A stretch of DNA of 34,311 nt from Eubacteriales bacterium. GTDB taxonomy: Bacteria > Bacillota > Clostridia > Oscillospirales > CAG-272. This document shows positions 1 to 34,311 of the stretch, in pieces. The DNA is taken from positions 1 through 34,311 of the forward strand of contig JAZOAA010000176.1 of NCBI GenBank assembly GCA_045595265.1, given 5' to 3'. Numbering within the stretch: position 1 is the first letter of the stretch; every line of letters starts with the position of its first letter. The translations under genes were made by a program, and so were the position numbers. The notes beneath the pieces were generated by a model. It had not been told where the DNA came from and ran no database searches. It worked only from the letters and a program-made list of their open reading frames with translations.

Positions 1-1
1 G

Positions 2-3000
2 GAAAGTCTTGATCCTGTAATAAAAGATGAGGAACCGGAACCTGAGAGAATAACATTTACTTACGATGAGCTAGGCAAGACCCCCGAAAGCGTTACGTGC
101 GAATTTAGCGACGGTGATTTTAAGGGTACTTACTATCCTAAAAACGGCGGTTTCGAAGTTATATCTGATACTTCTGAAAATTCCAAAAGAGGAAAGATTC
201 TGAAATTAGAGTCAGTCAAGGGAATTTATAATGCAGTAAAAATGAGCGTACCGGGAAGCAGTCTTTCAAGTCAGTGCTTTGTATTTGAAGGGGATATGTG
301 TATTCCTAAATCCACCAGCGGCTATGCTGTAAGAATGCGAATGAGCGATGCTTATGCGATAGCCTTTAAGGTTGACGGTAATAAAGTGAATTTGTGGGAT
401 GTTTCTACAACAGGAACACCGCTTCGCGAAACCGATTTAGGAATAGCGCTAAATCTTGGAGAATGGTTTAATCTGAAGGTTGAGTTCTATAAGGGCGACC
501 ATGATACAGTAAGAATTAAGGTGTATATAAATGGTAATCTTGCTTCGGTAAGTGATAACTATTACGATCAGTACGGTAAAAAGATAACCGAAGGCGAGGG
601 AACTCCGACGTCGATATACAGCTATGTTCATTTCAGCACCATGTCGTCGTTCAATACCACGATTTTATTCGATAACCTTATGTGTTTCAGAAGCGCAAAG
701 CGGTATGAGCCTTATACGGACATAAAAAATCCTCTGGAAGTAAATGTGGATGCCCCCGATCCCGGAGAGAAGATATATACCTTTGATGAATCTTCAAATA
801 CAAGTAATCTTCCCGAAGATGTTAGAGTTAGTGGCGGTGGTGTGTCAATAAAATCCAACGTAGACCATGAACTCAATATAAATTCAGATTCGGTCGGTTC
901 AACCGTGGAAATTCTCACAAACAGGAGAAAATACGGAGCAGAGTGCTTTGTTATAAACTTTGATATAACCCCATACACCTTTGGTTCAGAATCAAAACTA
1001 CGCCTTGAGCTTCTTGCTAGAAAAGACTCTGCGGTTAAGCTTGCGGTCTTTGATTTCGTTTTGGTTGAGCTAAACGGAGAGAAATATATAGCCATGGCCG
1101 ATGCTCACGAGGGCGTTACATCGACGGTGCTTCATTCACTTCTTATACCGATAAACAAAGAAAGCGAATTAACCATAGAGTATTACGCGGATAAGAAAAT
1201 AACGGTGCTTTATCTTGACGGCAAGGCTGTCAGCGCAAGTGCCGTAGCGGTGAACAATGCCGCCTCTCACGATTTTGGTTCTATTCGTATTTCGACGATA
1301 TCATCGGGCGAAGTTAACTTAAGTATAGATAACGTAAAGGTAGAAAGTATAGTTAAAGAGCTTTCGGTTGAAAGCTATAATAATCAAAAGGTATTTGATT
1401 TTGATAAAACACCTTATAGCGAGGCGATTCTGGATAATGTTAGTGTGGTAGGTGCCGCTGATAAGCAGGTTAGGCTTAATGCGAATATTGGAAGCATCGC
1501 TATCCCAGCAACTATTCGTTCACCGTTGATAACCGTTACCAAGCTTGGTGCCGAGTTCACTTTTGAAGGCGATGGAGAGTATTTAGCTTCCTTTAATGAT
1601 AAATCCGGAAGGAGTATTATCGCTCTTGTCATGGTAGCGAATAACGGAAGCATTAGTCTTTATGAATATACCGATGCAGGTCGTTCAGATGTTGAACTTG
1701 CAAAATTTAACGCAAATGGTTCTATGAAGATTTGCCTTGAATGGTATAAGAATGAGCAAATGCTTATGGTAACATTTAACGAAAAGCCTATTGCTTTGAC
1801 CGCACTATACTACTCAGATACTACTTTGTTAGAATGGGTTGATAGCTTTAAGCTTTCCTCAGCTTCGGGTAGCGGATATCTGACCGTTGATAACTTAATT
1901 TGTGAAAATACTAATTCGGAATTTAAGATTCCAGAAGGCTTAGACGCAGAAAACAGTGAAAATAATTCAGAAAAAATAACTTTCGAAACCACTAGCAGTT
2001 CAGCCAAGCTACCTTCTGCAATTACATATAAGCTCTCGTCGCCAGGCGCAAGCTTTAAGGTCGAGCAGCTTATACGTGACGGAAAAATAAACAGAGTTAT
2101 TTCGATGACGTCCAGGGTCGGCGGAAACGATGCGGTAAGAATAGGTGTTACGAAGAAAATACAGGGTGCAAATTGCGTAACGTTTGAAGCGGATATGTAT
2201 ATGGATTATGCAGATTCTTCATCTTGGCGTAATATGCAGTTCTGGATTCAAACCAAAGACGGTAATTCAAGCGCTTATATGTTTGAAATCTGGGATTCAT
2301 CTCTCTTCTCTGAAAACGGCGGAAGTTCAAATGTTGCCGCAGGCTTTACCGGTGTCAGAACGTGGTTCACCATCAAGGCAGAGTATTACGACGGCGGATT
2401 CGTTATTATATACGTGAACGGAACACCGATTTACACGGGAGATGGATACCGTGGAAAAGCTGACGGTGCATCACCTGTATCAGCATCAAGCATTGAAAGA
2501 GTAAACGTATATCCTTACGGTGATTTTGCGGTAACCTACAAGCTCGATAACATTTCTCTTATCCAGGAAGTAAAGACATATGTTGCTCCCGAAATAGAAA
2601 AGGAACCTGAGTCGGAGCTTGGCAAGGTAGAGGATGTTTTAACTTTTGAAGACGGTCTTGTTAACGAGGCAACCGATTTTGCTTCTGGAAGCATAAACGG
2701 TACTACCGCTGAAATTGAAGAGGAGAGCGACGGAAATCACGTTCTCGTGTTTACAACTCCCGCATCAAGCTCGGTTAACAACATAATAAATGTTAACTAC
2801 ACCAAGGCGGATGCCGATTCATCAAACGGTATTGCTTTTGAGTTTGATGTCAATATCACATACACCAAGAGCGATGACTATCTATACATCCAGCTTCGTG
2901 ATAAAAACGGTGCCTCCGCAGCCTTTATTTCAATAGAAAATAACAGCATTGTGGTTTATTCTTCAAGCTCAAGCTATGAGTTTGGAAGCATAAAGCTGAC

Positions 3001-3940
3001 AAAAGGTGAGATGAGTAGAGTTAAGGTGGAATATGGCGATACGGATAGCGGAGTGTTTATCAGAATCTCGGTAAACGGCAGTGTATCATACGAGAAGGAT
3101 GCGTACCTTTCAAGAGATGGAAAGTCAATTTCCTCGGCAGATATTTCTTACATAGAGCTGTCAACCTGGCGGCAGATCACTGCAAAAATGGATAATATGT
3201 CCTTCTACCGCGCTACTTTAACTCCTCCGGAAAAGAAAGAGCCTGAGGTAGAGGAAAAGCTTCCCGAGGTCTATGACTTTGAAAGCGGAGATATTCCGTC
3301 ATCAATGCCTCTTCTCACTGACAACACATGCTGTGTTGTTGAAGAGGATACCGAGAGAGGAAAATATCTCAACTTTACCACTGCCGCAAATACCTGGGGT
3401 ACCGGATTTTATGTTCCTGTTCTCACCGATGAGAACAGCGCAAACTGCCTTGCCTTCGAGGCTGATATGAGTCTAAACGTGCTTAGCGGTGCAGGACTCA
3501 GATTCCAGTTTATGAACGAAAGCGGCGGCTGTAATATGTGGTTTGAGATTCAAAAGAACGGCACAAATCTATATTTCTTACTATACACTAAGTCAAGCTC
3601 CAATTGCTATGCGGCATCGGATGCAATAGCGGTAAACGGAAACGACAACTGGTTCAACCTGAGAGTAGAATACTACGAGGGGGATCGCAACAGTGTAAGA
3701 ACAAAGGTTTATGTTAATGAAAAGCTTGTTTTCGTCAGCGATATGTTTATGAATAGCGGTAGCTGTGGATGCTCAAGTCACGGTTCGTCGATAGCACCCG
3801 CGGCTGTCAGCAATACGGCAAAAATCAGAATCCGTAACGATTACTCGGCTTACAGCGGAACACTTTATATCGATAATATCAAGTTTGAGAGAATCGTTAA
3901 GGAATGCGAGGACGACGCTATAACAGCACAGCGTCCTTAA
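2..3940 (+). CDS. Large multi-module protein, 5'-truncated (>=1312 aa in window), six tandem ~190-230 aa ConA/LamG/CBM-like beta-sandwich modules; probably extracellular
   Basis: The frame is open from base 2 (ESLDPVIKDEEPEPERITFTYDE...) through the ORF-track ATG at 242, so the true start lies upstream of the window. Each module begins with (T/D)F(D/E), has central (N/Q)CxxFE(A/G)DM and W(F)xLxVEYY...VYxNG elements (degenerate in some), ends with (I/L/M/F/V)DN(I/V/L/M), and most are separated by E/P-rich linkers. Fold and localisation are inference. Confidence 0.75.
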   Translation, partial: ESLDPVIKDEEPEPERITFTYDELGKTPESVTCEFSDGDFKGTYYPKNGGFEVISDTSENSKRGKILKLESVKGIYNAVKMSVPGSSLSSQCFVFEGDMCIPKSTSGYAVRMRMSDAYAIAFKVDGNKVNLWDVSTTGTPLRETDLGIALNLGEWFNLKVEFYKGDHDTVRIKVYINGNLASVSDNYYDQYGKKITEGEGTPTSIYSYVHFSTMSSFNTTILFDNLMCFRSAKRYEPYTDIKNPLEVNVDAPDPGEKIYTFDESSNTSNLPEDVRVSGGGVSIKSNVDHELNINSDSVGSTVEILTNRRKYGAECFVINFDITPYTFGSESKLRLELLARKDSAVKLAVFDFVLVELNGEKYIAMADAHEGVTSTVLHSLLIPINKESELTIEYYADKKITVLYLDGKAVSASAVAVNNAASHDFGSIRISTISSGEVNLSIDNVKVESIVKELSVESYNNQKVFDFDKTPYSEAILDNVSVVGAADKQVRLNANIGSIAIPATIRSPLITVTKLGAEFTFEGDGEYLASFNDKSGRSIIALVMVANNGSISLYEYTDAGRSDVELAKFNANGSMKICLEWYKNEQMLMVTFNEKPIALTALYYSDTTLLEWVDSFKLSSASGSGYLTVDNLICENTNSEFKIPEGLDAENSENNSEKITFETTSSSAKLPSAITYKLSSPGASFKVEQLIRDGKINRVISMTSRVGGNDAVRIGVTKKIQGANCVTFEADMYMDYADSSSWRNMQFWIQTKDGNSSAYMFEIWDSSLFSENGGSSNVAAGFTGVRTWFTIKAEYYDGGFVIIYVNGTPIYTGDGYRGKADGASPVSASSIERVNVYPYGDFAVTYKLDNISLIQEVKTYVAPEIEKEPESELGKVEDVLTFEDGLVNEATDFASGSINGTTAEIEEESDGNHVLVFTTPASSSVNNIINVNYTKADADSSNGIAFEFDVNITYTKSDDYLYIQLRDKNGASAAFISIENNSIVVYSSSSSYEFGSIKLTKGEMSRVKVEYGDTDSGVFIRISVNGSVSYEKDAYLSRDGKSISSADISYIELSTWRQITAKMDNMSFYRATLTPPEKKEPEVEEKLPEVYDFESGDIPSSMPLLTDNTCCVVEEDTERGKYLNFTTAANTWGTGFYVPVLTDENSANCLAFEADMSLNVLSGAGLRFQFMNESGGCNMWFEIQKNGTNLYFLLYTKSSSNCYAASDAIAVNGNDNWFNLRVEYYEGDRNSVRTKVYVNEKLVFVSDMFMNSGSCGCSSHGSSIAPAAVSNTAKIRIRNDYSAYSGTLYIDNIKFERIVKECEDDAITAQRP

Positions 3941-3952
3941 GGAGAAAAGGCA

Positions 3953-5194
3953 ATGAATAAAAACGAACAATGGAAGGCACTTTCCGCCGCGGTAGATGAA
4001 CGCGGCGGAAACGGAAAACAAACAGCTCTCGCTATGCAGGAGCTGTACTCAGAATACTCTCCAGAAATGTGGGAGTGGTATGCGGGACTTTTTGACACCG
4101 AGATAGGAGGCTTTTATTACTCCAACTCGGCAAGAGATACGGAAGGATATTTACCCGATATCGAAAGCACAAGCCAGGCAACAAATGCTATGCGCAGCCG
4201 TTTTCACAATCTCTTAAACGCCTATGACGAGCTTCCCGAATGGATGATTGCAAAAATGGCAGAATTTACGAGAAGCCTCGAGGATCACGAGGACGGATAT
4301 ATGTATCACAAGCAGTGGGGTAAGAATATACTCAACTCACGCAGAGGCAGAGATCTTATGTGGGCTGAGGATATGGCGAAAAAGCTTGGTTTCAAGTTCG
4401 ATTATCCAACCGCTACCGAAAGGCTTAACAAGCATTCGCATGGTGAGAGTAGCGAGTTGGATATTGCCTTGCCCGATTATCTGAAATCCGAAGAAGCTTT
4501 TTTAGCTTACATAAAAGCACTTGACTGGGATAACAGAGCATATTACTCGGGTAATATGATTGCCGCTCAGATATATCAAATAGAGGCGGCGGGACTTGCG
4601 CCTGTTGCAACGAAATTCATAAACAGCATTCAGGATCCCGAAACAGGTCTTTGGGGCAAAAAACGTGATTATGATGCCATAAACGCAGTGCTTAAAATCA
4701 ATGCAGTTTATAATAAGGCTCCGATGCCCAACCGCTTTAAGATTGCTATGACAATTATGGACTTTATAACCTCGGATGAGCTTTATCCACATGTTACCTG
4801 TCAATATAACACCTTTTTTGAAGTAAAAAATATTCTTAACAACATTGATCGTTTTGGCGAAGAATTTAAGGGTGAGCGCGAAAAGATAGTTGCTACACTT
4901 CTTTCGAAAGCTCCCCGGGCAATTCAAGCAACCATTAAGAAAATACGTCCCTTTAAGAAATCACAAGGCTCATTTTCATATTTTCAGGATCGCTCATCGG
5001 AAATTTCCCAAGGCGCACCTGCTGCTGTACCCAACACTCCTGAGGGCGATGTAAACGCTACCGGTATCTGTTCCGGCGGTATGATATCAAATATATATGC
5101 GGCTCTCGATCTTACCGAATATACCGTTCCAAGATTTGGTAAAGAGGAGTATCAACGATTTCTTGACATAGTTAATGAAAAACGAAAAAAATAA
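3953..5194 (+). CDS. Hypothetical 413-aa protein with no signal peptide; possibly alpha/alpha-toroid (prenyltransferase/cyclase-like) fold
   Basis: Long ORF with RBS AAGGAG just upstream. Recurrent Q/D-x-x-x-G-(G/L/S)-(F/W) turns (EIGGFYY, EDGYMYH, QDPETGLWG, SQGSFSY) resemble helical-toroid repeats. Function unknown. Confidence 0.7.
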   Translation: MNKNEQWKALSAAVDERGGNGKQTALAMQELYSEYSPEMWEWYAGLFDTEIGGFYYSNSARDTEGYLPDIESTSQATNAMRSRFHNLLNAYDELPEWMIAKMAEFTRSLEDHEDGYMYHKQWGKNILNSRRGRDLMWAEDMAKKLGFKFDYPTATERLNKHSHGESSELDIALPDYLKSEEAFLAYIKALDWDNRAYYSGNMIAAQIYQIEAAGLAPVATKFINSIQDPETGLWGKKRDYDAINAVLKINAVYNKAPMPNRFKIAMTIMDFITSDELYPHVTCQYNTFFEVKNILNNIDRFGEEFKGEREKIVATLLSKAPRAIQATIKKIRPFKKSQGSFSYFQDRSSEISQGAPAAVPNTPEGDVNATGICSGGMISNIYAALDLTEYTVPRFGKEEYQRFLDIVNEKRKK

Positions 5195-5209
5195 AAGAAG
5201 GGAGATATT

Positions 5210-5368
5210 ATGTGTAACGAAAAACGCAAAACAAAATTGCTTTACGAGCAAGCCGCACTTGAGATAATCGAGCTGCAGCACACGGACGTTATTGCCACGT
5301 CTACCCCTAATTATGAGGTAGAAGAAAACATCCCTAAAGATGACAATACGTGGCAGGACAACTGGTAA
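5210..5368 (+). CDS. Unannotated 52-aa peptide MCNEKRKTKLLYEQAALEIIELQHTDVIATSTPNYEVEENIPKDDNTWQDNW
   Basis: Translated by hand. RBS GAAGGGAG at 5197-5204, ATG at 5210, TAA at 5366-5368. Fills the gap between two co-oriented genes and is below the 60-aa cutoff of the ORF track. Confidence 0.75.
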   Translation: MCNEKRKTKLLYEQAALEIIELQHTDVIATSTPNYEVEENIPKDDNTWQDNW

Positions 5369-5402
5369 AAAAGAAAAAATAGTATTTGAAAGGAAATCAG
5401 AA

Positions 5403-7400
5403 ATGAAAAACACGAAAATTTTAGTTTTAGTTCTTTCGCTTGCGCTTGTTTTGGGCGCTGTTGCCGGCATTACTGTAAGTGCGGCAGATGAGACGTTGGA
5501 AACCACCTCTATTGCTATCAAAAGCGCAAATCTCTCCTTTGTGAACGAGCCGGCGCTTGTTTTTGCCGTTGAGCACGACGGTGATGCAGCTAACGTAAGT
5601 CTAAATGTATGGAATAGCGAGCCTGAAGAAAATCAGGCTGCCGATTACGTTGTTACAGACTCTTTCGAACAGACGATAGAAGGTACTGCGTATACCTCCT
5701 TTGCCGTCGAAGGCAAGAATCCCAAGAATATCTATGAGTACGTCTGGGTACAGGCAGTAGCCGGTGACGTCAAGAGCGAGATCGTAAGATACAGCATTCT
5801 CCAGTACGCTCTCGGCGGTGTTGTTAAGGGCGTAAATACCGAAAGATTCCAGTCCATAATCGATTATTCCGCCTCCGCACAGAAATGGCTTGAATACACC
5901 GACGCAAACGGCAAAACAGCCGACGAGTACGTATTCGTTTCCGTCGATGGCGGTACTGTTGACGGCTACAAGAACGGTGTTTATCCTGTTGGTACACAGA
6001 TAACTCCTGTAGGTGACGGCGTCGCTATGTGGAGCGTTGAATCCGATAGCAACAAGTACAATTCCTACTACGGCCAGCCCATAACCCTTACATCAAACAC
6101 CAAAATCACGGTAAATAACTCCGTTATGACCTTCGAGAATTGCACCGATATCTCTGATATAAATGGCGCAACTCTTTCTACGGGCGCAATTAGCTCACCT
6201 TATAAGATTTCCGAGCTTGACGGTAACAAGGTACTTACTGTGGACACCAAAAATGATGGTTCTACTAACGCACAGGCACAAATTATACTCGGCATGAATA
6301 ACACCATCACCGATGCAGAAGCCGTTGTTCTTGAATTTGATCTCTACATCGAAGACAGAGCTGCTCAAAAGCAGGTGTTTGCTATTGAAATGCGTGACAC
6401 CTCTAATCAGAGAATAGTATATCTTACCATAGACTCAGGTCTTGCGCTTAATTATGTTTTGCCACCTGTAACGACTGTTAGCAATGCTAATGTCACTATG
6501 GATTCTTGGATGAAGTTCAGAGTTGAATATCTTGATCTTGGTGAAACCAAGGGACTTAAGGTTTATGTTAACGATAACCCCGTCCTCGTTCTTGATGATT
6601 ACGTATGCACATATAACAGCCCTACTTCCAGAGAAATAACCGCAATTACAAACGTTCGCTTTGATACCTACGAGGAACTTGTAACACACTTCGACAACGT
6701 AGTACTTATGCAGGAAAAAATTGAAAATCTTGATAAGGTTATCACTTTCGATAACGGAGAGGTTTCCTCGAACATTACCGTTGATTCTACATACGGAGCA
6801 AATCTCGAGGTAGTAAACGATAGCGAAAAGGGCAACGTACTTAAATTTGAATCAGCAGCAACCTACGGAGAGGGCTTCACTATTCCCGTGCTTGACAAGG
6901 ATACGGAGTATAATTGCGTAGCCTTCGAGGCTGATATTAGCATTGATGTGCTTGATAACGCAGGCTATCCCGGAGTAAGATTCCACTTCGTAAATTCTGC
7001 AGGAAACACTGCGAGATTTGAGTTGAAGAGAAATAGCGGCAATATCGAGTTCGTTCAGTATACCTGCTCTGACCATTATTCTTCTCCTTCGGTAATTCTT
7101 TCGGCGGACGGAATAGAGAATTGGTTTAATTTTAGAATTGAGTATTACGGCGGAGACCGCGACACCGTTAGAACCAAGGTATACCTCAATGGAGATCTTA
7201 TATTCGTCAGCGACGACTTCATAAGCCCTGTAAACAACTGTAGCGTTTGCAATACTTCCGTATCTCCCGCAACCGTTGACAGTATAACTACCCTTAAGGT
7301 CATGTCTCCATCGGGCAGCTACACAGGCACTATGCTTATCGACAATATTGTATTTGAGAAGATAGCAAAGACCTGCGCTGACGATCCCCTTACAGAATAA
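5403..7400 (+). CDS. Secreted 665-aa protein: signal peptide, N-terminal domain of unknown function, two ConA/LamG-like modules paralogous to those of the 2..3940 protein
   Basis: Start reassigned to ATG 5403 (RBS GAAAGGA at 5388-5394). Sec-type signal MKNTKILVLVLSLALVLGAVAGITVSA|A. C-terminal module aligns by eye with the last module of the giant protein (NC(L/V)AFEAD, NWFN(L/F)R(V/I)EYYxGDR, VRTKVY, FVSDxF, IDNIxFE). Confidence 0.85.
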   Translation: MKNTKILVLVLSLALVLGAVAGITVSAADETLETTSIAIKSANLSFVNEPALVFAVEHDGDAANVSLNVWNSEPEENQAADYVVTDSFEQTIEGTAYTSFAVEGKNPKNIYEYVWVQAVAGDVKSEIVRYSILQYALGGVVKGVNTERFQSIIDYSASAQKWLEYTDANGKTADEYVFVSVDGGTVDGYKNGVYPVGTQITPVGDGVAMWSVESDSNKYNSYYGQPITLTSNTKITVNNSVMTFENCTDISDINGATLSTGAISSPYKISELDGNKVLTVDTKNDGSTNAQAQIILGMNNTITDAEAVVLEFDLYIEDRAAQKQVFAIEMRDTSNQRIVYLTIDSGLALNYVLPPVTTVSNANVTMDSWMKFRVEYLDLGETKGLKVYVNDNPVLVLDDYVCTYNSPTSREITAITNVRFDTYEELVTHFDNVVLMQEKIENLDKVITFDNGEVSSNITVDSTYGANLEVVNDSEKGNVLKFESAATYGEGFTIPVLDKDTEYNCVAFEADISIDVLDNAGYPGVRFHFVNSAGNTARFELKRNSGNIEFVQYTCSDHYSSPSVILSADGIENWFNFRIEYYGGDRDTVRTKVYLNGDLIFVSDDFISPVNNCSVCNTSVSPATVDSITTLKVMSPSGSYTGTMLIDNIVFEKIAKTCADDPLTE

Positions 7401-7422
7401 TAAGTAATTACAAGCAAAACAC

Positions 7423-7453
7423 GCCCTGCCTTAGTTTGGGGCAGGGCTTTATT
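7423..7453 (+). terminator. Intrinsic terminator or stabilising hairpin
   Basis: GCCCTGCCTTA-gtt-TGGGGCAGGGC followed by TTTATT; the U-tract is short. Confidence 0.65.
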
Positions 7454-7469
7454 AAAACACGAGGAAAAT

Positions 7470-8549
7470 ATGCAAAATAAATTAAAAACAGGCGTAGCCT
7501 ACCACGGAAACCGTATGCTATCCCATGCCGTAGCGGATATGAAGGAAATTGCCCGCTCGGATATGGACATCGTCGTTCATATGTTCTCCCATAACGACTG
7601 GGAACGTCACGATAAGGTAATGAAGGACATCTTCGCCGCAACGGAGGCAGAGGGGCTTGAGGTTTGGGTAGATAATTGGGGAATAGGAGGTTCGCCCGGT
7701 GATAAATGTCATTTTCTTGCGTATCACCCGGAGGCGCACAGTTACTTTGCTGACGGAAGTATGCACCCATATCAAATATGCCTCAATTCTCCCGAGTATC
7801 GTGATTTTGTAAAGAACTGGATAGAAGAGGTTGCATCGCTCGGAGCAAAGACTGTATTTTGGGATGAGCCTTTAATTCCTGAAAAAAAGTCCGAGTGCAA
7901 AAAATATTTTTCTGCCTGTGCGTGTCCCAGATGTAAAAAGCTATTCGCCGATAAGTATGGCAAAGAAATGCCTATTTTTATGGATTCCGATGTTTCCGCA
8001 TTTAGAAACGAAACCACGGTTGATTTCTATGATTTTGTATCGAATTATGCAAATAAATCAGGACTTAGAAATGTTATTTGCTTCATGCCTTATCAGCTCA
8101 AGGGGATGTCAGAAGCAGGCGACGACCTTCTCAGCATAGATTTGAATACTGTTTGTTCTATGAAAAACATAGACAATATAGGAACAGACCCATATTGGTA
8201 CGGAAGTCCTGAAATTGCGAAAACATGTAATCCCTATCCATACGTTTACGAATCAACGAAAAGATGTGTTGATATCGCTGATAAGTTTGGGAAAGAGCAT
8301 AACATATGGATTCAGGCATACTGTTCGCCAAAGGGCAGAGAAGATGAGATAATCACGGCATATGAGGCGGCATACGATGCTGGTGCCAGAACGATACTTG
8401 CATGGAGTTATCGTGCGGGTGAATCAAATAATTATAGGTCATCCAATGTGGAAAAAAGCTGGTCTGCAACATTGGAAGGAAACCGAAGAGTTAAGTATAT
8501 GGAACGTGATAGACTGCTTGCCGAAAACCGTAAAAAATATATGAAGTGA
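7470..8549 (+). CDS. TIM-barrel glycoside-hydrolase-like protein (GH42-like N-terminal architecture), cytoplasmic
   Basis: Motifs GLEVWVD, CLNSPEYRDFV, VFWDEP (candidate acid/base), CxCxxC zinc-type motif CACPRC followed by F...YG, and TDPYW. No signal peptide. Exact family and substrate not assignable. Confidence 0.65.
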   Translation: MQNKLKTGVAYHGNRMLSHAVADMKEIARSDMDIVVHMFSHNDWERHDKVMKDIFAATEAEGLEVWVDNWGIGGSPGDKCHFLAYHPEAHSYFADGSMHPYQICLNSPEYRDFVKNWIEEVASLGAKTVFWDEPLIPEKKSECKKYFSACACPRCKKLFADKYGKEMPIFMDSDVSAFRNETTVDFYDFVSNYANKSGLRNVICFMPYQLKGMSEAGDDLLSIDLNTVCSMKNIDNIGTDPYWYGSPEIAKTCNPYPYVYESTKRCVDIADKFGKEHNIWIQAYCSPKGREDEIITAYEAAYDAGARTILAWSYRAGESNNYRSSNVEKSWSATLEGNRRVKYMERDRLLAENRKKYMK

Positions 8550-8571
8550 TATTTTTTGCATCTCAAATGTA

Positions 8572-8615
8572 AAAAAACTAGCCACCCGCTTTTTTGCGCG
8601 GGTAGCTAGTTTTTT
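8572..8615. terminator. Bidirectional terminator between the GH-like gene and ruvB
   Basis: AAAAAACTAGCCACCCGC...GCGGGTAGCTAGTTTTTT between convergent genes. Confidence 0.85.
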
Positions 8616-8622
8616 GTTATAC

Positions 8623-9678
8623 TTAATTATTAGTAAAAAGGTTAAAATCTTCCGTTCCGAACGGTATACCGAGATGGTCGTACGCGAGCTTCGTGACGCA
8701 TCTTCCTCTTGGAGTTCTGGAAAGAAATCCAATTTGCATAAGATACGGCTCATATACGTCCTCGATAGTTACAGCTTCTTCGCCGATTGTTGCGGCGAGG
8801 GTATCAAGTCCGACAGGACCGCCACCGTAAAATTTAATTATAGCCTCAAGCATTCTTCTGTCAATATTATCAAGACCAAGCTCGTCAATTTCCAGGGCTT
8901 CGAGAGCATATTTTGCTATCTCTGATGTTATTGTGCCGTTTCCCTTTACAAGCGCAAAGTCGCGCACGCGCTTGAGCAGACGGTTCGCGATACGCGGTGT
9001 TCCTCTGGATCTTGAGGCTATTCCGAGAGCGCCTTCATCTGTGATTTTAATCTCTAATATATTCGCAGATCTCTTAACTATCGTTGCAAGCTCTTCGTTT
9101 GTATACAGCTCCAGCTTAAGCAGAACTCCAAATCTATCTCTGAGGGGTGTTGTGAGTTGTCCGGCTCTAGTCGTAGCGCCTATCAGAGTAAATTTAGGTA
9201 TCGGCATATGTATCGTCCTGGCACTCGGACCTTTGCCGATGATAATGTCTAGGGCATAATCCTCCATCGCGGGATAGAGAATTTCCTCAGCTACTCTTGA
9301 TAATCTGTGTATCTCGTCTATAAACAGAACGTCGCCGGGGGCGAGGTTGGTTAAAATTGCGGCTAAATCTCCGGGCTTTTCGATAGCCGGTCCCGAGGTG
9401 GTTCTGATATTGACTCCCATCTCGTTGGCGATTATTGCAGAAAGAGTTGTTTTACCAAGGCCGGGAGGACCGTAGAGAAGCACGTGATCAAGAGCTTCCG
9501 CTCTAAGCTTTGCGCTTTCTATATATACCTTCAGGTTAGATTTTGCCTTCGTTTGACCGACGTATTCCTCGAGCGTTTTTGGCCTTAGGCAGTTTTCGAC
9601 CTCGCCGTCCTCCATAGAGTCATACTCGTTAGAAACTATTCGGTTTTCAAAATCAAATTCAGTCGATTCTTCTATCAT
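8623..9678 (-). CDS. ruvB: Holliday junction branch migration helicase RuvB
   Basis: [12 protein letters not shown], Walker [39 protein letters not shown]...RTPRGR. Confidence 0.98.
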
Positions 9679-9696
9679 ACACCTAATCCTTTCGCG

Positions 9697-10314
9697 TTAT
9701 CTTCCGCCCGCGAGCTTTTTGAGCGCGTGCTTTACAATATCGCCGACGTCAGCCGAGGGATCTGCATCCTTTATGGCGGCGAGAATAGTGCTCTTATCAT
9801 AACCGAGAACGAGAGGCGCTTCGGTAGCCTCATGCAATGAGGAAGAGACTGAAATTCTGCCGGAAACAGAGCTGCCGGCACTTGCGGCGGATTCGTATGA
9901 AAGCATATTTTTGGACATCTTGTCCTTTAATTCAAGAATTATTCTTGCGGCGCTTTTCGCTCCTATGCCGGGAGCTTTTGCAATAGCCTTTATATCATCA
10001 GTACAGATTGCAAGAGCGAGCTTTTCAGGAGTGAGAGTGGATAAAATGCTCATAGCAACCTTTGGTCCTACTCCGCTGACACTGGTAAGATTATTAAAGC
10101 ATTCGCGCTCTTCTGCTGAGCCGAAGCCAAAAAGCTCAACACCGTCCTCTCTTACCGCCAGATGAGTAAAGAGCTTGACGTTTTTACCAAGCTTTGATGC
10201 AAGGGCATCGGAGGTGTTGAGACTTACAGTCAGCTTGTAACCGACACCGCCGCAATCTATAACGCAAACGCTTGCTTCGCGGTGTGCAAGCTCTCCGCTT
10301 AAATAATAAAACAT
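9697..10314 (-). CDS. ruvA: Holliday junction DNA-binding protein RuvA
   Basis: GGVGY, VREDGVELFGF, HhH motifs VSGVGPK and PGIGAKSAARIILELKDK; adjacent to ruvB. Confidence 0.97.
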   Translation of the reverse strand: MFYYLSGELAHREASVCVIDCGGVGYKLTVSLNTSDALASKLGKNVKLFTHLAVREDGVELFGFGSAEERECFNNLTSVSGVGPKVAMSILSTLTPEKLALAICTDDIKAIAKAPGIGAKSAARIILELKDKMSKNMLSYESAASAGSSVSGRISVSSSLHEATEAPLVLGYDKSTILAAIKDADPSADVGDIVKHALKKLAGGR

Positions 10315-10330
10315 TTCTTCTAAATCCTTT

Positions 10331-10513
10331 TTAGAGTATTTTTTTTATGGATTTTTCCAGTTGCTCTCGCTGCAAGGTAAGATCGCGCCCGCAGCCTTCG
10401 CATATTATTCTCACGTCGCTTCCTACGCGCTTGACAGTAAATACGTCTGTGCCGCAGGGGTGCTTTTTTCTTAACACAAGGCGATCATTCTCGTTGATTT
10501 TTACTATTTTCAT
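10331..10513 (-). CDS. DUF951 (YyzM-like) small protein
   Basis: KKHPCG...RVGSDVRIICEGCGR signature. Confidence 0.88.
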   Translation of the reverse strand: MKIVKINENDRLVLRKKHPCGTDVFTVKRVGSDVRIICEGCGRDLTLQREQLEKSIKKIL

Positions 10514-10516
10514 AAA

Positions 10517-10972
10517 TCATTTAGACGAATACAGAGATTTGTATTCTTTCTTTTTTTGTTTTTCGTCCTTTTTGCCCTTGTTTATCTTTTTGTCTATGGA
10601 ACTAACGCATCGTTTAATGAGATATACAACAGCGAAAAGCAGAATATAAAAGAACGTAAAAATAATTACAGCGGTGAAAATATTTGCAGGTGTGCTTACG
10701 TTGATGTGACCGGAAGCCATAAAAATGACAGAGAAGGCAAGCATCATAGCAGCGTAGTGAATCAGTATACGTATCGGAAGTGAGGGGCGCTCAAGACTTA
10801 AAATCATAGTGTCTAACGAAATTATCATACCGAATGCAAATATAAGAGCAAAGGTAGAAAATTCAATCGTTGCAGAATCGAAACTGTTAAATGAAGCAAA
10901 AAGGTAGAATAATACCAAAATCAGTATGGTATATCCGCAACCTTTTAAGAGTATGTTTTCTAATCTTTTCAT
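10517..10972 (-). CDS. Four-TM membrane protein (DUF3021-like) with a Lys-rich tail
   Basis: Four hydrophobic segments, RILIHY motif, basic C-terminus; first gene after a sigA promoter. Confidence 0.7.
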   Translation of the reverse strand: MKRLENILLKGCGYTILILVLFYLFASFNSFDSATIEFSTFALIFAFGMIISLDTMILSLERPSLPIRILIHYAAMMLAFSVIFMASGHINVSTPANIFTAVIIFTFFYILLFAVVYLIKRCVSSIDKKINKGKKDEKQKKKEYKSLYSSK

Positions 10973-11005
10973 TTTGAAACCTGCTTTGTAGTTGTTATCT
11001 AAAAT

Positions 11006-11034
11006 ATTATATCATAAAAAAATATATATTGCAA
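11006..11034 (-). promoter_or_regulatory. sigA-type promoter for the membrane protein-DUF951-ruvA-ruvB operon
   Basis: Minus strand TTGCAA-17-TATAAT with extended TG. Confidence 0.7.
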
Positions 11035-11057
11035 GTGTTTATTTATAGTTGCCACAA

Positions 11058-12110
11058 TCAAAGCTTATTTAATCTACGTCTCATTCTGTTCAGATGCCGC
11101 TCAAAGCTCCCGCTGGAGATAAATTCCGCAAGGACGTATTGATCCATAACGGGAACGGAGCATGAGTGAGAGGAGAAGTGTTCTTCATATAGCTCCAAAA
11201 GCTCGTCCGGAAGTATCATATACCCAAGTCGCATAGAAGGGCTTAAACTCTTTGAAAATGTGTTTATGTATATAACGTTTTTTCCGTGGCTAAGCTTATA
11301 AAGAGAGTCAATAGGGTTGCCGGGAATGAAAAATTCGCTGTCAAAATCGTCCTCAATAATATAACTGCGCTTTTCGCTTATATGAGTAAGATATTCGTAT
11401 CTTTTTGCTACGGTGGCTGTAATACCGGAGGGGTAACTGTGAAACGGAGTAACGTGCAATACGTCAAAATACTTGTTTTCAAGCTCTGATGACAGTATAC
11501 CGTCATCTCCCATTACCAGCTCACATACGCCTGCTCCCATATCCTTGTAAATCATTGGTATTTGCTCATAGCATGGCGACTCAATTCCGAAAATTTTGTT
11601 TCTGCCTAATATTTTGATGGCAATTTCGTAAAGCTGTTCTGAACCTGAACCTATAATTATGTTTTTAGGTTCGGCACTCATTCCACGATAACGGTGAAGA
11701 TAATCGGCGATAGCATTGCGAAGCACGGCACACCCTTGTGAAGGAGATTTTATAAAAAGCCTGCTTCCTTTTTCGGAGATAACTCTTCGTACGGTCTTAA
11801 ACCATACCGAATATTCAAAGTCTGTACCTGGTAGGTTATTTGGCTCGTCTAAATATGTAATTGTATCTTTTGAGGCTTTAGCATTAATCACACCGTAATT
11901 TATATCGGAAACAAAATATCCTCGCCTCTCACGCGGTATGATATATCCTTCATCTGCAAGCATGGATAATGCCTTTTCCACGGTTATAACGCTGACACCA
12001 AGACGGTATGCCATAACTCGCTTTGACGGAAGCTTTTTCTGAGGGGGATATTCTCCGTTTGTAATTCCATTTTTTATTTCTGAATATACCAGCGCATATT
12101 TTTTTTCCAT
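11058..12110 (-). CDS. MocR/GabR-family (PdxR-like) regulator, short 350-aa form
   Basis: GntR wHTH (KLPSKR...LGVSVITVEKA...EGYI...RRGYFV), aminotransferase-like IIEDDFDSEF, PLP-lysine motif TFSKSLSPSMRLGY; divergent from pdxK. Confidence 0.9.
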   Translation of the reverse strand: MEKKYALVYSEIKNGITNGEYPPQKKLPSKRVMAYRLGVSVITVEKALSMLADEGYIIPRERRGYFVSDINYGVINAKASKDTITYLDEPNNLPGTDFEYSVWFKTVRRVISEKGSRLFIKSPSQGCAVLRNAIADYLHRYRGMSAEPKNIIIGSGSEQLYEIAIKILGRNKIFGIESPCYEQIPMIYKDMGAGVCELVMGDDGILSSELENKYFDVLHVTPFHSYPSGITATVAKRYEYLTHISEKRSYIIEDDFDSEFFIPGNPIDSLYKLSHGKNVIYINTFSKSLSPSMRLGYMILPDELLELYEEHFSSHSCSVPVMDQYVLAEFISSGSFERHLNRMRRRLNKL

Positions 12111-12120
12111 GTCAGGTTCT

Positions 12121-12185
12121 CCAATCTGGTTATATAAAAATAATCAAATTTGACTATTTACTCATATCCAATTTATGATTATAAT
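12121..12185. promoter_or_regulatory. Divergent regulator/pdxK control region with candidate MocR boxes and pdxK promoter
   Basis: AATCTGG (12123), AATTTGA (12147) and inverted CCAATT (12168) give the direct-plus-inverted layout typical of MocR operators. TTGACT (12150) and TATGAT (12174) are 18 bp apart. Inference. Confidence 0.45.
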
Positions 12186-12221
12186 ATAAATATCAAAAAA
12201 AGTAAAGAGGTTTTAGAAAAA

Positions 12222-13055
12222 ATGTCTTATCCAAAAATTCTTACCATACAAGATATCTCTTGCGTGGGTCAGTGTTCTCTTACGGTGGCGCTTCCTATTA
12301 TATCAGCATGCGGAATTGAATGTGCCGTTTTGCCCTCCGCCGTTCTTTCTACACATACCGCAGGCTTTTCCGGTTATACGTTCCGCGATCTGACGGATGA
12401 TATGCCTCTGATATGTAATCATTGGAAAAAAGAGGGAATATCCTTTGATGCGGTGTATACCGGATACCTTGGAAGCACGAAGCAGATTCAGTACGTTATC
12501 GATATTATAAATTCCTCCGCGAAGGAAAACGGAGCGATCATAGTTGATCCTGCTATGGCAGATAACGGAAAGCTCTATCCCGGCTTTGATGAAGAATTTG
12601 TTAAGGCTATGCGCACGCTTTGCGCCAGAGCCGATTATGTTGTACCTAATATGACAGAGGCGTGCCTTCTGACCGGCATTGAATACAAAACCGTTTACGA
12701 TGAGGCGTATGTAAAGTCCATTGTCGAGGCTTTGGTTTCACTTGGTGCGAAAAACGTAATATTTACCGGAATTTCTTATAAAAAAGAAAAGAACGGTGTT
12801 CTTGTTTTTGAAAACGGTAAGTATTCCTATTATGAGCATGATATGCTTCCTAACAGCTGTCACGGTACGGGAGATATCTATGCCTCGGCATTCGTCGGAG
12901 CTCTTGTGCGCGGAAAGAGCGCATATGATTCTGCAAGAATAGCAGCCGATTATACCGTCGAGTGCATTAAGCAGACCGCCGACGAGCCTAACCATTGGTA
13001 CGGTGCAAAATTCGAGCCCGCACTTCCAAAGCTTATATCAATGATAAATGATTAA
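12222..13055 (+). CDS. pdxK: Pyridoxal/pyridoxamine kinase
   Basis: ILTIQDISCVGQCS, LSTHT, YTGYLGS, VDPAMADNGKLY, PNMTEA, HGTGD. Start reassigned to ATG 12222 (RBS AAGAGG). Confidence 0.93.
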   Translation: MSYPKILTIQDISCVGQCSLTVALPIISACGIECAVLPSAVLSTHTAGFSGYTFRDLTDDMPLICNHWKKEGISFDAVYTGYLGSTKQIQYVIDIINSSAKENGAIIVDPAMADNGKLYPGFDEEFVKAMRTLCARADYVVPNMTEACLLTGIEYKTVYDEAYVKSIVEALVSLGAKNVIFTGISYKKEKNGVLVFENGKYSYYEHDMLPNSCHGTGDIYASAFVGALVRGKSAYDSARIAADYTVECIKQTADEPNHWYGAKFEPALPKLISMIND

Positions 13056-13106
13056 TAAAAAGTCATATCGCTTAACCAAAAACGGTTTTGCGATATGACT
13101 TTTATT
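13054..13106. terminator. Bidirectional terminator between pdxK and the S1-domain gene
   Basis: AAAAGTCATATCGC...GCGATATGACTTTT with an inner AACC/GGTT pair. Confidence 0.85.
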
Positions 13107-14042
13107 TTAGAACACGCTTTCTATAATTCTTTTTGAGATTTTGGGTGAATACCGCCAGTTGTCTATGTGCGTTACGGATTTTGTGTCAATATAGTATTCT
13201 AAAGGAGAAGGGTAGTCTGCGACGTCCTCTGCTGCTATTATTATCAATTTTATCTTCATTTTTTCGGGTATTATGCTCTTTATGTATACCGCCGCACCCG
13301 CGCCGACTTCGGCATCCTCTTTATACTCTGCAAGTCCCGCAAGATTTGGCTTTAGTTCAACGAATATTCCGTAGCTTTCTATACTTCTTATTATGCCTCT
13401 TACGGTTTGCCCTTCGGAGAAATGCGCCGCATTTTCCTCCCAACTTCCCAAAAGCTCTTTTGAAGAAACGTATATTCGTCCTTTGTCGTCTATATTTTTT
13501 ACAATGGTGTATATCGCGTCACCAACGCAAACTCTTGCAGATGGGTGTGATATGCGTGATACAGATATTGAGTCGATAGAGAGTAGGGAAACAATACCGC
13601 AGCCTATATCTACGAAAGCACCAAAGTTTTCTAAATGAGTAACCCTTGCCGGAATAATATCACCCGGAGCGAGAGCCTCTATGTAATTATGATAGCATTC
13701 TCTTTGTGCCGATCTGCGAGAGAGAATTGCGGTATAGCTGCCTCCGCCGTCCTGCTCAAAGCCTAATACCTTAAAGGCCACAGGCTTTCCCACTCTTGTG
13801 AGTATTGCGATATCCTTTATTTGCTCGTCTGTATACGAATAAGCTATCTCTGATCTTGGTATTATGGCGTGCATCTTGCAGGGAAGCTCTACGTGAAGGT
13901 TGAAGCTATGATCGCAAAGCGTTGCAACCCCCTCTAAAATCATACCGTCACGCTGGGCTCGTTTTAATCCCTCGGGACTTGAAATATACTCATAATTTTC
14001 TTTTTCGGAAATCAACATACCCTCGGGCATATATTTATTCAT
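13107..14042 (-). CDS. Protein with about three S1 RNA-binding domains
   Basis: S1 signatures ARVTHLENFGAFVDIGCG...ISVSRI and GQTVRGIIRSIESYGIFVEL, plus a degenerate N-terminal S1; RBS AAAGAAAGG. Confidence 0.88.
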   Translation of the reverse strand: MNKYMPEGMLISEKENYEYISSPEGLKRAQRDGMILEGVATLCDHSFNLHVELPCKMHAIIPRSEIAYSYTDEQIKDIAILTRVGKPVAFKVLGFEQDGGGSYTAILSRRSAQRECYHNYIEALAPGDIIPARVTHLENFGAFVDIGCGIVSLLSIDSISVSRISHPSARVCVGDAIYTIVKNIDDKGRIYVSSKELLGSWEENAAHFSEGQTVRGIIRSIESYGIFVELKPNLAGLAEYKEDAEVGAGAAVYIKSIIPEKMKIKLIIIAAEDVADYPSPLEYYIDTKSVTHIDNWRYSPKISKRIIESVF

Positions 14043-14106
14043 GTTACTTACCTTTCTTTTTACGTATTAAAAACGGATAAGCCGATTGATTAAATATATG
14101 CCCGAG
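14022..14106. repeat. Inverted repeat, 20-bp arms (19/20), spanning the start of the S1-domain gene
   Basis: 14022-14041 CTCGGGCATATATTTATTCA versus reverse complement of 14087-14106 CTCGGGCATATATTTAATCA; the first 16 bp are perfect. Confidence 0.9.
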
Positions 14107-14121
14107 ATTGATTTTCTATTC
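14093..14121 (-). promoter_or_regulatory. Candidate sigE-type promoter of the S1-domain gene
   Basis: Minus strand gaATA-16 nt-CATATATT, matching the B. subtilis sigE pattern ATa-N16-18-CATAcanT. Confidence 0.55.
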
Positions 14122-14129
14122 TGTTAATT

Positions 14130-14498
14130 TTAATATTCTTCTGCGCTCTTGTTACCTCCAAGTCCGAAGCTGACTTCTATTGCGGAATTAACGCTGCTCA
14201 TAGTTGCCTCGTCAAGATGTCCCATCTTTTCTTTGAGTCGCTTTTTGTCTATTGTTCTTATTTGCTCAAGCAGAATTATACTGTCCTTGGCAAGTCCGGC
14301 ATCATCTCCCGGTACGTCAATGTGCGTAGGCAGCTTGGTTTTGCTGATTTTTGAGGTAATGGCAGCCGCGATTACCGTCGGACTGTATTTATTTCCTATA
14401 TCGTTCTGAACTATTAATACAGGGCGCAAGCCACCCTGTTCACTACCCACCACAGGACTTAGATCTGCGTAGTAAATATCTCCTCGCTTTATGTTCAT
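14130..14498 (-). CDS. mazF: MazF/PemK-family endoribonuclease (NdoA/EndoA type) with no adjacent antitoxin
   Basis: [46 protein letters not shown]...KLPTH...[17 protein letters not shown]. Start placed at ATG 14498 by family length; the SD is weak. Confidence 0.95.
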
Positions 14499-14702
14499 TT
14501 TTATAACCCAGACCCAAAATTTATAAGGATCCTTTTTCTTCTCCTTTTTTGTTTGCAATATTATTTTGCACCGCTTTGTCTTTTTTAATCAAATACGGAA
14601 AAATTTATATTTCCCATATCATTTTATGCCAAATGTATTTTTCCTCTACCGATACAGGTTTTGCGCATTTTAATAAAAATTATCAAAAAAGGTAAAAATA
14701 TA

Positions 14703-14731
14703 TTGATTTCATCGACAAATTGTTGTATAAT
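14703..14731 (+). promoter_or_regulatory. sigA-type promoter of the NCS2 permease
   Basis: TTGATT-17-TATAAT. Confidence 0.65.
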
Positions 14732-14765
14732 TATTGCATCCTAAAAAATAAAGAAGGAGACAGAA

Positions 14766-16196
14766 ATGAAAGCTTTTATTGAAAAGTATTTCAAAATTAA
14801 GGAGAGGGGCACTACCGTTAGAACTGAAATAATGGCCGGTGTTACTACCTTTCTCACAATGGCGTACATCATCGCTCTTAACCCGAACCTGATTACCAGC
14901 TTCGGCGCGCTTGGCGGTGAAGGACTTTGGAAGGCGATCTTCCTTGCAACAGTTATTTCTTCAGCCGTCGCAACGATTATGATGGGATTGTTTGCAAATC
15001 AGCCGTTTGCTCTTGCTCCCGGAATGGGTCTTAACTCTTATTTCGCGGGCGTGTGTGCAGGACTTGCAGCCGCTGCCGGAGTAACCTATATTGAGGGTGT
15101 TCAGGCGGGTCTTTGCATAATTCTTATTGAGGGCATTGTCTTCATCATTCTTTCACTCTTTAAGATTAGAGAAAAGATTGTTGATGCTATTCCGCTAAGT
15201 GTTCGTCTTGGTATTTCAGCAGGTATAGGTCTTATGCTTGCTAATATCGGACTTGGATCTAACGACACCATTCTGGGCCCTGATTTCAACTCGTATTTCA
15301 TGCTTTCCGACTTCTTCGGTCAGGGAGCTTCCGTTATGCAAGATAAGGGTATTTACGTAACGATGGTTATTCACGTACTAACTCTTATTATCGGTCTTAT
15401 CATCATTGCCGTTCTCGCTCATAAGAAGGTAAACGGCGCTATCCTTTATGGTATTCTCGGATCTTCCGTATTTTATTGGGCAGTTTCGTGGATTGTAACT
15501 GGTGTAAATCCCTTCGAATCGCTCGCTACGGCAAATTGGCTTCCTCCTTTCGCAGAGATGGCGGAGTTCACACTATTCAAGTTTAACTTTGGCGTGCTTC
15601 TTGAGATGGGTTACTTTGCAGTGGTAATGACCATTCTTACATTCTGTATGGTCGATATGTTCGATACTATCGGTACTCTTTACGGTACGTGTAAGGCATC
15701 TGATATGCTTGATGAAAACGGCAACGTTCCCAATGTTGGAAAGTGCCTTGCTACTGATGCTGTAGGTACTTGTGTAGGTGCCGTTACCGGAACTCCTACT
15801 ATTACGACCTTTGTTGAGTCTGCGGCAGGTGTTAAGGCGGGCGGCAGAACAGGTCTTACATCTGTCGTTACAGGTCTTTTGTTCCTTGCTTGTATGTTCA
15901 TATCTCCTATAGCTGCCATTATCCCCGCGCCTGCAACGTCTGCAGCTCTTGTTTACGTCGGCGCACTTATGATTAATTCTCTTAAAGAGGTTGATTACTC
16001 TGATGCAGCAGCCTCCGTCCCTGTGGTAATTATGCTTATATCTATGCCTATCACCGGATCTATCGGAAGCGGCATTGGTTTAGGACTTATTACATACAGC
16101 TTAATAAAAATCTGCCGCGGTGAGTGGAAGGACGTTTCATGGCTTACCATGCTTCTTTCTGTTCTATTTGTCTGCAAGTTCTTTATTCCGTTCTGA
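14766..16196 (+). CDS. NCS2/AzgA-family purine nucleobase permease
   Basis: RTEIMAGVTTFLTMAYII, ALAPGMGLNSYF, DMFDTIGTL, TTFVESAAGV, GGRTGLT; many TM helices; RBS AAGGAG. Confidence 0.93.
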   Translation: MKAFIEKYFKIKERGTTVRTEIMAGVTTFLTMAYIIALNPNLITSFGALGGEGLWKAIFLATVISSAVATIMMGLFANQPFALAPGMGLNSYFAGVCAGLAAAAGVTYIEGVQAGLCIILIEGIVFIILSLFKIREKIVDAIPLSVRLGISAGIGLMLANIGLGSNDTILGPDFNSYFMLSDFFGQGASVMQDKGIYVTMVIHVLTLIIGLIIIAVLAHKKVNGAILYGILGSSVFYWAVSWIVTGVNPFESLATANWLPPFAEMAEFTLFKFNFGVLLEMGYFAVVMTILTFCMVDMFDTIGTLYGTCKASDMLDENGNVPNVGKCLATDAVGTCVGAVTGTPTITTFVESAAGVKAGGRTGLTSVVTGLLFLACMFISPIAAIIPAPATSAALVYVGALMINSLKEVDYSDAAASVPVVIMLISMPITGSIGSGIGLGLITYSLIKICRGEWKDVSWLTMLLSVLFVCKFFIPF

Positions 16197-16205
16197 TAAG
16201 ATAAT

Positions 16206-16252
16206 AAAAAACATCGGAGAGTCCTAAAGTGGGACTCTCCGACTTTTCTTTT
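16206..16252. terminator. Terminator between the convergent permease and DUF378 genes
   Basis: TCGGAGAGTCC (16214-16224) / GGACTCTCCGA (16232-16242), flanked by A- and T-tracts. Confidence 0.85.
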
Positions 16253-16262
16253 CCAAAAAGGT

Positions 16263-16496
16263 TTATGCGTGAGTGTGTGATGCTGTTGTGTGGTGCTCTT
16301 CTTCGTTATCCATAAAGAGCATAGAGATGCACCAGATACCCGCAAGAGCGATAACAATGTATATAATTCTTGCGAGCAGTGCGGTGGGTCCGCCGGCTAT
16401 CCATGCAACGAGATCGAATGAGAAGAGTCCTACCAAACCCCAGTTTATTGCGCCGATTATAATTAATGCCAACGCAATCTTGTTTACAATCATCAT
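16263..16496 (-). CDS. DUF378 (YuzA-like) small membrane protein
   Basis: KIALALIIIGAINWGLVGLFSFDLVA...ARIIYIVIALAG signature. Start uncertain (16493, 16496 or 16508). Confidence 0.9.
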   Translation of the reverse strand: MMIVNKIALALIIIGAINWGLVGLFSFDLVAWIAGGPTALLARIIYIVIALAGIWCISMLFMDNEEEHHTTASHTHA

Positions 16497-16554
16497 ATAT
16501 ATGACCATGCCTTTACAATAATTTTGACTTTGAATCAGATAATTGATCCGCTGT

Positions 16555-16584
16555 TAGTTTTTCCTGTTGTAGAGGCATTTATAC
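16555..16584 (-). promoter_or_regulatory. sigF/sigG-type forespore promoter for the DUF378 gene
   Basis: Minus strand GTATA-15 nt-GGAAAAACTA, a full match to the GYATA-N15-GGnnAnAHTR consensus. Confidence 0.7.
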
Positions 16585-16596
16585 ATCGTAATTAAT

Positions 16597-17298
16597 TTAA
16601 TCTTCAAAAAACGGTCTGGATTCGCCAAATGCTTCTTTTAATTTTTCAAGTGAGCGCTTTTCTATCCTTGAAACGTAAGAACGAGAAATGCCAAGATACG
16701 CGGCAACCTCGCGCTGCGTTCTCGGCTTATAACCCTTAAGTCCGTATCTCAGTACGATTATTTCACGTTCTCTGGGTGGGAGAAGCTCATCGACGAGAGT
16801 CCTTATTTTTTCTATATGTCCTTTTAAGTCTAAATCCGCCTCAATTGATTCTTCAACGCTTATAATATCGAGATATGTAAGTGGATTTCCGTCTTTATCT
16901 ACGTCTATCGTGTCATTTATGGATACTTCCATGCCCGAGCGTTTTTTGCTTCTGAAAAACATTAAAATTTCATTCTGTATACATTTTGATGCATAGGTGG
17001 CAAACCGTGTTCCAAAGCTGGGCTTGAAGGAATCTACCGCTTTGATGAGTCCGAGACTTCCGATAGATAAAAGTTCGTCGGGGTTTTCATAAGAAGAATA
17101 ATATTTTTTTATTATATGAGAAACCAAACGCAGATTGTGCTCGATAAGCTTATCGCGCGCTGCCTCATCAGACGCCTCTTTTCTTATAAAAAGTGACAAT
17201 TCTTCTTCTTTTGATAGCGGGGGCGGAAAGCTTGTTGATTCCTCCATACCCAGAATTAGGGAAATAAAGCGTAGTAGCAATTTTGTTATATCAAACAT
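16597..17298 (-). CDS. sigK: Sporulation sigma factor pro-sigma-K, uninterrupted
   Basis: SFPPPLS, LIEHNLRLVSHIIKKY, ATYASKCIQNEILM, DKDGN, TQREVA..LGISRSYVSRIEKR. Start at ATG 17298 with RBS GGAG; ~17-aa hydrophobic pro-sequence. Confidence 0.92.
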   Translation of the reverse strand: MFDITKLLLRFISLILGMEESTSFPPPLSKEEELSLFIRKEASDEAARDKLIEHNLRLVSHIIKKYYSSYENPDELLSIGSLGLIKAVDSFKPSFGTRFATYASKCIQNEILMFFRSKKRSGMEVSINDTIDVDKDGNPLTYLDIISVEESIEADLDLKGHIEKIRTLVDELLPPREREIIVLRYGLKGYKPRTQREVAAYLGISRSYVSRIEKRSLEKLKEAFGESRPFFED

Positions 17299-17338
17299 TT
17301 CTAATACTCCGTTCTGCCGCTTGGGCTTTCTTAATTGG

Positions 17339-17364
17339 AGTATATGCAAATGCCGCTTGTACTC
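17339..17364 (-). promoter_or_regulatory. Candidate sigE/sigK -10 element plus SpoIIID-like site upstream of sigK
   Basis: Minus strand GAGTACAAGC (resembles the SpoIIID consensus aaggACAanc) followed by CATATACT. Confidence 0.45.
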
Positions 17365-17374
17365 TTTACTATCC

Positions 17375-18031
17375 TTAAGTTATTTTGGTGTTTTCCGGGG
17401 TTATTAATACGTACCCATCGTCCTTTATGAATTTTATTTTTTGCCGGCCTATGTAATGGCAGAATTTTTCATTCATATTGCTTATATGAGCTCTCACGTC
17501 GCTTGGTTGCGGCATTTTAGTATGCGGAAAGACAACACGTAGAATTTCCTTTATAGGTTGAGGGACGGGATAACTCTTTATGATGTAACGCAGTATCATG
17601 CGCTCCGTTTTAGTCAGAGGAATTTGTTCGTCTAAAAACATTGTATCTTTAGTGTAAACAGATGCGTCAAATCCACCGGCACGGTAATTTCCGATTGGCA
17701 GAAAATTGTAAAAAATAAGATACGCAGTAATCTTTTTAATAATATCTTTTACACTTGTGTCTGGCGAAAATTTTAGCTCTGCGCGGATTTTTAGTGAAGG
17801 TTCGCCAATGGTGAAAAGCGGTATAGCAAATACGGAATTGTTGAGCCCATCAACTAGTGTGTCCATATATTCAATTTTTGTGGGCTCTAAAATTATTATA
17901 GCACGATATCTTGGCCCTAATTCCTTAAGTGCATTTTTAGCGGCAACTCCTACCGCTAAAAATCCTCGCGTTTTTATAGATTCAGCGAGTCTTTGCGCCT
18001 TGTAGTTTGTTGTATGAATGAGGAGAATCAT
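17375..18031 (-). CDS. Atypical OmpR-like regulator: degenerate receiver domain plus C-terminal winged helix
   Basis: C-terminus IPLTKTERMILRYII...DVRAHISNMNEKF...IKFIKDDGY fits the OmpR/PhoB wHTH pattern. The N-terminus has a receiver-like strand pattern without the acidic pocket. Confidence 0.7.
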   Translation of the reverse strand: MILLIHTTNYKAQRLAESIKTRGFLAVGVAAKNALKELGPRYRAIIILEPTKIEYMDTLVDGLNNSVFAIPLFTIGEPSLKIRAELKFSPDTSVKDIIKKITAYLIFYNFLPIGNYRAGGFDASVYTKDTMFLDEQIPLTKTERMILRYIIKSYPVPQPIKEILRVVFPHTKMPQPSDVRAHISNMNEKFCHYIGRQKIKFIKDDGYVLITPENTKIT

Positions 18032-18062
18032 GAGGCTTATCCTTTTTCGTTTTTACATATTC

Positions 18063-18091
18063 AGTATAGCAGAAATTATAATTCTTTTCAA
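18063..18091 (-). promoter_or_regulatory. sigA-type promoter of the atypical regulator
   Basis: Minus strand TTGAAA-17-TATACT with extended TG. Confidence 0.6.
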
Positions 18092-18205
18092 TAAATGACG
18101 TAATTTTTTTGTAAAAATATTGGTCGCGTAAAGAAATGCCGGCATATAATGATACGGGGATAAAGTCCCGTCGATTAAAACAAAAGACGAAAAACGGAGA
18201 AAATA

Positions 18206-19054
18206 ATGGCAACATTTTTTAATCAAGCATCAATAAATCTTGGCGGATCTGTCACAAACTCGAACATTACAGTAGGTGAGATAACCTCCGGACTGACTTT
18301 AACCAAAACAGCCGCAACGAGTGAATACGGAGCAGGTGAGGGCATAACCTATGTTGTTTCGATAGTAAATTCGGGCCTAACAGATACAAGCGGTGTAACC
18401 TTGACCGATAATCTTGGCAGATTTACAGTAGGAACTCAGGAAATAACTCCCTTAACTTATGTAGATGGGTCGGTTCTGTTCTACCTTAACGGTGTACTTC
18501 AAGAGGCGCCAACGGTTACGGTCAGTGAGGCGCTTGAAATCGGTACGTTTGATATTCCGCGAGGCTCAAATGCAACGCTTATCTACGAAGCTCGCGCAAA
18601 TCAGACTGCGCCTCTTGGAGCGGGTGCAAGCATCACCAATACAGTAACATTAGGCGGCGGAAGCTGCGAGCTTACCGACAGCGCAACAGTTCCCACAAGA
18701 GATGAGCCGAAGCTTACCATTGCAAAGTCAGTTTGTCCCGCTACGGTGACGTGTGCAGGCGAGATAACTTATACCATAGTTATACAGAATCTCGGTAACA
18801 CTCCGGTTGTAGCAACTGATAATCTTATTGTAAACGATATCTTTAATCCTATTCTTAATAATATAACCGTAACTCTCGACGGTGCGACACTTGCCGAAGG
18901 CACAGGGTACACTTACGACGCACAAACAGGTGAGTTTACAACTCTTCCCGGTGCTGTACCTGTTCCTGCTGCAACATTTACCCGAGACCCTGAAACAGGC
19001 ATTATAACTACAACTCCCGGCGTTGCTGTAATTACCATAAGCGGCAATTTGTAA
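18206..19054 (+). CDS. Two-repeat DUF11-like (Ig-like) Thr-rich protein with no signal peptide; possibly spore-surface
   Basis: Two repeats: LTLTKTA...GEGITYVVSIVNSG...VTLTD and LTIAKSV...GEITYTIVIQNLGN...LIVND. Upstream CATATAAT (18143-18150) resembles a sigE/sigK -10. Confidence 0.75.
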   Translation: MATFFNQASINLGGSVTNSNITVGEITSGLTLTKTAATSEYGAGEGITYVVSIVNSGLTDTSGVTLTDNLGRFTVGTQEITPLTYVDGSVLFYLNGVLQEAPTVTVSEALEIGTFDIPRGSNATLIYEARANQTAPLGAGASITNTVTLGGGSCELTDSATVPTRDEPKLTIAKSVCPATVTCAGEITYTIVIQNLGNTPVVATDNLIVNDIFNPILNNITVTLDGATLAEGTGYTYDAQTGEFTTLPGAVPVPAATFTRDPETGIITTTPGVAVITISGNL

Positions 19055-19075
19055 ACTGAAATTATTCAAGAGGTA

Positions 19076-19109
19076 AAAAGCGGCGAGTATTCAACCCGCC
19101 GCTTTTCTT
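19076..19109 (+). terminator. Intrinsic terminator
   Basis: AAAAGCGGCG...CGCCGCTTTTCTT. Confidence 0.8.
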
Positions 19110-19118
19110 AAAAACATC

Positions 19119-19147
19119 TTGACGAGTTAATATATTTGTGATAAAAT
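19119..19147 (+). promoter_or_regulatory. sigA-type promoter
   Basis: TTGACG-17-TAAAAT with extended TG. Confidence 0.7.
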
Positions 19148-19173
19148 AAAGAAAAAACTTATAAAGGTGAAAA

Positions 19174-19965
19174 ATGAAATTCGGAATGCCGACTCTGGTT
19201 GAGTGCTGTGATATTTTTGAATGCTGCGACGTAGCAAAAAAGAACGGGCTTGACTTTATCGAAATAAATATGAGCTTTCCCCAGTATCTGCCGAGTGCGC
19301 TTGATGCTGAAAAGCTTCTCGAAATAACGAAAAAAGAGGGAATAAGCTATACTATTCACGCTGACGAAATGCTGAATCCCTTTGACTTTAACGACTCTGT
19401 TTCACGCTGCTATTTTGATGTTATGCGTGACACCATCCGTTTTGCTAAAAAGGTAAATGTGTCTGTCATTAATATGCATCTCTTAAAGGGCGTTTACGTA
19501 ACTTTGCCCGGAAAGGTAATTCTATTGAGTGATGTATATTTTGATAATTACGTGGAAAAAGTACGGCAGTTTGTCGATATGTGTGAAGGAGAGATAGGCG
19601 ATGCCCCTCTTAAGATCGCTATTGAAAACGTGGATTCAAACCCGTTTACCGAAAGTCAACTGAAAGCTTTACCTATATTTATGGCGAGTGATAAGTTTGC
19701 GCTGACTCTTGATACCGGTCACGAGTATTGTCTTGGTTTCGTTGATAGTCACGTTTTTGATGATTATCCCGAAAAGCTTGTGCATATGCACCTGCACGAT
19801 GCCAAAGGCAAGAGCGCGCATCTTCCGTACGGTGACGGTGAGGTCGAAATCACAGAAAAGCTATCAATGCTAAAAAACGGCGACACCTGTCTGATTGAAG
19901 TAAAGACTATCGCAGGACTCGAGCAAAGTGTAAAATATCTGAAGGAGAAGGAAATAATAAAATGA
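19174..19965 (+). CDS. Xylose-isomerase-like/AP-endonuclease-2 TIM-barrel metalloenzyme
   Basis: Metal-ligand motifs IAIEN, LDTGH, HMHLHD, HLPYGDG, LIEV. Confidence 0.85.
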   Translation: MKFGMPTLVECCDIFECCDVAKKNGLDFIEINMSFPQYLPSALDAEKLLEITKKEGISYTIHADEMLNPFDFNDSVSRCYFDVMRDTIRFAKKVNVSVINMHLLKGVYVTLPGKVILLSDVYFDNYVEKVRQFVDMCEGEIGDAPLKIAIENVDSNPFTESQLKALPIFMASDKFALTLDTGHEYCLGFVDSHVFDDYPEKLVHMHLHDAKGKSAHLPYGDGEVEITEKLSMLKNGDTCLIEVKTIAGLEQSVKYLKEKEIIK

Positions 19966-20552
19966 CTTCAAAAGAAAAATTTATTGAGATTTATACCAAT
20001 AACATAAAGCGCGAGGGCGCTGATAAGCTTCTAGAATATCTTCTCTCAACCTCTTCTGACTTTTTTACAGCGCCCGCTTCTGCGAGATTTCATTCTTCCT
20101 ATGAGGGCGGTCTTGTAGACCATTCAATAAACGTGTATGAGTGTCTCTCTTCTTATTTGGAATCTTCAAGAGTACAGGACCTTTTCGGTTTTCAGTATTC
20201 TAAGGAAAATATCGCCATAGTCTCTCTTTTGCACGACTTATGTAAGATAAACGTTTACAAAAAGGGATTTAGGAATGTCAAGGATGAAAGAGGCGCATGG
20301 CAGAGGGTAGATACGTTTGAGTATGATGACAGAATGCCTTACGGACACGGAGAAAAAAGCGTTTACATAATTTCAGGTTACATGAAGCTCACGCGCGAGG
20401 AGGCTTTTGCCATTCGTTATCATATGGGATATTCGTCTACCGAGGATCCGAGAAATGTTTCTGCTGCATTTGAAATGTATCCTCTTGCATTTGCGCTCTC
20501 AACCGCGGATAGCGAGGCTACGTATTTTATCGAAAGCAACACTACGAAATAA
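19962..20552 (+). CDS. HD-domain phosphohydrolase
   Basis: DFFTAPAS..FH...GGLVDHSINVY, LLHDLCK, GHGEKSV, AIRYHMG; start overlaps the upstream stop (ATGA). Confidence 0.88.
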   Translation: MTSKEKFIEIYTNNIKREGADKLLEYLLSTSSDFFTAPASARFHSSYEGGLVDHSINVYECLSSYLESSRVQDLFGFQYSKENIAIVSLLHDLCKINVYKKGFRNVKDERGAWQRVDTFEYDDRMPYGHGEKSVYIISGYMKLTREEAFAIRYHMGYSSTEDPRNVSAAFEMYPLAFALSTADSEATYFIESNTTK

Positions 20553-20562
20553 TAAGAATATA

Positions 20563-20600
20563 AAAAACACCCGACGGCATTATAAACCGTTGGGTGTTTT
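20563..20600. terminator. Bidirectional terminator
   Basis: AAAACACCCGACGG...CCGTTGGGTGTTTT between convergent genes. Confidence 0.85.
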
Positions 20601-20617
20601 GCTATAAAAAATCAATA

Positions 20618-22522
20618 TTATTCTGCGACAAATACGTAAGGATATATTTCCTGACCGCCGTCTATGGTGTATATTTCAATTTCGGGGTAGGTAGCTCTTA
20701 CGTACTCTTCGAGCATTGCGCCTTCCTCGGCAGTAGCATCAGTGCCGACGAAAACTGTAAGCATAAATTTGTCACCGTCTTTCAGAAGATGGTCGATCAA
20801 AGCCGTGGATGCCGTCTTTTTATCGGGGGCGGAAACTACAATTTCTTTGTTTACAATTCCTATCGTGTCGCCCTCGTTTACGTGCACACCGTTTATATCC
20901 GCATCTCTGATAGCAGGGGAAACGTACGCGGATGTAACCCTTGAAATAGCTTCGTCCGCTTCTGCCATAAGCTCCTCGGGTGTTGAGGTATCGAAGTTCA
21001 TGGATGAGAGCGCGGCATATCCCGCTCCGATAGTCTTTGCGGGTATAACGTATACCTTTGCTCCCTCGTAAATTTCCGCAGCCTGTGATGCAGCCATAAC
21101 GATATTACCGTTGTTTGGGAAAACGAATATGTTTTCGGCATTGATTTTCTTAAAGGCATCAATAAAATCGCTGGTAGACGGATTGTTAGTCTGTCCGCCG
21201 TGTACTATCTCATTTGCTCCAAGCTCACGGAAGAGAGCTTCAATTCCGGGGCCATTGCTCACAGCTACGATGCCGTTTTTGATTGTTGGCATCTGCTCAT
21301 CCTGTGCGGCATCGTCATCATTTTTTAGCTCCGTGTGCTGGATAGACATGTTTTCGATTTTGACGGAAATAAATTCTCCGACCTTACGCATATATGCCAA
21401 AACTCTTTCGGGAGTCATCGTATGAACGTGAATTTTTACAATGCTATCAGTCTTAAATACAACGATAGAGTCACCTATCTTGGAGAGATATAGTTTAAGT
21501 GCGTCGATATTATATGCTTGGATATCAGTTTTCTTATTTAAGAGCTGGACAAGAAGCTCTGTGCAATATCCATACGTCATCTCGCTGTCAGGACCGAATG
21601 TATTTTCGACAGGAGCGCTTCTTGTGGGCATCGTTATCGGCTCAAAATCAGCGTCTATTTCTTCACCGTTCAAAACGCGGTTAAGGCCGTCTATGATATA
21701 AAGGAGTCCGGCTCCGCCGCTATCAACCACTCCTGCCTCACTGAGTGCGGGCAAAATGTCGGGGGTTCTCTCAAGAGATGCGTTCATCTCTTTAACCAAA
21801 TCTGCGAAAAGGGTTTGAACTGTACTTCTGGGTGTTATACGGCTGACAGCATATTCAACCGCCTCACGTGCTACCGTAAGTATAGTTCCTTCGGTGGGTG
21901 TCATTACAGAGCCGTAAGCCTGCTCAACACCAAGCTCAAGTGCGTGACCAAGCTCCTTGGAGTTTGCCGTCTCAACATTCTCGAGTCCCTTAGCCATTCC
22001 GGCAAAGAACTGTGAGAGTATAACTCCCGAGTTTCCTCTCGCACCGAGGAGCATACCTTTAGATGCAACCTTGAGAACTTCGGCAAGGTCATCGGTTTCA
22101 ATGTTGTTAAGAGAAGCAACACCGCTGTCGATGGTCATGCTCATATTGTCACCCGTGTCACCGTCGGGAACGGGGAAGACGTTAAGTCTGTTTACCTCTT
22201 CGGCATTTGCTCGAAGCTCGGATGCACCGCCTCGCATCATCTTCGCAAACAAGAGACCGCCAAGATTTTTTAGGCTTATCTTTTTATCTTTCTTTTGCTC
22301 GTTTGTTTTTTTAGCGGGAGTACTTTTCGATTTTTTTGTCGGTTGTTTTTTAGCTGCAACGGTCTTTGTCTCTTTGCTTTTTTGCGGTGCTGTCTGTTGC
22401 TTTGTTTTTTTAGCCTCTGAAGAGGCGCTTTTGTTTTTAGGCGATTTGTCCGCTTGAGCAGTTTTTTTGTTTTCTGCCGCGGATTTTTTTACGTTATCTG
22501 TATTATCGTCTGTCTTGAACAT
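20618..22522 (-). CDS. fakA: DAK2-domain fatty acid kinase catalytic subunit (FakA/YloV) with an ~80-aa Lys-rich N-terminal extension
   Basis: LNVFPVPDGDTGDNM, GARGNSGVILSQ, EGTILTV, GVVDSGG, YGYCTE, KIHVHT, GGQTNNPS, GGQ.IYPY; RBS AGGAG before ATG 22522. Confidence 0.93.
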   Translation of the reverse strand: MFKTDDNTDNVKKSAAENKKTAQADKSPKNKSASSEAKKTKQQTAPQKSKETKTVAAKKQPTKKSKSTPAKKTNEQKKDKKISLKNLGGLLFAKMMRGGASELRANAEEVNRLNVFPVPDGDTGDNMSMTIDSGVASLNNIETDDLAEVLKVASKGMLLGARGNSGVILSQFFAGMAKGLENVETANSKELGHALELGVEQAYGSVMTPTEGTILTVAREAVEYAVSRITPRSTVQTLFADLVKEMNASLERTPDILPALSEAGVVDSGGAGLLYIIDGLNRVLNGEEIDADFEPITMPTRSAPVENTFGPDSEMTYGYCTELLVQLLNKKTDIQAYNIDALKLYLSKIGDSIVVFKTDSIVKIHVHTMTPERVLAYMRKVGEFISVKIENMSIQHTELKNDDDAAQDEQMPTIKNGIVAVSNGPGIEALFRELGANEIVHGGQTNNPSTSDFIDAFKKINAENIFVFPNNGNIVMAASQAAEIYEGAKVYVIPAKTIGAGYAALSSMNFDTSTPEELMAEADEAISRVTSAYVSPAIRDADINGVHVNEGDTIGIVNKEIVVSAPDKKTASTALIDHLLKDGDKFMLTVFVGTDATAEEGAMLEEYVRATYPEIEIYTIDGGQEIYPYVFVAE

Positions 22523-22540
22523 AAAGTTTGCTCCTGTCTT

Positions 22541-23404
22541 TTATCGTTCTTTTCCTTCGAAGAAGAGTGCTAAAGTTCCGGGGCCGGAGTGCGCGCCGAT
22601 AACAGTACCTACGTCGGTAATTATTTCGGTTTCAGCGCCATATTTACTTTTTAATATAGATGCGAGAAGCTCGGCATCTTTTACGCAGTTTGCTTGAGAA
22701 ATATACGCTCTGGAGCCTTGTTCTTTCACAAGGTCGCCGTATTTATCCGCAAGAGCCTCAATAGAAGCTCTTCTTCCGCGAACCTTGGATACATTTATCA
22801 GATGTCCGTCATTATCAACGTGAAGTATGGGCTTGATGCCGAGCATGTTTCCGACCAGAGCGACGGTGGGACTGACTCGTCCTCCGCGCTTAAGATATAC
22901 AAGGTCATCAACGGTGAACCAGTGGCATATTGAAAGCTTTTTCTCTTCTGCAAGATCTCTCGCTTCTTCGATAGTTGCACCGTTTTCCTTTGCATCAAGG
23001 ACCATTCTTATGAGAAGAGCTATTCCGGCTGACGCACAAAGCGTATCAACGGTATAAATTTTTCTTTCGGGATATTTTTGTGATAACTCTTCCTTTGCCA
23101 GTCTTGCTGAATTAAACGTAGTGCTTAATCCCGAGGAAAAGCCGAGGTAGAGAATATCTTCGTCCTGTTTTAAGTGGTCTTCAAAGCTTTCGAGGAAAGT
23201 TTCCTTATTTACCGCAGCTGTTTTTGCCACTAAACCGGATTTCATTTTTGAATAAAATTCGTTGATTTCCATTTCTTCGTTTTTATATTCCTTGTTGGAA
23301 TCATTGAAACGGAATGTTAAGGACAGGCTTTCAACCTTCCATTTTTTTAATATATCCGCGGATAGATCAGAAGATGAATCCGTAAATATTACGTAATTGT
23401 TCAT
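22541..23404 (-). CDS. degV: DegV-family fatty-acid-binding protein (FakB)
   Basis: IFTDSSSDL, KTAA, FSSGLSTT, VDTLCASAG, LKRGGRVS, IKPIL, KVRG, IGAHSGPG. Confidence 0.93.
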   Translation of the reverse strand: MNNYVIFTDSSSDLSADILKKWKVESLSLTFRFNDSNKEYKNEEMEINEFYSKMKSGLVAKTAAVNKETFLESFEDHLKQDEDILYLGFSSGLSTTFNSARLAKEELSQKYPERKIYTVDTLCASAGIALLIRMVLDAKENGATIEEARDLAEEKKLSICHWFTVDDLVYLKRGGRVSPTVALVGNMLGIKPILHVDNDGHLINVSKVRGRRASIEALADKYGDLVKEQGSRAYISQANCVKDAELLASILKSKYGAETEIITDVGTVIGAHSGPGTLALFFEGKER

Positions 23405-23559
23405 TGTTTTCTCCTGAAAATTGCAAAAAAGTTTTTGTTAATTATTATCGTTTGTATGTAAATAAATCAAAAATTAATATTATAGGTTGTTTTTCCTCCT
23501 TTGTTCATTCGGTTGTTGTGACAATCAACCGATGTTTGTCAATTATCCCAACTCAAATT

Positions 23560-23588
23560 ATTATACACCAAAAAGTGCATTTTGTCAA
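23560..23588 (-). promoter_or_regulatory. Consensus sigA promoter upstream of degV-fakA
   Basis: Minus strand TTGACA-17-TATAAT, a perfect match. Confidence 0.8.
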
Positions 23589-23643
23589 TCTTTTATTTTT
23601 GCGAGAGGAGATATGAGAGTAGATAGAGAATAAGGGAGCGTAT

Positions 23644-23679
23644 AAAAAAACAAGCGGTGTGAAGAACAAACCGCTTGTT
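23644..23679 (-). terminator. Terminator immediately after tRNA-Leu
   Basis: Minus strand AACAAGCGGT...ACCGCTTGTTTTTTT. Confidence 0.85.
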
Positions 23680-23766
23680 TGGTGCCGGTAGTCGGGGTCG
23701 AACCGACACGGTATTGCTACCTTCGGATTTTGAGTCCGACGCGTCTGCCAATTCCACCATACCGGC
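23680..23766 (-). tRNA. tRNA-Leu(CAA), 87 nt, CCA encoded
   Basis: GCCGGTA acceptor stem, D-loop GGAATTGGCAGAC, anticodon arm TCGGA-CTCAAAA-TCCGA, long variable arm GGTAGCAATACC, T-loop GGTTCGACCCC, 3' ACCA. Confidence 0.97.
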
Positions 23767-23801
23767 ATAAATTTGCACATATTAATGCAATCACGCTGTT
23801 A

Positions 23802-23830
23802 ATTATATCATAAAGAATATGAAAAATCAA
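23802..23830 (-). promoter_or_regulatory. sigA-type promoter of tRNA-Leu
   Basis: Minus strand TTGATT-17-TATAAT with extended TG. Confidence 0.7.
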
Positions 23831-23868
23831 GTCTTTATGCAAAAAAAATAATATCGACAAAAATCCTA

Positions 23869-23897
23869 TTGTAATTTTACAAATAATATAGTATAAT
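23869..23897 (+). promoter_or_regulatory. sigA-type promoter of the 23946 gene
   Basis: TTGTAA-17-TATAAT. Confidence 0.6.
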
Positions 23898-23945
23898 ATT
23901 GTCATAAATGTTTTGAAACAATAGGTATATTAAGGAGGGTGTTGC

Positions 23946-24887
23946 TTGGAATACGGCTTCATTCCGAATTCTGCCACAGTATCAAATTTGAGCGCATTGT
24001 CGGATAAGAATTTTACCAATTATCGGCGACGGGTGTGTGAGCTGTATGAGCTTGCGGAGGATGCGGCAGATTTTACGTTATCTCTTATAAAAGAAGATTT
24101 TGGTATATACGAGGCGCTTTCTCTTATTGCGGATGCTTGCTTTACACTTGATGCAAAACCCGATGCCACAGATCCGATTTTTTCATCTCTTTGCTTATTT
24201 TCTTTTTCATGTCTTGATAAAGCCGAATTTTCATTACTTTATACCGAGGCTTTAAGAAAGCGAGGTGTATCCTTGTCGGAGAGTCAGCTTCTTGATTGCC
24301 AAAATGAAAATGATGAGACCTTTGTTTATGTTAAAAATGCTTTTGCTGACGAGGCTTACGATGTTTTTTCGCAGGAATTTACCGATCCGCGTGTTAGGTA
24401 CGCACCAAACTTTCGCGAGGCTTTAAGATTGGTTTCCTCCGGTGAAGTTACATATTGCCTTTTACCGTTTGAGGAGCAGGGCATGAGACTTGCTTCCGTA
24501 TCGGAATTTATGCTAGTAGGCGATTATAAGATAAGTGCTGTAACCCCGGTGTTCGGTGCTGACGGCGGCGCTGATATAAAATATGCCTTGGTTTCTAAAA
24601 AACTGCGCTCTCAGGAGCTTAGAAAAGATGACGACCGATATTTTGAAATAAGAATATCCGCAACAGGCGCATCTGCTCTGTCGGACATTTCCTCCGCAGC
24701 GACGGTATGTGGGGCAGAGGTGTATAAGGTTAATACTTTGACTCTTACAAACGACGGTGAAAAAAAGAAGTACTTCTCTATGGTATTTTCAGGTGAAGGA
24801 GTGGATTTCACCCCGTTGATTGTGTTTTTAACAATGTTCGTTCCCGATTATGTTGCGGTGGGAGCGTATAAAAATATTGAGAATTAA
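23946..24887 (+). CDS. Degenerate prephenate-dehydratase-like protein with an ACT-like C-terminus
   Basis: TTG start with RBS AAGGAGG. NFREALRLVSSGEVTYCLLPFEE resembles the PheA F..v...V..G..dygvlPiEN segment; the TRF motif is absent. Confidence 0.6.
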   Translation: MEYGFIPNSATVSNLSALSDKNFTNYRRRVCELYELAEDAADFTLSLIKEDFGIYEALSLIADACFTLDAKPDATDPIFSSLCLFSFSCLDKAEFSLLYTEALRKRGVSLSESQLLDCQNENDETFVYVKNAFADEAYDVFSQEFTDPRVRYAPNFREALRLVSSGEVTYCLLPFEEQGMRLASVSEFMLVGDYKISAVTPVFGADGGADIKYALVSKKLRSQELRKDDDRYFEIRISATGASALSDISSAATVCGAEVYKVNTLTLTNDGEKKKYFSMVFSGEGVDFTPLIVFLTMFVPDYVAVGAYKNIEN

Positions 24888-24935
24888 TCATTTTTATAAT
24901 TTTGCGGTTGTTTTATAATGAAAGGACAATTAGTT

Positions 24936-25190
24936 ATGAAAAAAACAATTGAATACAAAACTCGCGGAACGTGCTCAAGGCAGGTTTCCGTTACGGTTGA
25001 AGACGGGATCATAACGTCATGTAATTTTCTCGGCGGATGCTCCGGAAACACCCAAGGAGTGGCTTCTCTCGTGGTTGGAATGACTGCGGATGATGCTATT
25101 AAAAGACTCAAGGGTATAAAGTGCGGATTTAAGGATACGTCATGTCCTGATCAGCTTGCTCTTGCGCTTGAAAAAATGAACGATAATTAA
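24936..25190 (+). CDS. TIGR03905-family TSCPD-domain protein
   Basis: YKTRGTCSRQ, FLGGCSGNTQG, GIKCGFKDTSCPDQLA. Start reassigned to ATG 24936 (RBS GAAAGGA). Confidence 0.9.
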   Translation: MKKTIEYKTRGTCSRQVSVTVEDGIITSCNFLGGCSGNTQGVASLVVGMTADDAIKRLKGIKCGFKDTSCPDQLALALEKMNDN

Positions 25191-25204
25191 AGGAGAATAA
25201 AACT

Positions 25205-26935
25205 ATGAAGAATTATGAAGCGGAATATTTAAGATGGCTTGCTTCCGATGCGCTTAATGAATGTGAGCGTGCAGAGCTTGAGTCTATACGCGAGAATGAA
25301 GAAACGAAGGCGCTTAGGTTCTCTTCTCCGATGGATTTCGGTACTGCCGGACTTCGCTCCACTATGTATATGGGTATCGGTTGTATGAATCGTTTTACTG
25401 TTGCTCAGACCACGAGAGGAATTGCTGCTCTTGTTAAGGCGGCAGGCGGTGAAGAGCGCGGTGTAGCTATTGCGTATGATTCAAGAAACAATTCTCGTGA
25501 ATTTGCCCGTGTCAGCGCGTGCGTGCTGGCAGGTGCAGGTATAAAATCATATATTTTTGATGATATTCGTCCAACGCCCGAGCTGTCATTTGCCGTTAGA
25601 GAAACCGGTGCGCTCGCGGGTATAAACATTACCGCATCTCACAACCCCAAGGAATATAACGGATATAAAGCTTATTGGGAGGACGGTGCTCAGATCGGTC
25701 CCGAGCAGGCGAAAATAGTTTCATCCGAGCGTGCGAAGTTTGATGCGCTTGACACCTCCGGAATTATGGATTATGATAAAGCCGTTGGCGAGGGCCTTAT
25801 TATTGAGCTCCACGAGGACTTTGATGAAAAGTATATTGCCGCAGTTCTTAACACCGCGGTAAATCCCGATGCGGTAAAGGCTGTTTCGGATGAATTAAAG
25901 GTTGTTTATACGCCGCTTCACGGTGCGGGATATAAGCTTGTTCCCGAGGTGTTCTCGCGCATGGGACTGAAGTATCTTTATACGGTGCCCGAGCAGATGG
26001 TGCCTGATGGCAATTTCCCCACTGTCGCAAAGCCGAATCCCGAGTATTCGGCAGTATTCGAGCTCGGAATTGCTATCGCAAATAAGCAAGGCTCGGATCT
26101 TGTTATAGCAACAGACCCCGATTCTGACAGAGTGGGTGTTATGACCAGAACCCAAGACGGTAACTTCGTTACCGTTTCGGGAAACCAAATGGGTGCGCTT
26201 CTTCTTGACTATGCTATAAAAGAGCGCAAAACAAGAGGCACACTTCCCGAATACGCCTTTTGCGTTAAGAGTATTGTTTCAACCGATATGGCATATAAGA
26301 TTGCGAAGGATAACGGAGTAAAGCTCCATGACGTCCTTACAGGCTTTAAGTTTATCGGTGAGGTAATAAAGAATTATGAGGCGGACGGCAAGGCTGACGG
26401 CTTCGTTCTCGGATTTGAAGAGAGCTACGGTTATCTTCTAGGCTCATATGCAAGAGACAAGGACGCAGTAGAAGCTTCGATGATGATTCTCGAAATGACG
26501 GCTTATTATAAGAAGCGTGGTATGACGCTTTCGGATGCACTGCGTGAGCTTTATGCAAAATACGGATATTACGCAGAGCGTATGATAGACATCTATATGG
26601 AAGGTCTTGACGGTATAGAGAGGAGAAAGCGCGTTATGAGCACTCTCCGAAACAATCCTCCCAAGTCCATCGGAGGTGTAAGAGTTATGCTTGTCGGCGA
26701 TTACCAGGCGTCAACCGTTACAAATATGTTTGATATGTCGGTTTCTTCGACCGGCCAGCCTGCATCTGATGTTCTGTATTATACTCTTGAAAATGAAGAT
26801 AAAATAATCGTACGTCCTTCCGGAACAGAGCCAAAGATCAAGATCTACGTGCTTGCACACGGTGAAAGCATGGAGGATATCAACGTTAAGGCGGAGTCGT
26901 ACGAAAAAGATTCCAGAAAGATGACAGAGGTATAA
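25205..26935 (+). CDS. pgm: Phosphoglucomutase/phosphomannomutase
   Basis: FGTAGLR, phosphoserine loop TASHNP, metal loop [23 protein letters not shown]. Confidence 0.93.
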
Positions 26936-26955
26936 ATCCTCTCAGGACGAAAAAA

Positions 26956-28770
26956 GTGACTGAAAAACAAAAACACATACGAAACTTTTCAATAATTGCT
27001 CATATAGATCACGGTAAATCAACGTTAGCGGACAGAATCCTTGAAAAAACGAGAACTGTTGCAACTCGTGATATGGAGGAGCAGCTGCTCGATAATATGG
27101 ATCTTGAGCGCGAGCGCGGGATTACGATAAAAGCCAGAGCTATAAGACTTTCGTACACTGCCAAAGACGGTGAAGAGTATATCTATAACCTTATAGATAC
27201 TCCCGGACACGTTGACTTTGGCTACGAGGTTTCACGCTCGCTTAAAGCATGCGAGGGTGCGCTTTTGGTCGTTGATGCAACGCAGGGAGTAGAGGCTCAG
27301 ACTTTAGCTAATGCTTATCTTGCGATTGATAACGACCTTGAAATACTGCCTGTTATAAATAAAATAGATCTTGCATCTGCTGATATCAAAGGAGCGCGCC
27401 GCGAGATAGAGGATATTATAGGAATCCCTGCAGAGGACTGTCCTGCCGTTTCGGCAAAGAACGGACTTAATATTGAGGATGTTCTTGAGAAGATCACAAC
27501 CGACATACCGGCACCCAAAGGCGAGGTTGAAGAGCCGCTAAAAGCTCTCATCTTTGATTCATACTATGACGCTTATCTCGGTGTTGTGGTATATATACGC
27601 GTCTTTGACGGTGAGGTAAAGGCGGGCGATAAGATAAGACTTATGTCCACCGGTGCTGAATTTGAGGTGTTCGAGGTCGGAACGATGGAGCCGTTCGGGC
27701 TATCCAAGTGTGATGCTCTTTCCGCCGGCGAGGTTGGTTATATTACGGCATCTATTAAGACAGTCGGAGATACCAAGGTCGGTGATACTATAACTCTTGC
27801 TTCCAGACCTGCCGTCGAGGCTCTTCCCGGATTCCGTGAGGTGCATCCAATGGTGTATTCGGGTATATATCCCGCGGATGGTGCAAGATATGGAGATTTG
27901 CGTGAGGCGCTTGAAAAGCTTCAGCTTAACGATGCATCGCTTGTATTCGAGCCTGAAACGTCAATAGCTCTCGGATTTGGCTTTAGATGCGGATTCCTTG
28001 GACTTTTGCATATGGAAATTATCGAGGAGAGACTTGAGTGCGAGTTTAATCTCGACCTTATAACAACCGCACCGTCCGTTATATATAAGGTAGAGCTACG
28101 TAATGGAGAAACCGTTATGATAGATAACCCCTCGAAGTTCCCGACGGCGGATGAAATTTCAACTGCCTATGAGCCTATAATGAAGGCGACCATAATAACT
28201 CCTACCGATTACATCGGCGGAATAATGGATCTTTGTCAGGAAAGACGCGGTGTGTTTATTGATATGAAATATATAGACACAGAGCGCGCGGAGATACATT
28301 ATGAATTGCCTCTTAACGAAATAATTTATGATTTCTTTGACGCTCTTAAGAGCAGGACGAAGGGTTATGCATCTCTCGACTACGAGCTTAAGGGCTATAA
28401 GTCGTCAAAGCTTGTTAAGCTTGACTTTATGCTTAACGGTGAGGTCGTTGATGCACTTTCCTTTATAGTCTTTGAGGAGCGCGCCTATGGAAGAGCGAGA
28501 AAAATTGCCGAAAAGCTTAAGGAAAATATTCCACGTCAGCTCTTTGAGATTCCCATTCAGGCGACTATTGGCTCGAAGATTATCGCGAGAGAAACCGTCA
28601 AGGCAATGCGCAAGGACGTATTGGCCAAGTGCTACGGCGGTGATATAACCAGAAAGAAGAAGCTGCTTGAAAAGCAGAAGGAAGGTAAGAAGAAAATGCG
28701 CAAGCTCGGCAGCGTTGAGGTTACGCCCGAGGCATTTATGGCGGTTCTCAGGCTTGATGATGAAAGCTGA
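26956..28770 (+). CDS. lepA: Elongation factor 4
   Basis: [65 protein letters not shown]; GTG start. Confidence 0.98.
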
Positions 28771-29869
28771 TCCCATAGGACTTTACGTACACATTCCTTT
28801 TTGCGTAAAAAAGTGCGCTTACTGCGATTTTTGCTCGTTTCCTTATTCGGATGTTTCCTGGCGTGAGGCTTATATAAAAAGACTTTGCAAAGAAATATCC
28901 GAATATAAGGGAAGAGAAATTGAAGTAAACAGTATATTTTTCGGAGGAGGAACTCCGTCGCTTCTTTCTTCTGACGAGTTTTGTAAAATCACAGACTCGA
29001 TTAAGAATTCGTTTTGGGTTTCATCGGATACGGAGTTTACAATAGAGGCAAATCCGAAAACGTTAACTGAAAAAAATCTTCTTTCGTACATGGAATGTGG
29101 AGTGAATCGTATTAGCATCGGATTTCAGTCTATTCATCAAAACGAACTGAAAAAATTGGGCAGAATACACAGTTGCTCTGATTTTTGGGATTCGTATACA
29201 CTCGCAAGACGCGTAGGAATCCGTAATATCAATATAGATTTGATGTACGGAATACCTGATCAAACATATGAAAGCTTTTCCAAAACGCTTGACACTGTAA
29301 AGGAACTTTCCCCCGAACATATTTCGGTTTACGGCCTTATACTCGAGGAGGGAACACCTTTATATAAAAGCAGAAAATCGCTTTTCCTTCCGAACGAGGA
29401 CGAGGAGTGCGAAATGTATTATCTTGCTTCCAAAAAGCTCTCGTTAGGCGGATACTCTCACTATGAAATATCAAATTATGCAAAGCCCACTTACGAGTGC
29501 AGACATAATTTGAAATATTGGCATAATGAAGAATATATCGGTTTTGGTATCAGCGCTCATTCTTATTACAGCGGAAAAAGATTTTCAAATTCTGATAATA
29601 TATCGGCATATTTAGACGAGAAATGTGAAAAATATATTTCAGAAGACGCGGATGCAGAATACGAATACGTTATGCTTAGATTAAGGCTTTCCGAGGGGTT
29701 TTCACTGTCGGATTATTGCCGCCAGTTTGGTAATAATTTTTTGCACGGTAGGGAATCTTATATAAAAAAGTTATCAGACCTTGGATACCTTACGCTTTGC
29801 GGTGACAGACTCTCACTTACGGAAAAGGGCTTTTATGTAAGCAACTCGATTCTTTGCGAGTTGATATAA
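28757..29869 (+). CDS. hemW: Radical SAM heme chaperone HemW (HemN-like)
   Basis: [36 protein letters not shown]. Start is ATG 28757 or 28760, overlapping the end of lepA. Confidence 0.93.
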
Positions 29870-29876
29870 AAAGCAC

Positions 29877-29905
29877 TTGACATTTTAATAAATATAGTAT
29901 AAAAT
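29877..29905 (+). promoter_or_regulatory. sigA-type promoter of DUF1292, and probably of the 6S RNA
   Basis: TTGACA-17-TAAAAT. Confidence 0.75.
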
Positions 29906-29936
29906 ATAAGCAACAAGATAGATTGGAGTTATAGAA

Positions 29937-30251
29937 ATGGCTGATATGGAAAAGAATATTAATGAAGAGGTTGACGAACTTGGCGAGTCTCCCGTTTTCA
30001 CTCTTACCGATGAGGAAACAGGCGAGGAATGTGATTTTGAGCTTCTTGCAAGAGCTACAATAGATGAGAAGCTTTATTTCGCACTTGTTCCCGCAGATGA
30101 TGAGGATGCCGAGGAGTACGTTATTCTCAGAGTTTCCGAGGACGGTGACGATATTCTCATGGAGAGCATTGAGGATGACGATGAGTTTGACAAGGTAGAG
30201 GAGTATTTCAACGATCTCTTCTTCTCTGAAGTAGATTACGACGAGGAATAA
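29937..30251 (+). CDS. DUF1292 (YrzB-like) acidic protein
   Basis: FTLTDEETGEECDFE...YFALVP...SIEDDDEFDKV..F. Confidence 0.88.
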   Translation: MADMEKNINEEVDELGESPVFTLTDEETGEECDFELLARATIDEKLYFALVPADDEDAEEYVILRVSEDGDDILMESIEDDDEFDKVEEYFNDLFFSEVDYDEE

Positions 30252-30263
30252 AACGAGATTTTT

Positions 30264-30476
30264 CCTGCGTGGTGCGTGATATTGTGATATTTGAACCTAC
30301 ACACATTGCTAGGGAGTCCGGATAAACTTCTGCTTTCGGGATGCAGGCCTCCCGCCGAGGGCGCTTATCTTAAGTGATGACCCCCTCTAAAGCGGACGTT
30401 GGAAGCGCAAAGAAGCAGAGAGGACACCCACCTGGATTTACCGGGTTAAAACTTTTACTTTACACGGCCTCGCGGG
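30264..30476 (+). ncRNA. ssrS: 6S RNA (SsrS), about 213 nt
   Basis: Closing stem CCTGCGTGGTGCGTG / CACGGCCTCGCGGG; TTGAACC pairing with GGGTTAAA; GGGAGTCC / GGACACCC; the Firmicute-type CACCCACCTG bubble strand. No ORF, and a terminator follows. Confidence 0.85.
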
Positions 30477-30481
30477 TTCAC

Positions 30482-30519
30482 AAAAGAGACGATCTGATTT
30501 TTCAGGTTGTCTCTTTTTT
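30482..30519 (+). terminator. Intrinsic terminator after the 6S RNA
   Basis: AAAAGAGACGATCTGA-tttt-TCAGGTTGTCTCTTTTTT. Confidence 0.85.
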
Positions 30520-30600
30520 CTTTTTTAAGACTTGATATCCGTCTTTTTTTCTTATTATGAGCATATATTTTTATAAGAAAAAGAAAGGAAATTAAAAATT

Positions 30601-33189
30601 ATGCAAGAAAGCATGACGGGGCTAACTTTAGCCGAGGTTTCATTATCTCGTGAAAAATATGGTACAAACGCTTTGATTAAGGAAGCAAGCAGGGGGTTTT
30701 TTGGAAGATTTTTTGAAAATCTTTCCGATCCTATTATCAGGATTTTGCTTATTGCTTTGACGATAGAGATAGTATTTACCTTCGGAAACTGTAACTTTTT
30801 TGAAATTGGCGGGATCGTTGCCGCTATTTTGATATCCACCACGGTTTCTACACTTTCCGAGTACAGAAGCGAAAAGGCATTTGAAAAAATGAACGCTGAT
30901 GCTGATGATACCGAGGTGTCGGTAATAAGGGAAGGAAAAATAGTAAAAATATCTATCTGCGATATTGTTGTAGGAGACGTAGTCTATCTTTCATCAGGCG
31001 AAAAAATATGTGCAGACGGGACCTTGATCTCGGGTAAAATTAGTGTTGATCAATCATCACTTAACGGAGAGAGCATTGAGTGCCGTAAGGAAGCGGGACG
31101 GTCCTACGGCTGGGAGCTTTCATCAAAGAGCAGGGTTTTCCGAGGGACTGTTATTACCTCAGGCAGCGGAGTTATGCGTGTTGAACGCGTTGGCAATTCC
31201 ACGTATTACGGTATGGTAGCGAAGGACGTGCAAACCGAAACCCGAGAAAGTCCTCTAAAATTAAGGCTTTCAAAACTAGCAACTCAGATCAGCCGCATTG
31301 GCTATGTTGTCGCCGTAATTGTGGGTGCCTGTTATCTTTTTTCTGCATTTGTTGTCGATAATTCCTTCTCGCCGGAGGAAATATCAAAGTATTTCAAAAA
31401 TTACACCTCTGTTTTCGAAACGCTTCTTCATGCATTGACTCTTATGATAACCGTTGTTGTCGTAGCAGCCCCGGAGGGCTTACCAATGATGATAACCGTG
31501 GTTCTTTCTGCCAATATGAAGCGGATGCTAAACGATAAAATACTTGTAAAAAAGCTGGTAGGTATAGAAACTGCCGGCTCGATGAACATACTTTTTACTG
31601 ATAAAACCGGCACTCTTACAGTCGGACGACCGGAATGTGACCAAATTATAACAGCAAATTCTACATATAAAAATATAAGAGGACTTTCCGAATCAAAAAA
31701 GCTTTTTGAATACCTTAACATTTCGGCGAAATATAATACCGATATAGTGCGACAGGGGGATACACTTACGTCGGGCAATACTACCGACAAAGCTATTTTT
31801 ACTTTTTTTCAAAGCGGAAAGTCACCTGACATTACAGTAAAAGAAAAGATCCCCTTCACAAGTGATAAAAAATACTCCTCTGTTACCTTAAGCGACGGAA
31901 GAGTTTTTATAAAGGGTGCGGCAGAGGTTATATTAAAAACGGCAAAATATGCAATAAACGATAATGGCGAGAAAATTCCCTTTAATTATAATGAAATTTA
32001 TTCTAAATATCATGAGGCGGCATCGTCTGGTCAAAGAGTTATTTGCGTTGCAATGAAGGAGTCGGAGAGAGCGGACACGGTATTTTTGGCTATGATAGTG
32101 ATGAAGGACAGACTCAGACGCGGTGTAACTCGCGCTGTACGCGATGTAATGAATGCTGGAATACAGATTGTTATGATAACCGGAGATTCAAAGGAAACAG
32201 CAACAGCAATAGCATGCGAATGTGGTCTTATGAGCCGTGACGGCTCTCATATTGCCTTAAGCAGCGCTGAGCTTGCACAAATGAAGGATAACGAGGTAAA
32301 AGAAATTTTACCAAGTTTAAGGGTTATAGCGCGTGCGCTTCCGCAGGATAAGGCAAGACTTGTAAGGCTGTCACAGGAGCTTAATCTCGTTGTGGGAATG
32401 ACGGGTGACGGTATAAACGATGCTCCCGCACTTAAACTGTGCGACGTAGGGTTTAGCATGGGCTCGGGAACTGATATAGCAAAGAGTGCCTCGGATATAG
32501 TAATTTTGGATGATAGCTTTATGGCTATATCTAAAACCGTTCTTTACGGAAGAACAATTTTCAAGTCGATACGAAAGTTTATCACCTTCCAGCTGATAAT
32601 GAATTTAGCGGCATGCGGTGTTTCTCTTCTTGGACAATTTATAGGAATTGATACTCCGATAACTATTATTCAAATGCTGTGGGTAAATATCATTATGGAC
32701 ACTCTTGGCGGACTTGCATTCGCGGGAGAGCCGGCGCTTGAATATTATATGAGCGAAAAGCCAAAACGGCGCGATGAGCCTATTCTATCCCGTGAAATGC
32801 TGAAGCATATATTCATACAAGGCGCATATTCTCTTGCGTTGTGCATTTTCTTCTTAACGTCTTTTGTTTTTAAGGACGTTTATAGGTTTTATTCCTCGCC
32901 CGATGCTTTTTACACGGCATTTTACGCACTTTTTATATTCCTCGGTATATTTAATTGCTTCGGTGCGCGTTCTGAACGTATGTGGATCTTTTCTAATATA
33001 ACTAAAAACAAGCTCTTTATAGCAATAATGATAGCCATATCGGTAATACAGATATTTATGATATATTATGGCGGAGAAGTATTCCGTTGCGTTCCTTTGA
33101 GCATGAAGGAGCTTGGTTTTGTCTTAGGTTTGGCACTAACCGTGATTCCGTTTGATATGGTCAGAAGAATAATAGAAAAATTAAAATAG
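30601..33189 (+). CDS. P-type II cation (Ca2+, PMCA-like) transporting ATPase
   Basis: PEGLP, DKTGTLT, KGAAE, MITGD, TGDGINDAPAL, TM6 WVNIIMDT. Upstream CATATATT (30562-30569) resembles a sigE -10. Confidence 0.93.
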   Translation: MQESMTGLTLAEVSLSREKYGTNALIKEASRGFFGRFFENLSDPIIRILLIALTIEIVFTFGNCNFFEIGGIVAAILISTTVSTLSEYRSEKAFEKMNADADDTEVSVIREGKIVKISICDIVVGDVVYLSSGEKICADGTLISGKISVDQSSLNGESIECRKEAGRSYGWELSSKSRVFRGTVITSGSGVMRVERVGNSTYYGMVAKDVQTETRESPLKLRLSKLATQISRIGYVVAVIVGACYLFSAFVVDNSFSPEEISKYFKNYTSVFETLLHALTLMITVVVVAAPEGLPMMITVVLSANMKRMLNDKILVKKLVGIETAGSMNILFTDKTGTLTVGRPECDQIITANSTYKNIRGLSESKKLFEYLNISAKYNTDIVRQGDTLTSGNTTDKAIFTFFQSGKSPDITVKEKIPFTSDKKYSSVTLSDGRVFIKGAAEVILKTAKYAINDNGEKIPFNYNEIYSKYHEAASSGQRVICVAMKESERADTVFLAMIVMKDRLRRGVTRAVRDVMNAGIQIVMITGDSKETATAIACECGLMSRDGSHIALSSAELAQMKDNEVKEILPSLRVIARALPQDKARLVRLSQELNLVVGMTGDGINDAPALKLCDVGFSMGSGTDIAKSASDIVILDDSFMAISKTVLYGRTIFKSIRKFITFQLIMNLAACGVSLLGQFIGIDTPITIIQMLWVNIIMDTLGGLAFAGEPALEYYMSEKPKRRDEPILSREMLKHIFIQGAYSLALCIFFLTSFVFKDVYRFYSSPDAFYTAFYALFIFLGIFNCFGARSERMWIFSNITKNKLFIAIMIAISVIQIFMIYYGGEVFRCVPLSMKELGFVLGLALTVIPFDMVRRIIEKLK

Positions 33190-33194
33190 TAATG

Positions 33195-33223
33195 TTGACA
33201 AACTAAAGCCTCGGTGATATAAT
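33195..33223 (+). promoter_or_regulatory. Consensus sigA promoter of the GH43 gene
   Basis: TTGACA-17-TATAAT with extended TG. Confidence 0.8.
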
Positions 33224-33244
33224 AAATCAAAAAAGGGAAAAACA

Positions 33245-34186
33245 ATGAAGCTTAAATTTGACCGAAAAGACAAAAAACAAGCCGACCCTTTTATTTTTGA
33301 GGACAACGGCAAATTTTATATTTTTGTTAGCGGTATCAATATAGGCGGTGTTGAGGCGTATTCTTCAAACGATATTTTCGGAGAGTGGAAATACGAGGGC
33401 ATTGTAACCGACTTTGCTGCCGGTTGCTTTGACTTTTGGGCGCCATCTGTAATCAAATACCGCGGCAAGTATTATATGTATGTGTCTTGTAGAGAGAGTC
33501 AAAAGTCCAATCAGTATATGCACGTTGCAGAATCTGACACCCCTCTGGGTCCTTACAAAAATGCGAAAAAGATATATGACGAGTTTTCGATTGACTCCCA
33601 CGCGGTAGAAACAGAGGACGGACTGTATCTTTGGCTTTCGATGAACGATTGGAACTTTGACGAAACCCGTCGTGCAGGCACGAGAATTTTTGTTGTAAAA
33701 ATGAAAGACCCTTACACCCCTGACGGTGAGCCTGTCGAAAAGGTTATTCCAACTCTTGATGAAGAGAAATTCACCCCGCAGTGCAATGATAAAATTCAGT
33801 GGCACACCATAGAGGGTGCGTTTTGGTTTAGAGAAGGTGACTGGCAGTATCTTATGTATAGCGGAGGATGCTACGAGGACGAGACGTACCATATAGGCTA
33901 CTGCGCCGCAAAAAGCGATGAACCAGATTTAAGAAAAGTCGATTTTATAAAGTATACCGACGGTGGCAAATTTTCTCCCATAATCACAAGAAACGATTTT
34001 GAAGAGGGAACAGGTCACCACAGCGTTATAAAATATAACGGTGAATATTATGCCGTCTACCATGGCAGAGATATCGGTGTATATGATAAAAATGCCGAAT
34101 ATGTCGAAGAACGGACTGCCAGAATTTGTAAATTGCATATCATGGACGGGAACATAATCGCAGATCAGCATGAAGATGAAATATAA
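33245..34186 (+). CDS. Glycoside hydrolase family 43 (five-bladed beta-propeller), cytoplasmic
   Basis: ADPF (general base), WAPSV, SIDSH (pKa modulator), TIEG (general acid), GHHSV, YHGR; no signal peptide. Confidence 0.9.
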   Translation: MKLKFDRKDKKQADPFIFEDNGKFYIFVSGINIGGVEAYSSNDIFGEWKYEGIVTDFAAGCFDFWAPSVIKYRGKYYMYVSCRESQKSNQYMHVAESDTPLGPYKNAKKIYDEFSIDSHAVETEDGLYLWLSMNDWNFDETRRAGTRIFVVKMKDPYTPDGEPVEKVIPTLDEEKFTPQCNDKIQWHTIEGAFWFREGDWQYLMYSGGCYEDETYHIGYCAAKSDEPDLRKVDFIKYTDGGKFSPIITRNDFEEGTGHHSVIKYNGEYYAVYHGRDIGVYDKNAEYVEERTARICKLHIMDGNIIADQHEDEI

Positions 34187-34311
34187 TTCTGCCGCGAATT
34201 AAATGACAAAATACAAAAACGGAACGGAATAAGGTTGCTTTTTTGTATTTTGTTATTTAATTCGGGGCAGAATTATATTTTATCTTTATGCCGCTCTGCA
34301 ATTATGTTCCC
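34148..34311. repeat. Long inverted repeat, arms >=72 bp (65/72 identical), 20-bp spacer, running off the window end
   Basis: 34148-34219 versus the reverse complement of 34240-34311; ungapped, 7 mismatches by manual alignment. Confidence 0.92.
34273..34311 (-). CDS. Partial: 3' end of a probable convergent GH43 paralogue or remnant (...GNIIAERHKDKI*)
   Basis: The minus-strand translation matches the GH43 C-terminus GNIIADQHEDEI* with the stop at the same position. Only 13 codons are visible. Confidence 0.5.
   Translation of the reverse strand, partial: GNIIAERHKDKI

Follow-up and report, generated by a model that had tools for sequence, protein, structure and literature searches.

The short gap between a mazF toxin gene and an S1-domain gene in this bacterial genome raises the question of whether one piece of DNA can act both as a promoter and as the element that silences RNAs begun elsewhere. 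The window, by which we mean the whole stretch of DNA analysed (34,311 nt), contains mazF (14130-14498; all locus coordinates are on the minus strand unless marked otherwise), the gene for a PemK/MazF-type endoribonuclease toxin (Pfam PF02452, E 2.7e-37), co-directional with and directly 5' of the S1-domain gene (13107-14042). The mazF stop codon, TAA (14132-14130), is separated by 87 nt from the ATG of the S1-domain gene (14042-14040), which is closed at its other end by a bidirectional terminator-like hairpin (13058-13103, without strand assignment; 20-nt arms, a 6-nt loop, an A-run and a T-run). The encoded 311-residue protein has S1 RNA-binding domains (Pfam S1, E 1.2e-21) and scores at most 102 bits with the NCBIfam S1 models, the cut-offs of which are at least 368 bits; to judge from its sequence, it is a paralogue of ribosomal protein S1 lying far under the rpsA cut-offs. 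The gene is present in 40 of the 41 related genomes searched and is adjoined by mazF in 43 of 85 non-redundant orthologous loci, the mazF-S1 synteny being kept in the genus. A reading of mazF as one half of a type II mazEF pair was rejected: no antitoxin-sized ORF lies beside it, none of more than 24 residues being found on the mazF strand in 14499-14765, and matches to PF04014, the antitoxin family searched for, occur on other contigs only.

The inverted repeat and its predicted fold

The initial annotation described 14087-14106 as a 19/20 inverted copy of 14022-14041, and the repeat search confirms this observation. The two 20-nt arms are 95% complementary and have 45 nt between them, their sole mismatch being A/A (14090 against 14038). 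As had been claimed, codons 2-7 (N K Y M P E) and the UG of the AUG lie within the 3' arm, and the intervening loop holds the SD (GAAAGG, 14056-14051); the 5' arm runs from the last 6 nt of a promoter spacer through the -10 box to 6 nt past it. This loop corresponds to the predicted 5' leader of a short transcript (14043-14086), which contains, besides the SD, a small leader hairpin (14082-14076 with 14052-14046). A further 7-nt pair, 14108-14114 with 14009-14015 (AAAUCAA/UUGAUUU), had been proposed to extend the stem; the complementarity is exact, but the pair is absent from the MFE fold, which in its place picks a 9-bp outer helix (14122-14130 with 14009-14017). The predicted stem comprises 17 + 3 bp plus an outer helix of 7-9 bp. 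Folding of the minus strand, suggested in the same annotation, gave -40.6 kcal/mol for a 151-nt RNA, compared with -19.8 +/- 3.2 kcal/mol for 200 dinucleotide shuffles (z = -6.5), none of which folded as well. Across the 34-kb window only eight inverted repeats of at least 16 nt within 120 nt were found, and the one between mazF and the S1-domain gene is the only non-overlapping example with a loop of more than 8 nt.

The scan revealed no terminator-like site between the mazF stop codon (14130) and the 5' arm, in agreement with the annotation, and was likewise empty over 14009-14130 as a whole. The repeat itself has a 45-nt loop and no U-run after it, and is therefore not an intrinsic terminator. 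An Rfam scan of the repeat region matched no family, the best scores (22.7-30.8 bits) being with microRNA-precursor models that have cut-offs of 100-140 bits. DNA contigs from three public runs (X1, X2 and X5) span the repeat with both arms unchanged and with no joint inside it, contigs being a form of data that drops minor variants; one public DNA run carries a G>C change at 14110, within the 7-bp extension. Contigs of a metatranscriptome run (X10) gave pieces on parts of the S1 coding sequence and of mazF, and zero over 13697-14315.

Part of the match between the arms in the window is built in: a good -10 box (GCATATATTT), once reverse-complemented, gives the codons AAA-TAT-ATG-C, which encode the conserved K-Y-M-P of the S1-domain protein.

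The sigma-E-type promoter

The 5' arm was also proposed to carry the -10 of a sigE-like promoter, a proposal that held up in the orthologues. The promoter (14093-14119) consists of a -35 ATA (14119-14117), a 16-nt spacer (14116-14101) and a -10 box, CATATATT (14100-14093). The published sigma-E signature is an ATA at -35 and a CATA-type -10 at 16-18 spacing (PMC3789822), with which the ATA, N16 and CATATATT found here are in accord; neither S1 nor an RNA-binding protein is mentioned in the main text of that source. With a position weight matrix (PWM) derived from 62 orthologue promoters, the site scores 16.6-16.8, is the best in the window and ranks among the top matches of the genome, alongside the promoters of yabP, spoIVA and spoIIID. 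Genes behind the top matches include ones with N-termini like those of YabP, SpoIVA, SpoIIID and manganese catalase, identities that rest on the N-terminal 40 residues and hence fall under full-length cut-offs. A PWM score of at least 10 is reached upstream of the S1-domain gene at 112 of 149 unique orthologous loci, and 63 of 100 unique regions upstream of orthologues carry the strict ATA-N16-CATA motif; the ATA-N16-CATAnnnT pattern is kept at a variable spacing of 37-80 nt from the ATG. On reading the sequence, a sigma-K-type AC at -35 is wrongly spaced. The window contains a SigK-class gene (259 bits against the SigK subfamily model). A weak sigma-70-like site (9/12) at 14155-14127 would yield a long leader.

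Transcription usually starts 6-9 nt from the -10 box, which places the predicted start of the sigma-E-type promoter at 14084-14088, i.e. just past the 5' arm, as the annotation had anticipated. On the basis of the promoter we infer that the S1-domain gene belongs to the sporulation genes of the mother cell.

Pairing between promoter core and initiation region in orthologues

Beyond what had been annotated, we observed that the promoter spacer and -10 box of the orthologues tend to complement their own SD and start region, through sequences that are lineage-specific. The best-helix score of promoter core against RBS was 15.90 for cognate and 13.85 for non-cognate pairs (n = 112), and the cognate excess on removal of similar loci was 2.58 (n = 85), 2.60 (n = 70) or 2.67 (n = 30). 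None of 5000 permutations reached the cognate excess in any of these non-redundant sets, although the resulting p-values are too optimistic because the loci are related, control windows reaching +1.0 at p ~0.005. Helices scoring at least 25 occurred in 8 of 85 cognate pairs compared with 0.6% of non-cognate pairs, and those scoring at least 20 at only 20 of the 85 non-redundant loci compared with 4.3% of non-cognate pairs; at several loci (L006, L037, L039 and L070) there is no helix. The pairing is a statistical trend and is not universal. Where helices do form, arm sequences vary by lineage, with 11 bp at L011, 13 bp at L030, 12 bp at both L080 and L083, and 11 bp at L047. The arm positions shift among lineages, and it is the class of pairing that covaries.

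The excess is specific with respect to position. It reaches about 2 only at -20..+9 of the -10 box and, relative to the ATG, is 2.5 at -20..-1 and 1.5 at -10..+9. In a set of 28 long-leader loci the untranscribed spacer (-22..-3 of the -10 box) gave +2.92 and the transcribed leader (+14..+31) gave -0.87, i.e. a depletion, the start sites at these loci being themselves predicted. Control comparisons with the mazF start at equal geometry (-0.25 to 0.77) and with the S1 coding sequence shifted (-0.33 to 0.59) were lower, as were the direct, mirror and complement-only orientations (0.19, 0.07 and 0.03, compared with 2.31 for the inverted orientation). For all 967 genes of the genome the cognate score was 14.60 against 14.47. 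Related excesses, position-specific in both cases, were observed for the promoters of spoIVA (17.71 against 14.32, n = 38) and spoIIID (18.50 against 14.98, n = 46), the spoIIID promoters of the window's own genus scoring low (12-18). The comparisons support the conclusion that pairing between promoter core and RBS has been kept across orthologues, at defined positions and through differing sequences. A count of G-U against A-C positions does not tell apart which strand folds: inside cognate helices they number 60 and 56, and the cognate excess is 2.40 by sense and 1.78 by antisense rules.

The annotation had tied the repeat to read-through from mazF. The pairing is present as proposed, but the tie to mazF is not upheld: the excess is 1.82 at 42 loci without adjacent mazF, compared with 3.32 with it, and pairing is seen at spoIVA and spoIIID. 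Strong helices also occur at L047 and L080, where the nearest upstream ORF is apparently divergent and a co-directional gene is therefore not required, on a crude ORF call that picks spurious antisense ORFs even over mazF. Terminator-like hairpins were seen by eye before the promoter in some mazF-S1 gaps (L005, L017 and L028). The mazF gene is one possible source of read-through transcripts into the S1-domain gene, and upstream transcription may also come from other sources.

The energies predicted for the two kinds of transcript are in line with the proposal that long RNAs bury the initiation region and short ones do not. Opening of -18..+15 at the S1 locus is predicted to cost 22-26 kcal/mol in the long RNA and 7.3-10.2 kcal/mol in RNAs starting at 14082-14090, in which the SD is partly paired within the leader hairpin (~5 kcal/mol to open). 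Over 63 loci, the mean predicted probability of the RBS being unpaired was 0.61 in short RNAs, 0.40 in long RNAs with the cognate promoter and 0.48 in long RNAs with a swapped promoter (Wilcoxon 6e-5 for cognate vs swapped).

A possible fold-back lock, its alternatives and its parallels

The reading that we consider probable is that a fold-back lock of the IS10/IS50 kind, set within a sporulation promoter, silences longer RNAs, the promoter DNA doubling as an anti-initiation sequence. RNA begun further upstream, whether by mazF read-through or by stray initiation, would carry the promoter as RNA, and its 14106-14087 segment would pair with codons 2-7 and the UG just before them, shutting the site where the 30S subunit lands; RNase III might, in addition, have a target in the long stem. 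RNA from the sigma-E-type promoter would begin at ~14086, right past the 5' arm, so that it could not form the stem and would be translatable. Because the 5' arm pairs with the gene start, only promoter-made RNA should then be translatable, and production of the protein would be confined to the time and compartment of sigma-E activity, regardless of upstream transcription. The interpretation offered in the initial annotation is in this respect partly supported.

It is unlikely that the 20-mer in the window is a functionless product of chance or drift, in which a -10 box that complements the K-Y-M-P codons has gained extra matches by accident or template-switch repair. The built-in complement is real, with one orthologous locus (L102) having the same GCATATATTT/AAATATATGC 10-mer, and no close relative is available at the DNA level to show that the 20-mer is maintained: the nearest have at most 71% (genome scan) or 68% (metagenome scan) protein identity, the protein search alone giving proteins of 98%, 81% and 74% identity. 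Furthermore, the window itself is without the usual spacer-to-SD pairing (score 11 for D = -20..+9). However, a 19/20 match with a 7-bp extension far exceeds the built-in 10-mer, the shuffled RNAs never folded as well, the repeat is the only non-overlapping one of such size with a long loop in 34 kb, and the family-wide, position-specific cognate excess indicates that pairing of promoter core with initiation region is favoured. Also improbable is a hairpin for RNA processing or stability, which would either be a site for RNase III or, as a 3' structure, terminate or stabilise the mazF mRNA and part it from the S1 message. RNase III substrates have about two helical turns of double-stranded RNA, and the stem falls in that size range at 20 bp, or at up to 27-29 bp if the outer helix is counted; mazF has no other terminator. 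Yet the U-tract is missing and the loop is 45 nt, the co-varying 3' arm follows the downstream SD and start rather than the end of the upstream gene, the pairing persists where mazF is absent, and pairing of the same kind is found at spoIVA and spoIIID; moreover, cleavage of the stem would destroy the S1 initiation region, with the same silencing as its result.

We regard as decidedly improbable the idea that the long transcript is the working mRNA, with the CATA element no promoter and the stem a switch opened by the S1 protein, by MazF cleavage in the loop or by temperature. The strand and start site of the S1 transcript are predictions, the sigma-70-like site would provide a long leader, and the synteny with mazF is consistent with such a switch; against this, an ATA-N16-CATAnnnT element at a variable distance from the ATG is the pattern of a promoter and is unlike a structured RNA, known sigma-E genes are picked out by this PWM too, pairing with the RBS is avoided in the transcribed leader, and no Rfam family reached its cut-off (100 bits for the best-scoring model, which gave 30.8 bits). 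Very improbable, lastly, is that the repeat acts as DNA or on the other strand, be it as the site of a dimeric regulator, a cruciform, an invertible segment or a face-to-face antisense sigma-E promoter. The test of G-U against A-C positions does not pick the sense RNA, and the plus-strand arm does have CATATATT, but arms that vary by lineage with their complementarity kept are a misfit for a protein site, the DNA contigs of the three runs have no joint inside the repeat, 45 bp is very short for a segment inverted by a recombinase, and the centre of the 3' arm coincides with the RBS, an element of the sense strand at the RNA level. An antisense sigma-E promoter as the origin of the repeat was rejected: the plus-strand PWM score is 3.3 vs 16.8, and an antisense site scoring at least 12 was present in 2 of 112 orthologues.

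The proposed fold-back lock has precedents in mobile elements. Davis, Simons and Kleckner in 1985 for IS10, and Reznikoff for IS50, are said to have described fold-back inhibition that shields the transposase gene from outside transcripts. In IS10/Tn10 and IS50/Tn5, sequence 5' of the gene's own start pairs with the initiation region, and RNAs from its own promoter do not have the 5' arm; since the 5' arm lies upstream of the own start, only longer, externally initiated RNAs are locked. According to a recent preprint, mRNA secondary structures hiding the initiation signals of tnpA have been suggested for both elements (10.1101/2025.01.24.634351). The S1 locus shares this fold-back arrangement, with a 3' arm over the start codon (14022-14041; -20..+9 of the ATG in orthologues) and a 5' arm upstream of the predicted own start (14086 +/- 2). 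Unlike the transposase genes, the S1-domain gene is chromosomal, belonging to a developmental programme and not to a mobile element; its 5' arm is the spacer and -10 box of the sigma-E-type promoter itself; and the pairing of this type is kept, through differing sequences, across a bacterial order and in three gene families. The left end of IS200 likewise joins protection from transcription that impinges on the element to an SD-sequestering inverted repeat within its leader (PMC4513863). In IS200, however, the outside defence is a terminator and the SD hairpin is inside the element's 5' UTR, so that its own transcripts are limited too, whereas the 5' arm at the S1 locus is outside the predicted own transcript. 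Anti-SD platforms of riboswitches, RNA thermometers and leader hairpins also block translation by pairing with the SD or start codon; all of these act within a transcript and are opened by ligand, heat or protein, while at the S1 locus the start of transcription would decide. In the retroregulation of phage lambda int by sib, too, the promoter of origin decides what becomes of one and the same coding RNA, an RNase III-type stem being completed only by the read-through form, but the lambda element is 3' of the gene and acts on stability, whereas that of the S1 locus is 5' and should act on initiation.

Sigma factors provide nearly the whole explanation of how sporulation genes are confined to one cell type, and compact genomes are known to leak through transcripts that run on from neighbouring genes. 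We found no description of a sporulation promoter complementary to its own RBS in the literature searched, which mostly did not cover subscription journals. The retention of pairing with differing sequences suggests a means of silencing sporulation genes in the wrong cell. If the promoter does encode an anti-RBS, the gene would be guarded from the read-through leak without a terminator, and the timing and compartment of the protein would follow the promoter alone. There would then be a simple, sequence-testable rule for a second layer of control in sporulation, a reason for promoter spacers not drifting freely and a compact natural design for gene insulation, and a conserved S1-domain RNA-binding protein would be marked as a tightly restricted mother-cell protein. 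More tentatively, and with odds that we put somewhat short of even, sigma-E promoters in endospore-forming Clostridia may generally encode the complement of their own RBS, as a sigma-class-specific insulation code of which the S1-domain gene, spoIVA and spoIIID would be instances. Mother-cell genes would in that event be translationally silent in RNAs not from their own promoter, and one DNA piece would enforce compartment-specific expression at two levels.

An anti-RBS in promoters of all kinds was rejected as a rule, the excess for the sigma-A-like class (137 sites) being -0.15. Inspection by eye showed sigma-A-like boxes in the 5' arm of several hairpins (C74, C119, C26 and C123) that are among those occluding an RBS most strongly in this genome. 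A promoter-like site is rightly placed at 4 of 10 genes with a helix scoring at least 25, compared with 78 of 835 genes with a helix scoring at most 17.

The mazF-S1 gene pair and its promoter

On the minus strand, mazF (14498..14130; PemK/MazF domain, E 2.7e-37) is followed, after a gap of 87 nt, by a gene (14042..13107; Pfam S1, E 1.2e-21) whose 311-aa product has S1 RNA-binding domains and which is closed by a hairpin at 13058-13103 with 20-nt arms, a 6-nt loop and A- and T-runs. The encoded protein does not come near the cut-offs of the models for ribosomal S1; this paralogue of ribosomal protein S1 was found in 40 of the 41 related genomes searched, and the sources name it solely 'S1 RNA-binding domain-containing protein'. 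Given the conserved sigma-E-type promoter that precedes it (window 13107-14042; fetched loci L001-L190), it would be a mother-cell-specific RNA-binding protein. Across the genus, mazF protein identity is about 76-94% versus 59-71% for the adjoining S1 protein. The 267-nt gap 5' of mazF (14499-14765), beyond which lies a divergent permease gene, holds no ORF of more than 24 aa on the mazF strand; no antitoxin gene was found beside mazF, MazE/AbrB-type domains occurring solely on other contigs.

The promoter comprises a -35 ATA (14119-14117), a spacer (14116-14101) and the -10 box CATATATT (14100-14093), all on the minus strand. According to Saujet et al. 2013 (PMC3789822), Clostridioides difficile promoters of the sigma-E and sigma-K types have a common -10 box, and it is the -35 that sets them apart, with ATA in the former and AC in the latter; CATATTAT is quoted there as a canonical mother-cell -10 box, with a spacing of 16-18 nt. 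The orthologous loci, taken from species genomes and metagenomes, amount to 149 unique upstream regions. Of the first 100, 63 have a strict ATA-N16-CATA motif 30-85 nt 5' of the ATG, and a weight matrix from the orthologue promoters (consensus G-t-a-ATA-t-T-t, 13 variable bases, t-CATA-t-n-n-T-T) scores at least 10 at 112 of the 149. When the matrix was built without the window's own site, the S1 promoter scored 16.6 in a scan of its genome, where it is the top site of the 34-kb window and is accompanied by hits at genes resembling YabP, SpoIVA, SpoIIID and manganese catalase (first 40 residues compared). The proposal of the initial annotation that the 5' arm of an inverted repeat (14087-14106) holds the -10 of a sigma-E-like promoter is thus borne out by the motif itself, its conservation in orthologues and its sharing with sporulation genes of the same genome; judged by sequence comparison, the promoter is real and of sigma-E type. 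The arm takes in the final 6 bases of the spacer, the whole -10 box and 6 bases beyond it. Because transcription usually starts 6-9 nt from the -10 box, the start is predicted at about 14086, just beyond the 5' arm. An antisense sigma-E promoter as the origin of the repeat was rejected (matrix score 3.3 versus 16.8; seen in 2 of 112 orthologues).

The inverted repeat and cognate pairing in orthologues

A repeat search confirmed 19/20 complementarity between 14087-14106 and 14022-14041, with 45 nt separating the two arms; the 3' arm covers the UG of the AUG and codons 2-7, and the SD GAAAGG (14056-14051) lies inside the loop. The 7-bp extension proposed earlier is an exact match by reading, the MFE fold picking instead a 9-bp outer helix one step farther out, and the scan found no terminator-like site between the mazF stop and the 5' arm, as had been claimed. 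Folding of the 151-nt RNA yields -40.6 kcal/mol, compared with -19.8 +/- 3.2 for shuffles (z -6.5; 0/200 as good). About 10 of the 20 repeat bases in the window are expected, a good -10 box being the reverse complement of K-Y-M-P codons. Eight inverted repeats of at least 16 nt within 120 nt occur in the window, this one alone being non-overlapping with a loop above 8 nt, and an Rfam search of the region returned microRNA-hairpin matches alone, all sub-threshold. In contigs from three public DNA runs both 20-nt arms are unchanged, with no joint within the repeat; one run has G>C at 14110, which on the RNA breaks the central pair of the 7-bp extension. A separate inverted repeat at the contig end (34148-34311; 78-nt arms, 88% complementary, 8 nt between them) may be a fold-back assembly artefact.

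No relative among the fetched loci was close enough to share the window's 20-mer. The promoter spacer nevertheless often complements the SD or start of its own locus, in sequences unrelated between lineages, with helices of 11-13 bp, perfect or with G-U, at L011, L030, L080, L083, L047 and L032. Every promoter core was scored against the RBS of its own locus (cognate) and against those of all other loci (non-cognate), a comparison that cancels features common to all promoters and all RBSs. Cognate duplexes are more stable (-15.18 versus -13.01 kcal/mol; n=63, 0/10000 permutations), and the best ungapped helix scores higher (17.57 versus 15.47, 0/20000 permutations; 15.90 versus 13.85 in the extended set, n=112). 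With similar loci removed, the excess of cognate over non-cognate score was 2.58 (n=85), 2.60 (n=70) and 2.67 (n=30), each at 0/5000 permutations; strong helices (score at least 20) occur at 20 of 85 loci, about a quarter, versus 4.3% of non-cognates.

Measured from the -10 box, the excess is about 2 in the windows -20..-1 and -10..+9, other upstream windows giving about 0 to 0.9; measured from the ATG, it is 2.5 at -20..-1, 1.5 at -10..+9, 1.0 at 0..+19 and at most 0.7 deeper in the gene. Long leaders are present at 28 non-redundant loci; there the excess is +2.92 in the untranscribed spacer and -0.87 in the first 18 transcribed bases, which pair less with their own RBS than with foreign ones, exactly as a start-site-dependent lock predicts. 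Controls stayed low: this geometry gave -0.25 to 0.77 when applied to the start of mazF and -0.33 to 0.59 when moved into the S1 coding sequence, and the direct repeat (0.19), the mirror (0.07) and the complement alone (0.03) compare with 2.31 for the inverted orientation. The genome's 967 SD-bearing genes, taken together, gave 14.60 versus 14.47, and its 137 sigma-A-like sites have no excess as a class (-0.15). Some spoIVA and spoIIID control windows reached +0.9 to +1.0 at permutation p of about 0.005-0.01, such p-values being too optimistic because the loci are related; the signal of 2.3-3.5 stands well clear of this background. The conserved property evidently is pairing, rather than sequence. 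Helices contain 60 G-U and 56 A-C oppositions, a count that favours neither folding strand; since the 3' arm follows the RBS, the sense RNA is favoured.

Dependence on mazF and extension to other promoters

The initial annotation had tied the lock to read-through from mazF, whose transcripts would carry both arms and occlude initiation. Its architecture is supported by the comparative evidence, as a putative promoter-dependent translation lock; the tie to mazF did not hold, since excess is also found where mazF is absent. At the 43 of 85 non-redundant loci where mazF adjoins the S1 gene the excess is 3.32, versus 1.82 at the other 42 (still above zero, p = 0.05), a difference (Mann-Whitney p 0.016) confounded with phylogeny, and helices scoring at least 25 occur at 3/43 and 5/42 loci, respectively. 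As strong helices and excess are found in both groups, mazF read-through is plausibly one input and no requirement; the lock is broader than the mazF context. Against a lock count the terminator-like hairpins seen by eye in some mazF-S1 gaps, and some strong helices that sit behind seemingly divergent genes (crude ORF call).

Cognate pairing was also found at orthologues of two classical sigma-E genes, spoIVA (17.71 versus 14.32; n=38) and spoIIID (18.50 versus 14.98; n=46), each at 0/5000 permutations and restricted to promoter core versus RBS. Three further sigma-E-type promoters of the window's genome, on contigs C47 (L195), C126 (L193) and C67 (L194), form 12-15-bp helices to the SD. Given the excess at these genes and the helices at these promoters, pairing seems to belong to sigma-E-type promoters and not specifically to the mazF-S1 pair. 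The C47, C126 and C67 helices join spacer and SD across loops of 8-20 nt, with a T-run after the 3' arm, and might act on read-through RNA both as terminators and as locks. Within the genus of the window (L279-L301), spoIIID promoters score low, with little RBS pairing; they have GCATT at -35, where other lineages have ATA.

In 4 of the 10 genes with the strongest RBS-occluding helices in the genome, a promoter-like site overlaps the 5' arm and its predicted start falls inside the hairpin; such a site occurs in that position in 78 of 835 weak-helix genes. At C74, C119, C26 and C123, which are among the strongest such hairpins, the 5' arm lies on sigma-A-like boxes, C119 having a perfect TTGACA-N17-TATAAT.

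Predicted opening of the ribosome site and known systems

Averaged across 63 loci, positions -14..+5 are unpaired with a probability of 0.61 when the RNA begins at the predicted start; the value is 0.40 when 73 nt of native upstream sequence are included and 0.48 when the promoter region is swapped for that of a different locus (native versus swapped, Wilcoxon 6e-5). In the window, opening of -18..+15 is predicted to cost 22-26 kcal/mol when the RNA starts at 14106 or farther upstream and 7.3-10.2 kcal/mol for starts at 14082-14090; the short RNA retains a small leader hairpin partly over the SD (about 5 kcal/mol).

In fold-back inhibition in IS10/IS50, transcripts that come in from outside include bases 5' of the start of the transposase promoter, and these bases pair with the initiation region; lambda int/sib is the textbook example of an RNA whose fate depends on its promoter. 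An excerpt of 10.1101/2025.01.24.634351 describes IS10/IS50 mRNA structures proposed to sequester the tnpA initiation signals, and one of PMC4513863 describes, for IS200, a terminator against impinging transcription and an SD-sequestering hairpin. The putative lock at the S1 locus follows the fold-back logic; targeted literature searches, of incomplete coverage, found no prior description of a sporulation promoter pairing with its own RBS. Unlike IS10/IS50, IS200 and lambda int/sib, the S1 gene is a chromosomal developmental gene, the promoter core itself serves as its 5' arm, a single sigma class is involved, and pairing is kept by co-variation across an order of bacteria. About 2.5 kb from the S1 gene lies a gene (16597-17349) for a SigK-class sporulation sigma factor, which scores 259 bits against the SigK subfamily model and 199 against SigE and is extended at its N-terminus in the manner of pro-sigma factors.
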